Origin: Pigmentiphaga sp.
Lineage (GTDB): Bacteria; Pseudomonadota; Gammaproteobacteria; Burkholderiales; Burkholderiaceae_B
NCBI RefSeq assembly: GCF_033795525.1
Contig: NZ_JARYGM010000001.1
Location: 206,614 to 270,613 of the forward strand
Direction: 5' to 3'
DNA: 64,000 nt
The position numbers and the translations under genes were made by a program. The notes under the pieces were generated by a model. The model saw only the letters and a program-made list of their open reading frames with translations. It had not been told where the DNA came from and searched no databases. This document shows positions 1 through 64,000 of the stretch, in pieces (position 1 is the stretch's first letter; each line of letters opens with the position of its first letter).

Positions 1-190
1 AAACGGCCCTCCAGCGTGCGCCAATCGTAGACCAATCGGACCTCGATGTCAGCGCCGCCACACTGGGAGATCTACCTATCCCAAGCTTGGCGGAAACCCT
101 TGAGAAAATGCCTTTCCGGGGAACCGTTAAGATGCCGGTTAAGCTCGATTCGAGCCCGACAATTCCCATGAAGCCGTAGAAGGAGCCATC

Positions 191-427
191 GTGACCGACC
201 CCGAATTCCTGAAGGGACAAATCACCGCCCTGCAAAACGTGGTGAGCATGCTGATTTCCGCCCATCCCAACTCGCAGCAACTGCGCCAGGTCATGCAAGC
301 CATCGCGCAGCAGGTGGAGCCGACCCTGAACGAGGCCCACCCGTCATTCAAGAAGGGCTGGCAGAACGTGATCGCCACGCTGTGCCAGGCCGACGAGCCC
401 GCGCCCGAGGACGGCGAACGGCATTGA
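191..427 (+). CDS. hypothetical small protein (78 aa)
   Basis: GTG start 5 nt after AAGGAG (180-185). Predicted helical and soluble. No family recognised. Confidence 0.4.
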   Translation: MTDPEFLKGQITALQNVVSMLISAHPNSQQLRQVMQAIAQQVEPTLNEAHPSFKKGWQNVIATLCQADEPAPEDGERH

Positions 428-466
428 CGCCGGCCTACACGGCGCCAGCCTTGGTTTAGCCAAGCC

Positions 467-955
467 CTACCCGGCCGCGGCCAGGTCGGCGTAGTGCTGC
501 AGGCGGGCCAGCGCATAGCGCGCAGCCCGCTCGCGGACCTCGTTGCGTCCGCCGGTGAAGCGGCGCGTCTCGCTATACACCTTGGCCTCATTGTTGCGCT
601 CGAAGGCCCATGCAAAGCACTGCGTGCCGGCCGCGACGCCTGCCGCCCCGCCATCGGCCACCCCGGTGTTCGCAATCGCTGCATTAGCGCGGCTGCGAAG
701 CAGCGCGCCGCGGGCCATCGCGCGCGCCACCGGCTCGCTGGTGAGGTTATACGCTTTAAGAATCCTGGAGGGAACCCCCAACGCCTGCATTTTTGCTTCG
801 GGCGAGTAAGCCACGAAAGCGCAGTCCAGCAAAGCGCCCGCACCCTCGACGTCCGCCAGCATGGCTGCTATCAGCCCGGCGGTGCAGGATTCCGCGGTGG
901 CCAGCAACAGGCGGCGTTCCTGCATGTAGCGGGCGATGTGTTCGAGATTCTGCAC
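467..955 (-). CDS. pncC: CinA-family nicotinamide-nucleotide amidohydrolase (PncC-like)
   Basis: LLLATAESCTAGLIAAMLADVEGAGALLDCAFVAYSPEAKMQALGV matches the CinA C-terminal/PncC core (TAESCTGG...F.TYSN.AK). I trimmed the 229-aa ORF to GTG 955; ATG 925 is an alternative start. This gives about 162 aa, as in E. coli PncC. Confidence 0.75.
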   Translation of the reverse strand: MQNLEHIARYMQERRLLLATAESCTAGLIAAMLADVEGAGALLDCAFVAYSPEAKMQALGVPSRILKAYNLTSEPVARAMARGALLRSRANAAIANTGVADGGAAGVAAGTQCFAWAFERNNEAKVYSETRRFTGGRNEVRERAARYALARLQHYADLAAAG

Positions 956-1133
956 GCGCGGTCCCCGGTCGTGGCGATGACGCGCTTCAGCACGCGCCGT
1001 ACCCGGCGTGCCGGTTGCTGCGCTGCGCAAGGATGAGCAAATCTCTGGAAAGCAGTGTAAATCCTGCGCCTTCTGCCCGGGCATGCGCGACCAACCTCCC
1101 TCGCAACATGTCCCGATCCTCGTTCGGGCAGGC

Positions 1134-1148
1134 TGGCACAAGGCTTGC
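1134..1148 (+). promoter_or_regulatory. sigma54-type -24/-12 promoter candidate (TGGCAC-N5-TTGC)
   Basis: cTGGCACaaggcTTGCg is an exact match to the TGGCAC-N5-TTGC core. It lies 46 nt upstream of ATG 1194, in the correct orientation. Confidence 0.4.
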
Positions 1149-1193
1149 GATTGCACGCGTCCCCACTCGAACCATCCTTACTTGGAGGACCTC

Positions 1194-1457
1194 ATGCCTA
1201 CGCCTACCCCCCAGAAGCGCCCTCGAGGTTTTGCTGCCATGGACCCCCAGAAGCAGCGCGCCATTTCGGCAGAGGGCGGCCGGGCCGCACACCAGTCCGG
1301 CAACGCGCACGAATTCAACTCGGAAGAAGCCCGGGCCGCCGGGGCCTTGAGTCACGCCCATCGACGCCGCCGCGCGGCAGAAGCGCAAGCTCAGCAAGCC
1401 CAGGCCCAGGGCACCCCCCGGGAAGAACCGGTGCAGGCCAGCCCGGGCAGCTCGTGA
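1194..1457 (+). CDS. KGG-repeat general stress protein (YciG-like), 87 aa
   Basis: RGFAAMDPQKQRAISAEGGRAAHQSGNAHEFNSEEARAAG is the stress-induced KGG repeat motif. GGAGGA SD at 1185-1190. The 149-aa ORF was trimmed to ATG 1194. Confidence 0.8.
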   Translation: MPTPTPQKRPRGFAAMDPQKQRAISAEGGRAAHQSGNAHEFNSEEARAAGALSHAHRRRRAAEAQAQQAQAQGTPREEPVQASPGSS

Positions 1458-1465
1458 GCCCAAGC

Positions 1466-1492
1466 GCCCGGCTCGGCAACCGCCAGCCGGGC
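1466..1492. terminator. GC-rich hairpin between convergent genes
   Basis: gcccggct-N11-agccgggc forms an 8-bp stem between the KGG gene stop (1457) and the CBS gene stop (1505). No clear U tract. Confidence 0.3.
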
Positions 1493-1504
1493 CTATCCCG
1501 CGCG

Positions 1505-1936
1505 CTAGCGAAACAACTCGCCTGAAGCGCGCGCAGGCTCCGATATCCCCGCCAAGGTGTCGTCCGTGTCGCCGGCCTTGGTGGCCAAATCCCCCAACGA
1601 CACTACCCCGACCAACTCGTTGTTCTTGCCGAGGATGGGCATTCTGCGGATCTGTTCGTCGCGCATTTTGGCCTTGACCGTCTCGGCGTCTTCGTCTGCA
1701 TAGCACCAGCTCACATGGGCAGTCATCGCTTCGCGCACGCTGGCGGATGGCGATGCGCCTGCGGCTATGCAGCGTACCGCGATGTCGCGGTCGGTGACCA
1801 CGCCGATCAGGCGCCTGCCGTCGCAAACGGGCACCGCGCCGATATCCAGGTCGGCCATCAACTGTGCAGCGCGCTGTATCGACTCGTCGGCCGATAAGTA
1901 CGCCACGTCGCGGGTCATGATCTCTGCGATTTGCAT
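1505..1936 (-). CDS. CBS-domain pair protein (143 aa)
   Basis: MQIAEIMTRDVAYLSADESIQRAAQLMADLDIGAVPVCDGRRLIGVVTDRDI plus a second CBS repeat (MPILGKNNELVGVVSLGDL). AAGGAGAG SD precedes ATG 1936. The longer 186-aa ORF form was rejected. Confidence 0.85.
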   Translation of the reverse strand: MQIAEIMTRDVAYLSADESIQRAAQLMADLDIGAVPVCDGRRLIGVVTDRDIAVRCIAAGASPSASVREAMTAHVSWCYADEDAETVKAKMRDEQIRRMPILGKNNELVGVVSLGDLATKAGDTDDTLAGISEPARASGELFR

Positions 1937-1949
1937 GGGACTCTCCTTG

Positions 1950-1972
1950 AAAAAAAGCCGCAAATGCGGCTT
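1950..1972 (-). terminator. intrinsic-terminator-like hairpin plus U run in the CBS gene leader
   Basis: The minus strand reads AAGCCGC-AUUU-GCGGCUU followed by UUUUU, then immediately CAAGGAGAG and ATG. Confidence 0.55.
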
Positions 1973-1982
1973 GGGCGTGGGC

Positions 1983-1999
1983 AGCAACCGATATGCCCA
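1983..1999 (-). promoter_or_regulatory. sigma54-like -24/-12 promoter candidate
   Basis: The minus strand reads tGGGCATatcggTTGCt (GG-N10-GC spacing kept). The -12 C at 1984 puts the predicted +1 near 1972, 36 nt from ATG 1936. Confidence 0.35.
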
Positions 2000-2199
2000 T
2001 AGAGTCCCGCGCCCGCACAGGCCCAGAAGGCGACCTCGCAAGGGAAGGGAACGAGTCCACGGCAAACAAGCGCAGCAAAAGCCGGGCGAAAGGGAGCGGA
2101 AAGAAAAAGCGGGCGGGAACGAAACGTAGCCGGGCGGCTACTTTGAGATCTGCCCCGGAGGCGGACCGGATAGGCTAGCGCCTAAGCTAGGTATGCGAA

Positions 2200-2276
2200 T
2201 GGGGTGGCTGATGGGACTCGAACCCACGACAACCGGAATCACAATCCGGGACTCTACCAACTGAGCTACAGCCACC
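2200..2276 (-). tRNA. tRNA-His (anticodon GTG)
   Basis: The reverse complement is GGTGGCTGTAGCTCAGTTGGTAGAGTCCCGGATTGTGATTCCGG...GGTTCGAGTCCCATCAGCCACCCCA. It folds as a cloverleaf with anticodon loop TTGTGAT, the extra 5' G typical of tRNA-His and an encoded CCA. Confidence 0.95.
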
Positions 2277-2458
2277 ACGGTCAGCAATGCGTGCACTGCA
2301 AGGCGCAGGCACGAAAGAACGCCATTATAGCGAACTTTGCGGCCGCGTGCGCAACGCCCCGCCGGGGCGCTGCTACCCCCGGCTACCCCTGGGCGTCGCA
2401 ACCATATCCCGGTCATACGGCGTTGCTAGCTTCGTCGGCAGTCATCCAGGAGCCGCCG

Positions 2459-3490
2459 ATGAAGCTTACCCGTCTCAGTATCGCGACGTTCAACCTGTAC
2501 AACCTGAACGAGCCCGGCCGCCGCGTCTACACCGGCGAGGGCTGGAGCCAAGCCGAGTACCGCAAGAAAATCGACTGGACGGCCGGCCAGCTAACACTGC
2601 TCGATGCGGATGTATTCGGCTTTCAGGAATTGTGGCACAGGGATTCGCTTGCCCGTGCGTTGCAGGCGTCCGGCTTGGCCGGCACATACGACATGCTGGT
2701 ACCCGAAGACGCGGACGGTTCGCGGATCGTCTGCGCGGCCGTGGTCCGCAAGGGGCTGCTAGCCGGCGAGGCCGAATGGATCAGCGATTTTCCGGAGGCC
2801 TTCATGTTGCATTCGAGCGGGGACGACCCTCAGACGCCTCAGATTAGCGTCAATATCCGGGGGTTCTCCCGCCCCGTGTTGCATTTCACGATACAGCCGC
2901 GCGAGGATGGACCGCTGGTGCATGTTTATGTGTGCCATTTCAAATCCAAGGCCCCCACCCAGGTGTACAGAGAGGATTGGTACATCGACGCCAAATCCGC
3001 CTACGCGAAGCACGCCAAGAATCTGGGCGCGGCCCTCTCTACCATCCGCCGCACCGCCGAAGCGGCCGCGCTGCGCTTTTTGCTCAGCGAGCTGATGAAG
3101 GGCAACGACACGCCGGTAATCGTGCTGGGCGACATCAACGACGGCCAGCACAGCAACACCGCCAATATCCTCACCGATCAGCCCCGCTACCTGGTCGGGG
3201 ACTCCGAAGGAGGCGGCGACGTCGCGCTTTATACGGCGCAGACCCTGCAGGAATACCGGGACACGCGCGACGTGTACTACACCCACGTCTACCAGGACAT
3301 CCGGGAGTCACTCGATCACATCCTCGTCAGCCAGGAGTTCTACGACAATAGCCGCAAGCGCCTATGGATGTTCGACGGGCTGGTCATCAACAACGACCAT
3401 CTGGACTTCGACGACCACAAACGGCTAGGTGCCAACGACCATGGGATCGTCCGCGCCACGTTCAATTATCGTCCGAACAGCCAAAATTGA
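2459..3490 (+). CDS. endonuclease/exonuclease/phosphatase (EEP) family protein
   Basis: LSIATFNLYNLN..., ADVFGFQELW, VCHFKSK, VIVLGDINDG and DHILVS...NDHGIV are EEP catalytic motifs. AGGAG lies before ATG 2459. The upstream part of the 428-aa ORF overlaps the tRNA-His and was discarded. Confidence 0.8.
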   Translation: MKLTRLSIATFNLYNLNEPGRRVYTGEGWSQAEYRKKIDWTAGQLTLLDADVFGFQELWHRDSLARALQASGLAGTYDMLVPEDADGSRIVCAAVVRKGLLAGEAEWISDFPEAFMLHSSGDDPQTPQISVNIRGFSRPVLHFTIQPREDGPLVHVYVCHFKSKAPTQVYREDWYIDAKSAYAKHAKNLGAALSTIRRTAEAAALRFLLSELMKGNDTPVIVLGDINDGQHSNTANILTDQPRYLVGDSEGGGDVALYTAQTLQEYRDTRDVYYTHVYQDIRESLDHILVSQEFYDNSRKRLWMFDGLVINNDHLDFDDHKRLGANDHGIVRATFNYRPNSQN

Positions 3491-3553
3491 GCTGACGGCA
3501 CAAGCCGGGGGACCACGGTGCCAAGCCGCGGCCTCCGGCGATGCACAAAAGCA

Positions 3554-3582
3554 AAAAGCCCCTGCATGACAGGGGCTTTTTC
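3554..3582. terminator. bidirectional rho-independent terminator
   Basis: aaaaaGCCCCTGcatgaCAGGGGCttttt, with A/T runs on both sides. It sits between the EEP gene (+) and the csp gene (-). Confidence 0.75.
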
Positions 3583-3597
3583 TCGGCTGGGACCGCT

Positions 3598-3801
3598 TTA
3601 CAGCACGCGGATCTTCGAAGCCTGCGGGCCCTTGGGACCCTGGACGGCCTCGAAGCTGACCTTTTGGTTCTCGTACAGCGTCTTGCGCCCTTCCGCCTGG
3701 ATCTCGGAGAAATGAGCGAACAAATCCTTGCCTCCATCATCCGGCATGATGAAGCCGTATCCCTTGTCGTCGTTGAACCATTTAACGATGCCTGTGGCCA
3801 T
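3598..3801 (-). CDS. CspA-family cold-shock protein (67 aa)
   Basis: [34 protein letters not shown] carries the RNP1/RNP2 motifs. The ORF was trimmed to ATG 3801. Confidence 0.95.
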
Positions 3802-3934
3802 GATGCACTTCCTTCCTGAATATGTACTTGCCGCGAATACCACAAAACCGGAATCAAGGGTGGGCCGTGACCAATGGAGAGCCGACTTGCCGACCAAACC
3901 GCGTGTAGAACCCTAACCTGACACCTTGAAAATC

Positions 3935-3963
3935 ACTATGCGATGCAATGATCGCTTAGTCAA
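3935..3963 (-). promoter_or_regulatory. sigma70-type promoter candidate for the csp gene
   Basis: The minus strand reads TTGACT-17 nt-CATAGT. This would give a 5' UTR of about 125 nt, typical for cspA-type genes. Confidence 0.35.
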
Positions 3964-4183
3964 CTCGTTTTCGTTTCCGTCGGATACAACCTTATTACCC
4001 GAATACGACCGTTATTTGAATCGGGATTTTGCAAATATCGCCGGGTTAATGGCCAGATTAGGCAGGCTTGACTACAAAATGCGAAGCATAATGCGGCATA
4101 TCACCCACATAGTGGACAAAATCAACTATTTGCGCGAGGGTTTCCACGTAGATACTTGGATCTCAACCCTCTAAACCTATCGT

Positions 4184-4219
4184 TTTCCCGTATAAGGGAA
4201 ATACCTATAAAAATTTCCC
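4184..4219. promoter_or_regulatory. TTTCCC/GGGAAA repeat cluster (possible activator site)
   Basis: TTTCCCgtataaGGGAAA palindrome (4184-4201) plus a third TTTCCC (4214-4219). It lies in AT-rich DNA about 95-130 nt upstream of the -24 motif at 4314. Confidence 0.25.
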
Positions 4220-4313
4220 GACAGCCGGCGAACGGTCTAGAAGAAATTACAAGCCGATCGTCCCATATTTACATGGACAGGACAGCATAATGATTTTGGG
4301 TATGGTTCATCGC

Positions 4314-4327
4314 GGCACGCGAATTGC
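4314..4327 (+). promoter_or_regulatory. sigma54-like -24/-12 promoter candidate
   Basis: cGGCACGcgaaTTGCg matches GGCACG-N4-TTGC. It is 89 nt upstream of ATG 4416. The leader contains an 8-bp hairpin (4362-4369/4379-4386). Confidence 0.4.
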
Positions 4328-4415
4328 GGACGCATAAAGACGCGGTTTTCACGCCGCGGCAGGCCCCGCTTCATGGCTGCGGGGCCGAGCGAATGCGTCA
4401 AATAGGAGAAAGTTT

Positions 4416-4655
4416 ATGGATCAGCAGAAACAGCAGCCCGGTCAGACCCAACCCGGCCAAGGCCAGCAAAGCCCGCGGCAGAACGAGCAGCAGACCGGCA
4501 TGGACCAGCAGCAGGGTCAACGCGGTTCGCAGCAACGTCCGAACGTTCAGCCCGGACAGCAGAACCCTGGCCAGCAGCAACAGGAACAACAACAGCAGCG
4601 TGGCCAACAGCCCGGCCAACAGAACAAACAACAACAGCAAAAACCGAATCAGTAA
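4416..4655 (+). CDS. glutamine-rich low-complexity small protein (79 aa)
   Basis: TAGGAGAAAG SD 5 nt before the ATG. The protein is almost entirely Q/P/G/N, with no hydrophobic segment. Confidence 0.6.
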   Translation: MDQQKQQPGQTQPGQGQQSPRQNEQQTGMDQQQGQRGSQQRPNVQPGQQNPGQQQQEQQQQRGQQPGQQNKQQQQKPNQ

Positions 4656-4785
4656 CGGCTAGTCCGCAGCCGCCGGCCGTGCCCAGCCCCTCCAGGGCCA
4701 AGCCTGAAGTGCGAATAGTGCACCGCGCCGGCGGCGCTTCTACCAGCCTCGATCGCGCGCGGGGAACGCCCGGCACCGAGGACTA

Positions 4786-5043
4786 CTACCCTCTTTCCAG
4801 CTTGTCGATATAGCGCTTGGCCGCTCTTTCGGCGTACCGGTGAGCCTCGAACTCCGTGCCGAACACCTGGTCGTCGCCCAGATGCTGCTCGGCGGGCAGC
4901 GCGTGGAACTGTGCCGCGGGATCGAGCGAGATGGTGGCCAGTCCTTCGAACAACACCGTCATGCCGTCCCGGGGATGATTGACCGGGCGTGCCACAGTGC
5001 GGATGTAGTAGCCCTTGTAGAAGTCTCCTGCGCCGTCGGACAT
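4786..5043 (-). CDS. hypothetical protein (85 aa)
   Basis: GGAGGG SD before ATG 5043. The 134-aa ORF was trimmed. No family recognised. Confidence 0.45.
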   Translation of the reverse strand: MSDGAGDFYKGYYIRTVARPVNHPRDGMTVLFEGLATISLDPAAQFHALPAEQHLGDDQVFGTEFEAHRYAERAAKRYIDKLERG

Positions 5044-5195
5044 AGCACCCTCCTGTAGACAATACATGCGTGAGGCAAGGGGATGACCCAGAAAGTTCAA
5101 CGTCACTGCCAAGGGTATCCGTCCGATATACCGATTTCTCTTAGGAATATCACTTGCTGAACCGCGGTCTGAACAAGAACACTCCGGCAACCCGC

Positions 5196-6734
5196 ATGAC
5201 TGGTACGTACTCCGATGAAATCTGGTGGAAAAGCGCGGTGGTATATCAGATCTATCCGCGCTCCTTTGCCGACTCCAACGGCGACGGTGTGGGCGACATC
5301 CCGGGCATACTGGCGCACCTGGACCACATCTGCAGACTGGGCGCCGATACGGTATGGGTGTCGCCGGTATTCAAGTCGCCCATGGCCGATGCGGGCTACG
5401 ACATCAGCGACTATTGCGATATCGATCCCCTCTTCGGGACGCTGGACGATGTCCAGCGCCTGATCGACGAAGCACATGCACGCGGCCTGCGCCTGCTGCT
5501 CGACTTCGTACCCAACCACACGTCCGATCGCCATCCCTGGTTTATCGAATCGAGGTCGTCGCGCGCGAGCCCCAAGCGCGACTGGTACATCTGGCGCGAC
5601 GAACCGAACGACTGGCGCGCCGCGCTCGGAGCCGGCAGCGCCTGGACCTGGGATGAGAAGACCGGCCAGTACTACCTGCATTTTTTTCTGCCGCAGCAAC
5701 CCGACCTCAACTGGCGCAACCCGGAAGTAGTGGAAGCCATGCATGGCGTGCTGCGCTTCTGGCTGGACCGGGGTGTCGACGGTTTTCGTATCGACGTAGC
5801 GCACTGCACCGGCAAGGACCCCACCTTCGCCGACCACCCTCGCTGCCTGGCTGGGGAAGCGCTGGTCGACTTCAACGACCAGCCATACAGCCACGAAGTA
5901 CTGCGCGGCATACGGCGGCTGGTCGATAGCTACCCCGGCGACCGGGTGCTCGTGGGCGAAGTCAACATCCGCTCGACGGCAAGCGTGCTCCAGTACTACG
6001 GCGCGGGCGACGAACTGCACATGTCGTTCAACTTCCCGCCGCTGGACGCCCCCTGGGATCCCATCGTCTTTCGCACGTGCATACGCGAGGTGGACACCCT
6101 CATGCGGCCGGCAGATGCCTGGCCCACCTGGGTGCTGTCGAACCACGACAACGTGCGGCATCGCACGCGTTATAACGGTTCGCTGCGGCGCGCACGGGCG
6201 GCGGCGATCCTGCTGCTGTCGCTGCGAGGCACGCCCTTCCTGTTCCAGGGTGAGGAACTGGGACTGGAGGACGCCCGCATCGACCCGGACCGGCGCGTCG
6301 ACCCGGGCGGCCGCGATGGCTGCCGGGCGCCGCTGCCGTGGACCGAGCAGCCGCCGCATGGCTGGAACGGCGCCCCGCCCTGGCTACCGTTCCCCCCGAA
6401 CCCAGGTCAGCATTCGGCCGAGCGGCAATGGGCCGACTCCGGATCCATCTTCCACCTGTACCGGCATGCGCTGGAGCTCCGCAGGGCAAGTCCGGCACTG
6501 CGGCTGGGCGACTGGGAGGAAATCGATTCCCCGCCCGAAATCCTGGCCTTCCGGCGCCGCTACGGCGACGACGTCCGGCTGGTCTGCGTGAACTTCGCCG
6601 ACCGCGAACTGCAATTCACGCCTCCGGGCAAATGGCGCGCTGCCCTGTACAGCGAGGGCGGGCCGGCGGCGGGAACTCGCTTCCCCGGCAAGCTGGAACG
6701 CGAACAGGCTGTAATCCTCGAACCGGAGACATGA
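5196..6734 (+). CDS. GH13 alpha-glucosidase (oligo-1,6-glucosidase/trehalose-6-P hydrolase-like)
   Basis: WWKSAVVYQIYPRSFADSNGDGVGDIPG, the four GH13 regions LLLDFVPNHTS, GVDGFRIDVAH, VGEVN and LSNHDN. Start set at ATG 5196. Confidence 0.9.
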   Translation: MTGTYSDEIWWKSAVVYQIYPRSFADSNGDGVGDIPGILAHLDHICRLGADTVWVSPVFKSPMADAGYDISDYCDIDPLFGTLDDVQRLIDEAHARGLRLLLDFVPNHTSDRHPWFIESRSSRASPKRDWYIWRDEPNDWRAALGAGSAWTWDEKTGQYYLHFFLPQQPDLNWRNPEVVEAMHGVLRFWLDRGVDGFRIDVAHCTGKDPTFADHPRCLAGEALVDFNDQPYSHEVLRGIRRLVDSYPGDRVLVGEVNIRSTASVLQYYGAGDELHMSFNFPPLDAPWDPIVFRTCIREVDTLMRPADAWPTWVLSNHDNVRHRTRYNGSLRRARAAAILLLSLRGTPFLFQGEELGLEDARIDPDRRVDPGGRDGCRAPLPWTEQPPHGWNGAPPWLPFPPNPGQHSAERQWADSGSIFHLYRHALELRRASPALRLGDWEEIDSPPEILAFRRRYGDDVRLVCVNFADRELQFTPPGKWRAALYSEGGPAAGTRFPGKLEREQAVILEPET

Positions 6735-6737
6735 CTC

Positions 6738-8360
6738 ATGCTGCCACTTTGGTATCGAAACGCCATCATCTACCAGGTCGACCCCAGCCTCTTCCGTGAC
6801 GCCAACGGCGACGGACGAGGAGACCTGCAAGGCATCACCAACCGGCTGGAGTACCTGCGCGGCCTGGGCGTCACGTGCCTGTGGCTCATGCCCTTCTACA
6901 CGTCGCCCTTCCATGACTGGGGCTACGACGTGGCAGACCACCTGTCGGTGGATCCCCGCTTCGGCGCCCTGCCTGATGTAGTCACGCTGCTCGAAAAGGC
7001 CGAGGAACTGGGCCTGCGCGTCATCGTGGATCTCGTCGTGCAGCACACTTCGGACCGCCATCCCTGGTTCCAGGCAGCGCGCAGCGACCGGAACTCCCGC
7101 TACCGGGACTACTTCATCTGGGCCGACAAGCCCGAACCCACGGAGGTCAAGCCCATTTTTCCCACGGTCGAAGACAGCGTGTGGACCTGGGACGAAAAGG
7201 CCGGCCAATACTACCGGCACGTGTTCTATTCGCACGAACCGGACTTGAACCTGGGCAACCCCGAGGTCCGCGTCGAGATCGAACGCATCATGGACTTCTG
7301 GCTCAGGCTGGGCGTATCGGGTTTCCGCGTGGACGCCGCCTCGCACATGATAGAGAGCGCCAAGCAGGGCGACCCCACGGACGGCGGCTTCTGGCTGCTC
7401 AACCAAATGCGCCGCTTCGTTTCCCGCCGCAGGGCCGATGCCGTGCTGCTGGGTGAAGTGGACGTGCCGCCGGCCGAATACGCCCAATACTTCGGGCAAG
7501 GGGACCGGCTCACGCTGGTGCTGAACTTCTGGCTGAACAATTACCTCTATCTGTCGCTGGTACGCCAGAGCGCCGAGCCGCTGGCGCGCGCATTGGCCGA
7601 ACAGCCCGTACCGCCAGAAACGGCGCAATATGCGCTCTGGCTGCGCAATCATGACGAACTCGACCTCGAGCGCCTGAGCGAGTCAGAGCGCGAAGAAGTC
7701 ATGGCCTGCTTCGCCCCGGACCCGGAGATGCGCATCTACAACCGCGGCATCCGGCGCCGGCTCCCGCCCATGCTGGGTGGCGACCCGCGCAAGCTTGCCC
7801 TGGTGCATGCGGTGCTGTTCTCGCTGCCTGGCACGCCCATCCTGCGCTATGGCGAAGAAATCGGGATGGGGGACGATCTCTCCCTGCCCGAGCGGCTCGC
7901 GGTGCGTACGGCCATGCAGTGGTCGGACGAACACAATGCGGGGTTCTCGACGGCCGATCCGGACAAGCTCGCGGTGCCGCTGATTCGTACCGGTCCCTAC
8001 GGATATCCCAAGATCAACGTATATGCGCAATCGCTGCATGACGATTCGCTGCTGACCAAGACCGGCAAGATGATCCGCGCCAGGCTGGGCCTGCACGAGA
8101 TCGGCAGCGGCCGATGCCGGGCGGCTGACGTCAATTGCCCGCAGGTACTGGCGCTCAGGCACGAACTGGACGGCGTCGCGGTCGTGACTTTCGCCAATCT
8201 TGGCCCCGACGACGTGGAATTCGAAATCCACGACGAGGACTGCCAGCACATGACCGACGTCATGGCCGACGGCCCCTACGATCCACCCGAGGGCCATCCG
8301 GCCCATATCCGCCTGCGTGGCTACGGCTACCGCTGGCTGCGCCCGCGCGACAAGCTGTAG
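6738..8360 (+). CDS. GH13 alpha-amylase-family protein (trehalose-synthase/amylosucrase-like)
   Basis: WYRNAIIYQVDPSLFRDANGDGRGDLQG, IVDLVVQHTS, GVSGFRVDAASH, LGEVD and LRNHDELD. The start is 3 nt after the preceding stop. Confidence 0.85.
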   Translation: MLPLWYRNAIIYQVDPSLFRDANGDGRGDLQGITNRLEYLRGLGVTCLWLMPFYTSPFHDWGYDVADHLSVDPRFGALPDVVTLLEKAEELGLRVIVDLVVQHTSDRHPWFQAARSDRNSRYRDYFIWADKPEPTEVKPIFPTVEDSVWTWDEKAGQYYRHVFYSHEPDLNLGNPEVRVEIERIMDFWLRLGVSGFRVDAASHMIESAKQGDPTDGGFWLLNQMRRFVSRRRADAVLLGEVDVPPAEYAQYFGQGDRLTLVLNFWLNNYLYLSLVRQSAEPLARALAEQPVPPETAQYALWLRNHDELDLERLSESEREEVMACFAPDPEMRIYNRGIRRRLPPMLGGDPRKLALVHAVLFSLPGTPILRYGEEIGMGDDLSLPERLAVRTAMQWSDEHNAGFSTADPDKLAVPLIRTGPYGYPKINVYAQSLHDDSLLTKTGKMIRARLGLHEIGSGRCRAADVNCPQVLALRHELDGVAVVTFANLGPDDVEFEIHDEDCQHMTDVMADGPYDPPEGHPAHIRLRGYGYRWLRPRDKL

Positions 8361-8385
8361 ACCGCACATTCCGGGAGGCCATCCT

Positions 8386-8760
8386 ATGCAAGCTCTGGGT
8401 AAACGCCGCTGGGTCATTGCCGAAGGCTATCTGCCCCCGTCCAGCACGGGCGAGACACGGCAATTCGTCAGCCACGAAACCGCCTGCATGCTCAATACCG
8501 GCGATGTACCGGCCCAGGTCAGCGTGACAGTATTCTTCGCTGACCGCGAGCCCGCCGGCCCCTACCGCCTGACGGTGCCCCCGCGGCGCACGGTGCACAT
8601 GCGCTTCAACGATCTGAAAGAGCCCGAGCCCATCCCCTTGGATACCGACTACGCCAGCGTCATCGAATCCGACGTCCCCATCGTCGTCCAGCACACCCGG
8701 CTCGACTCTCGACAGGCTGCCCTGGCGCTCATGACCACCATGGCGTGGAGTGCAGAATAG
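8386..8760 (+). CDS. ASRT-family protein (Anabaena sensory rhodopsin transducer homolog, PF07100)
   Basis: WVIAEGYLPP...FVSHETACMLNTGD...EPAGPYRLTVPPRRTVHMRFNDL..PIP.DTDYASVIES.VPIVVQHTRLDSRQ is near-colinear with my recollection of Anabaena ASRT. GGGAGG SD present. Confidence 0.85.
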   Translation: MQALGKRRWVIAEGYLPPSSTGETRQFVSHETACMLNTGDVPAQVSVTVFFADREPAGPYRLTVPPRRTVHMRFNDLKEPEPIPLDTDYASVIESDVPIVVQHTRLDSRQAALALMTTMAWSAE

Positions 8761-8762
8761 CG

Positions 8763-9263
8763 CTACTGGCGCTTGATCACGCTGACGTTCCCGTCGGCTT
8801 CCAGGTAGAGCGCCTTCACTTGTGCGATGGACTCGATTCCTTGCTGGCGGACCTTGGCCTCCAGTTCTTCATCGGTAATGGATTGGCGCCGCATGTTCGC
8901 GCGCAGTTTGCGGCCGTTGCGTACCAGCAGGACTTTTTTCGGATCGACGAAGCTGCGGACCAGCGGGAAGTGGTAGGCCAGCCTGTCCAGGAACATGTTC
9001 CATGCGACCAGCGTGCAGATCAGCAGCGCCGCATCGGCGACGCTCTTGCCCTCTCCGGCCATGCCGTTCTGGGCAGCATCGGCCACGATCACGATCAGCA
9101 GGATGTCTGCGATGCCCATCGAGCCCACGTCGCGCCGCACGACAAAGCGGAACAACAGGAACAACAACCAGTAAATGGCCGTGCCCCGGACCAGGGTCTC
9201 GAGTGGGGATATGGAAAAAACGAAGATGTCGGACCACTCCAAGCTGAGCCAATCCAAGGCCAT
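8763..9263 (-). CDS. DUF421 (YetF-like) membrane protein
   Basis: Two or three N-terminal TM helices, then LLVRNGRKLRANMRRQSITDEELEAKVRQQGIESIAQVKALYLEADGNVSV, which is typical of DUF421. Confidence 0.75.
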   Translation of the reverse strand: MALDWLSLEWSDIFVFSISPLETLVRGTAIYWLLFLLFRFVVRRDVGSMGIADILLIVIVADAAQNGMAGEGKSVADAALLICTLVAWNMFLDRLAYHFPLVRSFVDPKKVLLVRNGRKLRANMRRQSITDEELEAKVRQQGIESIAQVKALYLEADGNVSVIKRQ

Positions 9264-9316
9264 CCCCTAGAGTCAGGATGAGCCGGAGTCCGCAAAAAAC
9301 GGGCCTGGCTTGGAGG

Positions 9317-9393
<77 letters not shown>

Positions 9394-9435
9394 TCCGGGG
9401 CGAAAGTTTAACACCATGCCCCCTGGGGCCTGCCG

Positions 9436-10500
9436 TCACGCCAACCCGTCCAGGAAGGCCAGCAAGCGCCGCTCGGCCGCGACCAACCCCCTCGGGCCCC
9501 GCGCCGGCCAGACCTGGGGCAGGCTCCCCTCCAGGTAAGCCTCGACGATGGCAGGATGGATGTAGCAGGTACGGCAGACCGCCGGGGTATTGCCCAGCCG
9601 CTGCGCTACCTCGCGTACAACCTCCGCGACGATCTTGCGTGCCTCATGTACGCCGGTATGCGGCATTGTCCGCAGCGACTCCAGGGCCATGACGGACCCG
9701 GCCCAGGTCCGGTAGTGCTTGGCCGTGAAATCGCCTCCCCCGGCCTCGCGCAAGTAAGCGTTGACGGCAGCCGAATCGATGCCATGAGGCTGGCCCGTCT
9801 CGTCCAGATAATGGAATAGCGTCTGTCCCGGTATTTCCATGCACTGGCGCATCACACGCGCCACGCGCCGGTCGGAAATGGTGACGTCATGCTCGACGCC
9901 GCTCTTGCCCCGAAAACGAAGGCGGATCCGCGTGCCCGACGTGGAAGCGTGCCGGCACGTGAGCGTCGTCAATCCGAAAGATCGATTCTGCCTGGCATAG
10001 GCCCGGTTGCCGACGCGGACCAGGGTGGTCTCGAGCAGCCGCACCACGGTCGCCAGCACCTTCTCCTCGCCCAGGCCCGGTGCGGCCAGCGCATGGTCGA
10101 CCCGGCGGCGGATGCGCGGCAGTGCGCGTCCGAACTCGGCCAGCTGGCCGTACTTGTCGGCATCGCGCACCTGCTGCCAAAGCGGGTGATAGCGATACTG
10201 TTTGCGGCCTCGCGCATCGCGGGCCGTGGCCTGGATGTGGCCGGCGGGGTTGGGGCAGATCCATACATCGGTATAGGCCGGCGGAATGGCCAGCGCGTCG
10301 ATACGCGCGATCTCTTCAGGATCGCGGATGCGTTCCCCCCGCTGGTCGAAGTAGACGAACCGCCCGCGCAGCACGCGGCGGCTGTACCCGGCGGTCGTGT
10401 CATCCACGTAAACCAGCGCGGGACGGCCGCCCGCTGGCAAGGAGCTCGGGCTGCGGGATGACCGGCGCGCGGCTGGCACGGAAGCGGAAACGAAATCCAT
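9436..10500 (-). CDS. bacterial type IB DNA topoisomerase
   Basis: GRFVYFDQRGERIRDPEEIARIDALAIPPAYTDVWICPNPAGHIQATARDARGRKQYRYHP and the C-terminal NTPAVCRTCYIHP (catalytic Tyr context). Trimmed to ATG 10500. Confidence 0.85.
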   Translation of the reverse strand: MDFVSASVPAARRSSRSPSSLPAGGRPALVYVDDTTAGYSRRVLRGRFVYFDQRGERIRDPEEIARIDALAIPPAYTDVWICPNPAGHIQATARDARGRKQYRYHPLWQQVRDADKYGQLAEFGRALPRIRRRVDHALAAPGLGEEKVLATVVRLLETTLVRVGNRAYARQNRSFGLTTLTCRHASTSGTRIRLRFRGKSGVEHDVTISDRRVARVMRQCMEIPGQTLFHYLDETGQPHGIDSAAVNAYLREAGGGDFTAKHYRTWAGSVMALESLRTMPHTGVHEARKIVAEVVREVAQRLGNTPAVCRTCYIHPAIVEAYLEGSLPQVWPARGPRGLVAAERRLLAFLDGLA

Positions 10501-10681
10501 GCCGGTTTCGAGCACGGTTCGTGCCAAGCCGGCCCTGCCTGCGCGCCTATGCGGACGACGTCGCGGGGCGATGAAAAAACTACCCGCCCGCCGCGCAGAA
10601 CCTTCCCGCGAGCTTGGCGCCTGCCGCCCTATCGCCGACAATGCCCGAGGGTTTCCCCACCCCATGATCCGAGGAGCAACC

Positions 10682-11620
10682 ATGTGGCAAGCATCGCAGC
10701 GCTACCCCGACCCCGCCGTCCGGGTCCTCGACCCGCGGTTCGAGCAATACCGGCTGCCATCGGCGGGCATCGAACGTCTGGCGACCGGCTGCCGGTGGAA
10801 CGAAGGGCCGGTCTGGTTCGGCGACGGCCGTTTCCTGCTGTGGAGCGACATCCCCAACGACCGCGTTATGCGCTGGGACGAGACCACAGGCTCGGTCACC
10901 GTTTTCCGCTCGCCGTCGGGACATGCGAACGGCATGACACGAGACCGACAGGGCCGGCTCATTACGTGCGAACACAGCGGTCGACGCCTGGTCCGGACCG
11001 AACACGATGGCGCCACGACGGTGCTGATGGACCGCTTCGATGGCGGGCGGCTCAACTCGCCCAATGACGTCGTAGTGCGATCCGACGGCTCGATCTGGTT
11101 CTCCGACCCGCCATTCGGCATCGCCGGGTACTACCAGGGATTGCCCGCAGAGCAGGAGCTGCCTGCCAACCTCTACCGGCTCGACCCCGCCACGGGCCGT
11201 GCCGACGTGGCGGCCGGCGACATCGCGAGCCCCAACGGCCTCGCCTTCTCGCCCGACGAATCCGTACTGTACGTCGTGGAGTCCCGGTCCAAGCCGCGCC
11301 ATATTCTGGCCTTCGACGTGACGGAGGATGGCGCGCGCCTGGCGAACCGGCGCGTCGTGATCGATGCTGGGCCTGGCACCCCCGACGGACTGCGCGTGGA
11401 CGTGGACGGCAATCTGTGGTGCGGTTGGGGCATGGGGACCGAGGAGCTGGACGGCGTGCGCGTCTTTACGCCTGCGGGCGAACCCATCGGCCACATTTCG
11501 CTTCCCGAGCGCTGCGCCAACCTCTGCTTCGGCGGCCGGCACCGGAATCGGCTGTTCATGGCGGCCAGCACTTCCATTTACGCACTCTACGTCAATACCC
11601 AGGGGGTGGCAGGCGGCTAA
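10682..11620 (+). CDS. SMP-30/gluconolactonase/LRE-family protein
   Basis: RWNEGPVWFGDGRFLLWSDIPNDRVMRW, HANGMTRDRQGRLITCEH, LNSPNDVVVRSDGSIWFSDP and SPNGLAFSPDE. GAGGAG SD present. Confidence 0.85.
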   Translation: MWQASQRYPDPAVRVLDPRFEQYRLPSAGIERLATGCRWNEGPVWFGDGRFLLWSDIPNDRVMRWDETTGSVTVFRSPSGHANGMTRDRQGRLITCEHSGRRLVRTEHDGATTVLMDRFDGGRLNSPNDVVVRSDGSIWFSDPPFGIAGYYQGLPAEQELPANLYRLDPATGRADVAAGDIASPNGLAFSPDESVLYVVESRSKPRHILAFDVTEDGARLANRRVVIDAGPGTPDGLRVDVDGNLWCGWGMGTEELDGVRVFTPAGEPIGHISLPERCANLCFGGRHRNRLFMAASTSIYALYVNTQGVAGG

Positions 11621-11628
11621 TCGCTGCT

Positions 11629-12612
11629 TCAGTCGAGCTGGAGGTTGAGTTTGCGCAACACCTTTTCCCACTTGGCCGACTCGGCGTGCACGAAGGCGGT
11701 GAACTCGGCTACCGACATGGGATTTGCCTCGGCACCCAACGCCACCATGCGTTCCTGCACCGGGGGCGTAGCGACGACCTGGTTGATGGCCTGATTCAGG
11801 CGCTGGATGATCTCCGGGGGTGTGCGTGCCGGCGCAAAGACGCCATACCATGCGCTGGCTGCGTAACCTGGAACGCCCGCCTCGGCGATGGTGGGCACGT
11901 CCGGCAGCGCCACCGAACGCTTGGCATTGGCCACTGCAATCGGCCGCAGTTTTTGCTGCTTCACATAGGGCAGCACAGTGGCCATGTCGAAGGTCATGTC
12001 TACCCGGCCGCTGAACAGATCAGGCATCGCGGGAGCGATGCCTTTATAGGGCACGTGCTGAAGCCTGATGCGCGCCATGGACTGCAGCAGTTCACCGGCC
12101 AGGTGCTGGGAAGCTCCCTGCCCGCCGGTGGCGTAGGACAGCTGGCCGGGATGGGCCTTCGCATAAGCGAGCAGTTCCTTCATGTCCCGTATGGGAAGCT
12201 GCGGATTGACGACGAGCAGCAGCGTTCCAGCGCCCGCCATGGCCACCGGCGCGAATTCCTTCTGCGGATCGAACCGGGTGTTCCGATAAACGAAAGGATT
12301 AGTGGCGTTCGTTCCTATCGAGCCCATGAGCAGCGTCAAACCGTCCGGTGCGCTACGCGCCACCGCCTCGGCCCCGATGTTGCCGCCGGCCCCGGGCCGG
12401 TTCTCGACCACGATGGTCCAGCCTTGCTCGTCACCCAGCCGTTCGGCGATCAGTCGGGCCAGGATGTCGGTCAGCCCACCCGCCTGGAAGGGCACGATTA
12501 GGCGTATCGGTCCGGCGGGATAGCTGGCCGCGCCCACTGCCGGCATGGAGACCGCCGCGCCGGCCAGGGCCAGCCAGACCCGTCGCCGCAAATTTTCCAT
12601 GATCCGCTTCAT
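11629..12612 (-). CDS. Bug-family (TctC-like) tripartite tricarboxylate transporter substrate-binding protein
   Basis: Signal peptide, then YPAGPIRLIVPFQAGGLTDILARLIAERL...VVENRPGAGGNIGAEAV, the Bug family signature. Confidence 0.9.
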   Translation of the reverse strand: MKRIMENLRRRVWLALAGAAVSMPAVGAASYPAGPIRLIVPFQAGGLTDILARLIAERLGDEQGWTIVVENRPGAGGNIGAEAVARSAPDGLTLLMGSIGTNATNPFVYRNTRFDPQKEFAPVAMAGAGTLLLVVNPQLPIRDMKELLAYAKAHPGQLSYATGGQGASQHLAGELLQSMARIRLQHVPYKGIAPAMPDLFSGRVDMTFDMATVLPYVKQQKLRPIAVANAKRSVALPDVPTIAEAGVPGYAASAWYGVFAPARTPPEIIQRLNQAINQVVATPPVQERMVALGAEANPMSVAEFTAFVHAESAKWEKVLRKLNLQLD

Positions 12613-12658
12613 TGCTGCCTCCTAGCGCTTGCCGGCCGCCGACGGGGCCGGTCTGAAT

Positions 12659-14092
12659 TCAATGCGTGCCATCGAGAATGGCGCCGGCCTCCCTGAGGCT
12701 GGCGCGCAGGTCCTGGACCGGCAGCGATCTGAACGCCCTGCCTCCTCGCGCCACCAGCATGGCGGCGGCGGTCCCCGCTGCCTCGCCCATCGCCATGCAG
12801 GGCCCCATGACCCGGACGGAACCATGCGCGGCGCGGTCAGCCGACACGCAACGCCCGGCCAGCGCGACGTTGTCCAATCCGGCCGGCAACAGACAGCCCC
12901 AAGGAATGTCGTAAGAGCCGCCATCGTCTACGGGAATGCGGATCTGCCCCGTGCCGTCCTGGTGGATGTCGACATGGTGGCTGCCCTTGCCGATGCCATC
13001 GTCGCGCTTTCTGGCACGCAGCACGTCTTCCCTCAGCAACGTGGCGTCGCCGTGCAAACGGCGCGTCTCGCGCACGCCGATGCGCGGCGCCATGCCGCTG
13101 AATGCGGACCCTTCGAATCCCGGCACGCTTTCCTGCATGAACCGCACGCAGGTTTCCACCTGGCCGGCCAGCGTCGCCAGCGCGGGACCGAGCGCGCGCG
13201 TCTGCAATGCGTTGACATTGGCGATCCGCGTCGTGTTCAGACAGACTTCGCGGCGCGTGGCCGAGGTCGGCTGGATCATGATCAACGCGGTCGGGTACAT
13301 GCGGCCCTGCTCGATGGCCTGAGCCAGCAACGGGCCATCGCCCTTGATGAAGACGGTAGGCTGCCCTTGCGCGATTAGTTCCTGCGCGATCTCGTCGTCG
13401 CTGCGTCCGCCCCGGATGGCATCGCTCTCGCCCAGCGCAAAATGCTCGGGCGCGCTGCGCAGGAATCGCAGCAGCGCCGGCGTATCGACCCCGCTCATTC
13501 TGAACATCAAGGACAAGGGCTGGAATTCGCCGCCCTCTCCGCCGATGTCAAACGAACCTCCCGCTTGGGCCACCAAGTCGCCGTCGCCCGACGCATCGAC
13601 GAACACCGGCGCACATACCCGCGTCAGCCCATGTTTGTTGTAGACGTGCACGGCTCGCACCTCGCCGGCTTCGTGCTCGACGCCGACCATGAAGCTCTGC
13701 AGCCACAGCTCGACGCCATGCCGCGCAAGCAATTGCGCCACCGCCAACTTCATGACTTCGGGGTCGAAGCAGACGTAGTGGATGAGCCGCCAGTCGTTCA
13801 AGGGGCCGATATAGCCGCCGAGCCGATTGCACGCGTCGAACAGCTTGCGGCCAACCCCGCCGAGTATCCATTCGCCGCGCGCGTTCAGTGCGCCATCGAC
13901 CGCCATACCGGTCAACAGTTCGCCGCCGGGCATGGGACCGGCGTCGATCAGAAGCGTGCGCGCGCCGCTGCCGGCTGCCGCCAGGGCCGCGCATACGCCC
14001 GCGGCGCCCGCCCCCACGACGACGACATCGGCCCGCACCTGCTCCACGTTCGCCTGCCCCAGGGCATGGCCGGCCTGTGCAAAAATGTTCAT
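12659..14092 (-). CDS. FAD-dependent oxidoreductase (PF12831-like)
   Basis: DVVVVGAGAAGVCAALAAA dinucleotide fold, plus VDASGDGDL, LMFRM, VPGFE, GVRETRR and AGRCVS. It is a paralog of the 19212-20639 gene. Confidence 0.8.
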   Translation of the reverse strand: MNIFAQAGHALGQANVEQVRADVVVVGAGAAGVCAALAAAGSGARTLLIDAGPMPGGELLTGMAVDGALNARGEWILGGVGRKLFDACNRLGGYIGPLNDWRLIHYVCFDPEVMKLAVAQLLARHGVELWLQSFMVGVEHEAGEVRAVHVYNKHGLTRVCAPVFVDASGDGDLVAQAGGSFDIGGEGGEFQPLSLMFRMSGVDTPALLRFLRSAPEHFALGESDAIRGGRSDDEIAQELIAQGQPTVFIKGDGPLLAQAIEQGRMYPTALIMIQPTSATRREVCLNTTRIANVNALQTRALGPALATLAGQVETCVRFMQESVPGFEGSAFSGMAPRIGVRETRRLHGDATLLREDVLRARKRDDGIGKGSHHVDIHQDGTGQIRIPVDDGGSYDIPWGCLLPAGLDNVALAGRCVSADRAAHGSVRVMGPCMAMGEAAGTAAAMLVARGGRAFRSLPVQDLRASLREAGAILDGTH

Positions 14093-14191
14093 GATTTAAA
14101 AAACTCTCCCGTGCCAGAATGATGCCTTTCCGGGGATTATGTATTCACAACGCCTGGCATCACGAGAACTCGCCCCCAAAATGTTTACATC

Positions 14192-15004
14192 ATGAACAAA
14201 CAGACCGCGTCCGTTGGACGCCGAACCGGCCCGCCCGCCGCCTCACCCCCTGCCGGCGCGCAATTGCTCGAACGCGCGTTCCGTATTCTTCGTGCGCTGT
14301 CCAGCCGCCGTTCGGGCTGGCGCCTGTCCGAGCTGGCCGAGTATTGCCAGCTGCACCACGCCACCGTCCACCGCATTCTGGCGGCGCTCCTGCGTGAGGA
14401 AATGGTTGCCCGGATTCCGCACACGCAGTACTACACGCTGGGACGCCTGGCTTTCGAGTTCGGCGTGGCCGCCGCCCCCCGGCACGACTGGCGGAGCATG
14501 GGCGGCCCGTCCCTCGACCGGCTGGCCGGTGAGACTGGCGATACCGCTTTTCTCAATATTCGGAGCGGCCACGAATCCGTATGCGTGGATCGCCGGGAGG
14601 GCGGCTATCCGCTCAAAGCCTTGACCGTGGAAGTGGGCGCGCGTCGTCCCTTATGCGTGTCCGCTGGCGGCGCCGCCATCCTCGCCGGATTGCCTCCCGA
14701 CGAAGTCGCGGCGGTCTTCACCGCCAGCGCCGCATATCTCGGCAGGTTCTCGCCGGATCGGCTGGCATCAATGCGGCGCATGGTGGAGACCTCGCGGGCA
14801 CTGGGCTACGGGTATAACGGCGACATGATCATCCCGGGGGTCAGCGCCGTAGGCGTAGCCGTGCGGGACTTCGCAGGAAGACCGGTGGCCGCGCTCAGCG
14901 TCGCGGCCGCCACCGAGCGGCTCTCGGGGCCGCGGCTGGAAGAGGTGGTCGATCTGCTGCGCGCGGAAGCCGCTCGCATTGACGCGCGTCTGGCGGCGCG
15001 CTAG
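14192..15004 (+). CDS. IclR-family transcriptional regulator
   Basis: LLERAFRILRALSS...WRLSELAEYCQLHHATVHRILAALLREEMV HTH plus an IclR effector domain. Confidence 0.85.
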   Translation: MNKQTASVGRRTGPPAASPPAGAQLLERAFRILRALSSRRSGWRLSELAEYCQLHHATVHRILAALLREEMVARIPHTQYYTLGRLAFEFGVAAAPRHDWRSMGGPSLDRLAGETGDTAFLNIRSGHESVCVDRREGGYPLKALTVEVGARRPLCVSAGGAAILAGLPPDEVAAVFTASAAYLGRFSPDRLASMRRMVETSRALGYGYNGDMIIPGVSAVGVAVRDFAGRPVAALSVAAATERLSGPRLEEVVDLLRAEAARIDARLAAR

Positions 15005-15927
15005 CGGCGGTGATTGACCAGCACCAGGCCGGCAACGACCAAGGCCACGGCAAGCAGAAAGAGCGGACCGATCGGCTCGCGCAGGATCAACGCCGCAAAG
15101 GCCACGCCGAACAGCGGCGACATGGAGGTGCCGGCTTGCAGCGTGCTGGCCGGATAGGCCGCGAGCAGACGCAACCATAGCAGGAAGGTGATCGCCGCGA
15201 TCCAGACGGTCTGGTAGGCCATCGCCATGGCTGGAGCAAACGCCACGGCCCCCATCGACTCGCCCGCCACCGCGGCGGCGCCCAGGCCCACGATCGCGGA
15301 TACCCCATGGTGATACAGCAGCACCTTCTCGGGCGCCACGGTAGCCAGGCTCGACGCCTTGATCGCCAGAGTGGTTGCTGCCCATAACATAGCGGCGGCG
15401 ATCATCATGAGGTCACCCCATAGCGCGTAAGGTGAGGTCGCCGCGCGGGGCACGCCCATTACGATCGCCGTGCCGCAGAAGGACAGGAACAAGCCCATCC
15501 ACTGAGGCCAGCGAAGCCGCTCGGCGGGCAGCAGCCAGGTCGCGCCCAGCGCGACGAAGAACGGCGCGGTATACAGGAACAGGGACGTCCGGCTCGCATC
15601 GGTCCATTGCAGGCCGACATAGATCAACACGAACTCGCCAGCGAACAAAAGCGCGGAGAAAATTCCCAGCCACAGCGAACCGTCGCGGGCCAACAATTTG
15701 CCCCGCCCCGTTAACACGCAATAGACCAGCAGCAGCAGGCCGGCCCCCGCGGAACGTATGCCCATCTGCAGCAAGGGCGGAAAAGCAGGCAGCGCGATCT
15801 TGACGGAAACCTGCTGCGCGCCCCAACTGGCGCAAAGCAGAACGAGCATCGCAATGGCGGGGACATCCAGGGAGCGTTTGGACACGGCGGGAGGACTGTT
15901 GTTGTTCTCAGGCGGAGTTTCGCACAT
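15001..15927 (-). CDS. EamA/DMT-family transporter
   Basis: About ten TM helices in two EamA repeats. The start is uncertain (ATG 15927 chosen; 16020 possible). The stop shares CTAG with the iclR stop. Confidence 0.75.
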   Translation of the reverse strand: MCETPPENNNSPPAVSKRSLDVPAIAMLVLLCASWGAQQVSVKIALPAFPPLLQMGIRSAGAGLLLLVYCVLTGRGKLLARDGSLWLGIFSALLFAGEFVLIYVGLQWTDASRTSLFLYTAPFFVALGATWLLPAERLRWPQWMGLFLSFCGTAIVMGVPRAATSPYALWGDLMMIAAAMLWAATTLAIKASSLATVAPEKVLLYHHGVSAIVGLGAAAVAGESMGAVAFAPAMAMAYQTVWIAAITFLLWLRLLAAYPASTLQAGTSMSPLFGVAFAALILREPIGPLFLLAVALVVAGLVLVNHRR

Positions 15928-15968
15928 GCCCGCCGCCACGGCCGGGCAAGAGCAAGAGGCGTGACCTT

Positions 15969-15983
15969 GGGCATGGGACTTGC
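15969..15983 (+). promoter_or_regulatory. sigma54-like -24/-12 promoter candidate
   Basis: tGGGCATgggacTTGCc has the same TGGGCAT-N5-TTGC form as the site at 1983-1999. It is 36 nt upstream of ATG 16019. Confidence 0.35.
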
Positions 15984-16018
15984 CGCCCGAACGCTGGTAT
16001 CGATACAAGGAGACCGTC

Positions 16019-16225
16019 ATGACGTCCCGACCTGCACCGCCAGCCGATGAAATGGTCAATCCCGAGGAAGGTGAGGCGCCTCCCGCCCCCGCCCCCAAAG
16101 AGGCGACCGAACTGCGCAACCCCGGTCTTGCCGGCTCGCCGGAATCGCCCGCTCCGCCGCCCGACGCCGACCGCTTGAAAGACGAGGGCAGCGATCCGAA
16201 CAAGACCGGCGCGCGGCGGGGCTGA
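16019..16225 (+). CDS. candidate small proline/glutamate-rich acidic protein (68 aa)
   Basis: AAGGAG (16007-16012) lies 6 nt before the ATG. Third-position G+C is about 75% by my count. A -24/-12-like motif lies upstream. No homolog recognised. Confidence 0.35.
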   Translation: MTSRPAPPADEMVNPEEGEAPPAPAPKEATELRNPGLAGSPESPAPPPDADRLKDEGSDPNKTGARRG

Positions 16226-16251
16226 TGGCCCCGTGTCGAGGGAAGACGACG

Positions 16252-17757
16252 CTAGCGGCGCTGCTCCACCGCCGTGGCGGCGACGAGCCGTACGGCTGCC
16301 AGATCCGCGCCGGTCAGGACCCCGCCGCGCCCCAGCAGGCGGCCGAATTCCCAATTGGACAGCCCCAGCTCCGGTTTGCCGAGCGCATACTGGCCGTCGA
16401 CCCAACGGGTGAAGCCGTCGCCCACGAAAGGAGCGTCGATGCGGGCGCGAAAACGACGGTGCGCCTCGCGATCCTCAGCGATCAAGCTGGCGACGAAACG
16501 CGGACTATGCCGATTGAACAGCGCGATCGCCTCGTCCACCGACTCGACCACCGCCAGCGTGAGTTCCGGCGTTTCCTCCCACTCCCATTCCTGGCCCAGC
16601 CGCTCTTCAGGCAGGGGGGTGGCGTAAGGCTCTTCGACGTCGCCCGCCGCGCGCCGCACGATGGTGGGGCGCTGGAACAGTTCCGACGGCACGAAGGGCT
16701 CGGCCGAGGGCGTGACGTGCAACCGCGGCGTGCCGCGTAGCGCACAGCCCGCCTCGTCGATGGCGCGCAGAAACCTCGGCACCAGGTCCTCCACGCGGCT
16801 ACGCACGATGCAACAGACGTTCAAGGTATTACAGACCTTGCGATCGAGAGAATGGCGCACCGAACGCTCGAACCGCTCCGCGTCCGCGCTAGGATCGGCG
16901 ACCAACCATGCCCCACCCGTCCCGTGGGCGCTGACCGGCACGCCGGCCTGGCGCGCGACGCTGCTCAATTGCATGACTGCCTCGCCGGATCCCCGCGCGA
17001 CCGCCAAAGCGAGACGGCTGTCGCTGAACATGGCCCAGCCGGCAGCGCGATCCTCGAGCTCGACGAGGCTCACGGCGCCGGACGGCAGGCCTGCCGCGGC
17101 CAGGGCCGGCTCCAGCGCGTGGCGCAGGAGCGCGGACGCGGTCCCTAGCGCGTCACTGCCGATGCGCAATACGGCGGCATTGCCGGTGGACAGCACACCG
17201 CAGGCATCGACGAGCACATTGGGACGTCCCTCGAACACGAAACCGATCACGCCCAACGGAACACGGACCACCTCCACCTGCCAATCGCCGTGGTCGACGC
17301 GATCGACCACGCGGCGATCCGCGGCCGCCAGCCCGGGCCACACGCGCAGTCCGTCTATCATCGCGGCGCGCATCTTGTCCGAGACCCGGAGCCGGGTGGT
17401 CGAGCGGCCCCGTTGCATCGCCCGCCGCACGTCCTCGTCGTTGGCCGCCATCACCCGTTCCCAGACGTCGTTACGGGCCAGCGCATCCGCGAACACATGG
17501 TAGAACCGGTCCACCGAACCGGGCGGAACCTGGGCCAGCGCCTCGAAGGCCGCCCGGGCCTCCGCCACCCGGGCTCGCACGACCTCGTCCACGCGCCCCG
17601 GAATGCGCAGCAATGCGCCGGTTTCCTGAACCACTAGCAGCCGGTCGCCAGGACCGAAGGCGTTCGCCAGCGCCTCGCCCACCCGCGTGTACCGGTTTCC
17701 ACCATAGGGAATCATCATCCCCGGTTCCAGACGATCCAGGGTTCCGTGCTCATTCAT
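16252..17757 (-). CDS. gamma-glutamyl-phosphate reductase (ProA)-like aldehyde dehydrogenase with N-terminal extension
   Basis: PLGVIGFVFEGRPNVLVDA, LRIGSDALGT, KVCNTLNVCCIV (catalytic Cys context) and SPRFVASLIAED resemble ProA. It carries about 55 extra N-terminal residues. GGAGAG SD before ATG 17757. Confidence 0.7.
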   Translation of the reverse strand: MNEHGTLDRLEPGMMIPYGGNRYTRVGEALANAFGPGDRLLVVQETGALLRIPGRVDEVVRARVAEARAAFEALAQVPPGSVDRFYHVFADALARNDVWERVMAANDEDVRRAMQRGRSTTRLRVSDKMRAAMIDGLRVWPGLAAADRRVVDRVDHGDWQVEVVRVPLGVIGFVFEGRPNVLVDACGVLSTGNAAVLRIGSDALGTASALLRHALEPALAAAGLPSGAVSLVELEDRAAGWAMFSDSRLALAVARGSGEAVMQLSSVARQAGVPVSAHGTGGAWLVADPSADAERFERSVRHSLDRKVCNTLNVCCIVRSRVEDLVPRFLRAIDEAGCALRGTPRLHVTPSAEPFVPSELFQRPTIVRRAAGDVEEPYATPLPEERLGQEWEWEETPELTLAVVESVDEAIALFNRHSPRFVASLIAEDREAHRRFRARIDAPFVGDGFTRWVDGQYALGKPELGLSNWEFGRLLGRGGVLTGADLAAVRLVAATAVEQRR

Positions 17758-18064
17758 TGAAACTCTCCTTGACCCGCCGCTACGGCGGACGCGGGCCTTG
17801 GCAACCATATTACTCCGCCAGCGGCGTTGGACGGCTTGCTCGGGCGCCCTCACTTTCGTTCAACGGACGAGTATTTTTTACCAGCGCGCCGGGAAGCAGC
17901 CCTGCTCCGCGCCCCCGCGACACCTCTTCGAGGGCTGGCGCGGAAATTGATACTGCAGGGCTTGCACCCCGGCCCAAGCGGCCACACCCGGGAGAGAACC
18001 AGCCCGGGCGGCGGATTCATCGGCCTGGAGATCGGCCGACACGGGCAATCACTACAGGACCACT

Positions 18065-19210
18065 ATGGCAAATCGTCCTTTCCGGATCGGTATTTCCGGC
18101 TCCTACGGCGGATTGAATCTTGGCGACGAAGCGATTCTCGAGAGCATCGTGTCGCAGCTGCGCGCCGGCACATCGGTCGACATCACCGTCTTTTCACGCA
18201 ACGCGCAGGACACCGAACAGCGCCATGAAGTCGACCGGGCCGTTCCGGTCCGCGAACTGTCCCGCAATGAGGCGAGACAGGAGATCGCACGGCTCGACCT
18301 GTTAGTGCTGGGTGGCGGAGGTATCCTGTTCGATGCGGAAGTCGACATCTACCTGCGCGAGGTGCTGCTTGCAAACGAGCTGGGCATTCCAGTCATGGTT
18401 TACGCGGTCAGCGCGGGGCCGCTTGCGCAGCGGTCCAGCCGCGAACTGGCCCGCCAGGCACTGATGCCTGCCGCGCTCGTCACGGTGCGAGACCGCCAGG
18501 GCGCCCGCCTGCTGGAGGAAGTCGGCCTGCAGCGGGCCATTCATGTCACCGCCGACCCTGCCTTGTTGATGAAGGCCCAGCCGCTGCCGGAAGATGCCTT
18601 GACACGCGAAGGCCTGGACCTGCCCCGCCGCCGGATCGGATTTTCGGTTCGGGAACCCGGTCCGGCGGCGCCTGGCATGAGCGCCGGCCACTATCACGAC
18701 CTGCTCGCCAACGCGGCCGACTTCATGGTGCGACGTCTCGATGCCGACGTCGTTTTCATCCCGCTGGAGCGGGGCAACAAAGACCTGCAGCACAGCCACG
18801 CGGTCGTCGCCCAGATGCAATGCGCGCAGCGCGCCACGGTCCTCAAAGGGGAGTACAGCCCCGGCCAGCTGATGACCATCATCGAGAGCTTCGAATTCTG
18901 CGTCGGCATGCGGCTGCATTTCCTCATTTTTTCCGCGCTGCAGGGCGTGCCTTTCGTGGCGCTGCCCTATGCCTCCAAAGTCACCGGCCTCCTCCAGGAC
19001 CTGGACATGGACACACCACCGCTGGACGACGTGAATCCCGGGCGGCTGCTTGCGACCATCGACCATGCGTGGGACTACCGTGCCCATATCCAGGCCCGTA
19101 TCCAGGAGCGCCTGCCTGCCCTGCAAGAGCGGGCCCGCGAAAACAACCGGCTGCTCGTCTCGTTGCTGACGCAGCTCGGCGCCCGCGCGGCCGCCAATGA
19201 AGGGGGATGA
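18065..19210 (+). CDS. polysaccharide pyruvyl transferase family protein (CsaB/WcaK-like)
   Basis: RIGISGSYGGLNLGDEAILESIV, LLVLGGGGILFD and VGMRLHFLIFSALQGVPFVALPYASKV are PS_pyruv_trans motifs. Confidence 0.75.
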   Translation: MANRPFRIGISGSYGGLNLGDEAILESIVSQLRAGTSVDITVFSRNAQDTEQRHEVDRAVPVRELSRNEARQEIARLDLLVLGGGGILFDAEVDIYLREVLLANELGIPVMVYAVSAGPLAQRSSRELARQALMPAALVTVRDRQGARLLEEVGLQRAIHVTADPALLMKAQPLPEDALTREGLDLPRRRIGFSVREPGPAAPGMSAGHYHDLLANAADFMVRRLDADVVFIPLERGNKDLQHSHAVVAQMQCAQRATVLKGEYSPGQLMTIIESFEFCVGMRLHFLIFSALQGVPFVALPYASKVTGLLQDLDMDTPPLDDVNPGRLLATIDHAWDYRAHIQARIQERLPALQERARENNRLLVSLLTQLGARAAANEGG

Positions 19211-19211
19211 A

Positions 19212-20639
19212 ATGCCCATACTGGAGAAACCTGCCGACATTACCGAGCTCACCTTGTCTCCCCGGCGCGCAAAGCTGGCGGCCGAGACCGACGTTCTCGT
19301 GGTTGGCGGCGGTCCCGCCGGGATCGGCGCCGCGCTGGGCGCCGCCCGCGCGGGCGCGGACGTGATCCTGGTGGAGCGCTACGGCTTCCTCGGCGGCAAC
19401 GCGACCGCCGCCCTGGTCATGCCGCTGATGTCTTTCCATACCCAGCGGCCGACGTTCGAGAAACTCGGCGTCAGCAACCTGCTGCCGAACGACCACGGTC
19501 CCGGCCATCCCGTCATCGCGGGCGCGCTGAAGGAGCTGCTCGAATATCTGGTACAGCGCGGCGGCGCCATTTCGCCTTCGCTCGCGACCGGCTATGTCGT
19601 TCCGTTCGACCCCGAGATCTTCAAATGGGCGGCGCTCGACCTGCTCGACAAGGCCGGCGTTCGCATCCTGTTCCATGCCTTTGCCAGCGGCGTCTACGGG
19701 GACGGTCATGCCCAAGGGGGGATATTCGAAACGAAAAGCGGCCCGCTCGTCATCAAGGCGGGCACCATCGTGGACGCCACCGGTGACGGAGATATCGCCG
19801 CCCTGGCCGGCGCCGACTGCGACATCGGCCGAGAGGAAGACGGTTTAGTGCAACCGATGACGCTCATGTTCCGCATGGCCGACTTCGAACACGCGGCCTT
19901 CCAGGCCTACGCGCAACGGCATCCAGATCAGTGGCGCGGCGTCCACGGCCTATGGGATCTCGTGCAGCAAGCCACGGCGACCGGCGAACTGGACCTGGCG
20001 CGGGAAGACATCCTGTTCTTCGCTACGCCGCACCCGCGCGAAGTCAGCGTCAACTCCACCCGGGTCACGCGAGTGCTGGGCACCGACGTCTGGGACTGGA
20101 GCTGCGCGGAATGGGAAAGCCGGCGCCAGCTCGACCAGATCGTGCGCTTCCTGCGCAAGTACGTACCTGGCTTCGAAAGAAGCTATGCGGTGCAAAGCGG
20201 CGTGCACACCGGCGTGCGCGAAACGCGCCGTATCGTCGGCGAATACCAGCTCACCGCCGAAGACCTGCTGAGCGCACGCAAGTTTCCCGACGCCATCGCA
20301 CGCGGTTCGTATCCGGTGGACATCCATAACCCGACGGGCAAGGGCACTCTGCTCAAGCGCATTCCCGCCGATGATGCCTATGACATTCCCTTGCGTGCGC
20401 TCATTCCTCAGCGCGTCGAACGGGTAGTGGTGGCTGGCCGGTGCATCTCCGGAACACATGAGGCGCATTCCTCTTATCGCGTGATGCCGATCGCCATGGC
20501 GACCGGCCAGGCAGCCGGCGTCTGCGCCGCGATGGCGGCGAGGCGCCGCATCGTGCCTCGCGACGTAGCCGCGGACGAAGTGCGACAGGAGTTGATCCGG
20601 CAGGGAGCGAACCTGGGCGAGCCGGCGAAGACGGCTTAG
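19212..20639 (+). CDS. FAD-dependent oxidoreductase (PF12831-like), paralog of 12659-14092
   Basis: DVLVVGGGPAGIGAALGAA, VDATGDGDI, LMFRM, VPGFE, GVRETRR and AGRCIS. The ATG is 1 nt after the pyruvyl-transferase stop. Confidence 0.8.
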   Translation: MPILEKPADITELTLSPRRAKLAAETDVLVVGGGPAGIGAALGAARAGADVILVERYGFLGGNATAALVMPLMSFHTQRPTFEKLGVSNLLPNDHGPGHPVIAGALKELLEYLVQRGGAISPSLATGYVVPFDPEIFKWAALDLLDKAGVRILFHAFASGVYGDGHAQGGIFETKSGPLVIKAGTIVDATGDGDIAALAGADCDIGREEDGLVQPMTLMFRMADFEHAAFQAYAQRHPDQWRGVHGLWDLVQQATATGELDLAREDILFFATPHPREVSVNSTRVTRVLGTDVWDWSCAEWESRRQLDQIVRFLRKYVPGFERSYAVQSGVHTGVRETRRIVGEYQLTAEDLLSARKFPDAIARGSYPVDIHNPTGKGTLLKRIPADDAYDIPLRALIPQRVERVVVAGRCISGTHEAHSSYRVMPIAMATGQAAGVCAAMAARRRIVPRDVAADEVRQELIRQGANLGEPAKTA

Positions 20640-20727
20640 ACGCCGTCCGTGGTGCCAACGGTACCGGCGTAGCGGCCGCCTCTTGATTCTGAACGATGAC
20701 CGAGGAGGCGATCCGCGCGGCTTGATT

Positions 20728-20747
20728 TAGATGATGATCATAATCTA
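20728..20747. promoter_or_regulatory. 20-bp near-perfect palindrome, probable TetR operator
   Basis: TAGATGATGATCATAATCTA (18/20 self-complementary). AT-rich, 33-52 nt upstream of the TetR ATG at 20780. Confidence 0.45.
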
Positions 20748-20779
20748 TCATGCGCCTGGTCAACGCACCGGAGGCATCC

Positions 20780-21382
20780 ATGCGGGTAAGCCGAGCACAA
20801 GCCGAACACAACCGCGCCAGGGTCATCGATACGGCGAGCCATCTTTTTCGCGAGCGTGGCCTCAACGGCATCGGCGTCGCCGATCTCATGAAAGCCGCAG
20901 GCCTCACCCATGGCGGCTTCTATCGACAATTCGACTCCAAGGAAGACCTGGTGGTGGCGGCCTGCCGCCACAGCGTCGCCCAAAGCCGCGAAGCTTGGAG
21001 CAAAGTACTGACGAAAGCGGCAAACAGCCGCCTTGCCGCCCTGGTCCGCTTTTACCTGTCGCGCTCCCATCGCGATCAACCGGGCGTGGGCTGCCCCTTC
21101 GCGGCCCTGGGGCCGGATGCCGCCCGCGCTGGCAACGCCGTGCGAGAGGCCTTTGCAGAAGGCATCGAGCAGCGCGTGGCCATGCTGGGCGAACTCCTGC
21201 GCTCCCGCGATGCAGGAACGCGGCGAAAACAAGCCATCGCGATGCTGTCCACCATGGTAGGCGCATTGCTGCTCTCGCGGGCGGCCGGGGACGAAGCCCT
21301 TTCCCGGGAGATCCTGGATGCCGCGGCCGATGAACTCATCACCGGCCACACCGCCGCCCCGGACACGGGAACCCATCCATGA
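20780..21382 (+). CDS. TetR/AcrR-family transcriptional regulator
   Basis: MRVSRAQAEHNRARVIDTASHLFRERGLNGIGVADLMKAAGLTHGGFYRQFDSKEDL. GGAGGC SD present. The longer form starting at 20750 is less likely. Confidence 0.85.
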   Translation: MRVSRAQAEHNRARVIDTASHLFRERGLNGIGVADLMKAAGLTHGGFYRQFDSKEDLVVAACRHSVAQSREAWSKVLTKAANSRLAALVRFYLSRSHRDQPGVGCPFAALGPDAARAGNAVREAFAEGIEQRVAMLGELLRSRDAGTRRKQAIAMLSTMVGALLLSRAAGDEALSREILDAAADELITGHTAAPDTGTHP

Positions 21383-21876
21383 CCGGGCACGGACATCCAT
21401 CGCCACCCGCTCGCCACGACCAGCCAGCCCCGCAACAGCTCGCCGGACTAGATCGCGTACGGGCCCTGGCCGACGGCCGGACGCCCGCGCCATCGATGGC
21501 GCAAACCCTGCCGGCAACGGTCCTTGCGCCCGCGCCCGGTCACGTCGAACTTCGCGCGACGCCCGATGGGCGATTTCTCAATCCCATGGGCACCGTCCAC
21601 GGCGGCTGGATGTTGACCATGCTGGACACCGCCATGGCCTTGGCCGCGCAGACGACCTTGCAAGCAGGCGAGGACGGCCCTACCCATGAAACCTCGGCAA
21701 AGTTCGTACGCCCCATTCTGCCCGATGGAAAACCCTTCCGCATTTTCGGTACGGTGGTCTCGCGCGGCCGCGGTCTCATTACCGTCGATGGACGCATTGA
21801 AGACGAAACCGGCAAACTCTATGCTCATGGAACGTCGACGTGCGTGGTCGTCCGCCGGGAGGTCGCGGGTGGATGA
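21379..21876 (+). CDS. PaaI-family (hotdog) thioesterase
   Basis: NPMGTVHGGWMLTMLDTAMALAA...TSAKFVRP...GRIEDETGKLYAHGTSTCVV. ATGA overlap with the TetR stop. Confidence 0.8.
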   Translation: MTGHGHPSPPARHDQPAPQQLAGLDRVRALADGRTPAPSMAQTLPATVLAPAPGHVELRATPDGRFLNPMGTVHGGWMLTMLDTAMALAAQTTLQAGEDGPTHETSAKFVRPILPDGKPFRIFGTVVSRGRGLITVDGRIEDETGKLYAHGTSTCVVVRREVAGG

Positions 21877-22145
21877 TCCGTCCGGCTAGCACCCGATCAG
21901 ATAGCGACGGCTTCTCGGCCATCGATCGCACTTCGCAGAGAACGACTTCGGTCCCGCTGTGGACCGCCTGCTGCGGCCGGCAATCCCTGAGTGGCCGCTG
22001 GCACGTTCGTCAGCCTGAGATTGTTGACAATTATTGAATTGACACGGCAATTTTTCCATCTTTATCCATTCCAGGTTAACCGACATCATGACGTCCGTGG
22101 TGCTACTGCACGCACTTCGTCAAAACCCTGAATGGAAAAATTGCC

Positions 22146-22472
22146 ATGAACGCGAAACTGACCCTGACCGCCTTGTGCCTGAGCCTCTCTGGACTGGCCT
22201 TCGGAGCCTCCGCTGCCGAAAGCGACAACCCCATGCCGGAGATCACCAAAGGAACATCCAGCCGCGCCGAAGTCCTGGCCGACCTGGCCTTGTGGAAGCG
22301 CGCCGGTGTGCCGGAATACATGCTGGAGTCCGGCCCGGACTTCGCCAACCCCAAGTATCGCGAAGCCTTTGCGCGCTACGAAAGCCTGCGCAACAGCGCT
22401 GAGTATGCCCGCGAGGTCGACCGCATCGCCCGGGCGCGTGGCGAGCGCCTTTCGCTGGCCAGCGGCGGCTGA
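22146..22472 (+). CDS. DUF4148-family secreted protein
   Basis: Signal peptide ending FGASAAE, then SRAEVLADLALWKRAGV, the DUF4148 motif common in Burkholderiales. Confidence 0.7.
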   Translation: MNAKLTLTALCLSLSGLAFGASAAESDNPMPEITKGTSSRAEVLADLALWKRAGVPEYMLESGPDFANPKYREAFARYESLRNSAEYAREVDRIARARGERLSLASGG

Positions 22473-22547
22473 TGTCGTGACGGTGGTGCTTCCGCCGTGG
22501 ACGCGTCCCGCGGACACCACTTTTTCTGTACGAGAGACATTCCCACC

Positions 22548-23756
22548 GTGAAAACGTCACGTAACTCGATCGTTGTCGCGTTCTGGGCGGCAGTCGGCTT
22601 GGCGGCGCTTCTGACCGCTGCAGCTTGCGCCGGCGGCGGCCAAAAGAACGGCTCGGCGCGTCCCGCCTCCTTCGATGCCTATCGGCAAGAGATGGTGCAG
22701 ATGCTGCAGCAGCGACGCGCCTTCCAAAGCTCCGACAGCATGTCCGAGCTCGCGTGGAATGCGCCGCGCGAATGGCGCCCCGAAAAGACGCCGCAGCGAG
22801 GCGTGCTGCTGGTGCACGGTTTAGGAGATTCTCCCTGGTCTTTTCACGATGTCGGCAAGCAGCTGGCCGACGATGGGTTTCTGGTCCGGGCGATACTGCT
22901 GCCAGGCCACGGAACGCGCCCTGAGGACATGCTGGACGTAACGCTTGAAGACTGGCGCCGAGTGGTGGCGGAACAGGCCGCGGCGTTGCGTCATGAGGTC
23001 GAACAAATCTATCTGGGCGGATTCTCAACAGGTGCGAACCTGGTCCTCGATTATGCGTACGCGCATGCGGACGTCGCTGGCCTGCTTCTTTTTTCGCCCG
23101 CCTTCAAGTCGAACAGTGCCTACGATTGGCTGACGCCGCTCATCGCGTGGGCTCGACCATGGCTGCTGGAACCGGACAACGTCCGGCCGATGCAAAATGC
23201 CGTGCGATACATGACGGTGCCGACGAACGGCTTTGTGCAGTTTTATCGAAGCAGCGTCCGGGCGCGCGATTCGCTGCGGAAGAATGCGTACGACAAGCCG
23301 ACCTTGATGGTTGTGGCCGAACATGATTCGGTGCTAGCCACCGCTTACCTGTCGAAAATGTTCAGCTCGCGTTTCACCCATCCCGCCAGTCGCTTGATCT
23401 GGTACGGCGATTCGCCTGGTCCGGAAAGCGGTGATCCGCGCATCGTGGTGCGCAAGGACAAGCTCCCGGAACTCCGCATCAGCCAGTTTTCCCACATGGG
23501 CCTGCTGTTTTCGCCAGACAACGAACTCTATGGAGCCGAGGGCCGGCTTCGCCTTTGCTGGAACGGACAGACCGAACCCGCACGGCTAGCCTGCGAGCAG
23601 GGCGCGCCCGTGTGGTTTTCCGAATGGGGTTATCGAGAGGCGGGAAAAATCCATGCGCGGCTGACTTTCAACCCTTATTTCAAATGGCAAAGTCGCGTCA
23701 TGAGGGAGGTGCTGGCCGCTTCCTCGGAAGTCGGCGTGGCCGTCGCAGCGCGATAA
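22548..23756 (+). CDS. alpha/beta-hydrolase lipoprotein
   Basis: Lipobox LLTAAAC, GVLLVHGLGDSPW and the nucleophile elbow GGFSTG. GTG 22548 chosen as start (uncertain). Confidence 0.7.
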   Translation: MKTSRNSIVVAFWAAVGLAALLTAAACAGGGQKNGSARPASFDAYRQEMVQMLQQRRAFQSSDSMSELAWNAPREWRPEKTPQRGVLLVHGLGDSPWSFHDVGKQLADDGFLVRAILLPGHGTRPEDMLDVTLEDWRRVVAEQAAALRHEVEQIYLGGFSTGANLVLDYAYAHADVAGLLLFSPAFKSNSAYDWLTPLIAWARPWLLEPDNVRPMQNAVRYMTVPTNGFVQFYRSSVRARDSLRKNAYDKPTLMVVAEHDSVLATAYLSKMFSSRFTHPASRLIWYGDSPGPESGDPRIVVRKDKLPELRISQFSHMGLLFSPDNELYGAEGRLRLCWNGQTEPARLACEQGAPVWFSEWGYREAGKIHARLTFNPYFKWQSRVMREVLAASSEVGVAVAAR

Positions 23757-23870
23757 CGGATGCCCTCCCAAACGTATCAAATCGCGCCATTGCCCTGCCC
23801 GCGCTGTCGGGAGCCATTTCCCGCGCGCGGAAGACGCGGGGTTATACCGTTTCAATCACGATAAGCTCTC

Positions 23871-24785
23871 ATGGACCGCCTTACCGCGTTGCAACTGTTC
23901 AACCGAATCGTTGAGCTGGGCAGCTTCACCGAAGCTGCCGAAATGCTAGCCATCCCGCGCGCGACCGCGACTCATGCCATCAAGCAGCTTGAGAACCGGT
24001 TGGGCGCGCGACTGCTCGACCGCACCACGCGGCACGTCAAGCCGACCCTGGACGGCCAGGCCTTCTACGAACGAAGCCGGCGCATTCTGGCTGAACTGGA
24101 GGATGCCGAGTCCTCGCTGAGCACCCAGATCGCCAATCCACACGGGACACTGCGGCTGGACGTCCATGGCGTACACGCCACGACAGTCATCCTGCCGCGC
24201 ATCGCCGAGTTCAGGGACCGCTATCCCCACATCGAAGTCGTCCTGAGTTGCGGCGACCGCCTGGTTGACCTGGTGAAAGAAGGCATCGACTGCGTCGTGC
24301 GCGCGGGCCAACCGCGCGATTCCTCACTCGTCGTCAGAAAACTGGTGGACCTGGAAGAGATCATCTGCGCCAGCCCGGAATACCTGGCCCGCTACGGAAC
24401 GCCGACGCATCCCTCCGAATTGGAACGGCATCATGCGGTCGGCTTTTTCTCGCGGGGCAGCGATCATCGCTATCCGTTCTCCGTCATGGTGGACGGGCAG
24501 CTGCAGGAGTTCCAGGCCCGCGGCTGGATGTCCGTCAGCGACGCGGAATGCTATACGAGTGCCGCGCTTGGCGGTTGCGGGCTGATCCAAGTGCCTCGCT
24601 TCCGCCTGGAAGACTACCTGCGCGATGGTCGCCTGGTGCGAGTCTTGGCCGATTGGCCGTGCCCGGACCTGCCGGTCAGCGTGCTCTACCCCTTTCATCG
24701 GCAACTCTCACCGCGGGTCCGCGTATTTATCGATTGGGTCCGCGAGCTGTACGGCGAAACGTTCAGGCGCCGCCCGGGCAAGTGA
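23871..24785 (+). CDS. LysR-family transcriptional regulator
   Basis: MDRLTALQLFNRIVELGSFTEAAEMLAIPRATATHAIKQLENRLGARLL. Confidence 0.9.
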   Translation: MDRLTALQLFNRIVELGSFTEAAEMLAIPRATATHAIKQLENRLGARLLDRTTRHVKPTLDGQAFYERSRRILAELEDAESSLSTQIANPHGTLRLDVHGVHATTVILPRIAEFRDRYPHIEVVLSCGDRLVDLVKEGIDCVVRAGQPRDSSLVVRKLVDLEEIICASPEYLARYGTPTHPSELERHHAVGFFSRGSDHRYPFSVMVDGQLQEFQARGWMSVSDAECYTSAALGGCGLIQVPRFRLEDYLRDGRLVRVLADWPCPDLPVSVLYPFHRQLSPRVRVFIDWVRELYGETFRRRPGK

Positions 24786-24861
24786 CGGCGGATGGGACGC
24801 AAGAGCGAGGTCTTCGCGACGGCGGGCGGACACGTGCCGGTTTAACTATCAGGCAGAGACA

Positions 24862-24903
24862 GGAAAGAGAAAGGCCTTTCGAGCAGACTGCCCGAAAGGC
24901 CTT
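24862..24903 (-). terminator. rho-independent terminator downstream of tRNA-Pro
   Basis: The minus strand reads AAGGCCTTTCG-N11-CGAAAGGCCTT followed by TCTCTTTCC. Confidence 0.6.
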
Positions 24904-24911
24904 GATTGTAT

Positions 24912-24988
24912 TGGTCGGGGCGGCGGGATTCGAACTCGCGACCCTCTGCTCCCAAAGCAGATGCGCTACCAGGCTGCGCTACGCCCCG
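24912..24988 (-). tRNA. tRNA-Pro (anticodon TGG)
   Basis: The reverse complement is CGGGGCGTAGCGCAGCCTGGTAGCGCATCTGCTTTGGGAGCAGAGGGTCGCGAGTTCGAATCCCGCCGCCCCGACCA. Anticodon loop is TTTGGGA. There is one A:C mismatch in the T stem. Confidence 0.9.
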
Positions 24989-25050
24989 ATTGGCGTCATT
25001 GTATCTCAAACCCTCTAGCGGCCCCACCGGTAAATGAGCCAAGCTATGGT

Positions 25051-25290
25051 ATGGCGCTTTACCCATTGACCCACAAGGCCATCGTCAATCAGCAGCCTCT
25101 CGCGAAGGAGGGATTCTTGAACGGTGGAGGTGGATTGTACCTGCGTCTGCGGCCCGTTGGGTCCAGACTCCGGCCTTTCCGCTTCTCCACGCCAATGGAC
25201 AAACCGGGTCCCGCGGGCAGAATCTCGACCGGCCGTTACTTGAGAATCCGCCTGCCATCCGAACGGCAGTCTGCCCCATCAGGGTGTCCA
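25051..25290 (+). pseudogene. remnant of a P4-type tyrosine integrase (N-terminal DUF4102-like part only)
   Basis: LTHKAIVNQQPLAKEGFLNGGGGLYLRLRPVGSRLRPFRF...GRYLRIRLPSERQ resembles LTD..I..L.P..K...L.DGGGLYL.V.P.GSK.W.FRY...LG.YP..SLAEAR. No catalytic domain follows. Confidence 0.55.
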
Positions 25291-25453
25291 GATTCGGAAG
25301 CGGTGTCATGCTGTGCCGGCGACTTTACGTACAAGCGTTCCGCCCCTTTAGACCGGCCCACCTGGCGTATGACTTGTCATGTGTCATGCCATAAATGGAC
25401 CATGGACTTCGGCGGCCCACTATGAGCAGCTCCCGCCCTGAAATGGACCAATG

Positions 25454-25942
25454 CTATCGGAATCTGTCATAGCGCCGGCTGATCGTCTCCGCAACACACA
25501 CAGGCTTGGTCGAACCCTCGCGCTCGATGCGAGACTCCCAAGTCAGCTCGACGACGCTGACGTCCGGCCGGTCGGGCATGGACGGTAGCCGCTGCATGTC
25601 CTTCAGCCTGATGCGGGCGCGAACCCTGCTGTCCCGAGGAACCGGCGCGGGGAACCGGACCTTGTTGAGCCCATAGTTGATGCTCATGTCGGCGGGCGGC
25701 AGCGCCAGGGCCTGGCGCATCAAATCCGGCAAGAGAGAAAGCGTCAGGTAACCGTGCGCAATCGTGGTGCCAAACGCCGACTCCTGTCGGGCCCGCTCCT
25801 GATCCACGTGTATCCATTGATGGTCCCCCGTAGCTTGCGCGAACAGGTCTATGCGTTGCTGGTCCACGCGCACCCACGGGCTGACGGCAATTTCTTTTCC
25901 GATCTGTTCATGCAGTTCATCGAGCGTCCGGATGGTCCGCAT
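25454..25942 (-). CDS. MaoC-like (R-specific) enoyl-CoA hydratase/dehydratase
   Basis: VDQQRIDLFAQATGDHQWIHVDQERARQESAFGTTIAHGYLTLSLL is the MaoC hotdog motif. Confidence 0.85.
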   Translation of the reverse strand: MRTIRTLDELHEQIGKEIAVSPWVRVDQQRIDLFAQATGDHQWIHVDQERARQESAFGTTIAHGYLTLSLLPDLMRQALALPPADMSINYGLNKVRFPAPVPRDSRVRARIRLKDMQRLPSMPDRPDVSVVELTWESRIEREGSTKPVCVAETISRRYDRFR

Positions 25943-26750
25943 TCTTGTCTCCTGGCAATGAAAAGACAGGCCATTGGTAAGACAGTGGCTCCCGCGCCAA
26001 CAGCCTTCGGGCTGCGTCGGCGTGATAACTCGTGGAGTAGGCGATGGCCTGCGAGGACGTTTCCATATCGCACATCGAACCGAGATCGGCGGACAGGGAT
26101 CTGGCGAGGGCCGCTTTGGTCATGGCGAACGCGCTGCGCGGCAGGCGAGTGAGCGCCCGTGCGATCATTTCGGCGCGCTGGTCGAGCGCATCGGGCGGAA
26201 CCACTTCGCTGGCAATGCCCAGCTGCAAAGCTTCTTCCGCGCCGATCTCGCGGTTCGAATACAGCAGCGTCTTTGCGCGCGCCCATCCCACGATGCGCGG
26301 CAGCGTAAAGAGCGAACATAGATCGGGCACCAGCCCAATGCGGAGGAACGACATGGATAACCGGACCCGGTTCGTGGCGATCACGACGTCGGCCGCCAGC
26401 ACGAGACTGCAGCCCGCGCCATAGGCGCATCCGTCGACCGCCATGATCACGGGCTTGGGAAGTTCCAGCAGGCGGCGCGCGCCGTCCGTGGCGGAAAGAA
26501 TGCGATCGCGGCCCGCTTCGGCGTCGAGCTCGCCGGGGCGCATGTCGGCGATGTCGCCACCCGCGCAGAAATGTCCGCCTTCCGCGCGCAGCAGTACCGC
26601 TCGCACATGCTCATCGTGTTCGGCGCGGCCCAAGCAGGCCCATAGTTCGTCGCGCATGGCCGAGTTCATGGCGTTGCGCTTTTCCGGCCTCGCCAACGTG
26701 ATGGATGCAAGGCGTCCTTCAACGCGATAGCGGATGAATGAGTGGCTCAC
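25917..26750 (-). CDS. enoyl-CoA hydratase/isomerase (crotonase) family protein
   Basis: ITLARPEKRNAMN, HFCAGGDIADM and VIMAVDGCAYGAGCSLVLAADV. The GTG 26750 start overlaps the LysR stop (GTGA). Confidence 0.8.
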   Translation of the reverse strand: MSHSFIRYRVEGRLASITLARPEKRNAMNSAMRDELWACLGRAEHDEHVRAVLLRAEGGHFCAGGDIADMRPGELDAEAGRDRILSATDGARRLLELPKPVIMAVDGCAYGAGCSLVLAADVVIATNRVRLSMSFLRIGLVPDLCSLFTLPRIVGWARAKTLLYSNREIGAEEALQLGIASEVVPPDALDQRAEMIARALTRLPRSAFAMTKAALARSLSADLGSMCDMETSSQAIAYSTSYHADAARRLLAREPLSYQWPVFSLPGDKNADHPDAR

Positions 26751-27664
26751 GGGCGGCCCCTCCTCGGGCCTGGCCGGGACAGCCGCTTCTTGGCGATTTC
26801 TATGAAACACTCCCGCAGCCGGGATTCGGCGCCGGCGTTCCACGCCAGCGCGAGCGTCAACGTAAGCGGGCCCGTCGGTCCGGCCAGCGGGCGGAAGGCA
26901 ACCTGTTTCATCCGGATGTTCTCCGAGGAGGAGGGCACGAGCGCCATGCCCATGCCGCTGGATACGAGCATGATCATGCTAGGTATGTCGCCCACTTCCT
27001 GGACGATGCGAGGGTGGAAGCCCGCATCGTTGCACAGGCGGGTGATGCGATGCGAGAGCGACGAGTCGAGCGAACGGTTGAATGCGATCAGCGGCTCGCC
27101 CGCCAGCCGCGCGATGTCTATTTTTTCGCGCCGGCTCAGAGGATGATCGACAGAGAGCGCCACCACCAGACGTTCCCGGGCAAAAGGCAGCAGCGCGATA
27201 TCCGACGAGGCGACGGGCGGCCGCACGATGCCCAGATCCAGCTTGCCTTGTAGGATGGCCTCCACTTGCTGGGGAGTCAGCATGCTGTCGTGCAGCTCCA
27301 GCTGCACCTCCGGATACTGGCTTCGATAATCGGCGAGCAGCCGCGGCAATTCGGAATAAATGGCCGAGTTGGTAAAGCCCAGACTGAGCCTGCCCATTTG
27401 CCCCGCGTCGGCCCGTATGGCCGTGTCGCGGGCCCGCTCGGCTGCCTTCAGGATATCCCGGGCTTCAGGCATAAAGGCCCGGCCGGCATCGGTAAGCGCC
27501 ACATGCCGTTTGGTGCGGACGAACAGGACGACGCCCAGCGATTCCTCCAGAAGCCGGATCTGCCGCGACAGCGGCGATTGGGCGATGTGCACCCGCTCGG
27601 CCGCGCGGCCGAAGTGGAGCTCTTCGGCAACGGCAAGAAAATATCGGAGTTGTTTCAGATCCAT
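26747..27664 (-). CDS. LysR-family transcriptional regulator
   Basis: MDLKQLRYFLAVAEELHFGRAAERVHIAQSPLSRQIRLLEESLGVVLF. Confidence 0.9.
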   Translation of the reverse strand: MDLKQLRYFLAVAEELHFGRAAERVHIAQSPLSRQIRLLEESLGVVLFVRTKRHVALTDAGRAFMPEARDILKAAERARDTAIRADAGQMGRLSLGFTNSAIYSELPRLLADYRSQYPEVQLELHDSMLTPQQVEAILQGKLDLGIVRPPVASSDIALLPFARERLVVALSVDHPLSRREKIDIARLAGEPLIAFNRSLDSSLSHRITRLCNDAGFHPRIVQEVGDIPSMIMLVSSGMGMALVPSSSENIRMKQVAFRPLAGPTGPLTLTLALAWNAGAESRLRECFIEIAKKRLSRPGPRRGRP

Positions 27665-27678
27665 GGTCGGGGCGGCGG
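27664..27678 (+). repeat. 15-nt copy of the 3' end of tRNA-Pro (TGGTCGGGGCGGCGG)
   Basis: Identical to 24912-24926 in the same orientation. It starts at the LysR start codon. Confidence 0.4.
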
Positions 27679-27694
27679 CTCAGGGTGGCGTTTT

Positions 27695-29143
27695 CTAAGA
27701 CCCCCAGCGAGGCAGGCTTGCTCCCAGCAGCAAGGGGGGGCTGCTCCAGAACGCCGGCGTGCCCGAAAACCGGGTGATCGGAGCAAGATAATCGAGCTTC
27801 CCGAAGGGGCTGTCCATATGCAGCACCTCCGGCTCCAGCGGCGCTGCGGGCGGGCCGGACTCCACAAGCCCCATGTCCTGGACCCACATGCAGGTGCGGG
27901 CAAGCGCGAGACTGACGCGATAGCTTCCGCCCTCGGCCGCGCGACGCCTCAATGCGGCCAGTACGCCCGCGGCGCCAAGGTAGGCCGTGGTGTAGTCCGC
28001 CACCAAGGTAGTGGGCGGCAGGCGGGGGGAGTCCGGCCCGCCCTCCACCCAGCTGATGCCCGTCGTCGATTGCGCATTGTGGTCGAATCCCACGCGGTGC
28101 GCCCATGGGCCGCCGGCATCGCCATAGGCGCTCAAATCGACGTAGACCAGGCCGGGATGTCCCGCGATCATGTTCTCCAATGACAGGCCGCGCCGAGCAA
28201 GACTGCCAGGGCTGTACGACTGGACGACGACGTCCGCCCCGGCTATCAGCTCGCGTACGGTAGCCAGATCCCGGCGCGTGTCGAAGTCGAGAAATGCGCT
28301 CCGCTTGCCGAACCCGGTATCGAGCATGAAGTTCAGCGGGTCCGTCTGGGTCGGGGCGGAAATGCGCAACACGTCGGCGCCTTGCTCGGCGAGCGTCCGG
28401 GTCAGCCCCGGGCCGGCAAGAATATGGCTAAGGTCCAGAACCCTCAGCCCCGCGAGCGGCCGCGGGCCGGTCTGGCGCCACAGCCGGGGGGCGCCCGGCG
28501 CCGCCCGTTCGATATGGATCACGGGAAGTTTGGACAGAGCCCGGCCGTGCGGGTGGCTGCGCCATTCCTCGGGCGAACGGACCAGCGAAACCGGCAGGTT
28601 GGCCGCAATGCACGCATCCTCGAGCTCCTGGCCGGACCAGGTAGCCACCGCCTTCTCAATCGCCTCCCGGTTGTTCGGGGCGCCCAGCAGCGTTAGCAGT
28701 TCGTTGCGCAATTGCGGACGGGTGAAGACCAGATAGACCCACCGCCCGTCCCGCGTCCGGAAATAGCCGTTGCCGGGCTCGTTAAAGGTGAAGTCGAACC
28801 CTATCGGATAGCCATTCTGCTTGAGGTATCGCGAAGGATGCAGCGCATGCGCCGCCCTTCCGATTTCGACGGACACGTCCTGGCCGGCATGCCCGTGTTC
28901 CCGGGCAAGACTGGCCAGCGCGGTGCCCTGCGCCGCGGCGGCAACCGCCATGGCGCCTGCCAGCCGATGCGGACTATCGATGGCCGGGTCGGCTCCCTTT
29001 ATCGATACTTCGCCGCCGGAATCCGCGCGTTTCAGCCCCAGGACTTCCAGGCATGCGTCCAGCTGCGCATTGGCAACCGGGTCGGAATCGGAATGCGCGC
29101 TTGCCGGCGCATCCGCAGCCTCTTGCCGCGATTCGCACATCAT
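27695..29143 (-). CDS. family III (CaiB/BaiF) CoA-transferase with atypical N-terminal region
   Basis: LAGLRVLDLSHILAGPGLTRTLAEQGADVLRI, GKRSAFLDF, DVVVQSYSPGSL and GFDHNAQSTTG. These motifs start only at about residue 216. Confidence 0.8.
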   Translation of the reverse strand: MMCESRQEAADAPASAHSDSDPVANAQLDACLEVLGLKRADSGGEVSIKGADPAIDSPHRLAGAMAVAAAAQGTALASLAREHGHAGQDVSVEIGRAAHALHPSRYLKQNGYPIGFDFTFNEPGNGYFRTRDGRWVYLVFTRPQLRNELLTLLGAPNNREAIEKAVATWSGQELEDACIAANLPVSLVRSPEEWRSHPHGRALSKLPVIHIERAAPGAPRLWRQTGPRPLAGLRVLDLSHILAGPGLTRTLAEQGADVLRISAPTQTDPLNFMLDTGFGKRSAFLDFDTRRDLATVRELIAGADVVVQSYSPGSLARRGLSLENMIAGHPGLVYVDLSAYGDAGGPWAHRVGFDHNAQSTTGISWVEGGPDSPRLPPTTLVADYTTAYLGAAGVLAALRRRAAEGGSYRVSLALARTCMWVQDMGLVESGPPAAPLEPEVLHMDSPFGKLDYLAPITRFSGTPAFWSSPPLLLGASLPRWGS

Positions 29144-30696
29144 TGGTTCTCCACGTGGCGATCGCTTCCATCGCCATATCGCATTTTCAGCCTCAGCTTG
29201 TCGATCTTGCCCGCCCCGTTCTTGGGCAAGTCATCCACGATGAAAATCTTCGTCGGCTGCTTGTAGCGGGCGAGCCTGCCTTGCAAGTGCGCCATGATTC
29301 GGCGTTCGTCCAGGCCGCATCCAGGAACGGGACTGACAACGGCGCAGACGGTTTCGCCCCATTTCGGATGAGGAATGCCGATAACGGCCGACTCCAGAAT
29401 TTCGGGGTTTTCGGCCAGCTTGGCTTCCACCTCGGCAGCGTAGATGTTCTCGCCGCCGCTGACGATCATTTCCTTGATGCGCCCCGCGACGGTCAGGAAC
29501 CCTTCGCCGTCCAGCCGCCCCAGGTCGCCGGTGCGCAACCACCCGTCTTCGAGCACGGCTGCCGATTCGGCCGCCTGATTCCAATAGCCGAGCATGACGT
29601 TGGGGCCGCGCATCCGGATTTCTCCGACCCCATCGCTGCCGGCAGCCGCGATGCGGACGTCGCCGAACATGGGGGCCTGACCCGCCGTCATGGCCTTGGA
29701 GGCGGCCGAGCCCGGAGCAAGGGCGGTGACCAGCGGCGCGGCCTCGGTCAGCCCGTAGCGCTGGATCACGGCGATGCCTCGGTGGTGATAGCGCTTGATC
29801 AGCGCATCAGGGACCGGGGCTCCCCCGACGATGATGCCGCGCAGGCTGGACAGATCGGCGCGGTAGAACTCGTTCTGTTCTGCAATGAACTGGTACATGG
29901 CTGGTACGCCGGCGATGATCGAAATGCGCTCCGAGGCGATACGCTCGATGATGCTGCCGGGGTCGAACGATTTTTCCAGATGGATCGTGGCGCCGCGCAG
30001 AAAGCTTTCCATGACCGTCGAGACGGGCGCGGCATGGAACAGGGGCGCCGATACGAGCACTCTGTCGGTGGGCAGCCCGCCCTGAATAAGAATCGTATTG
30101 ATGGTATTCCAGAAAATATTGCCATAGCTGAGCATGACGCCCTTGGGACGGCCGGTGCTGCCCGAGGTATAGAGCAGCCATGCCGTTTCCTCCCACCCTG
30201 CCTGCCGTAGATCGGCGAGATGGTCGGGCTCGACGGAGCAGGCCTCTTCGAATTCGTCGTTGCCGCGCCTGTCAGAGCGCAGGAAGCGACCGCAGCCGGT
30301 CCGCCGCGCCACCTCGGCCTGAATGGACGCGAACTCCGCGCCATGGATCAGCAGAGTCGCGCCGCAGTCCTGCATCATGGCCACGACCTCGGGCGCGGCC
30401 AGCCGGAAGTTCAACGGAACGAAGATCGCTCCCAGACTGGCGGCGGCAAACATCGTCACCAGAAAGCGCACGTCGTTGAAGTCCAGCAGGGCGACGCGGT
30501 CGCCTGGCCGCACCCCCGACGCCCGCATCCAGGCGGCCAAGCCTTGCGCCATCCGGTGCATGCGCCCATACGTCCAGCGTTCGGCCTCTTCTCCTTTCCT
30601 CCAATAAACCATCGACAGCGCATCGGGACTTCTTTCGGCATGCTTGGCCAGCCAGTGCTGAAGATTCGGATTGGGCATGGACCAAGGGTGCTTCAT
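29140..30696 (-). CDS. AMP-dependent acyl-CoA synthetase/ligase
   Basis: LLYTSGSTGRPKGV, YGLTEA, TGDLGRLDGEGFL and GKIDK. ATGA overlaps at both ends. Confidence 0.9.
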   Translation of the reverse strand: MKHPWSMPNPNLQHWLAKHAERSPDALSMVYWRKGEEAERWTYGRMHRMAQGLAAWMRASGVRPGDRVALLDFNDVRFLVTMFAAASLGAIFVPLNFRLAAPEVVAMMQDCGATLLIHGAEFASIQAEVARRTGCGRFLRSDRRGNDEFEEACSVEPDHLADLRQAGWEETAWLLYTSGSTGRPKGVMLSYGNIFWNTINTILIQGGLPTDRVLVSAPLFHAAPVSTVMESFLRGATIHLEKSFDPGSIIERIASERISIIAGVPAMYQFIAEQNEFYRADLSSLRGIIVGGAPVPDALIKRYHHRGIAVIQRYGLTEAAPLVTALAPGSAASKAMTAGQAPMFGDVRIAAAGSDGVGEIRMRGPNVMLGYWNQAAESAAVLEDGWLRTGDLGRLDGEGFLTVAGRIKEMIVSGGENIYAAEVEAKLAENPEILESAVIGIPHPKWGETVCAVVSPVPGCGLDERRIMAHLQGRLARYKQPTKIFIVDDLPKNGAGKIDKLRLKMRYGDGSDRHVENQ

Positions 30697-32075
30697 GCGG
30701 GGCGACCCTCCGAGGAAGTTCCAGACAGGCGACCTCCCGCCATGAGCAGGCCGTCGACCATGGCCAGCGTACTGCCCAGGTAGGATTCCGGGCCGCACAG
30801 CCGTTCGATTCCCGCTGCGCCGCCCAGCGCATCGCAGATATCCGCCTGTTCGGCCAGGACTTGCGAAAGCGGTCGAGCGTTTTCCGCAGCCTGCTTGCAG
30901 GCTTCGTAGACGCGTTCATGGGCGGCCTGGCGGCCCAGCACCGAGGCGGCCGCCATCATGATGGCCTCCGCGACGATCAAGCCGCCGGTGATGTCCAGGT
31001 TCTGGCGCATGCGCTGCTTGTCGACGGTCAGTCCCTCGAGCATGAAGACCGCGTTCGCCAAGGCCCCTGCCGTCAGCACGAAGCTCTGCGGAATGGCAAG
31101 CCATTCCGCCTGCCATGGACCGGTCGAACGTTCGAAATCGTGCACGGCCGCATCGAACATCAGGGCGGCGTTCTGGCGCACCGCCTTGGCGTTCGCAATG
31201 ATCACCTCGCACGAAATGGGATTGCGCTTTTGCGGCATCGTGCTGGACGCGCCCCTACCGGGAACGAAGGGCTCGGCCACTTCGCCGAACTCATTGGCCA
31301 TCATGAGCGATACATCGGTGGCGATCTTGGCCAGCGATCCCGTCAGCAAGGCCAGGAAGCCGACCGCTTCGGCCAGGTTGTCGCGCGCCACGTGCCAGGT
31401 GATCGCCGGAACACCAAGATCCAGCTCCTCGCACAGCGCGCGCTGGACTTGCAGTCCTTGGCTTCCCAGCGAAGCGAGCGTACCGGCCGCGCCGGAAAAG
31501 GATCCCACTAGAAGTCTGGGTTTGAGCTCCCGCAGCCTGGCCATGTGGCGGTCGAACATCGACAGCCACACCGCCGCCTTGTAGCCGAACGTGATGGGTA
31601 GCGCGTGCTGCAGATGCGTGCGGCCTGCCATCAGGGTCTCGCGATGATCCTGAGCCAGGCGCGCAAGCGTCGCCTGAAGCATGCCGGTCTGTTTCTCGAG
31701 TTCCCCTATCGCTTGCCGAAGCTGCAGCACCAGCGCGGTATCCATGATGTCTTGCGTCGTCGCGCCCCAGTGCACATATCGTCCCGCCTCTCCTGCCGCT
31801 TCGGACAGTTGCCTCACCAGGGGCAGGATGGGATAGCCGACGATCAGCGTCTCGCGCGCCAGACGATCGATATCGGCAGTAAAGGCGCCGGCGGCGCGGG
31901 CGATGTCGGTCGCGGCCTGGCCGGGAATGATGCCGACGCGGGCCTGGGCTCTGGCCAACGCCGCTTCGACTTCCACGTAGCGGTCAATCAACGCTTCGTC
32001 GCAGAAAACCTGGCGCATCTTCGCGGTACCGAACATATCGCCGAAGATCCGCGAATCGATGAGGGATGTACTCAT
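30693..32075 (-). CDS. fumarate-lyase superfamily protein (adenylosuccinate lyase / 3-carboxymuconate cycloisomerase-like)
   Basis: HWGATTQDIMDT, GRTHLQHALPITFG and the signature GASSTMPQKRNP. Confidence 0.8.
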   Translation of the reverse strand: MSTSLIDSRIFGDMFGTAKMRQVFCDEALIDRYVEVEAALARAQARVGIIPGQAATDIARAAGAFTADIDRLARETLIVGYPILPLVRQLSEAAGEAGRYVHWGATTQDIMDTALVLQLRQAIGELEKQTGMLQATLARLAQDHRETLMAGRTHLQHALPITFGYKAAVWLSMFDRHMARLRELKPRLLVGSFSGAAGTLASLGSQGLQVQRALCEELDLGVPAITWHVARDNLAEAVGFLALLTGSLAKIATDVSLMMANEFGEVAEPFVPGRGASSTMPQKRNPISCEVIIANAKAVRQNAALMFDAAVHDFERSTGPWQAEWLAIPQSFVLTAGALANAVFMLEGLTVDKQRMRQNLDITGGLIVAEAIMMAAASVLGRQAAHERVYEACKQAAENARPLSQVLAEQADICDALGGAAGIERLCGPESYLGSTLAMVDGLLMAGGRLSGTSSEGRPA

Positions 32076-32108
32076 GGTCGTTTCTCTGTACTGGTTTCGC
32101 AAGGCTGC

Positions 32109-33020
32109 TCAGACCGGATCCCAGCTGAACACGTCTGCCGAGCGGTCGAGCGCATAGAAGCTGGCGCGCATGGCCGGCATGGCGTGTTGCGCGATCGTCT
32201 CGGGCGTCCAGCCTTCGCTGCGTTGCACCGAGCGCAGCGGGCGGTTCTGGCTGATCAGGAAGAGCTCATTGGCGCGCACGGCGAACACCTGGCCGGTCAC
32301 GTCGCCGGCGGCATCCGAGGCCAGATAGACCATCATGGGCGCGATCTTCGCGGTCTCCATGGATTTGATCTTCTCGACCCGGGCTTGCTCCTCCGGCGTA
32401 TCCGCGGGAATGGACCCGATCAGCCGGCTCCAGGCGAAAGGACACACCGCATTGGCGGTGACGCCATACCGCGCCATATCCAGGGCGACCGACTTTGCCA
32501 AGGCAACGACGCCCAGCTTGGCCGCTGCGTAGTTGGCCTGCCCGAAGTTGCCCACCAGGGCCGAGGCGGATGTCATGAACAGGTAGCGGCCGCCATTGCG
32601 GGACTTGAAGTGCGGCGCAGCCGCGCGGCTGACGTAGAACGAGCCGTTAAGGTGGACGTCGACGACGGCTTTCCATTCCTCTACCGACATCTTGTGGAAG
32701 ATGCGGTCCCGCACGATGCCCGCATTGTTGACCACGATGTCGAGCTGCCCGAAGTTCCGGATCGCCGTGTCCACCATGTTTTGCGCCGCGTTCCAGTCCG
32801 ATACCGAGTCGGTATTGGCGATGGCTTGCCCTCCGGCCGCACCTATTTCGCGAACGACCTCGGCGGCCGGGCCAGCGTCGGCCCCGCTGCCGTCCAAGGA
32901 GGTGCCGAGATCGTTGACCACCACTTTCGCGCCATGCGCGGCCATGGCCAGCGCGATGTCGCGCCCGATACCCCGCCCCGCTCCTGTTACGAGCGCAACT
33001 TTTCCATCCAGCATACCCAT
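32109..33020 (-). CDS. SDR-family oxidoreductase
   Basis: GKVALVTGAGRGIGRDIA, NNAG and YAAAK. GAGGAAAAA SD before ATG 33020. Confidence 0.85.
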   Translation of the reverse strand: MGMLDGKVALVTGAGRGIGRDIALAMAAHGAKVVVNDLGTSLDGSGADAGPAAEVVREIGAAGGQAIANTDSVSDWNAAQNMVDTAIRNFGQLDIVVNNAGIVRDRIFHKMSVEEWKAVVDVHLNGSFYVSRAAAPHFKSRNGGRYLFMTSASALVGNFGQANYAAAKLGVVALAKSVALDMARYGVTANAVCPFAWSRLIGSIPADTPEEQARVEKIKSMETAKIAPMMVYLASDAAGDVTGQVFAVRANELFLISQNRPLRSVQRSEGWTPETIAQHAMPAMRASFYALDRSADVFSWDPV

Positions 33021-33058
33021 TGTTTTTCCTCGATCTTCCGATGATCTGGCAGGCGGCA

Positions 33059-34213
33059 TCAAAGCGTGCCCGCGCTGCCGAAAAGCGCCGTGCATTGGCT
33101 CGACAGCACGGCGCCGTTGCCGTGCGCCAGGCCGACGTCGCAAGAAGCGACCTGGCGCGCGCCGCATTCCCCGCGTATCTGCCGCACGATCTCTATCATG
33201 GCGAGCAGGCCGTACATCCCTGGGTGACAGTACGACAGGCCGCCGCCGTTGGTATTGACGGGCAGGCGCCCGCCCGGCGCGATCGCGCCGTCCGCGACGA
33301 ACGCGCCGCCTTCTCCCTTCCTGCAGAAGCCCAGATCTTCCAGAAACAGAATGGGCGTGATCGTGAAGGCGTCGTAGAGCCCGAGCACGTCCACGTCGGC
33401 GGGCGTGAGCCCGGCCATGGTGAAAGCACTTTGCCCGGATTGAACCGCGCAAGTCGTGGTCAGCTCGGGCATGTTCGAAATCGTGCCGTGCCCCAACGCT
33501 TCGCCCACGCCCAGCACATAGACCGGAGGCTTGCGCAATGAACTGGCGCGGGCGGCCGAGGTCAGCACCATTGCGCCTCCGCCATCCAGGACCAGGCAGC
33601 AGTCGCGCACCGTCAGCGGCTCCGAGACCATGCGCGACGACAACACCTGTTCGATGGCGAGCGGCTCTTTCTCCCACGCGCTGGGGTTCAGGAGCGCCCA
33701 TTGCCTGGCAGCCACGGCGACTTCCGCTAGATGCCTGCGAGTCGTCCCGTATTCATGCATGTGGCGCGATGCAGCCAGGGCATAGGCGCTGACCGGCAGA
33801 AGCGGCCTGAACGGATCCTCATAAGGGTTCGGGTCGGGACGCGATGCCGTAGCGCGGGATACCGACCGCTGGGTGCTGCCATAAGCGATCAAAGCGACTT
33901 GGCAAACCCCGGCCTCGATGGCCTGAACCGCATGGGCGACATGAGACATGAACGACGATCCGCCTATCTGCGTGCCGTCGAAGCAGCGCGGCGAGAGGCC
34001 CAGATACTCCGCCAGCATCATCGGTCCGAACCGGACCTGGGCGCTGGCGACGAACAGTCCGTCCACATCCCGTAGCGACAAGCCCGCGTCCGCCAGGGCT
34101 CGCGTCGTAGCCTGCGCCATCAGGTCCAGCGGCGTCGTGCCGGCCGCCATCTGGCCGAGATCGGACTCCGCGACGCCGACTACCGCCACGCGTCCGCGCA
34201 TCGATGCATTCAT
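33059..34213 (-). CDS. thiolase-like protein (SCP-x/lipid-transfer type, DUF35 partner)
   Basis: VAVVGVAESDLG..., a thiolase-fold N-terminal domain and the C-terminal NTNGGGLSYCHPG. ATGA overlap with the DUF35 gene. Confidence 0.8.
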   Translation of the reverse strand: MNASMRGRVAVVGVAESDLGQMAAGTTPLDLMAQATTRALADAGLSLRDVDGLFVASAQVRFGPMMLAEYLGLSPRCFDGTQIGGSSFMSHVAHAVQAIEAGVCQVALIAYGSTQRSVSRATASRPDPNPYEDPFRPLLPVSAYALAASRHMHEYGTTRRHLAEVAVAARQWALLNPSAWEKEPLAIEQVLSSRMVSEPLTVRDCCLVLDGGGAMVLTSAARASSLRKPPVYVLGVGEALGHGTISNMPELTTTCAVQSGQSAFTMAGLTPADVDVLGLYDAFTITPILFLEDLGFCRKGEGGAFVADGAIAPGGRLPVNTNGGGLSYCHPGMYGLLAMIEIVRQIRGECGARQVASCDVGLAHGNGAVLSSQCTALFGSAGTL

Positions 34214-34662
34214 AGCTCGTTCTCCGCACGGGACGGCAGCGCCACCGTCCGGTCGACGTCGAATACCGGATAAGGCTGACCCTCGTCGGGGCGATGGACA
34301 CGCATGCGTACGCGCGTGCCTATCCTGAGTTCCGAAGGCGGGATACCTTCCACTCGGCTCATCAGCCGGAATCCTTCGTCCATGTCGATGAGCGAGACGT
34401 TCAGCGGCACTTCTCCGCGGTAATGAACCACGGTGGTGGCATAGACCGTGCCGGTTCCGGCCGAGACTTCCCACACCAGGCCGCAGGCGCCCGTGCCGGG
34501 AGCCGCTACGCGGGGATAGAACACAGCGCGGCCCGTCTCGGGGTCGCGCTGGAACACCAGCTTCCCTTGTTCGAGAAACGCCAGGTAGCGTCCGTATGGC
34601 GATTCTTCGGCCAGGCGATTCAGGTCGCGATAGGCGCAATCGCCTGCTTCGGGCCGGCTCAT
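34210..34662 (-). CDS. DUF35 OB-fold/zinc-ribbon acyl-CoA-associated protein
   Basis: About 150 aa. FLEQGKLVFQRDPETGRAVFYPR...YATTVVHY...VSLIDMDEGFRLMSRV is typical of DUF35_N/OB_aCoA_assoc. Translationally coupled to the thiolase. Confidence 0.75.
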   Translation of the reverse strand: MSRPEAGDCAYRDLNRLAEESPYGRYLAFLEQGKLVFQRDPETGRAVFYPRVAAPGTGACGLVWEVSAGTGTVYATTVVHYRGEVPLNVSLIDMDEGFRLMSRVEGIPPSELRIGTRVRMRVHRPDEGQPYPVFDVDRTVALPSRAENEL

Positions 34663-35558
34663 GCCTGCCCCCCGGCGTTGACGTCGACCGACCGCTGCTG
34701 GCGGTCCGCCTCGGTCTGCGCCTTGATCCGCTCGCGCGATTCGCGCCATTGCTCGTCTCCCCACGCCATGTAGTGGGTAAAATACGCGCCCTGCGCCAAG
34801 TGGTAGGCGCCATCGATGGCAATGGTCTCGCCGCTCAGCCATTCGCAGCCGTCCGCCATCAGGAAGGCCGCGAGGTTCGCCAGCTCGTGCATCTGGCCGA
34901 GCCGCCCCGAAGGATTATCCGCGGTCTCGCGGGCGTGCGGATCGCTTCCCGGACGCAGCCGGGCCGTCGCGCCCTCGGTTGGAAAAATCCCGGGAGCAAT
35001 CGCATTGAAGCGAATGCCATAGCGCCCCCATTCGGTAGCCAATGACTTGGTCATGGCGTCCACCCCCGCCTTGGACATGGCCGACGGCACGACGAAGGGC
35101 GATCCCGTACGCACCCAGGTCGTGACGATGGAAAGCACCGATCCCTTGCTTTTCTGTGCGATCCAGCGCTTGCCCACCGATTGCGTCACATAGAAGGTAC
35201 CGTGCAGCACGATGTTGGCGATGGCGTCGAAGCCGTTGGCCGAAAGGTCTTCGGTGCGGCTGACGAAATTTCCGGCGGCATTGTTGACCAGGCCCGTCAG
35301 CGGACCGTCTTCCCAGATGCGCGCCACCATCGCGTCCACGGCCTGGGCATCGCGTATGTCGACGGGCAGCGGAATGACCTGCCCCCCGTAGCGCCGTTGC
35401 AGTTCATCGGCGGCATCCCGCAGCACGCTCTCGCGCCGGCCGCAGATATACAGAATGGCTCCCAGCTCCAGGAGCCGGCCGCCGATCTCCTTGCCGAGGC
35501 CGGACCCGCCGCCGGTTACGAGAATCCGATGTCCTTTGAAAATGCCAGGTGCAAACAT
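34659..35558 (-). CDS. SDR-family oxidoreductase (2,4-dienoyl-CoA reductase-like)
   Basis: ILVTGGGSGLGKEI, NNAAGNF and SAMSKAGVDAMTKSLATEW. Confidence 0.8.
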   Translation of the reverse strand: MFAPGIFKGHRILVTGGGSGLGKEIGGRLLELGAILYICGRRESVLRDAADELQRRYGGQVIPLPVDIRDAQAVDAMVARIWEDGPLTGLVNNAAGNFVSRTEDLSANGFDAIANIVLHGTFYVTQSVGKRWIAQKSKGSVLSIVTTWVRTGSPFVVPSAMSKAGVDAMTKSLATEWGRYGIRFNAIAPGIFPTEGATARLRPGSDPHARETADNPSGRLGQMHELANLAAFLMADGCEWLSGETIAIDGAYHLAQGAYFTHYMAWGDEQWRESRERIKAQTEADRQQRSVDVNAGGQA

Positions 35559-35587
35559 GTCCTATTCGTTCCTTCGCGAAGCTGAGG

Positions 35588-36544
35588 CTAGTCTTCCAAC
35601 AAACCGAGTTCCTGGATCTTCTGCCGGTAGACGGCGTCCTGTTCGGCGATGAGCCGTTCGAATTCCGGCCTGCCAGATGCGTTGAGTTCGAAGCCCGCGG
35701 CGCGCGCCGCCTGCGAGACCTCTTTGCTGGCCAGGGCCTTGTTGACGATCGCATGAAGCCGTTCGGCCGTGGCGGACGGCACGCCAGCGGGGCCGAACAA
35801 CCCGGCCCACGGCACGATGTCCAGGGCGGGAACGCCCAGTTCGGCCAGCGTAGGCGTATCCGGCAGCAGTTCCGTGCGCCGCGATCCCATAACGGCCAAG
35901 GCGCGCAATCGGCCGTTCTCTACGTGGGGAACGCCCATGGTCGTTGCAACGATGGCTTGCACGCGGCCGGCAATGATTTCCTGGATAGCCGGCGGCTCCC
36001 CCTTGAAAGGAATGCGGGTCATCTCCAGCCCCGATTTCTGGCTGAGGTGGGCAAAGGCCATCAGGTTGGTGTTGGAGCCAGTTCCATAGTTGTACTGGCC
36101 CGGCTTGCGCTTGACCTGGGCGACGAACTCCGCGTAGTTGCGTGCCGGAAAGCTGGCGCTCGTGTACAGCAGATAGGTGTAGCGCCCGATGTCGGCGATG
36201 GCGGTAAAGTCCCGGCGGGCTTCATAAGGCGGCTGACGGCGGATGTGCGGGGCAATGGACAGATTGCCCGACGTAGCGAACAACAGCCGGCAACCATCGG
36301 GTTTGGCCTTGAGCACGTCGAGCGCCGCGATCTGGCCTTCGGCGCCGGGCTTGTTCTCCACGACGACGGCCGTGGTGAGCTGCGTCCCCATGTCCTTGGC
36401 CAGCGCACGGGCGATCGTATCGGTGGTCGACCCGGCCGGGAACGGCGCAACCAGCGTGGTGACGGGGCAGTCGGCCGCTTTCGCGGCAGGGGCGGCCGCG
36501 AGCAGGGACAGGACGGCGCTGCGGGCGAATCGGGCGATAAGCAT
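35588..36544 (-). CDS. Bug-family (TctC-like) substrate-binding protein
   Basis: Signal peptide, then TLVAPFPAGSTTDTIARALAKDM...VVENKPGAEGQIAA. Confidence 0.85.
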   Translation of the reverse strand: MLIARFARSAVLSLLAAAPAAKAADCPVTTLVAPFPAGSTTDTIARALAKDMGTQLTTAVVVENKPGAEGQIAALDVLKAKPDGCRLLFATSGNLSIAPHIRRQPPYEARRDFTAIADIGRYTYLLYTSASFPARNYAEFVAQVKRKPGQYNYGTGSNTNLMAFAHLSQKSGLEMTRIPFKGEPPAIQEIIAGRVQAIVATTMGVPHVENGRLRALAVMGSRRTELLPDTPTLAELGVPALDIVPWAGLFGPAGVPSATAERLHAIVNKALASKEVSQAARAAGFELNASGRPEFERLIAEQDAVYRQKIQELGLLED

Positions 36545-36570
36545 CGAAAGGTCTCCCAATCGGTTGGCGC

Positions 36571-37566
36571 TTAGAGTTGTTCGATCTTTGCGCTCTTGAC
36601 GATGCGCGACCACAGTTCGATCTCTTCCTTCTGGCGGGCGCGGAGCGTAGCGGCTCCGCCGGTCGGGACTTCCGCGCCGCGGTCAGTGAAGAACTTGCGA
36701 GTGGCCGGGTCATCGGCGATCTTGGCGAATAACTGTTCGAGCTTGGCAAGCCGGGCCGCAGGAACCCCGGCCGGCGCAACGGCCGCGACCCAGGTAGAAG
36801 CCACGAAATCGGGAAGGCCGGCCTCGGCGGTGGTCGGCACATTGGGCAGGAGCGCCAGCCGTTCCTTGGAGGCCACAGCCAGCGCCTGAGCCGTCCCGCC
36901 TTGCACCGACCCCAGCGCGCTCGTCGCGTCGACGATCGAGAAATCGACCTCCTTGCCGATAAGCGCATTGAGCGCCGCGCCCACGCCCTTGTAGGGAATC
37001 GCGCGAGCGGTAAAGGAGGCCTTTTCCTGGAGCAGTTCGCCCATCAGCTGGTAGCTCGTCGCACCGGCGGAGTAGTTCAGCGAATCGGGTTTGGCGCGGC
37101 CCACCCTCACCAGCGTCTCGATGCTGGAACGCTCGGAGCCCGCAGGCACGGCGATGACGCTCGGCACCGAAGCCATCATGCCCAATGCCGCCAGATCCTT
37201 GAGCGGGTCGTAAGGGAGGGCGCGGTACAGCGCGACGTTGGTCGCCAGGATGGAGGTCGTTCCTATCAGGATCGTGTAGCCGTCGGGCCGCGCGTTCAGG
37301 ACGGCGCCCACACCTATGAGCCCATTCCCGCCCGCTCTGTTCTCCACGACGACCGACTGGCCGGTTTCCTCGCCCAACCGCATGGCGTAATAGCGGGCGG
37401 CAATGTCGGTGATGCTGCCCGGCACGAACGGGACGACGAACTTGATCGCATGGGAGGGAAAATCGTCGGCCGCTGCCGTACCGCTCGCGGCGCTAACCGC
37501 TATCGCGAAAGCAAGGGCCAGCATGCGAGAGGGCAAACCGGCGCGAGGGCGGTGGGAAAAGAACAT
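36571..37566 (-). CDS. Bug-family (TctC-like) substrate-binding protein
   Basis: Signal peptide, then IKFVVPFVPGSITDIAARYYAMRL...VVENRAGGNGLIG. GGAGAC SD present. Confidence 0.85.
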   Translation of the reverse strand: MFFSHRPRAGLPSRMLALAFAIAVSAASGTAAADDFPSHAIKFVVPFVPGSITDIAARYYAMRLGEETGQSVVVENRAGGNGLIGVGAVLNARPDGYTILIGTTSILATNVALYRALPYDPLKDLAALGMMASVPSVIAVPAGSERSSIETLVRVGRAKPDSLNYSAGATSYQLMGELLQEKASFTARAIPYKGVGAALNALIGKEVDFSIVDATSALGSVQGGTAQALAVASKERLALLPNVPTTAEAGLPDFVASTWVAAVAPAGVPAARLAKLEQLFAKIADDPATRKFFTDRGAEVPTGGAATLRARQKEEIELWSRIVKSAKIEQL

Positions 37567-37885
37567 GATCGTCTCCTGTGCGGCTGCCGACGCAGCCATA
37601 GCCTTGTTGTGAGGCTATGGTAGGAGGACGGTCTATGCTCGTCCAACACTTAAATTCGCACGATTGAGACCTGATGAGTCTTTATTCTGAACGACTGATA
37701 AGGACCGACGGCAGTACATCGCCCAGTTCCGACATGGCCTCCGCTAATGACAATAGTTAGTGCGCATCGCCGATAGGGAAGGAATTCGAAGCTATTCGCC
37801 TTGATGAGCGACGACCGGCTTTTGCGTGAGCTTAGCGCCTAAGGCAAACTCTGTGCGATGCAAAGCACCGCGAACGGGAGACCCC

Positions 37886-38697
37886 ATGTCCAAGCCACCG
37901 GATCTCGATGCATATTTCGGCCGTATCGGCTATGTCGGCGCCGCTACCCCTACGGCCGACACGCTGCGCAACCTCGTCCTGCACCATGTGCGGACCATCG
38001 CCTTCGAAAGCGTCGACCCTTTCCTGGGCCGGCCGGTCAGCCTGGCACTCGCCGACATCGAGCAGAAACTGGTCCACGGCCGCCGTGGCGGTTACTGCTA
38101 CGAGCACAATGGCTTGTTCGGCGCGGTGCTGCGTGCGCTGGGTTTCAAGGTGACGACGCTGTCGGCGCGAGTCTTGTGGGGGCAGCCAGAAGACGCTACC
38201 GTACCGCGCGCCCACATGCTCTTGAAGGTGGAGCTGGGCGATGCGCCGCTGATCGTGGACGTCGGGTTCGGCGGCCAGACCCCCACGTGCCCGCTAAGGC
38301 TGCACACCGATCTTCCCCAGCCCACGCCCCACGGCCATTGCCGACTGCTGTCCGACGAGCAGGGCTGGCGGCTGCAGGCCGATGTGCGAGGTGAGTGGCG
38401 CACCCTGTACCGGTTCGGCATCGAGCCGGATTTTCCGCCCGATTACGAGATAGCCAATTACTACCTGTCCACGCATCCGGAATCGCCTTTCGTATCGAAC
38501 CTGATCGCAGCACGCGCCACCGCCCAAGGCCGGCTGGCCTGCACAACCGGGACTACACGCGTTACGGCGCGGATGGCAGCGCCGTGCGCCGCAGGCTGGA
38601 AAGCGCCGCAGAGATCAGGGAAGTGCTGCGCCGCGAATTCCTGGTGGAACTGCCGCATACCGCCGAAGGCGACCGTAAACTGGACGCGCTTCCCTAG
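37886..38697 (+). pseudogene. arylamine N-acetyltransferase (NAT), frameshifted
   Basis: DLDAYFGRIGY, RGGYCYEHNGLF (catalytic Cys) and LIVDVGFGG lie in one frame up to ...ATAQGRLA at about 38539. The expected C-terminus LHNRDYTRYGADGS...LVELPH continues in the -1 frame to the TAG at 38695-38697. Confidence 0.75.
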
Positions 38698-38809
38698 GGG
38701 GCAGCGTCGCTCCCACGTCAGCCGGCCTATAATCCTACGATCGGGCGGCAGCACCCTGTGCGCCGAACACGCCGGCGCCACGCCGCCGGCCACTACCATT
38801 CAAGGCCCC

Positions 38810-39196
38810 ATGGAGACCACCCACCGGCTGCGTCGATGTCTCGCCTGGCTGGCGCTTTGCGCCATGTGCCTAGGGGTCTTCGCGCCGGTTGTTTCGCAGT
38901 GGTTGGCGAATGCGCGAACCGTCGTATGGGTCCACATCTGCAGCGAGGCCGGCGCAGCGCCGGTGGCGATCGCCGTATCGCACGGACACTCGCCGAAGGC
39001 CCCGGCCGTTGGGGATGGCTACTGCCCTTATTGCACCCTGGCGCAGCATTGGCCGTTCGCGCCGCCAATGTCCGCCGGCTCGATCCCGCCTCCCCAGGGC
39101 GCTACGCTGGCCTATGCCGGCTCGGCGCTTCCTTCCCCGTCCCTTGCTCCGCGCTGGCACGCGCACGCACCGCGCGCGCCGCCCCTTCTTTCCTGA
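38810..39196 (+). CDS. cruR: DUF2946-family CruR-like copper-responsive upstream ORF
   Basis: N-terminal hydrophobic helix, CPYC at 39023-39034, and a C-terminus ...HAPRAPPLLS* with RAPP at 39173-39184. It precedes a TonB receptor and a PepSY gene. Confidence 0.65.
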   Translation: METTHRLRRCLAWLALCAMCLGVFAPVVSQWLANARTVVWVHICSEAGAAPVAIAVSHGHSPKAPAVGDGYCPYCTLAQHWPFAPPMSAGSIPPPQGATLAYAGSALPSPSLAPRWHAHAPRAPPLLS

Positions 39197-39300
39197 TCCG
39201 TCCCGATACGCCCATGGTGCGGCCTGCGTGGCGGCCTCCATGGCGCCAGCTTGCGCGCGCGTGATGCGCGCGGGGTAGTCATTCGCTTGAGGAGGGGAAA

Positions 39301-39723
39301 GTGCATCCGGCCTGGACGGTGATGCGCGGACTCGCAGGTAGACACTGGCATTGCGCCGCCTGGTGGCTGGCGCTGGCGGTGTTCGTCCTCAAGGCCACGA
39401 TTCCGCAGGGATTCATGCCGGGCAAAGCCGACGGCCGGGAAGCGTTCGTCGTCCTGTGTTCGGCGGGTGGCCCGCTGCCGTGGCGAATAGCGCTTCCGGG
39501 CGGGGACACCGGGGACGATGGTCCGACCCCGGTGCATGTTCTGGATCTGGCTTGCCCGTTTGCAGCGGCCGCAACGCCGGGACTGCTTGCCGGCCCGGGC
39601 CCAGGTCTGACGGGCAGCCTGCGCGTCGCCTACCTGCTTCCAGCTCCAGCGTTTACGTCGCAGTGCGCCGTCCAGCCGGCCCGTGCGCCACTGGGCGCGC
39701 GGGCGCCGCCGCATTCCGCGTGA
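39301..39723 (+). CDS. second DUF2946-like ORF ending in a RAPP motif
   Basis: GTG start after GAGGAGGGG. TM helix AAWWLALAVFVLKA and the LKATIPQGFMPG...VVLCSAGG pattern. C-terminus ...GARAPPHSA* with RAPP at 39700-39711. Confidence 0.55.
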   Translation: MHPAWTVMRGLAGRHWHCAAWWLALAVFVLKATIPQGFMPGKADGREAFVVLCSAGGPLPWRIALPGGDTGDDGPTPVHVLDLACPFAAAATPGLLAGPGPGLTGSLRVAYLLPAPAFTSQCAVQPARAPLGARAPPHSA

Positions 39724-39789
39724 AGACCCGAGACCGGGCCGGGCGCGTTGCCTGGCCCTCTTCCCACGATCTTCTACCGGAATGCTGCC

Positions 39790-41940
39790 ATGAAGCTCTC
39801 TTTTCGCGCCGCGGCGCGCCGCGCGCCTTCGGTGCGCGCCTCCCTGTACTGGCTTTGCCTGCCGCCCTTGGTTCTCATTGCCCAAGCGGGCTGGGCCGAG
39901 GATACCCCTGTCACGCTCCCTTCGATTTCGGTCACGGCGGAGCCCGAAACACCGCTGGACCAGCCTGCCTCGACGGGATCGAATCTGCCGTTGACGCGGC
40001 GGGAGACGCCAGCCAGTGTCGATGCGATCACGCGTGCCCAGCTCGACGAACGCGGCGATACCCGGCTGACCGACGCCATCATCCGCGCGCCAGGCTTCAG
40101 TTCTATCGGCCACCCTGGCAACGGCGGCTCCGGGCTGTCGGTACGCGGCTTTACCGATGCAGCATCGGTAATGCAGCTCTACGACGGCATACGCCAATAC
40201 GGACAGATTGGCGTGACGTTTCCGTTCGATACGTGGGCGGTGGACCGTATCGAGGTGCTGCGCGGGCCGGCTTCGGTCATCTACGGCGAAGGCGCGATCG
40301 GCGGCGTGGTGAACGTGATTCCGAAGAAACCGCGCCGCGGACCAGTCGAGAACCAGATCCGCGCCACGCTCGGAACGGATGCGACGCGGGGGCTGGCTTT
40401 TGGCAGCGGCGGCTCGATCGACGAGCAGTTCTCGTATCGTTTCGATATCAGCGGCGACCGGTCGGCCAACTGGGTGGATCGGGGCGATTCGCGCAACCTG
40501 GCGATGTCGGGGGCGCTGCAGTGGGAGCCATCGCCCGACTTCCGCCTCAAGCTGAGCCATGCCCAGGGCTGGCAGCGGCCGATGCGGTATTTCGGCACGC
40601 CGCTGGTGGACGGGCGGCTGGATGATGCCTTGCGCGGGAAGAACTACAACGTGGATGACGCGCTGATCCGCTACAACGACCAGTGGACCGAGCTGTCGGC
40701 GGAATGGACGCCGAACGATGCGACCACGGTGCGCAGCCGCCTCTACCGGATCGGCAGCCGCCGCCACTGGCGCAATGCGGAGTACTACGATTACCTGCCG
40801 GCCACCGGCCTCGTCCAGCGCTCGTCCTACACCGAGATCCTGCATGACCAGTGGGAGATCGGCAACACCACCGATGCGACGTTCAAAGGCCGCCTGCTGG
40901 GCCTGCCCAGCCAGGTATCGGTAGGGGTATCGCTCAGCCACAGCGCGTTCCGGCACACCAACAATTCGCCTTATGCGGGCACGTCGGAGGTCGACCCTTA
41001 CGACGTCGATCCTGGCCACTTCGTGAACGTCGCGGGCACCTCTCCGCGGTATCGGAACGGGGCTTGGCAATACGCGGTTTTCGGCGAAAACCGGTTGGCG
41101 CTGACGGATAAGTGGTCGGTGCTGGCCGGGATCCGTTATGACCATGCGGAGGTCGCGCGCCGCGACCTGGTCCTGGGCCAGGAGACGCTGTCGCGTTCGT
41201 TTTCCCACGTCGGCTGGCGGGCAGGTACGGTGTACGACCTGACGCCGGACCTGGCCCTCTATGGCCAGTATGCCGAGGCCGCCGACCCTATCGGCGCGCT
41301 GTTGATGCTGTCTCCCTCCAACGGCCGCTTCGACCTGGCCAGCGGCCGGCAGGTGGAGCTGGGCATCAAGCAGACGTTCTGGGGCGGCAAGGGCGACTTC
41401 ACACTGGCGGGCTATCACATCGTCAAGAAGAATCTGGTGACCGCCGACGTGGCCGATCCCTCGGTCAGCGTTCAAGTCGGCCAACAATCGTCGCGTGGCA
41501 TCGAAGCCACCCTCGGCCTGGAATTGGCCTCCGGCTGGCGGCTGGACGCCAACGCCGCGCTGCTGCGTGCCCGCTACGACGACTTCACCGAATCGGCGGG
41601 CGGCGTTGCGGTTTCGCGCGCCGGCAACACCCCTGTCAACGTCCCGGAACGTCAGGCCAGCATGTGGCTGAGCTGGCGCTTCCTGCCTGCCTGGACTGCC
41701 AGCGCCGGCATGCGCTACGTGGGGCGGCGCTTTGCCGACCGCGCCAATACGTTGGAATTGCCGTCATACACGGTGGCGGACCTGTCGCTGCAATGGCAAC
41801 CGCGGCGCGACACGACCATCTCATTGCGCGGCTTCAACGTATTCGACCGCGACTATGTAACCACCGCCTATTACCACCCCACGCAATGGCTCTATGGCAG
41901 CGGCCGGCGCGTGGAGCTGACCGTGCTCCATCGATTCTAG
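39790..41940 (+). CDS. TonB-dependent outer-membrane receptor (copper/siderophore type, BfrG-like)
   Basis: Signal peptide, TonB-box-like TPVTLPSISVTA, plug motifs (VDAITRAQLDERGD, GLSVRGF, IEVLRGPASVIYGEGAIGGVVNVI) and a C-terminal ...VELTVLHRF. Confidence 0.9.
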   Translation: MKLSFRAAARRAPSVRASLYWLCLPPLVLIAQAGWAEDTPVTLPSISVTAEPETPLDQPASTGSNLPLTRRETPASVDAITRAQLDERGDTRLTDAIIRAPGFSSIGHPGNGGSGLSVRGFTDAASVMQLYDGIRQYGQIGVTFPFDTWAVDRIEVLRGPASVIYGEGAIGGVVNVIPKKPRRGPVENQIRATLGTDATRGLAFGSGGSIDEQFSYRFDISGDRSANWVDRGDSRNLAMSGALQWEPSPDFRLKLSHAQGWQRPMRYFGTPLVDGRLDDALRGKNYNVDDALIRYNDQWTELSAEWTPNDATTVRSRLYRIGSRRHWRNAEYYDYLPATGLVQRSSYTEILHDQWEIGNTTDATFKGRLLGLPSQVSVGVSLSHSAFRHTNNSPYAGTSEVDPYDVDPGHFVNVAGTSPRYRNGAWQYAVFGENRLALTDKWSVLAGIRYDHAEVARRDLVLGQETLSRSFSHVGWRAGTVYDLTPDLALYGQYAEAADPIGALLMLSPSNGRFDLASGRQVELGIKQTFWGGKGDFTLAGYHIVKKNLVTADVADPSVSVQVGQQSSRGIEATLGLELASGWRLDANAALLRARYDDFTESAGGVAVSRAGNTPVNVPERQASMWLSWRFLPAWTASAGMRYVGRRFADRANTLELPSYTVADLSLQWQPRRDTTISLRGFNVFDRDYVTTAYYHPTQWLYGSGRRVELTVLHRF

Positions 41941-41949
41941 GAGACGCCT

Positions 41950-43512
41950 ATGCTGACGCGATCGCGTGGCAAGCGCGCCATTTACCTGATCCACCGATGG
42001 ACCGGCATCGCCGCCTGCCTGCTGATGGTGGCTTGGTTCGCCAGCGGCATGGTCATGCTGTTCGTAGGCTACCCCAAGCTCACGCCTTGGGAACGGCTGG
42101 GACACTTGCCCGACCTGCCGGCTGGTCCATGCTGGGCGCCGGTGGAACGGGCGCTGGCCGCAAGCGCCGATCCGGCCGCCGTCACCGAAATCATGCTGAC
42201 AACGGTGCGCGGCCGGCCGACTCTGCGCCTGCGGGAAGGCGACGGCCGCTATCTCGCCGTCGATGCGCGGACGGCCTCGCCCATGCCCCCCGCGGATGCA
42301 GGCGACGCGGTCGAGAGCGCACGCGCCTATCTGCCCGGCGTAGGCGCCCGCTACCTCGGCTCGGTAGACGAGGACCGGTGGACGCATTCAGCCACGCTGA
42401 ATCCCCATCGTCCGCTGCACAAGGTCCAGATGAACGACCCTGCCAGCACGCTACTTTATGTGTCATCGGCCACGGGGGAAGTCGTGCTGGACGCGCCCCG
42501 CGCGCAACGCCTGTGGAACTACGCCGGCGCATGGCTCCATTGGCTCTATATGTTCCGAGACCGGCCCGTCGACCCGGGATGGAGCTGGCTGGTCATCTCG
42601 CTCTCCGCAATGGGGACCATGGTGTCGGTGACCGGCACGGCAGCCGGTCTTTGGCGCTGGCGTTTCCGCGGCACCTACAAGTCGGGCGCCCGCTCGCCTT
42701 ATCGCGACGCTTGGCTGAGATGGCACCACATCGCCGGCCTTGTGTTTGCGGGGATCACCTTTGCGTGGATCTTCAGCGGACTGATGTCGATGAACCCGGC
42801 CGGCCTGTTCCACCCCTCGGGCCTGCGGCCGGACCTCGCCGCCTATCGCGGTGCGACGCCCGGCCAGTCGCGGCCCACGCTGGACCTGACTGAGGTTACC
42901 GCGGCCTTGTGGGAGCAAGGGTTCGAGCCGCGCGAAATCGAATGGCGGGTATTGGGGGGCCGGCCCTACTTGTTGGCCCGCGACGGCGCCGGCCACACCC
43001 GCCTGGTCACCGGCGATGCCGGCGCAATGAGAATTCTTGGACAATGGTCGCCACCCCAGCTGAAATACGCCGCCACGCGCTTGCTTGCCGCGCCCATCGC
43101 CGCCTATCGCCGGCTCGACGACTACGATGCCTACTACTATGGCCGGGAGCCGGAAGCCATGATGGGCGCGAGCGAACGCCGGCTGCCAGTCTGGCGTGCG
43201 CAGTTTGCAGACGCCAGCAAGACCTGGGTCTATCTGGATCCGTATACCGGCGACCCGGCATTGAGCGTGGACGGGCGGCAGCGCCTGGGCCGATGGCTAT
43301 TCAATTTCCTTCACAGCTGGGACCTGCCGCCCATGCTCGCGGCCGGCGTCTGGCGGGAGGCGGTGCTGATCCTGATGAGTCTGGGCGGCCTGGCCTTGAG
43401 CGTGACCGGGACTGTCATCGCGTACCGGCGGGTACGGATGGCGGCGCGCCGCCCTGGGCGGGGCCGGACTAGCCTTGCGGCGCCGCCGGCACGGTATCCA
43501 CCGCCGCAATAA
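41950..43512 (+). CDS. PepSY-associated TM-helix protein (PiuB-like)
   Basis: IYLIHRWTGIAACLLMVAWFASGMVML, repeated HxW motifs (LHWLYMF, LRWHHIAG, NFLHSWD) and four TM segments. Confidence 0.85.
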   Translation: MLTRSRGKRAIYLIHRWTGIAACLLMVAWFASGMVMLFVGYPKLTPWERLGHLPDLPAGPCWAPVERALAASADPAAVTEIMLTTVRGRPTLRLREGDGRYLAVDARTASPMPPADAGDAVESARAYLPGVGARYLGSVDEDRWTHSATLNPHRPLHKVQMNDPASTLLYVSSATGEVVLDAPRAQRLWNYAGAWLHWLYMFRDRPVDPGWSWLVISLSAMGTMVSVTGTAAGLWRWRFRGTYKSGARSPYRDAWLRWHHIAGLVFAGITFAWIFSGLMSMNPAGLFHPSGLRPDLAAYRGATPGQSRPTLDLTEVTAALWEQGFEPREIEWRVLGGRPYLLARDGAGHTRLVTGDAGAMRILGQWSPPQLKYAATRLLAAPIAAYRRLDDYDAYYYGREPEAMMGASERRLPVWRAQFADASKTWVYLDPYTGDPALSVDGRQRLGRWLFNFLHSWDLPPMLAAGVWREAVLILMSLGGLALSVTGTVIAYRRVRMAARRPGRGRTSLAAPPARYPPPQ

Positions 43513-43981
43513 GGCCGTCCTCGGTGTGATGCACCACGAGGATGCGCGCGCTTTCCATCCGGGCCAGCAGTTCGGCCGACACGCCGAAGCCCGTGGCCAA
43601 CCGCTCTGGCTTCATGGGAGCCGGGGCGCTGCGCCGGTCCAGGCCGCGAAAGCGCCGCCAGTTGTACCAGGCCCAGGCGAATAGGATCAGCGCGTTGATG
43701 ACGGCCAGCGCGGCATACACAGCCAAGGTCCGCATCGTCGGGAATGCGCCGGACCAGAACGGCGCGTCCAGCCCCGCCATCCGCCCTTCAACGACTGCGA
43801 TCATGCCGCGCGCGAACAGATAGAGGAACACGATCCACGCGATCGCCGTCAATACGACGTCCAGAAGGTAGCGCAGCCGCGTCCGCTTGGTCGTGATGAC
43901 CATGGTCGAGGCGTCGATCGCCACCCGGGGCTCGCCGGCGGCCGGCGCATCCAGCTTGGTGGGAGGAGGAACGAGACTCAT
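43469..43981 (-). CDS. pgaD: poly-beta-1,6-N-acetylglucosamine biosynthesis protein PgaD
   Basis: Two TM helices plus a WYNWRRF motif. ATGA-coupled to pgaC. The 3' end overlaps the PepSY gene by 44 nt. Confidence 0.8.
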   Translation of the reverse strand: MSLVPPPTKLDAPAAGEPRVAIDASTMVITTKRTRLRYLLDVVLTAIAWIVFLYLFARGMIAVVEGRMAGLDAPFWSGAFPTMRTLAVYAALAVINALILFAWAWYNWRRFRGLDRRSAPAPMKPERLATGFGVSAELLARMESARILVVHHTEDGLIAAVDTVPAAPQG

Positions 43982-45234
43982 GCTTTCTCCAGCGATTTGA
44001 TACCCCGGTCAGGACTGATCCAGCGCGCGCGCCGCCGCCGGATCTTGAGCATGACCTTGGGAAAGCTGACGAGCGATGTGAAGAGGCTGAGCATCCAATA
44101 GGCCAGCGGATACCACACCACCCAGTACAGCGCGCCGGCCAGGCGAGGCTCGTAGCGCCGGTCGATGAAAATACTGAGGGCGAACTGCAGCAGGCATGCC
44201 ATGGCCAGCACCAACCCGGTGAAGGCCGGCGGCATCAAGGTCTCGATGTGGATATGCGGCGGCAACTCGATGAACTTGCCCAGGGCCCACAGGACGATGG
44301 ACATCGCGAACGCGAAGGCCCAGAACGTCGAAAGGCAGAACTCCGCGACCAGCGGCCACAACCGCCGGTGGCGCCACGTCCATATCGAACGCACGTTCTT
44401 GAGGAAGACTTCCGCCCCGCCCTGCGCCCAGCGCAGCCGCTGCTTCCACAACCCGCGCAGGGTCTCAGGCATCAGGATCCAGCACAGCGCCCGGGGCTCG
44501 TAGAAAATGGACCAGTGATCACGCTGCAGTTTCCAGCTGATGTCGATGTCCTCGGTCACCATGTCGAGGCTCCAGTACCCGACGCGGTCCAGTGCCTGCC
44601 GCCGGAACGCCGCCACCACGCCGGACACGGTGAACACCTGTCCGTACACACGCTGGGTCCGCTTGATCAGGCCGATGATGGACGAGAACTCGCCCACCTG
44701 CACGCGCCCGATCAGCGTCGACCGCGTACGCACGCGCGGATTGCCGGTGACCGCGCCGACCCGCGGATGCGCGATCAGCGGATGGACCAGATAGGACACC
44801 GCGTCCGGCGCCAGCACGGCATCCCCGTCTATGCATACCAGGTAGTCGCTGCGGGCCGCCAGCGCGTCCAGCATCGGCGCCGTCCCGTCCTTGGAGCCGT
44901 CATTGATGGCAATGACTTCGAGGTTCGGATAGTTCTGGCCCAATGCCGCCAGTACGGTTTCTTCGCCGTTCTCTTCTTCGTTGAAGCAGGGAATGAGAAT
45001 GGTGACCAGCGGATTGCCCGGCAGCTCGGGCACGGCACCCGGCTCGTCCCAACGCCAGCGCCTCTCCAGGCGCAGCCAGAAGTACAGGCCGCCCGACATC
45101 CACAGCCCCGACATGAACAGCGGGTAGAAGAAGACGAAGTCGAGCAGGAAGTCCCCGGTCACGGCAAGAGCGATACAGAACGGCAGGATCAAGACCGCGG
45201 CCAGGATGAAGGAAGCTAGGATTCGGTCTTTCAT
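43978..45234 (-). CDS. pgaC: PNAG synthase PgaC (GT2), with an internal in-frame gap of about 27 aa
   Basis: [59 protein letters not shown] and QRLRWAQGG. The segment containing the N-x-GKA-x-ALN motif is absent. Confidence 0.9.
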   Translation of the reverse strand: [418 protein letters not shown]

Positions 45235-47243
45235 CGGTAGGGATACCAGGCGTTGGACAACACGGGACGGATGGTCTCCAGGCGCGGCTGATCCTGAGAG
45301 AAATCGTCGGGGTAATAGCCGAAATGGACAGCACCACGGCGCTGCAGGCGCTTCATCCAATCGGCCAGCAATACGGAGTCGATGGGCGCGCCCGCTCCGC
45401 GCCAGTCGCGGCTCTGCAATTCGAAGACGGTCTTGCCGAGCGCGCCAGGGCGCTTGGCGACCTCATCGACCAAGCGATCGAGCCAGGCGCTGGCTTGCGA
45501 GGACGGCACTTCTTCCATGAACGGCATTGCCATGGGCGCAGTCCAGTCGTAGGCGGCGAGGAAATCGTCGAGGTTCTGCGCGAACCACGCTTCGGACTCG
45601 GGATTCAGGATGGGACCGGCGAAGATGTTCCGGGCGGTCAGCACCTGCGGTCCGCGCACCGCCCGCACGCGTGCCGTCAACTCGGCGGTGAAGTCCACGA
45701 GGTAGCGGCTCTTGAAGCGGGTCCATTTCCACAAGGTCGTGGCATCGGCGCGCAAGGCCTCGATCGAGTCCGGTAGGCCCGCAGCACGGTAAGCCGCCAG
45801 CGCCGGCGCGCTCGCATCCTCGTAGTCGGACAGGACGGCGTCGTCGTGGAACAGGATGCCGTCGAACACCGCGTAGCGCGCCAGGTCTTCATACAGTTCG
45901 CCTATCCTGGCCCGCACCTGGGGCGAGAATGGCGACAGCCGGCGGTACTGGTCCGGATCGATGGCGGCGCCTACCTGCGGATTCCATCGCGTCACCCGGG
46001 GCAGAGAGGGATCGAGGTCGAACGAGAGCACCGGCATCCAGGCGAATATCTGCACGTGGGCACGATTGCGCAGTTGCCAGGCCGCTCGGTTGAACAGGTC
46101 GGCCCGCATGGGGAGCACGCGATTGGGGAAGTACACCGATTTCACCAGCCCGTCGCCCACGGGATCGGCGTAGGCCTGCAGGAACACGGCCGAGATCTGC
46201 ATGTCGGCAATGCGTTGCACGAGCGCTCCGAGATTCCGGTCGGTCTGGGCCGGGTCGGGATCGTAGACATAGTCCAGGTCGACATGCGCGACGCGCATCT
46301 TGTCGAGCTCCTGCACGTCGACGATCGCGCTCGCAACGTTGCGCAGCGAGGCTTCTCCGGACAACAGCACGCGCGGGGTCGACATCAGGCGGTCGATGCG
46401 GCCCAGGCCGCTTTCCAGCGTGAGTGCCATGTCGTAGCCGTTATCCCCGACGATCTTCAGCGCCACGCCGCTGGCGGCGCCGTAGGGCCAGACCCACACC
46501 CGGGGCGGCTTGCCCGTCACGCGGCGGATCTTCTCGGTAATGCGCGCCGTGTCGCGGGCCATGCGCTCCTGGTACTGGGCCGGCGATTCGTATTTCGCGG
46601 CTACGGGGTCGTAGACCAACGTGGCCGCCGCAGGCTGTTCGCTGCCCTGCGGGTTGGCCTGCACCCCGTAATGCAGGTTGTCGGTATGGGCGCCGATCTC
46701 GACCACCCCGGAACGCGCAAGCTCGGCGACCTGCTCCCAGGTGAGGAATTTGTCGCGCGGCGCAGGCTGGCCGCCGAAGTTCACCTCCTGATCGGCAGGC
46801 GTATCGATCCAGGCGCCGACGGGCGCGAGCACCGCGGGCCAGCCATAGGCCTTGAGTACGGGAAACACCCGCGTATAAAAGCTGCTGTAGCCGTCATCGA
46901 AGCTCAGCAGGACCGCCCGCGGCGGCAACGGCGTCCCGCCCCGGCGGGCTTCCAGGATCTGGTCCACCGATACCGCGCGGTAGCCGTTCTCGCGCAGCCA
47001 GGCCAGCTGCGCAATGAGTTGGTCGGTACGCACCGACAGGTAGGTCTGGTCGGGCTCGCTGTCCTCGACGTCGTGATAGGCCAGGGTCAGCAGCTGGTTT
47101 TTCGGCCAGGGCTGGTCCGCGGCCGCGACCGGCCGCTCGGCAGGGGGAACGAACAGGGGAATGTCCTTGGCACAACCGGCCAGCACGGCGCAGGCCGTGA
47201 TCAGGAACCAGCCCAGTATCAGGCGGAAACGAATTCTGCACAT
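45231..47243 (-). CDS. pgaB: PNAG N-deacetylase lipoprotein PgaB
   Basis: Lipobox LAGC, LSFDDGYSSFYTRVFPVLKAYGWPAVLAPVG and GAHTDNLHYG. About 670 aa, as in E. coli PgaB. Confidence 0.9.
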   Translation of the reverse strand: MCRIRFRLILGWFLITACAVLAGCAKDIPLFVPPAERPVAAADQPWPKNQLLTLAYHDVEDSEPDQTYLSVRTDQLIAQLAWLRENGYRAVSVDQILEARRGGTPLPPRAVLLSFDDGYSSFYTRVFPVLKAYGWPAVLAPVGAWIDTPADQEVNFGGQPAPRDKFLTWEQVAELARSGVVEIGAHTDNLHYGVQANPQGSEQPAAATLVYDPVAAKYESPAQYQERMARDTARITEKIRRVTGKPPRVWVWPYGAASGVALKIVGDNGYDMALTLESGLGRIDRLMSTPRVLLSGEASLRNVASAIVDVQELDKMRVAHVDLDYVYDPDPAQTDRNLGALVQRIADMQISAVFLQAYADPVGDGLVKSVYFPNRVLPMRADLFNRAAWQLRNRAHVQIFAWMPVLSFDLDPSLPRVTRWNPQVGAAIDPDQYRRLSPFSPQVRARIGELYEDLARYAVFDGILFHDDAVLSDYEDASAPALAAYRAAGLPDSIEALRADATTLWKWTRFKSRYLVDFTAELTARVRAVRGPQVLTARNIFAGPILNPESEAWFAQNLDDFLAAYDWTAPMAMPFMEEVPSSQASAWLDRLVDEVAKRPGALGKTVFELQSRDWRGAGAPIDSVLLADWMKRLQRRGAVHFGYYPDDFSQDQPRLETIRPVLSNAWYPYR

Positions 47244-47254
47244 TGCTGCTTCTC

Positions 47255-49576
47255 TCAGAACCGGAAGATCACGTCGGCGACAATGCGCCATTCGTGTTCG
47301 CGGGTGCCGTCGTAAGGGCGCGTGATGCCCGATACGGTGGCGCCCACCTCGAAGACGTCATTGGTGCGGTAGCGCTGTCCATAGCTGATCAGCCCGACCG
47401 CCCCCGTGCCATAGTCGCGCTGGGTGTAGCTTCCCGCAGCCACGGTGGCCTCCTGTTCCCACACCGTCTCGTAGCGGCGGTGCAGGATATGGGTGACCGT
47501 CACCGACGGCAGGAACACCAGATCGCGGCTAGGGTTGAAGTACGGCGCGTCGGTCCGCGTATTGCGCGATGCCGACAGCTCCAGGCCGAGGTCGACCTTC
47601 AGATGCGGGCGGGTATAAAGACGCTCGCTTCCGGTCAGCGCGGCGGACAACCGGTTATTGCCGTCGCTGAAGCGCGAGGGCGTGAGTGCCAGCGTCCACT
47701 CGCGCCGCTCGCTCTGGCGCCATCGCACATAGCCCTGAAGCGCGTTGGACGAAATGTTGTGGCTCAGGGCGCGCAGCGGCGTATCACGCGAACGCAGGCT
47801 GGCCTCGCCGCCGATCTGCCAGTGGTCGTCGATGTCGTACGCGACCGAGGCACGTGCGCCCTGCTTGGCGCCGAAACCATAGTGGTTGACGGACAGCTCG
47901 GCTTCGGCCGTCAGGTCGCGGCCCCGATACTCGAGGCCGCCCCGCAGCCAGCGCGATGTGCCCCGGCCCTCGATGAACTTGCCGGTGGCATAGCCGCCGC
48001 CGCCGAAGGCGCGCCAGTTGTATTGCAGCGGCGCGGAGTACAGGACCGAGTCGAAGCCATAGCTGCCGCTGCCGGCCACCGGGCTGTCCGATGAGAAGCC
48101 ACGATAGGCCGAGGTTCGCCATTCCGCCTTGTTGTGGACTTGCCAGACACGCGCCAGCCGCTGCGCCCTTAGATTCTCGGGAAAACGCGCCATGGTGTCT
48201 GCGCTGAGCAATTCGGCCTGCCGCCATTCCTGCAGGTCCATCGCGGTGAATCCCTGGCCGGATTCCACGTCCAGGCCCCGCGGCGCCAGCGCCTCGGCCA
48301 GCTTGTATTCCGATTCGGCACGGCGCGGCCATCCGCGGCCCAGGTAGACCGTAGCAAGCGAGGTGCGCAGGCCTGAATTGTCGGGGGCGAGGTCGACCCA
48401 CTCGCTCAGGCGCTTTTCGGCCTCGACGGTATCGTCGCCATAGTAGTAGGCCATGGCGGCCGTCTCGTCGGCCAGCAAGCGCGGATCGTTGGGCAGACGC
48501 TCGGGATTCCCGACCAGGTAGCGCCAAGTCGAGTAGCCGGCCGGCGCACCATCGGCCGATGCCAGCGCGGGGCCAAAGGATTCTTCCTCTATGTGCGCAT
48601 ACAGCAGCCCGGTTTCATTGGCCAGGCGCATTTCCTCGTCCAGCCCCTTGCCGCCGTTCCTGACGAGCCGGTCATAGATTTCGCGGGCCGCTTCCGGACG
48701 CCGCAGGTACAGATAAGCCGAAGCCACGTCACCCAGGGCGTAATCCGGTACCTCCACGCCTTCGGCGCGCAGCGCCTCGTATTCGGCCACGACTTCGCCC
48801 ATGCGGACTCGCGCGTGCAGCGCCTGCAGGCGGTCGATGCGGGCACGCCGCACATCGGCGGCGGCCTCTTCGCCCAGCGCCTGCCAGGCAGGAATCAATT
48901 GCGCGTAACGTGCCAGGGCGCGGTCGGCCACTGCGAACCGTTCCGCTTCGCCACGCGATGGCAGCGACGAAAGGCGCGCCAGTTCCGCGGCTGCGTCGCC
49001 CTCGAGCTGCCGCATCTGCGACTCGTTCAACAACCCCGGGTGCTGCCGCGCCAGGCGCAGCGCCGGTTCGGGCATTGCGGCACGCTGCCAGGAAAGAATG
49101 CGTTCGCGCACGACGTAAGGACGCTGCGGCGCAAGTTCGTAGGCTCTGTCGACTTCGCTCAGGGCTGCATAGGGCCCCTCGGCCCGCAGGTACGCATAGC
49201 CGAGCGCAAGGTGATTGTCAGGGTCGGCCGGATTGCGCTGGACCAGGGCCCGGCCCCGGCGCACCGCTTCCTCGGCCTGGCCCGCGTCGGCCAGCGTCAT
49301 GACCTCGCCCTGTTCGAACGAAGCAACGCCGGGATAGCGCCTCGCCCCTTCGCGAAAAAGATCGAGGGCCGCATCCCAACGCTGCGCATCCCGGTGCGAA
49401 CGTGCCTGCGTCAAGAGCGGCTCGTAGGAGGCCTGCTGGGCATGGACCATGGGAGGAGCGGCCAATAGCAAGGCCAAGGAAACGCTAAGTGCGGCACGCC
49501 GAGGCAGATCAGGAAATCTGCGCGCACGACAGCCCGCCGATACAGCCGCAATGGGCTCGTCGGGTAAGAACGACAT
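47255..49576 (-). CDS. pgaA: PNAG export porin PgaA (TPR plus beta-barrel)
   Basis: Signal peptide ...PPMVHA|QQ, N-terminal TPR-like repeats, a C-terminal barrel ending ...ADVIFRF, and its position upstream of pgaBCD. Confidence 0.85.
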   Translation of the reverse strand: MSFLPDEPIAAVSAGCRARRFPDLPRRAALSVSLALLLAAPPMVHAQQASYEPLLTQARSHRDAQRWDAALDLFREGARRYPGVASFEQGEVMTLADAGQAEEAVRRGRALVQRNPADPDNHLALGYAYLRAEGPYAALSEVDRAYELAPQRPYVVRERILSWQRAAMPEPALRLARQHPGLLNESQMRQLEGDAAAELARLSSLPSRGEAERFAVADRALARYAQLIPAWQALGEEAAADVRRARIDRLQALHARVRMGEVVAEYEALRAEGVEVPDYALGDVASAYLYLRRPEAAREIYDRLVRNGGKGLDEEMRLANETGLLYAHIEEESFGPALASADGAPAGYSTWRYLVGNPERLPNDPRLLADETAAMAYYYGDDTVEAEKRLSEWVDLAPDNSGLRTSLATVYLGRGWPRRAESEYKLAEALAPRGLDVESGQGFTAMDLQEWRQAELLSADTMARFPENLRAQRLARVWQVHNKAEWRTSAYRGFSSDSPVAGSGSYGFDSVLYSAPLQYNWRAFGGGGYATGKFIEGRGTSRWLRGGLEYRGRDLTAEAELSVNHYGFGAKQGARASVAYDIDDHWQIGGEASLRSRDTPLRALSHNISSNALQGYVRWRQSERREWTLALTPSRFSDGNNRLSAALTGSERLYTRPHLKVDLGLELSASRNTRTDAPYFNPSRDLVFLPSVTVTHILHRRYETVWEQEATVAAGSYTQRDYGTGAVGLISYGQRYRTNDVFEVGATVSGITRPYDGTREHEWRIVADVIFRF

Positions 49577-49901
49577 TGAACGTCTCGTTGAAGAAATGCT
49601 CCGCCGGCCGGCGGGATGCCGACCGCTTCGCGTTGTCTTTGTTAGTCTTTAAGATGAACGCCGGCGCGGATGCCGCTCAAGCGAGCGGACGCAGTCTTCT
49701 TGTCGCCATCTCTTCCACGACTACATTCTCGACAAGCCCGGACAAAACTTGAAAGCAATGTTCAGGCTTGTTGACGATGCTGCAACCGTGCCGTGCCGCA
49801 GGACACGATACGAGGAGGCGCAAGCATAACTAAACGTATCTGGAATTGTCTACTGGAAAAGATGCCGCCCCACAACACTTGGATGCTGCGGGGGGATGAG
49901 G

Positions 49902-49925
49902 CGGCTCCTCCGGATGGAGGAGCCG
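49902..49925 (-). terminator. 10-bp GC hairpin downstream of pstB
   Basis: CGGCTCCTCC-GGAT-GGAGGAGCCG lies 23 nt beyond the pstB stop. No U tract. Confidence 0.3.
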
Positions 49926-49947
49926 ACGCAGCCGGAGCCGCGGTTTT

Positions 49948-50724
49948 TCAGCCGAAACGGCCAGTGATGTAGTCTTCGGTCGCTTTCTTGGTCGGCTTGA
50001 TGAAGATCTCATCGGTCACGCCGAACTCGACCAGCTCGCCCAGGTACATGTACGCCGTGTAGTCCGAGCAACGCGCGGCCTGCTGCATGTTGTGCGTCAC
50101 GATGACGACCGTGTAGTCGTTTTTCAGTTCGGCGATGAGCTCTTCGATCTTGGCGGTGGAGATCGGGTCCAGGGCGGAACACGGTTCATCCAGCAACAGC
50201 ACTTCCGGCTTGATCGCAATGCCCCGCGCAATGCACAGGCGCTGCTGCTGGCCACCGGACAGGCTGTGCCCGCTCTGGTGCAGCTTGGTCTTGACCTCTT
50301 CCCAAAGAGCGGCCTTGGTCAGCGCCCACTCCACCCGTTCATCCATTTCGCCCTTGCTGAGGTTCTCGAACAAGCGCACGCCGAAGGCGATGTTGTCGTA
50401 GATGCTCATCGGGAACGGCGTGGGCTTCTGGAACACCATCCCGACCTTGGCGCGGATCAGCGAGATGTCCATCTTCGAAGCCAGCAGGTTCTCGCCGTCC
50501 ATGTTGATCTGCCCTTCGGCCCGCTGCTCGGGATAGAGCTCGAACATGCGGTTGAACGTACGCAGCAGCGTCGACTTGCCGCAGCCCGATGGCCCGATGA
50601 AGGCCGTGACCTTCTTCTCGGGGATCCTCAGGTTGATATTGCGCAGGGCGTGGAACTTGCCGTAGTAGAAGTTCAGGTTCTTGACTTCCAGCTTGGGGTT
50701 CGAGATCTCGGCGATGTTTTCCAT
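49948..50724 (-). CDS. pstB: phosphate ABC transporter ATP-binding protein PstB
   Basis: [25 protein letters not shown] and [16 protein letters not shown]. Near-universal PstB sequence. Confidence 0.97.
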
Positions 50725-50760
50725 GGCGTATCCGATAGTGTCGCTTCGATGTCCGCGGGC

Positions 50761-51618
50761 TCAGGCGGCCTGCTTGCGGAACATGATTCGGGCAATGATG
50801 TTGATGGCCAGCACGAGCAGCGTGATCAGCGTCGCGCCAGCCCACGCGAGGCGCTGCCAGTCGGCGAACGGGCTCATCGCGAACTGGAAGATCGTGACGG
50901 GCAGGTTGGCCATGGGCGCGTTCATGTCGAACGACAGAAACTGGTTGTTCAGAGCGGTGAACAGCAGCGGCGCCGTTTCGCCCGCGATGCGCGCCACAGC
51001 CAGCAGGATCCCGGTGATGATGCCCGAGCGCGCTGCCCGATAGCACACCATGGTGATCATCTTCCAGTGCGGGCACCCCAGCGCGATGCAGGCTTCGCGC
51101 AGGCTGTTGGGCACGAGTTTGAGCATGTCGTCGGTGGTGCGGACGACGACCGGGATGACGATGACCGCCAGCGCCAGCGTGCCGGCCCAGCCGGAAAAGT
51201 GCTGGATGTGAGCAACGAACACAGTGTAGATGAACAGGCCGATCACGATGGACGGCGCCGACAGCAGCACGTCGTTGATGAAGCGCGTGGCCGGCGCCAG
51301 CCAGCCGCGCTGGCCGTACTCGGCAAGATAGGTCCCGGCCAGGATGCCGATGGGCGTGCCGATCATCGTACCGAGGCCGGCCATCAGGACACTGCCTACC
51401 AGCGCGTTGAGCAGGCCGCCGTCCTGGCCCGGCGGGGGCGTGATCTCGGTAAACAGCGAAAGCGAGATCGCCGCCGCGCCCTTGGACAAGAGCGTCAGGA
51501 TGATCCAGAACAGCCAGAAGAGTCCGAACAGGAGCGCTATGGCCGACAAGGTCAACATCACCTTGTTGACGACGCGGCGCCGCCGGTAGACCGAGTTCTG
51601 CATGGTAATGACGGACAT
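50761..51618 (-). CDS. pstA: phosphate ABC transporter permease PstA
   Basis: Six-TM permease with an EAA-like motif. Third position in the pstSCAB order. Confidence 0.9.
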
Positions 51619-51627
51619 CGCGGCTCC

Positions 51628-52569
51628 TTAGGTCCGTGCGCCTTCGCCCCGGGCCAGACGCAGCAGCAACAGCTTGGAGCAGGCCAGAACGATGGTGGTG
51701 ATAAGGAAGAGGATCAGGCCGAGCTCGATCAGTGCCGACAGGTGGACGTCGTCCGAAGCCTCGGCGAACTCGTTGGCCAGGGCGGAGGCGATCGAGTTGC
51801 CCGGCGCGAACAGCGAACTCGAAAGCCTATAGGCGTTGCCGATGACGAAGGTCACCGCCATGGTCTCGCCCAGTGCGCGCCCCAGGCCAAGCATGATGCC
51901 GCCGACCACGCCGACCTTGGTGAAGGGCAGCACGACGCGGGAGACCACCTCCCAGGTGGTCGCGCCGAGCCCGTAGGCCGACTCCTTCAGCAAGGCCGGC
52001 ACCAGCTCGAACACGTCGCGCATGACCGCGGTGATGAACGGGATGATCATGACGGCCAGGATGATGCCGGCGGTGAAGACACCGATACCGAAGGCCGGCC
52101 CCTGGAACAGGATGCCGGCACCCGGGATGTTGCCCAGCGTGGCGATCAGTGCGGGCTGCACGTATTGCTGGAACAGCGGGGCGAAAACGAACAGCCCCCA
52201 CATGCCGTAGATGATGGATGGGATCGCAGCCAGCATTTCGATGGCGGTCCCCAGCGGGCGGCGCAGCCATGCAGGCGACAGTTCTGTCAGGAACAAGGCG
52301 ATACCGAACGAGACCGGCACCGCGATCAAAAGCGCGATGGCCGAGGTGATCAGCGTGCCGATGATGGGCACCAGCGCGCCGTATTCATTGTTGACCGGGT
52401 CCCATTCCGAGGACCACAGGAAAGACAGGCCATACTTTTCGAGCGTGATCTGGCTGCCCAGCACCAGCGATACCAGGATCGCGGCCAGCAGGCTCAGCAC
52501 GGCAAAGGCAAAGAACCGCGTCAGGTTCTTGAACAACGCGTCCATGGCCGCGTTACGGTTTTTTTTCAT
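51628..52569 (-). CDS. pstC: phosphate ABC transporter permease PstC
   Basis: Permease with [18 protein letters not shown]. Second position in the operon. Trimmed to ATG 52569. Confidence 0.9.
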
Positions 52570-52702
52570 CGGGGGCGTATTCCCGGTAACAAGGGGATCA
52601 GAGGACGGATTTCCTCGGCGTACGCCCGAAATGTTATCAAGTACCGCGCTCATGGGTATTTCCGGAAGAGAGGGACGGGTCGGAAAGAGGGCCTGGAGAC
52701 GC

Positions 52703-52737
52703 GAAAAACGGGGCGGACGTTACTCGCCCGGCCCCGC
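52703..52737 (-). terminator. intra-operon hairpin plus U5 after pstS (attenuator)
   Basis: The minus strand reads GCGGGGCCGGGCGAGTAACGTCCGCCCCGTTTTTCGC, 24 nt beyond the pstS stop. Confidence 0.5.
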
Positions 52738-52760
52738 TTCCGGTAGCGATGCCTAGGTGC

Positions 52761-53801
52761 TTAGTACACAGCCTTGCCGCTGGCGTCCTTGATGTCGGAC
52801 TTCCACAGCGCGCGGATCTGGGTGGTCACTTCGTCGGGCAGGGCGACGTAGTCCAGCTCGGAAGCCGACTTCTTGCCGTTCTTGAACGCCCAGTCGAAGA
52901 ACTTCAGCACTTCGGCGCCTTGTTGCGGCTTGTCCTGGACTTTGTGCATCAGGATGAAGGTGGCGCTGGTGATGGGCCAGCTCTTCTCGCCCGGCTCGTC
53001 GTTCAGGATCACGCCCATGCCAGGCGCGCTCTTCCAGTCGGCGTTGGCGGCCGCCGCGGCGAAGGCAGCTTCCTCGGGCTGGACGAACTTGCCGGCCTTG
53101 TTCTGCACCTGGCCGTGCGACAGCTTGTTCTGCTTGGCGTAGGCGTACTCGACGTAGCCGATGGCGCCAGCGAACTGCTTGACGTAGTTGGCCACGCCTT
53201 CGTTGCCCTTGCCGCCCTGGCCGGTGGGCCACTTCACAGCCTTGCCTTCGCCAACCGTGGACTTCCACTCGGGGGAAACCTTGGACAGGTAGTTGGTCCA
53301 GCCGAAGGTCGTGCCCGAGCCGTCCGAACGATGGACGACGATGATGTCGGTCGACGGCAGCGTCACGCCGGGGTTCAGCTTGGCGATGGCTTCATCGTTC
53401 CACTTCTTGACCTTGCCCAGGAAGATGTCGGCCAGCAGGGGGCCGGTGAACTTGAGCTGGCCGGGCTGCACGCCCTGCAGGTTGACCACGGGCACGATGC
53501 CGCCGATCACGGCCGGGAACTGCACCAGGCCGTTCTTGGCCAGGTCGTCGCCGCCCATGGGGTCGTCCGAGGCGCCGAAGTCGACGGTCTTGGCGATGAT
53601 CTGCTTCTGGCCGCCGCCCGACCCGATGGATTGGTAGTTCACGGTGTTGCCGGTAGCGGCCTTGTAGTCGGAAGCCCACTTGGCGTAGATGGGATAGGGG
53701 AAGGAAGCGCCTGCCCCGGTGATGTCGGCGGCGTGCGCGGATAGCGCAGCTACGCCCAGCACGACGCCAACCGAAACTTGCTTGAATACGGATTTCAACA
53801 T
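52761..53801 (-). CDS. pstS: periplasmic phosphate-binding protein PstS
   Basis: Signal peptide, ITGAGASFPYPIYAKWA, YQSIGSGGG, RSDGSGTT and GAIGYVEYAYA. Confidence 0.95.
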   Translation of the reverse strand: MLKSVFKQVSVGVVLGVAALSAHAADITGAGASFPYPIYAKWASDYKAATGNTVNYQSIGSGGGQKQIIAKTVDFGASDDPMGGDDLAKNGLVQFPAVIGGIVPVVNLQGVQPGQLKFTGPLLADIFLGKVKKWNDEAIAKLNPGVTLPSTDIIVVHRSDGSGTTFGWTNYLSKVSPEWKSTVGEGKAVKWPTGQGGKGNEGVANYVKQFAGAIGYVEYAYAKQNKLSHGQVQNKAGKFVQPEEAAFAAAAANADWKSAPGMGVILNDEPGEKSWPITSATFILMHKVQDKPQQGAEVLKFFDWAFKNGKKSASELDYVALPDEVTTQIRALWKSDIKDASGKAVY

Positions 53802-53861
53802 TTGCAGGTCCTCTGCTTTGTGGAGGGGAAACTCACGACATCGACAGATTACGTATCAAAT

Positions 53862-53879
53862 ATGACATGACCATGACAG
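53862..53879 (-). promoter_or_regulatory. Pho box
   Basis: The minus strand reads CTGTCAT-GGTC-ATGTCAT (7-bp direct repeats, 11-bp period), 61-78 nt upstream of the pstS ATG. A further degenerate repeat (TGTCGAT) lies in phase downstream. Confidence 0.65.
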
Positions 53880-54000
53880 TCACACTGCCCCCGGTCCGCC
53901 TCGCTCCGCCAGGCGGCTTGCTGCGCCAATTGGTATACAAAAGTATTTCCCTGAATACCGTCAATCTCGGCCATTGCACCGGTACACGAACCTGGCCGCC

Positions 54001-56094
54001 CTACTCTCCCGGCCCCTCGAATCCGCCCAGCGTCTTCATCAAGTGCGCGTGCAAGTTGAATGGCCGGCGCCGCGAGCGCACCCGCTCGTAGTCGCCCGAG
54101 GGCAGCTGCTGCCACGCGAGGCGGTTGTCGCGCAGCGCGAAGGTGAACGACTCATCGATAACACGCTTCTGCAGCGCCTTGTCCAGGATCGGAAAGGCCA
54201 CTTCGATACGCCGGAAGAAATTGCGGTCCATCCAATCCGCCGACGAGAGATAGACCGCCTCCTGGCCGTCGTTGAGGAAATAGAACACCCGCGAATGTTC
54301 CAGGAACCGGCCCACGATGGACCGGACGGTGATGTTCTCGGACAAGCCGGGCACACCGGCCCTCAGGGTACATACGCCGCGCACGATCAGGTCGATCCGC
54401 ACCCCGGCCCGGCTCGCCTTGTAGAGTTCCTCGATGACCGAGGGCTCGAGCAGCGAGTTCATCTTGGCCATGATGCGCGCGGGCTTGCCGGCCCGGGCAT
54501 GGCGCGCCTCGCGCCGGATCAGCGCCACCATCGTCTCGTGCAGCGAAAAGGGCGCCTGCAGCAGGCATTTGAGCTGCCTGCGCGCACCCAACCCGGTCAG
54601 CTGCGAAAAGATCTGGTCCATGTCCTCGCACAGCCGCGGATGGGCGGTAAACAGGCCGAAGTCCGTGTACAGACGAGCCGTGCTCGGGTGATAGTTGCCC
54701 GTGCCCAAGTGGCCATAACGGCGGATCCGCCCCCGTTCGTGGCGCAGCACCAGCGACATCTTGGCATGCGTCTTGTGGCCCACCACGCCATAGACTACAT
54801 GGGCGCCAACCTCTTCCAGCCGGGCAGCCCAATTGATATTGGTCTGCTCGTCGAAGCGCGCCATGAGTTCCACCACCACGGTTACTTCCTTGCCCGAACG
54901 GGCAGCCGCCAGCAGCAGCTGCATCAGCTCGGAATCCTCGCCGGTACGGTAGATGGTCTGCTTGATGGCCACCACACTGGGGTCGGCCGCCGCCGCGGTC
55001 AGAAAGTCGATGACCGGCTGGAACGACTGATAGGGATGGTGCAACAGCCGGTCCTGCGCAGCGATGGCCTTGAAAAGCTGGTCTGGCGTCTGGCTGCGCT
55101 GGTCGAACGGCGCCGGGATGGGGCTCCGGAAGACCGGGAACTTCAGGTCCGGCCGGTTGACCCCGTTCACCAGTTGCATCAGCCGGCCCAGATTGACCGG
55201 CCCATCCACCCGATAGGCATCGGCCGGCGTGAGCGCAAACTGCTTGAGGAGGAAGTTCTCCAGCTCGGGCGGGATGGAATCGGCCAGCTCCAGCCGCACG
55301 CCGTCGCCGAAATGGCGCTGGGTCAGCTCGCCCTGCAGCGCCTGCCGCAGATTGGTAATTTCCTCGTCATCGACGAACAGGTCGCTGTTGCGGGTCAGCC
55401 GCCACTGGTAGCAGCCATCCACCGTCATGCCGGGAAACAGATCGCCCACGAAAGCCTGCATAAACGAAGTCAGCATCACGTAGCCATGGGGGTGTCCCGA
55501 CAGCTCGGGCGGCATCTGGGTCAGCCGCGGCAGCGCGCGGGGAGCCTGCACGATGGCGATGGCCACGTTGCGGCCGAACGCGTCGCGGCCCGACAGTTGC
55601 ACCGCGAAATTCAGGCTCTTGTTGAATACCCGGGGGAACGGGTGGGCCGGATCGAGCCCGATCGGAGTCAACAGCGGCATGACGTCGAGCCGGAAGACCT
55701 CGTGGGCCCAGGCCCGCTGCGCCGGCGTCCAGCTTTGCGCCATGTGCAGGACGATCCCTTCGGCCTGCAGGCGTGGCAGGATCTCGCGATTGAGCAAGGC
55801 ATACTGGCGATGCACCAGTTCGCGCGCCGCGGCCGACACCTGCTGCATCACCTCCGCCGGCGTCAACCCATCCTGGCCCCGGGCCTCCGGATTCTGGCGT
55901 ACCTGCTCGTGCAGGCTGGCCACCCGGATCTCGAAAAACTCGTCGAGATTCGACGCTACGATGCACAGAAAGCGCAATCGTTCGAGCAAAGGGGTATTCT
56001 CGTCTTCAGCCAGCGCCAATACCCGCTCGTTGAACTTGAGGAGCGCAAGCTCGCGATTCAGAAACAGGTCTTTGGCGGGCAATCTGGCGGCCAT
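54001..56094 (-). CDS. ppk: polyphosphate kinase 1
   Basis: LFLNRELALLKFNERVL, LDEFFEIRV, GTGNYHPSTARLYTD and RFLEHSRVFYF. Confidence 0.95.
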   Translation of the reverse strand: MAARLPAKDLFLNRELALLKFNERVLALAEDENTPLLERLRFLCIVASNLDEFFEIRVASLHEQVRQNPEARGQDGLTPAEVMQQVSAAARELVHRQYALLNREILPRLQAEGIVLHMAQSWTPAQRAWAHEVFRLDVMPLLTPIGLDPAHPFPRVFNKSLNFAVQLSGRDAFGRNVAIAIVQAPRALPRLTQMPPELSGHPHGYVMLTSFMQAFVGDLFPGMTVDGCYQWRLTRNSDLFVDDEEITNLRQALQGELTQRHFGDGVRLELADSIPPELENFLLKQFALTPADAYRVDGPVNLGRLMQLVNGVNRPDLKFPVFRSPIPAPFDQRSQTPDQLFKAIAAQDRLLHHPYQSFQPVIDFLTAAAADPSVVAIKQTIYRTGEDSELMQLLLAAARSGKEVTVVVELMARFDEQTNINWAARLEEVGAHVVYGVVGHKTHAKMSLVLRHERGRIRRYGHLGTGNYHPSTARLYTDFGLFTAHPRLCEDMDQIFSQLTGLGARRQLKCLLQAPFSLHETMVALIRREARHARAGKPARIMAKMNSLLEPSVIEELYKASRAGVRIDLIVRGVCTLRAGVPGLSENITVRSIVGRFLEHSRVFYFLNDGQEAVYLSSADWMDRNFFRRIEVAFPILDKALQKRVIDESFTFALRDNRLAWQQLPSGDYERVRSRRRPFNLHAHLMKTLGGFEGPGE

Positions 56095-56150
56095 GTCGGT
56101 ATCCCGGCGACGGGGGTAGAAGATAGGGCGCTTATTTTTGCGTCAAAATG

Positions 56151-56168
56151 ATGACTACCTTATGACAA
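56151..56168 (-). promoter_or_regulatory. Pho-box-like direct repeat upstream of ppk
   Basis: The minus strand reads TTGTCAT-AAGG-TAGTCAT, 57-74 nt upstream of the ppk ATG. An isolated CTGTCAT (56179-56185, + strand) faces ppx. Confidence 0.4.
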
Positions 56169-56238
56169 TGCAACCATTCTGTCATCGAAGCGCCTTATTC
56201 TTCCTGGCTTCCCTCCTATCCCCTTGCACGCCTTGTCC

Positions 56239-57723
56239 ATGACCCATTTGCTCGCCGCCGTAGATCTCGGCTCCAATAGTTTCCGCCTGGTAATCGGCCG
56301 GGTCGTCGACGAGGGTGGGACCATCCAGATCTATCCGGTGGACCGGCTCAAGGAGACCGTCCGCCTGGCGGCGGGGCTGCGTCCCGACAAGACGCTGGAC
56401 ACGTCCACCGCCGAATTCGCGCTGGAGGTCCTTCGTCGATTCGGCGAACGCCTGCGCAGCTTCCACCCCGAACGCGTACGAGCCGTCGCGACCAACACCT
56501 TCCGGGTGGCACGCAATGTCGCGGAGTTCCTGCCGCAGGCCGAAGCGGCCCTGGGCTTTCCTATCGAAGTCATCGCCGGCCGCGAAGAAGCGCGCCTTAT
56601 TTTCTCCGGCGTCTCGCACTCCCTGCCGCCCTCCCCGGCCAAGCGCCTGGTGGTCGACATTGGCGGCGGCTCCACCGAGTTCATCGTCGGCCGGCGTTTC
56701 GAGCCGGAATTGATGGAATCCCTCTATATGGGATGCGTCAGTTACAGCCGCGCGTATTTCCCCGGCGGCGTCGTCGACGCCCACGCAATGAAACAGGCGG
56801 AAATGGCGGCTAGGCGCGAAATCGAAGTCATTGCCCGCCAGTACCGCAAGGCGGGCTGGCAGGAAGCCTATGGCTCCTCGGGAACCAGCAAGGCGCTGGG
56901 CGCCATCCTGACCGAGTCCGGCTTCTCGGAGTACGGCATCACCCGGCGCGGCATGGACAAGCTCAAAGAGCGGCTGGTCAAGGCCGGGACGGTGGAACGC
57001 GCACAACTCGCTGGTATCAAGCCGGATCGCATATCCGTGCTGCCCGGCGGACTGGCCATCATGAGCGCCATTTTCGACGAACTCGGCATCGAGCTGATGC
57101 GCACGGCAGACGGGGCCTTGCGGGTCGGCGTGCTGTACGACCTGGCCGGGCGGGACGCCTCCCTCGACAAGCGGGACGATACCGTGCGCCAGTTCATGAA
57201 CCGCTACAAGGCGGACAGGGCGCAGGCCGCCCGCGTGCGGCAGCTGGCGCTGGGGTTGTTCCACCAGCTGGTTCCTTCGCCGGAACACGAGGAACTGGCC
57301 CGGATCCTCGGCTGGGCCGCCGATCTGCACGAGATCGGGTTGTCCATCGCGCACAACACTTATCACAAGCACTCGTCCTACATCCTGCAGCATGCCGACA
57401 TGCCCGGATTCTCGCGCCAGGACCAGAGCCTGCTGGCACTGCTGGCGCTGGGGCACCAGGGCAAGCTGGGCAAGCTGCAGACGCTGGTCACCCACGACGA
57501 GCAATGGATCGCCATCCTGTGCCTGCGCATGGCGGCCATTCTCTACCGGCGGCGCGAGGACATCGGCGAGCCGCCCCTGACGGTTTCGGTCAAGGGTACG
57601 TCCATCGTCGTCAAGACGGATGCTGCGTGGATGAGCAGCCACCCGCTCACCGATTTCACGCTCCGCGCCGAGGAGTCAGAATGGCGCAAGGTGGGTTTCA
57701 CGTTCGAGCTGCTTGAGCTCTGA
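56239..57723 (+). CDS. ppx: exopolyphosphatase / pppGpp phosphohydrolase family (Ppx/GppA)
   Basis: LAAVDLGSNSFRLVIGRV, VVDIGGGSTEF and the C-terminal HD-like region. Start is ATG 56239 or TTG 56224. Confidence 0.9.
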   Translation: MTHLLAAVDLGSNSFRLVIGRVVDEGGTIQIYPVDRLKETVRLAAGLRPDKTLDTSTAEFALEVLRRFGERLRSFHPERVRAVATNTFRVARNVAEFLPQAEAALGFPIEVIAGREEARLIFSGVSHSLPPSPAKRLVVDIGGGSTEFIVGRRFEPELMESLYMGCVSYSRAYFPGGVVDAHAMKQAEMAARREIEVIARQYRKAGWQEAYGSSGTSKALGAILTESGFSEYGITRRGMDKLKERLVKAGTVERAQLAGIKPDRISVLPGGLAIMSAIFDELGIELMRTADGALRVGVLYDLAGRDASLDKRDDTVRQFMNRYKADRAQAARVRQLALGLFHQLVPSPEHEELARILGWAADLHEIGLSIAHNTYHKHSSYILQHADMPGFSRQDQSLLALLALGHQGKLGKLQTLVTHDEQWIAILCLRMAAILYRRREDIGEPPLTVSVKGTSIVVKTDAAWMSSHPLTDFTLRAEESEWRKVGFTFELLEL

Positions 57724-57854
57724 ACGGATCCGGCGCGTCAGCCGGCGCTGCAAGCGCAGCCCGGCGCGCCGTAGCCGCCGAGCCAGCCGCAGGCGGCGCC
57801 GATGACGCGGCCGGCCCACCGGAACGACAGCCCCGCCGCCGGATGCCAGCGGGC

Positions 57855-58664
57855 TCACGAACGCCTCGAACCCTGCGACTCCAGCCCGAAGTGCCGGCGA
57901 TAACGATCGTCCAGTGCATCGATGGACAGCAGCATCGGGAAATCGGCGGTATTGAAATCGGCGTCCCAGGCCGGCTCGCCGCAGACGCGTGCCCCGACCT
58001 TCAGATAGCCTTTGATGAGCGGCGGCACGCGGGTCGGCAGGTTGCAATCCAAGCGCTCGACCGGCAGCCTGTGCAGCGGCTGCACTCGCAGGTCGCGCGC
58101 CTGTTCGATATGGGAGGCAATCGACCGGTAGACGCCGGCGGCCGTTGCGCCATCGTCGCGCAGGCTCACGCTGGCGCAGCCGAACACGTAGCGGTAGCCC
58201 GAGCGACGCAGGAATTCCGCGAGTCCCGACCACAGCAGCATGATGACCGCGCCGCTGCGGTAATCGCGATGCGTGCAGGAGCGGCCGAACTCGACCAACT
58301 CGCTCCGTATGGGGCTCAGGCCGGACAGATCGAACTCGGATTCGGAGTAATAGCTGCCGGCATGGCGGGCCTGCTCCGGCCCCAGAATGCGGTAAGTGCC
58401 CACCACGCGGTCGGTATCGAGCTCGCGGACGATCAAGTGCTCGCACCAAGCGTCGAACTTGTCTTCGTCAACGCCGTCGACCGCTGTCGGGAATACGGCC
58501 CCCATGTCTTCCGTGAAGACTTCATAGCGCAGGCGCTGGGCTTGTCGGACTTCTTCCCAGGACCGCGCTAGCCCCACAGCCAAGCCGGGGGTCTGGACAC
58601 CGTCATGAAGCTCGTCGACCAGGCCTCGACTCGCTTCGATGCGGGTGAATTCGAGCATATGCAC
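57855..58664 (-). CDS. GNAT-type N-acyltransferase, OlsB-like (ornithine lipid/N-acyl amino acid synthase family)
   Basis: QAQRLRYEVFTEDMG, CEHLIVRE...VVGTYRIL and EFGRSCTHRDYRSG match the PF13444/OlsB pattern as I recall it. Confidence 0.6.
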   Translation of the reverse strand: MHMLEFTRIEASRGLVDELHDGVQTPGLAVGLARSWEEVRQAQRLRYEVFTEDMGAVFPTAVDGVDEDKFDAWCEHLIVRELDTDRVVGTYRILGPEQARHAGSYYSESEFDLSGLSPIRSELVEFGRSCTHRDYRSGAVIMLLWSGLAEFLRRSGYRYVFGCASVSLRDDGATAAGVYRSIASHIEQARDLRVQPLHRLPVERLDCNLPTRVPPLIKGYLKVGARVCGEPAWDADFNTADFPMLLSIDALDDRYRRHFGLESQGSRRS

Positions 58665-58787
58665 ACTCCTTGACAGGTAAGGTCGAGTGTCGGCGCTTCG
58701 CGTTTCACGTCATTGACAGAATAATGACGGTACCATGACTACGACACAATACCCCTGCCCGACCGGAAACGCCTGCTTACGAATGCC

Positions 58788-59240
58788 TTACAGGAACTCC
58801 GGATTCACCACCGCCCGCACGACCACCTGGAAGTCCTCGTCGCGCTGGCGCCGGGCGAGCCACCAAAGCCCGCCCTTTTTCAGGCTCCAGGGCAGGTCCT
58901 GCCCGGCCAGCAGCGTGCTGGCCACCCGCCCCAGCGTGGGCTGGTGGCCGACAACCAGCACCGGCCGCGGCGACAGCGGCCAGCCGGTCGCGGCCAGCAC
59001 GTGGACGGGCGCAGCGTCGGGCGCCAGGTCCGGCACCACGGCATAGTCCAGGCCCAGCGCATCGGCAGTCTGGCGGGTGCGTACCGCGGGGCTCGCCATC
59101 ACCAGCAGATCGGACGGCGCATGGGCGCGCAGCCAGCCCGCGACGGCCTCCGCCTGCTTGCGGCCACGCCGCGTCAGCGCGCGCTGCAGGTCGTCCTGGC
59201 CGTCTTCGGCCTCTGCGTGGCGCCAGAGAAGTAGATTCAT
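58788..59240 (-). CDS. sixA: phosphohistidine phosphatase SixA
   Basis: LLLWRHAEA...LTRRGRKQA...SPAVRTRQTA...VVGHQP. About 150 aa. Confidence 0.8.
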   Translation of the reverse strand: MNLLLWRHAEAEDGQDDLQRALTRRGRKQAEAVAGWLRAHAPSDLLVMASPAVRTRQTADALGLDYAVVPDLAPDAAPVHVLAATGWPLSPRPVLVVGHQPTLGRVASTLLAGQDLPWSLKKGGLWWLARRQRDEDFQVVVRAVVNPEFL

Positions 59241-59329
59241 GGATGATGCTTGCATAGTCATAATCGGCGGACCCTGATTGTGCCCAAGGGGCATGACTGG
59301 CGCTTGACAAAGGGCCCGCCGCGCCGGCC

Positions 59330-60670
59330 CTAACGCAGGCTGGCGGACAGGGTTTCCAGGCAACCGTCCACCAGGGCGGCATCCGCAGCTTCGACCATCA
59401 GCCGCAGCTTGGGCTCGGTGCCGGAGGCGCGTATCAAGACGCGTCCCTTCCCGTCCAGCTGGCGTTCGACCTCTTCACGTGCCTGGTTCAACCCCTCGTG
59501 CGTGCGCCAGTCCAGCCCCGGCGCAAGCGGTACATTGACGAGTTTCTGCGGATATAGCCGCAGGCCGTCCAGCAATTCGGACAGCGGCTTGCGTTGGCGC
59601 TGCATGGCCGCCAATACCTGGAGCGCCGCCACGATGCCGTCGCCGGTGGTATGGCGATCCAGGCAGATCAGGTGGCCCGAACCTTCACCTCCATAAAGCC
59701 AGCCCTTCTGTTGCAACATCGCCAATACATAGCGGTCGCCCACCGCCGCCCGCTCGAAAGGCACGTTCAATTCCCGCATGCGATGCTCGAACGCCAGATT
59801 GGTCATCAGGGTCCCGACCACCCCCGCGACTGGGCCTCGGCGCAAGCGATCCGCCACGATGACATACAACAGCTCGTCGCCGTTATAGAGCCGGCCGGTG
59901 CCATCGACCATCAACAGCCGGTCCGCATCGCCATCCAGGGCAATGCCAAGATCGGCCTGAGCGGTCACCACCGCCTTGACCAGCGCGTCGGGCGCCGTGG
60001 CGCCCACACCGTCGTTGATGTTGAGGCCGTCGGGCGCGCATCCGATCCGGCTGACGGTAGCCCCCAGTTCTTCGAACACGCTGGGAGCAATATGGTAGGC
60101 CGCGCCATGGGCCGCATCGACCACCAGCTTCAGCCCGACCAAATCGAGGTCGGCCGGGAATCCGCTCTTGCAGAATTCAATGTAGCGGCCAGCGGCGTCG
60201 TTCAAACGCTTGGCCCGTCCGAGTTTTTCGGAAAACACGCAGCCGACCGGCTCGGCAAGCGCCTGTTCGATGCGCAGCTCGACCTCGTCGGGCAGCTTCA
60301 TGCCGTCGGATGAAAAGAACTTGATGCCGTTGTCGAAATACGGATTGTGGGACGCGCTGATCACGATCCCGGCCGACAGGCGCAGCGCGCGCGTCAAATA
60401 GGCCACCGCCGGCGTGGGCATGGGGCCGGCCAGCAGGACGTCGATGCCGGCGGCGGACAACCCGGCCTCGAGCGCCGACTCCAGCATGTACCCGGAGATC
60501 CGTGTGTCCTTGCCGATCAGCACGATGGGCCGGGCGCTCTCCCGGTGCTCGCGGGTCAGGACGCGTCCTGCGGCATAGCCCAGGCGCAAGGCGAACTCTG
60601 CATTGATGACGCTGGAACCGACCCGGCCCCTGATGCCGTCGGTCCCGAAATACTGGCGTTCTCCAACCAT
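59330..60670 (-). CDS. glmM: phosphoglucosamine mutase
   Basis: [34 protein letters not shown] and GGEGSGH. Confidence 0.95.
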
Positions 60671-60718
60671 TACGGTTGCCCTCGTTTGTTATTTGTCTAT
60701 CGAAAAAAACCTGCCGGC

Positions 60719-61660
60719 TCAATCGTCCCAGGCCTGCACGGCGCGCCAGACCTTCAATGCATCGACCGTGGCCGCGACATCGTGGACGCGGACGATGGCG
60801 GCCCCCCGGTCCACCGCGGCCAGCGCGGCCGCCACGCTGCCGGCCAACCGCTCCCCCACCGGCTTGCCGGTTACCGCGCCTATCATGGTCTTGCGCGACA
60901 CGCCGATCAGCAGCGGATACCCCAGTGCGCCCATAGCCGGCAAACTGCGCATCAGCTGGTAGTTATGGCCGGTGGTCTTGCCAAAGCCGAATCCCGGGTC
61001 GAGGCAGATGCGCTCGCGGCGCACGCCTGCAGCCGACAGGCGCTCGGCACGCCCGGCCAGGAAGGCGGAAACTTCCCCCACCACGTCGGCATAGACAGGC
61101 GCCTGCTGCATGGTGCGCGGTTCTCCCTGCATATGCATCACGCATAAGCCGCTCGTTCCCCGTGCCACCGCCTCTATTGCTCCCGGCTGCCGAAAACCAT
61201 AGATATCGTTGATCATGTCGGCGCCGGCGTCCAGCACCGCATGCATTACGCCGGGTTTGAACGTATCAACCGACAGCGGTACGCCCGTGGCGCGCAGCGC
61301 CTCGATCAAGGGCAGGAGCCGCGCGAGCTCGTCTTCCTGAGACACGGGCTGGGCGCCGGGCCGGGTCGACTCGCCGCCCAGGTCGAGAATGTCGGCGCCT
61401 TCGGCGATCAACGCGTGGGCGTGCGCGATCGCCGCGTCCAGTGCGAGATTCTTGCCGCCATCCGAGAAGGAGTCGGGCGTGACGTTGATGATGCCCATGA
61501 CCAGCGGCCGGGAAAGATCGAGCTCGAAACGGCCCAGGAGCAGGGTCCGTCCGCTGCCCGTGGGTGCGTGGTCCCCACGGGACGGCGCAGGCAGGACCGC
61601 GGACCGGACCTCACCTGTCCGCGATTGCCGCGCCTTGTCTTCGTCGATCATTTCCGCCAC
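60719..61660 (-). CDS. folP: dihydropteroate synthase
   Basis: VMGIINVTPDSFSDGG, ILDLGGESTRPGA, NDIYGF, DPGFGFGK and SRKTMIG. The N-terminal start is uncertain (about 35 extra aa versus E. coli). Confidence 0.9.
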   Translation of the reverse strand: MAEMIDEDKARQSRTGEVRSAVLPAPSRGDHAPTGSGRTLLLGRFELDLSRPLVMGIINVTPDSFSDGGKNLALDAAIAHAHALIAEGADILDLGGESTRPGAQPVSQEDELARLLPLIEALRATGVPLSVDTFKPGVMHAVLDAGADMINDIYGFRQPGAIEAVARGTSGLCVMHMQGEPRTMQQAPVYADVVGEVSAFLAGRAERLSAAGVRRERICLDPGFGFGKTTGHNYQLMRSLPAMGALGYPLLIGVSRKTMIGAVTGKPVGERLAGSVAAALAAVDRGAAIVRVHDVAATVDALKVWRAVQAWDD

Positions 61661-61750
61661 CGAAAATCAAAAGCGGCGTCGAGACGCCGCCATCGTAGAT
61701 ATCCTGCTGCCCGGCCCCGCCGCCACGCAGGGCGCGCGGCGGGGACCCCA

Positions 61751-63637
<1,887 letters not shown>

Positions 63638-63715
63638 GGTCGATCTCCTACTTGATTGCCGATCGGTCGACCTGCCGGGAAATCCCGGTCCGACCGGACA
63701 CTAAGTCCGATTCTA

Positions 63716-64000
63716 CTATTGTCCGCCGCCAGGATTCTTCAGCCCTATTCCGACCAGGAAGGTTTCCGAAGATTTGTCCCGGGACGCCTTGGGCTTGCGC
63801 TCCACCACCCGGCGGAAAGTCTGCTTGAAACTCTGCACGATCTGGGAAAAACCGCTGCCGTGGAAAGCTTTGACGATCAAGGCCCCATCCGGTTTCAGAT
63901 GGGCCTGGGCAAATTCCCGAGCAAGATCGCATACATGCTGGATCCGCGCGGCGTCTGCCGCCCCGACCCCGGATAGGTTGGGGGCCATGTCGGAAATCAC
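63716..64000 (-). CDS. rlmE: 23S rRNA (uridine2552-2'-O)-methyltransferase RlmE/FtsJ, C-terminal part (runs off the window)
   Basis: [11 protein letters not shown]...[12 protein letters not shown]...RKPKASR, and the conserved position upstream of ftsH. Confidence 0.85.

Follow-up and report, generated by a model that had tools for sequence, protein, structure and literature searches.

Two predicted arrest-peptide leaders of different DUF2946 subtypes lie in series upstream of a TonB-dependent receptor gene in Pigmentiphaga

To our knowledge, no arrest peptide other than CruR has been characterised that controls an uptake system by sensing a transition metal. CruR is encoded by a copper-responsive upstream ORF (uORF) of the DUF2946 superfamily (Bp2923; Roy et al. 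2022, PMC9426467) in the cruR-crtA(bfrG)-crpH operon of Bordetella pertussis (PMC9426467, PMC12914433, PMC13038864). The CrtA family comprises copper TonB-dependent transporters (TBDTs), whose genes usually have a PepSY_TM gene downstream and often have cruR upstream (Hachmi et al. 2026, PMC12914433). CruR translation arrests in vitro at the sequence RAPP, with the two Pro codons occupying the P and A sites of the ribosome (PMC12992588). The CXXC motif of the peptide is the copper sensor, in that an SXXS mutant keeps expression and loses copper control, and the 45-residue spacer between the Cys motif and RAPP is conserved within 1–2 residues and is functionally important (Roy et al. 2022, PMC9426467).

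Rhodobacter capsulatus likewise has a DUF2946-like sensor of copper that acts as a nascent chain, CutF, which unmasks the ribosome-binding site of cutO (Ozturk et al. 2023, PMC9973294; bioRxiv 10.1101/2025.02.05.636593). Specifically, a ribosome stalled at the C-terminal Pro-rich motif of CutF melts a stem-loop that otherwise hides the start of the next gene. The known motif diversity of these proteins is captured in 29 sequence clusters, and no tandem arrangement is mentioned in the searchable text of that report (Ozturk et al. 2023, PMC9973294). Arrest peptides of the ApdA, ApdP and SecM-like class carry a C-terminal RAPP or RGPP near the stop codon, have a localisation signal at the N-terminus and are encoded ahead of the gene that they regulate (Sakiyama 2021; Morici 2024, PMC10951233; Fujiwara 2025, PMC12992588), and they monitor Sec/YidC activity by means of pulling force. 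Among the downstream genes that are enriched for uORFs ending in RAPP or RGPP are those for TonB-dependent receptors and PepSY proteins (Fujiwara 2025, PMC12992588).

We examined a 64-kb stretch of Pigmentiphaga sp. DNA (hereafter the window), in which four co-oriented ORFs occupy the + strand from position 38810 to 43512. The two small ORFs that open this series, ORF1 and ORF2, are followed by a gene for a TonB-dependent receptor of 716 aa (39790–41940, + strand) and then by a gene for a PepSY_TM protein of 520 aa (41950–43512, + strand; Pfam PepSY_TM, E = 1.8e-14), which resembles the CrpH-type third gene of the Bordetella operon. The receptor matches TIGR01783 and is CrtA/BfrG-like by synteny; it has Plug and beta-barrel Pfam domains, a PepSY_TM gene downstream and a cruR-type leader upstream. 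Its relatives in Alcaligenaceae and other Burkholderiales (49–77% identity) share this synteny and in most cases have a DUF2946 leader upstream, and the gene order at loci L001–L006 is identical to that of the operon in the window. The locus is probably a copper-acquisition operon of the cruR-crtA-crpH type with one extra ORF, as opposed to the single uORF of the described cruR system (Roy et al. 2022, PMC9426467). Consensus scans of 38400–40000 revealed neither an intrinsic terminator nor a promoter, the promoter scan being restricted to the sigma-70 consensus. An Rfam search of 38500–40000 returned no family match, and the only sub-threshold hit, a viral frameshift element on the opposite strand, was taken as chance.

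ORF1 (38810–39196, + strand) encodes a canonical CruR-type leader of 128 aa that matches Pfam DUF2946 with an E value of 3.1e-15, and it is a straightforward member of the CruR group. Its CPYC motif (residues 72–75, nt 39023–39034) is separated by 46 aa, versus 45 in Bp2923, from a RAPP motif (residues 122–125, nt 39173–39184) that is followed by three codons and a stop. The ORF is kept in a second species, Pigmentiphaga sp. NML080357, with a dN/dS value of 0.27. A C-rich, G-poor stretch on the same strand (39064–39245; 46–51% C and about 26% G) constitutes a candidate rut region, within which sliding 78-nt windows reach C/G ratios of 2.0 to 2.35 at the 3′ end of ORF1 or just beyond it. An equivalent excess of C over G is present in the corresponding NML080357 locus (L007), as it is in the majority of leaders from beta-proteobacteria (median 2.0), and the rut site of B. 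pertussis cruR was mapped to a similar C-rich region (Roy et al. 2022, PMC9426467). A homolog search made with ORF1 to trace its origin yielded one weak match only.

A spacer of 104 nt (39197–39300, + strand), which carries a GC hairpin (about 39255–39269) and the SD of ORF2, separates ORF1 from the second small ORF. ORF2 (39301–39723, + strand; 140 aa) starts with GTG at 39301 behind the SD GAGGAGGGG (gaggagggg at 39289–39297, 3 nt upstream). Its N-terminus consists of basic residues followed by the hydrophobic segment AAWWLALAVFVLKA, with a TM helix at about nt 39355–39399 and the sequence IPQGFMP immediately after it (nt 39400–39420). Cys residues are present at positions 18, 53, 85 and 122, and no two of them form a CXXC motif; C53 is encoded by nt 39457–39459, and C85 begins the sequence CPFA (C85-P-F-A88, nt 39553–39564). 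The ORF ends in GARAPPHSA*, with RAPP at residues 134–137 (nt 39700–39711), the codons for H-S-A and a stop codon at 39721–39723, which lies 66 nt before the receptor ATG at 39790. The interval between A88 and R134 is 45 residues. A preliminary description of this DNA had proposed just such a GTG-initiated ORF with a strong SD, a TM helix, four scattered Cys residues and a RAPP motif three codons before its stop and 66 nt before the receptor gene, and the sequence agrees with it in every one of these particulars.

RAPP is encoded 12 times among the about 128,000 codons of the six-frame translation of the window, and in only three of these cases is it followed by exactly three codons and a stop: in ORF1, in ORF2 and in one frame of 18 codons. 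The chance that a given ORF ends in this manner is about 1e-4, which upholds the earlier judgement that two successive ORFs of this form are hard to ascribe to chance. Motif statistics, together with the conservation described below, rule out that ORF2 is a chance ORF. By itself, ORF2 matches no Pfam or NCBIfam model, and it fails to match Pfam DUF2946 even at E ≤ 1, although a database entry 100% identical to it is named 'MAG: DUF2946 domain-containing protein [Pigmentiphaga sp.]' (NCBI). An AF2 model of the protein has a mean pLDDT of 68.5, wherein residues 11–70 score 77–95 and the C-terminal half is disordered. The model includes a helix at residues 3–33 (pLDDT up to 95), a beta-hairpin at residues 47–64 that carries C53 and a short helix at CPFA, and it is compatible with a sensor that folds co-translationally.

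To place ORF2 among known leaders, we searched 1.8 billion cluster representatives exhaustively with HMMER and recovered about 70 relatives of 110–180 aa. Nearly all of them lack CXXC, and in most of them R-[AG]-P-P is only a few residues away from the stop codon. An alignment of 36 members of this subfamily reveals eight invariant residues (P35, G37, M39, C53, C85, R134, P136 and P137), the first three of which belong to an IPxGFMP motif just after the TM helix, whereas C85 forms part of CPFA or CAFG. Only one of the 36 has CXXC at the C85 position. Of the four Cys residues of ORF2, relatives retain only C53 and C85, and not C18 or C122. Pfam DUF2946 (PF11162) is matched at E ≤ 0.1 by 32 of the 36 members, the best value being 6.7e-10, and an hhalign comparison of the subfamily profile with 40 canonical CXXC leaders gives a probability of 98.1% (E = 5.8e-13). 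In this profile alignment CPYC stands opposite C85PFA, the semi-conserved Cys of CruR stands opposite C53, and the two RAPP motifs coincide. Judged by its sequence, ORF2 is probably a diverged member of DUF2946 that has another residue in place of the second CXXC Cys.

ORF2 and CruR (Roy et al. 2022, PMC9426467) probably belong to one protein superfamily, DUF2946, and each has an export or TM segment at its N-terminus. They also have in common the semi-conserved Cys, a Cys motif located 45 residues before RAPP, the placement of RAPP three residues before the stop codon, and a downstream neighbourhood made up of a TonB-dependent receptor gene and then a PepSY_TM gene. They differ in that ORF2 has CPFA in place of CXXC, carries IPxGFMP after the TM helix, is second in its operon and lies 66 nt rather than 162 nt from the receptor gene. 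Single-Cys leaders of other genera have the same interval of 45–46 residues between the Cys motif and RAPP. In B. petrii, B. tumulicola, Verticiella and the Burkholderia cepacia complex, a leader of this type is the only one ahead of the TBDT gene, and such leaders likewise stand alone before a TBDT gene, with or without PepSY_TM, in Achromobacter deleyi, Zavarzinia, Sphingomonas and a metagenome contig. As judged from these arrangements, ORF2-type leaders are competent alone. Relatives in the subfamily are first in their operons, whereas ORF2 comes second, behind ORF1 and immediately upstream of the TBDT gene. A 48%-identical relative (P0004) has no RAPP-containing ORF in the 123 nt upstream of it and appears to stand alone. 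One subfamily member sits inside a ZnuA/ABC-3 cluster and is not operon-first.

The definition of this large single-Cys branch, whose members head CrtA-type receptor operons, is new and contradicts the description of CXXC as invariant. Since spacer, arrest motif and pre-receptor position are all maintained in the branch, its sensing chemistry would be expected to differ from that of CruR or to use another Cys. The subfamily also decides a point on which the preliminary description had offered a duplicated sensor as one option. ORF2 is only 26% identical to ORF1 and groups with a separate, widespread subfamily that supplies the sole leader elsewhere, and because of this we reject the possibility that it is a recent local copy of ORF1.

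The second Pigmentiphaga species preserves ORF2 as well. The NML080357 ortholog (P0002) is 56% identical, ends in GARAPPRSA* and retains the SD and GTG start, the length and all eight family-invariant residues, so that the RAPP ending noted at the outset proves to be conserved (GARAPPxSA*). Between the two species, which are separated by dS values of about 0.8–1.3, dN/dS is 0.41 for ORF2, compared with 0.27 for ORF1 and 0.17 for the receptor.

Whether one or two leaders precede related receptors was assessed by a GTDB scan with the receptor, using one genome per species, which gave 80 loci at 49–77% identity. For each locus, 4 kb of upstream sequence was screened for ORFs with R[AG]PP within 12 residues of the stop codon. 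A single ORF of this type is present at 55 of the 80 loci, and 23 (mostly Cupriavidus) have none. Two ORFs were recorded at the remaining loci: in one case the second is a chance frame overlapping the receptor start, and in the other, that of Pigmentiphaga NML080357, both are genuine. The synteny comparison that had been suggested thus places the tandem at 1 of 80 related receptor loci, in the second species of the same genus. When the three nearest relatives of ORF2 were used to scan metagenomes, only NML080357-like copies and one distant fragment were recovered, and no new tandem lineage. Among the data sampled, the mixed tandem of a canonical and a single-Cys leader is specific to the Pigmentiphaga lineage, in which it exists in two species-level versions. 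No description of tandem cruR-type uORFs was found in the searchable text of Roy 2022, Ozturk 2023 and the 2025 CutF preprint, or in that of Fujiwara 2025 and the 2026 CrtA/CrpH papers.

The junction between ORF2 and the receptor gene has a conserved predicted RNA structure (39712–39784, + strand). In the MFE fold of 39690–39815, which has a modest z value of −1.97, the ORF2 codons that follow RAPP pair with sequence just upstream of the receptor ATG. The paired helices are formed by 39712–39718 with 39778–39784 and by 39722–39726 with 39770–39774, and they enclose an inner hairpin (39736–39743 with 39751–39758). Their 5′ arms span ORF2 codons 138–140 and the stop codon, and lie in the sequences gcattccg (39711–39718) and gtgaaga (39720–39726); the 3′ arms lie in cggaatgc (39778–39785) and tcttctac (39770–39777).

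The same fold is predicted for the NML080357 locus. RNAalifold analysis of the two species-level sequences, in a region of 72% G+C, yields 21 pairs, 19 of which belong to the ORF2-receptor structure, with four compensatory changes and no broken pairs. One of the compensatory changes (A-U to G-C) is located in the outer helix and three are located in the inner hairpin. Also conserved is a block of 19 nt directly before the receptor ATG, whereas the rest of the spacer has diverged. The duplex between the ORF2 arm and the receptor start region has a predicted energy of −20.8 kcal/mol, against −11.6 ± 3.5 kcal/mol for 287 control arms, which is about 2.6 s.d. better; only three of the 287 controls do as well. 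These predictions suggest a helix that links the ORF2 stall site to the translation start region of the receptor, an architecture of the CutF type. CutF and ORF2 both have a short intergenic distance to the next gene, and they differ in metal-binding motif.

In contrast, the junction between ORF1 and ORF2 lacks comparable statistics. In both species the RAPP codons of ORF1 do pair with the SD and GTG of ORF2, in the MFE fold as well as in the consensus fold, but 14 of 107 controls pair as well, the fold has a z value of +1.0, and no covariation is observed in the helix. Coupling of ORF1 to ORF2 through RNA structure is therefore a weak possibility. The earlier proposal of a second arrest-controlled stage is thus matched by the conserved helix at the receptor start, whereas a relay through RNA coupling of the two leaders is statistically unsupported. 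Across the family, pairing between a stall arm and the next start was predicted for 20 of 52 leaders where 16 were expected (P = 0.10), which is not a significant enrichment. The predicted unmasking is therefore a feature of the ORF2-receptor locus and not a rule for the family.

A serial two-stage leader is plausible from the sequence, and the receptor gene probably sits behind two stalling switches in series. We lean towards a model in which the Pigmentiphaga control region consists of two nascent-peptide arrest leaders, both of which must stall for the receptor to be expressed. By analogy with B. pertussis, a ribosome translating ORF1 would stall at RAPP when copper is scarce, and the stalled ribosome would shield the C-rich rut region and permit transcription to continue. 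Copper bound to the CXXC of ORF1 would release this stall, and Rho would then terminate transcription. On the mRNA extended past ORF1, the distinct single-Cys (CPFA) leader ORF2 is predicted to be translated. A ribosome stalled on its RAPP would hold 39706–39711 in the P and A sites and would cover the mRNA roughly as far as the stop codon, and so it would occupy the 5′ arm of the helix. Because arrest of CruR places both RAPP Pro codons in the P and A sites, a ribosome halted on ORF2 in the same manner would be expected to free the receptor start region, as occurs in SecM-secA or CutF-cutO. The same stall would probably leave the 66-nt spacer covered as well. Under this scheme the receptor would be made only if ribosomes stalled on ORF1 and on ORF2 alike.

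The proposed role of the ORF2 stall parallels that of CutF, in which the stall opens the next start, and differs from it in sign. Copper induces the CutF stall and turns on a detoxifying oxidase, whereas a stall on ORF2 would turn on an uptake receptor, and for this reason copper would be expected to relieve it. The signal, if any, that releases ORF2 may be of another kind. Because the CXXC-to-SXXS change in CruR keeps expression and abolishes copper control, a leader of the ORF2 type, which lacks the second Cys, might even be constitutive. We argue that ORF2 senses something, possibly copper, since the aligned family members all have C53, C85 and M39, the 45-residue spacer has been maintained, and other genomes use a leader of this subfamily by itself. 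The candidate ligand set is the Cys53/Cys85 site, perhaps with Met39. The arrest peptides ApdA, ApdP and SecM-like peptides, with which ORF2 shares its C-terminal RAPP, N-terminal localisation signal and position, monitor export by force; for ORF2, arrest is a prediction.

If each leader has its own input, the two nascent-chain sensors could form a natural AND gate, wherein ORF1 would report cytoplasmic copper through its CXXC and ORF2 would report a second condition. We put this forward tentatively, as a possibility that is more doubtful than the serial arrangement itself. The second input could be, for example, copper in the periplasm or membrane, the redox state, a different metal or the force of membrane insertion, and the features that could serve it are the TM anchor, IPxGFMP and the Cys53/Cys85 pair of ORF2, with a single Cys emerging from the ribosomal tunnel at arrest. 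If the idea is right, the receptor would be made only while both stalls persist, and the locus would represent the first multi-input gene switch made wholly of arrest peptides.

An alternative is that ORF2 acts as a second CruR-like leader through Rho only, such that its stall blocks Rho access and the predicted helix at the receptor start is incidental. In TnaC-type leaders, a ribosome stalled at the end of the leader ORF blocks Rho-dependent termination before the structural genes, although TnaC is a single leader, whereas Pigmentiphaga has two, and tryptophan induces its stall rather than relieving it. The sole TBDT-linked member of the family to have been dissected experimentally works by Rho-dependent termination, no intrinsic terminator was detected in 38400–40000, and pairing between stall arm and next start is not general in the family. 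The region of ORF2 with more C than G is moderate in this respect (1.55 in the window and 1.82 in L007, weaker than the family median of 2.0). Nevertheless, we consider a mechanism through Rho only unlikely, given a helix preserved through compensatory changes, a block of 19 nt ahead of the ATG that was kept as the remaining spacer diverged, an arm-to-start energy that is exceptional at this locus (equalled by 3 of 287 controls) and a spacer of just 66 nt where B. pertussis has 162 nt.

Two further explanations deny ORF2 a role in arrest. The fairly confident prediction for its N-terminal half, a TM helix and then a beta-hairpin with pLDDT of 77–95 over residues 11–70, would suit a small membrane-anchored protein that acts in trans, for instance in copper handling at the inner membrane, with RAPP as a relic of the family. 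The conserved IPxGFMP, C53 and C85 could make a metal site in such a protein, and the family member in the ZnuA/ABC-3 cluster does not have the leader position. This is a quite improbable account of ORF2, because R134, P136 and P137 are invariant near the stop across the family and adjoin a disordered C-terminal half, which together represent an arrest-peptide signature; moreover, neither CruR nor CutF can be detected as a mature protein, both work solely in cis, and ORF2-type genes are almost always directly upstream of a receptor gene. Most improbable of all, in our view, is that ORF2 is a decaying, non-functional remnant of an original leader that became redundant when a canonical cruR was placed upstream. 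Decay would explain the absent second Cys of CXXC, a dN/dS value of 0.41 that exceeds the 0.17 of the receptor and the failure of ORF2 alone to match the Pfam model, and the 48%-identical relative that apparently stands alone fits ORF2 as the older element. However, the missing CXXC is common to the whole subfamily and is not a lesion, and constraint on ORF1 is similarly relaxed (dN/dS 0.27). Furthermore, the eight invariant residues, the length, the SD and GTG, the RAPP-X3-stop ending and the helix have all been kept in two species despite dS values of about 0.8–1.3.

The DUF2946/CruR family, arrest at RAPP, unmasking of ribosome-binding sites and the diversity of metal-binding motifs (29 clusters; Ozturk 2023) are already known. 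What is new at this locus is that two leader subtypes occur naturally in tandem ahead of a single receptor gene, with a conserved structure linking the second predicted stall site to the receptor start. Such a tandem offers a ready-made comparison of two predicted sensors on one mRNA, and it constitutes a test case for chaining arrest peptides into relays or logic gates and for combining Rho-based and RBS-unmasking outputs. Its practical reach is modest, as the arrangement was found only in Pigmentiphaga and the evidence is computational, and it is of relevance to specialists in arrest peptides and copper homeostasis.

The complete unit of ORF1, ORF2, TBDT gene and PepSY_TM gene also occurs in NML080357 and in several metagenome contigs. 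The sequence upstream of the unit varies, consisting of a gene for an AraC-type regulator, a tRNA-like stretch with an integrase or, in the window, a NAT gene. Because the unit is intact while this flank is variable, ORF1 and ORF2 evidently travel with the receptor. At the related receptor loci, leaders are of three types: canonical CXXC leaders, which are found at most loci; single-Cys leaders with CAFG, CPFG or CPFA and a spacer of 45–46 residues; and leaders of the form HCCSGGC...RGPPAx*, which precede the three closest relatives of the receptor (in Bordetella sp. LUAb4, Achromobacter sp. HZ34 and A. aloeverae). Closely related receptors are thus preceded by leaders of mixed type, which indicates that leader types have been exchanged among such receptors.

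The CXXC motif of the DUF2946 family has been called invariant in the literature. A single Cys, in the form of CAFG or CPFG, replaces this motif in about 16 of the 57 leaders located upstream of CrtA-like receptors, and the single-Cys leader loci are L018, L023, L035-L039, L042, L043, L045, L047-L050 and L066. The distance from the Cys motif to RAPP is 45-46 residues in these leaders, as it is in those carrying CXXC. Among representatives from the Burkholderia cepacia complex, roughly 1.7 kb lies between the leader end and the receptor match, and this interval holds a gene of about 490 aa. Another single-Cys DUF2946 relative, P0019, is encoded on a metagenome contig (L093, positions 4001-4417), where it does not head a receptor operon. 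Rather, the gene resides mid-cluster among ZnuA and ABC-3 (Zn/Mn ABC transporter) genes, which hints that the single-Cys subfamily is not confined to copper.

The three receptors closest to the window receptor (71-72% identity; from Bordetella sp. LUAb4, Achromobacter sp. HZ34 and A. aloeverae) are preceded by a third leader type, found at L008 2968-3639, L009 3212-3673 and L010 922-3375. In all three, a TM segment is followed by IICTASGP and then by HCCSGGCAMAGA, and the C terminus reads RPRGPPA[AV] before the stop codon, which corresponds to RGPP plus two residues. Closely related receptors have evidently exchanged leader subtypes.

Leaders of the CXXC type from gamma-proteobacteria, represented by Xanthomonas and Stenotrophomonas (L054, L056, L061, L062, L067, L069, L071, L076 and L078), carry RGPP followed by 3-10 residues. 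Their maximum C/G ratio is about 1.0-1.2, whereas beta-proteobacterial leaders reach about 2.0, and the C>G bubble (a candidate rut region) is absent. Gamma-proteobacterial CXXC leaders may not use a Rho-dependent output.

The spacer between ORF1 and ORF2 contains a GC-only hairpin (arms gcgcgcg and cgcgcgc, loop tgatg; window 39255-39269) that lacks a U tract and is structurally retained in Pigmentiphaga NML080357. Roy et al. (PMC9426467) postulated pausing, and this hairpin may, by analogy, serve as an RNA polymerase pause element.

Upstream of ORF1, a perfect TATAAT (38729-38734) is positioned 76 nt before the ATG and is followed by a C-rich leader (C/G of about 1.9 at 38752-38829). A consensus scan yielded no acceptable -35 element for this TATAAT, nor is this stretch conserved in NML080357. 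Farther upstream is an arylamine N-acetyltransferase gene (37826-38697; Pfam Acetyltransf_2, E=7e-66, profile positions 3-198 of 240) with an apparent frameshift near 38540-38560. Its frame continues into ORF1 to form a 456-aa ORF, and the likely C terminus lies in a different frame (38395-38697). The frameshift is either genuine, making this gene a pseudogene, or an artefact of MAG assembly, and it may account for ORF1 being missing as a separate entry in the protein database.

In the Pigmentiphaga-like metagenome contig L001, tRNA gene-like sequence (5170-5300) lies directly upstream of ORF1, and farther upstream are a gene for a phage-type integrase and an AlpA-like gene (1-5142). This arrangement indicates that the operon adjoins a putative integration hotspot, with an upstream flank that differs between strains.

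Follow-up and report, generated by a model that had tools for sequence, protein, structure and literature searches.

An 81-bp in-frame deletion in the PNAG synthase gene pgaC of an otherwise intact pgaABCD operon

PNAG, a sugar polymer of biofilms, is made from UDP-GlcNAc as β-1,6-GlcNAc by synthases that depend on c-di-GMP and PgaD. The PNAG synthases PgaC, BpsC, HmsR and IcaA are described by the model TIGR03937. In these proteins the operon order, the ATGA overlaps between genes, the motifs NDGS, DxD, TED and QRLRW and the layout of the transmembrane (TM) helices are the same as in the locus presented here. Every other member, however, has residues 124-150 with the invariant pattern L-x-x-x-H-L-x-x-N-Q-G-K-A...G, and the PgaC of this locus does not. 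The GT-A fold and the motif set are furthermore held in common with BcsA (4HG6/4P00), poplar CesA8 and the Chlorella virus and Xenopus HAS. In those synthases the loop after strand β3 forms the uridine pocket, as KAG in BcsA and CesA and as H-x-G-K in HAS, whereas both this loop and the strand are missing in the short PgaC.

The part played by the loop is best described for two of these enzymes. In poplar CesA8 the substrate's uridine sits between Glu265 on one side and Lys436 on the other, and the diphosphate is held by the metal at DxD together with the Arg of QxxRW (PMC9934533). In the Chlorella virus enzyme (CvHAS) Tyr91, His174 and Lys177 surround the uracil, Lys177 forms a salt bridge with Asp201 of DxD, and the mutant H174A, which has no folding defect, shows essentially no activity (PMC12987647). 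No experimental structure of PgaC was found in the PDB copy searched or in papers. The full-length PgaC profile aligns to processive GT2 structures from β1 to QxxRW, and places NQGKAMAL of PgaC on RRGKAHAL of PcManGT, while the HMMER alignment of BcsA is offset by 2 residues in this loop. From K143 of PgaC to D163, with which its DxD begins, the distance is 20 residues; for the His/Lys of CesA8 and CvHAS it is 24 residues, and we take Lys226 of BcsA to be 20 residues before Asp246. Going by motif and spacing, not by superposition, K143 would be equivalent to the lysine of BcsA, CesA8 and CvHAS.

The window, i.e. the whole 64-kb stretch of DNA that was analysed, holds a complete pgaABCD operon on the minus strand (43469-49576). 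All four products score above the curated NCBIfam PGA cut-offs, for which one TIGR model was used for each Pga protein, as well as NF011177 for PgaB.

47255..49576, minus strand: pgaA, PNAG export porin, 773 aa, apparently intact (TIGR03939, 713.9 bits, cut-off 366.65)
45231..47243, minus strand: pgaB, PNAG N-deacetylase/hydrolase, 670 aa, apparently intact (NF011177, 1072 bits, cut-off 923)
43978..45234, minus strand: pgaC, PNAG synthase, short allele of 418 aa (TIGR03937, 558.9 bits, cut-off 422.3, matched in two stretches)
43469..43981, minus strand: pgaD, 170 aa, intact (TIGR03940, 83.7 bits, cut-off 31.45)

The gene order pgaA-B-C-D matches that of E. coli K-12 and of 80 related loci, and the pgaB/pgaC and pgaC/pgaD junctions are both overlapping ATGA stop-start pairs. 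The 670 aa of PgaB are counted from the called start, also in the public assembly; a longer ORF begins at 47291. At 170 aa, PgaD is longer than in E. coli (137 aa) and shorter than in the nearest relative (195 aa), and it is the most divergent product of the operon (51% identity, dN/dS 0.30). Over 44 nt (43469-43512 of the window), pgaD and a convergent PepSY-TM gene on the plus strand (41950-43512) overlap at their 3' ends.

The original prediction was that pgaC carries an in-frame deletion of about 27 residues between the NDGS and DxD motifs. The gene lacks exactly 27 codons when compared with 11 relatives, with the 119 nearest protein clusters and with 79 species genomes, and the gap in the DNA alignment is exactly 81 bp. 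The translation first written for the junction agrees with the minus strand at 44821-44904. The junction and the motifs that were kept are located as follows.

44893..44904, minus strand: NDGS motif, N111-S114, at the end of strand β2, kept (D112, G113 and S114 invariant)
44851..44865, minus strand: deletion junction zone, codons A124-R128, GCGCTGGCGGCCCGC, 'ALAAR', with 81 bp gone according to alignments with relatives
44821..44829, minus strand: DxD motif, D136-G-D138, kept (alignment with 119 relatives)
44548..44556, minus strand: TED motif, T227-E228-D229, kept (alignment with 119 relatives)
44428..44442, minus strand: QRLRW motif, Q265-W269, kept (alignment with 119 relatives)

The residues of the NDGS Asp, DxD, TED and QxxRW are all present; each of their columns is either invariant or conserved to 90% or more. 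DGD, TED, QRLRW and the TM helices had been described as intact, and both the alignments and the AF2 model bear this out. Equally, annotation pipelines had been expected to call the gene intact, and it does pass the TIGR03937 cut-off and stands as an ordinary CDS in the public assembly, although the match to the model is split in two stretches because of the gap. The HMM score, the pgaA/B/D context, the catalytic motifs and the membrane topology are those of a PgaC/IcaA synthase; β3 and the N-Q-G-K-A loop of the nucleotide pocket, which such a synthase has, are deleted. Judged from its sequence, the short pgaC is PgaC by descent, and not demonstrably a working member of the family.

The gap is the only internal one in the protein alignment with the 11 relatives and is found in the PgaC of the window alone. 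The 27 residues are present in 119 of the 119 nearest protein clusters, in 79 of the 79 species genomes and also in PgaC of E. coli K-12. For the latter the extra residues had been given correctly, as the RefSeq record shows, and the lengths of 418 aa here and 441 aa in E. coli were correct as well. Every relative compared has a PgaC of 441-456 aa, and the short protein is the only one of 418 aa among 120 clusters. In Bordetella PgaC numbering, which is used below for the lost part, the deleted span covers residues 124-150. Nine of its 27 columns (L132, H136, L137, N140, Q141, G142, K143, A144 and G150) are 100% invariant in the 119 clusters, and 12 of the 27, including N-Q-G-K-A, in the 79 genomes. 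A search with an 81-aa peptide centred on the junction returned 18 short fragment proteins and nothing else, and the uniqueness of the short form therefore rests on the 119 clusters and the 79 genomes. Within the 64-kb window, neither the missing segment at another position nor a second pgaC was found.

Over aligned positions the PgaC of the window is 82% identical to its nearest relative, which comes from a metagenome, 78% to Bordetella and 56% to E. coli K-12. The nearest related pga operon encodes a full-length PgaC of 445 aa and has the same pgaB-C-D overlaps. It is known solely from short Logan metagenome contigs (L083-L086; SRR35086762-64, SRR18352857).

The consequences for the fold were read from AF2 models. 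In the model of full-length Bordetella PgaC the region consists of β1 (77-83), α1 (90-98), β2 (105-111), α2 (118-128), β3 (132-136), α3 (143-153) and β4 (158-162), followed by DxD, with a pLDDT of 91-97 through this region and of 92-97 across residues 101-160. Mapped onto this model, the gap takes away β3 and the N-Q-G-K loop together with the latter half of α2 and most of α3, i.e. one predicted β-α unit, and the cuts fall in phase within two successive helices. In the model of the short PgaC, β2 (105-111) is followed by a connector that is mostly coil and then by β4 (131-135), with a pLDDT of about 70 there; the mean pLDDT is 72.9 for this model versus 79.1 for the full-length one. The complete Rossmann-like half of a GT-A family 2 protein (β1-α1-β2-α2-β3-α3-β4) is accordingly absent from the predicted structure. 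The top Foldseek matches of the short model are PcManGT, BcsA and HAS, and its TM helices (2-24, 27-55, 259-284, 287-319, 337-358 and 365-395) are laid out as in the full-length model. β3 is an edge strand of the GT-A fold, and the domain might therefore still fold.

The loop that is lost had been named as an N-x-GKA-x-ALN element in contact with the UDP diphosphate. Its removal and its invariance both hold, but the contact has to be revised, since the papers put the lysine at the uridine/uracil pocket and at the first Asp of DxD. A similar adjustment concerns the junction, placed originally between 44851 and 44850. This position does adjoin ALAAR, but since ALAAR agrees with the flank on either side, any position in 44851-44865 may be the junction, and the one given is the 3' limit of that zone.

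The original prediction had further pointed to a flanking A-A-(R/K) repeat, and in the relatives a short direct repeat does bound the lost segment. Full-length proteins have an (A/R/T)-L-A-A-(R) motif at both of its ends, exactly 81 nt apart, and at the DNA level the repeat core is CTGGCSGCC. The exact microhomology at the 81-nt offset in relatives ranges from 2 to 13 nt (median 5). In two Cupriavidus genomes (L036 and L041) ALAAR stands on both sides (LLD-ALAAR-H ... RMG-ALAAR-G), and removal of the sequence between these repeats would yield the junction peptide of the window. The pattern looks like the signature of slippage or of short-homology recombination between direct repeats. By such a slipped-strand or short-homology event between the two coding repeats, which lie in helices α2 and α3, the rest of α2, the edge strand β3, the N-Q-G-K-A loop and most of α3 were most likely excised as one β-α unit, leaving a hybrid connector between β2 and β4. 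With other in-frame alleles produced by deletion between short direct repeats the allele shares a length that is an exact multiple of three, a junction inside the repeat and an unaffected annotation. It differs from such cryptic pseudogenes in that we infer the loss of function, and in that no intact sister strain was found by which to date the event.

We consider it likely that the short pgaC is a recent, repeat-mediated, in-frame loss-of-function allele which annotation treats as intact. The lost loop would supply one wall of the uracil pocket and the lysine that pairs with the first Asp of DxD. Because of this loss the short PgaC is probably unable to bind or position UDP-GlcNAc properly, and the operon would no longer make PNAG. 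The event would be a recent one, since neither the gene nor the operon has decayed otherwise. This is in line with the earlier view of the synthase as probably dead or altered, in a gene of which the rest is free of decay. If the allele is dead, the organism is without PNAG despite a perfect annotated pgaABCD operon, and the case illustrates how pseudogene detection misses in-frame deletions, so that too many traits are predicted from genomes and MAGs. The short pgaC also lends itself, as a deletion made by nature, to testing if a processive GT2 synthase can do without the β3/N-x-G-K unit. In other respects it is an ordinary kind of event, a mutation of a well-known gene in one strain.

The age of the deletion and the state of the protein were approached through the conservation of the remaining sequence. 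Outside the gap, PgaC has no deviation at the 168 columns that are at least 95% conserved in the 119 clusters, and none at the 190 such columns in the 79 genomes; in the PgaC of relatives the mean is 1.4-1.5 deviations and the maximum 8-12. Against the operon of the nearest relative dN/dS is 0.108 for pgaC, 0.165 for pgaB and 0.30 for pgaD, at a dS of about 1. Assuming about 2.25 nonsynonymous sites per codon and 190 conserved codons, the absence of changes limits a period of neutral drift to at most about 0.007 substitutions per site (95% bound), which is less than 2% of the branch of this lineage. The lack of decay outside the deletion fits equally with a very recent event and with a protein on which selection still acts.

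pgaA, pgaB and pgaD had been described as normal, and apart from passing the model cut-offs, their deviations are inside the range of the relatives. At conserved columns the counts are unremarkable for PgaA (2 deviations in 121) and PgaD (1 in 22). In PgaB, 4-6 unusual substitutions fall at columns at least 95-97% conserved in 75 relatives, which is in the upper fifth of, and still within, their range. These include L180V, P298A, F303V and T352A (window numbering), and presumably, going by the E. coli positions, none of the positions is a known catalytic Asp or His. The PgaB substitutions could point, if faintly, to relaxed constraint on the operon, or they could be noise.

The same conservation is what would be expected if the short PgaC were still functional and kept by selection, be it as a weaker or altered synthase or as a non-catalytic partner in PgaD assembly, c-di-GMP binding or the channel. 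The remaining catalytic motifs and the TM helices are intact, as is the translationally coupled operon, the β-α unit was removed whole and in phase, and the model keeps its GT-A-like matches. We nevertheless find this unlikely, as none of the 119 clusters and 79 genomes has another short form, the loop that is lost does not vary in the family, and in CvHAS the single change H174A in the equivalent loop nearly abolishes activity (PMC12987647); a very recent loss would moreover give the same lack of decay. Less likely again is the more specific case of a foldable, membrane-inserted PgaC under selection, acting either as a synthase without the canonical uracil-pocket loop or as a non-catalytic subunit for PgaD or c-di-GMP binding or for the channel. 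If this were true, the short PgaC would be a natural minimal GT-A variant.

Whether the sequence is genuine was evaluated on two assemblies. Over 7257 nt the window does not differ from the public NCBI assembly GCA_034285035.1. An independently assembled Logan contig of 25,147 bp, with a word depth of about 70, spans 44000-45700 with 0 differences and 0 gaps. It comes from the single run with the window sequence, here run X1, which is labelled as soil metagenome; other runs share at most 7% of words with the window sequence. The allele is therefore known from one sample. In run X1 no other contig of at least 95% identity was found, and none of the loose ends listed is at the junction, as far as contigs, which drop rare variants, can tell. 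With at most about 15 nt, the flanking repeat is not long enough for an assembly to collapse on it. Run X1 may, speculatively, be an enrichment culture, given its high depth and its long contigs, and if so, a recent loss of exopolysaccharide would be unsurprising.

These data confirm that the deletion is neither chance nor an assembler collapse. It is accordingly quite improbable that 81 bp were dropped through an artefact of assembly or consensus, or from a mixed population, and that the organism really or mostly has a full-length pgaC. The three contigs with the short PgaC may all come from one sample, and Logan contigs would not show a rare variant. Against this, two different assemblers gave the identical sequence, the repeat is far below assembly k-mer sizes, the depth is flat, and run X1 has no similar contig with an insertion at the junction. 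An artefact is furthermore not expected to amount to exactly 81 bp, in frame and between homologous repeats.

Nothing was found in favour of a short form that is ancestral or normal for the lineage, with an insertion gained by all other PgaC proteins. The segment is present in the 79 genomes; Alcaligenaceae, Cupriavidus, Comamonas, Pseudomonas, Yersinia, Erwinia and E. coli all have it, and it aligns to β3-loop-α3 of GT2 structures as distant as PcManGT, the synthases of chondroitin and heparosan, and BcsA. This refutes the idea, and we give it practically no chance.

The operon is flanked on one side by genes for a TonB-dependent siderophore receptor and a PepSY protein, and on the other side by pstSCAB, ppk, ppx, glmM, folP and ftsH. 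The GC content of the pga region is about 65-67%, no different from the rest of the window, and the region was therefore rejected as a foreign island; its surroundings are ordinary chromosome. The closest polyphosphate kinases, from Achromobacter and Bordetella, are only 72-75% identical. Together with the identities of PgaC this makes the host a member of the Alcaligenaceae to which no sequenced genome in the collections is close. The pstSCAB genes beside the operon (49948-53801, minus strand) have a GC3 of 0.85-0.91, compared with 0.74-0.85 in neighbouring genes, and their GC at first and second positions is below that of the neighbours, a pattern that fits the strong codon bias of highly expressed genes.

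Further away, an ORF of 456 aa on the plus strand (37826-39196) is matched by the N-hydroxyarylamine O-acetyltransferase (NAT) model over residues 27-236 only, with 184 bits and a cut-off of 493. About 220 C-terminal residues are outside the match, and the ORF may have been called too long, or it may be a fusion or a diverged NAT. Three tRNA genes on the minus strand (2203-2275, 9320-9393 and 24915-24988) are the sole Rfam matches at the gathering threshold in the window.
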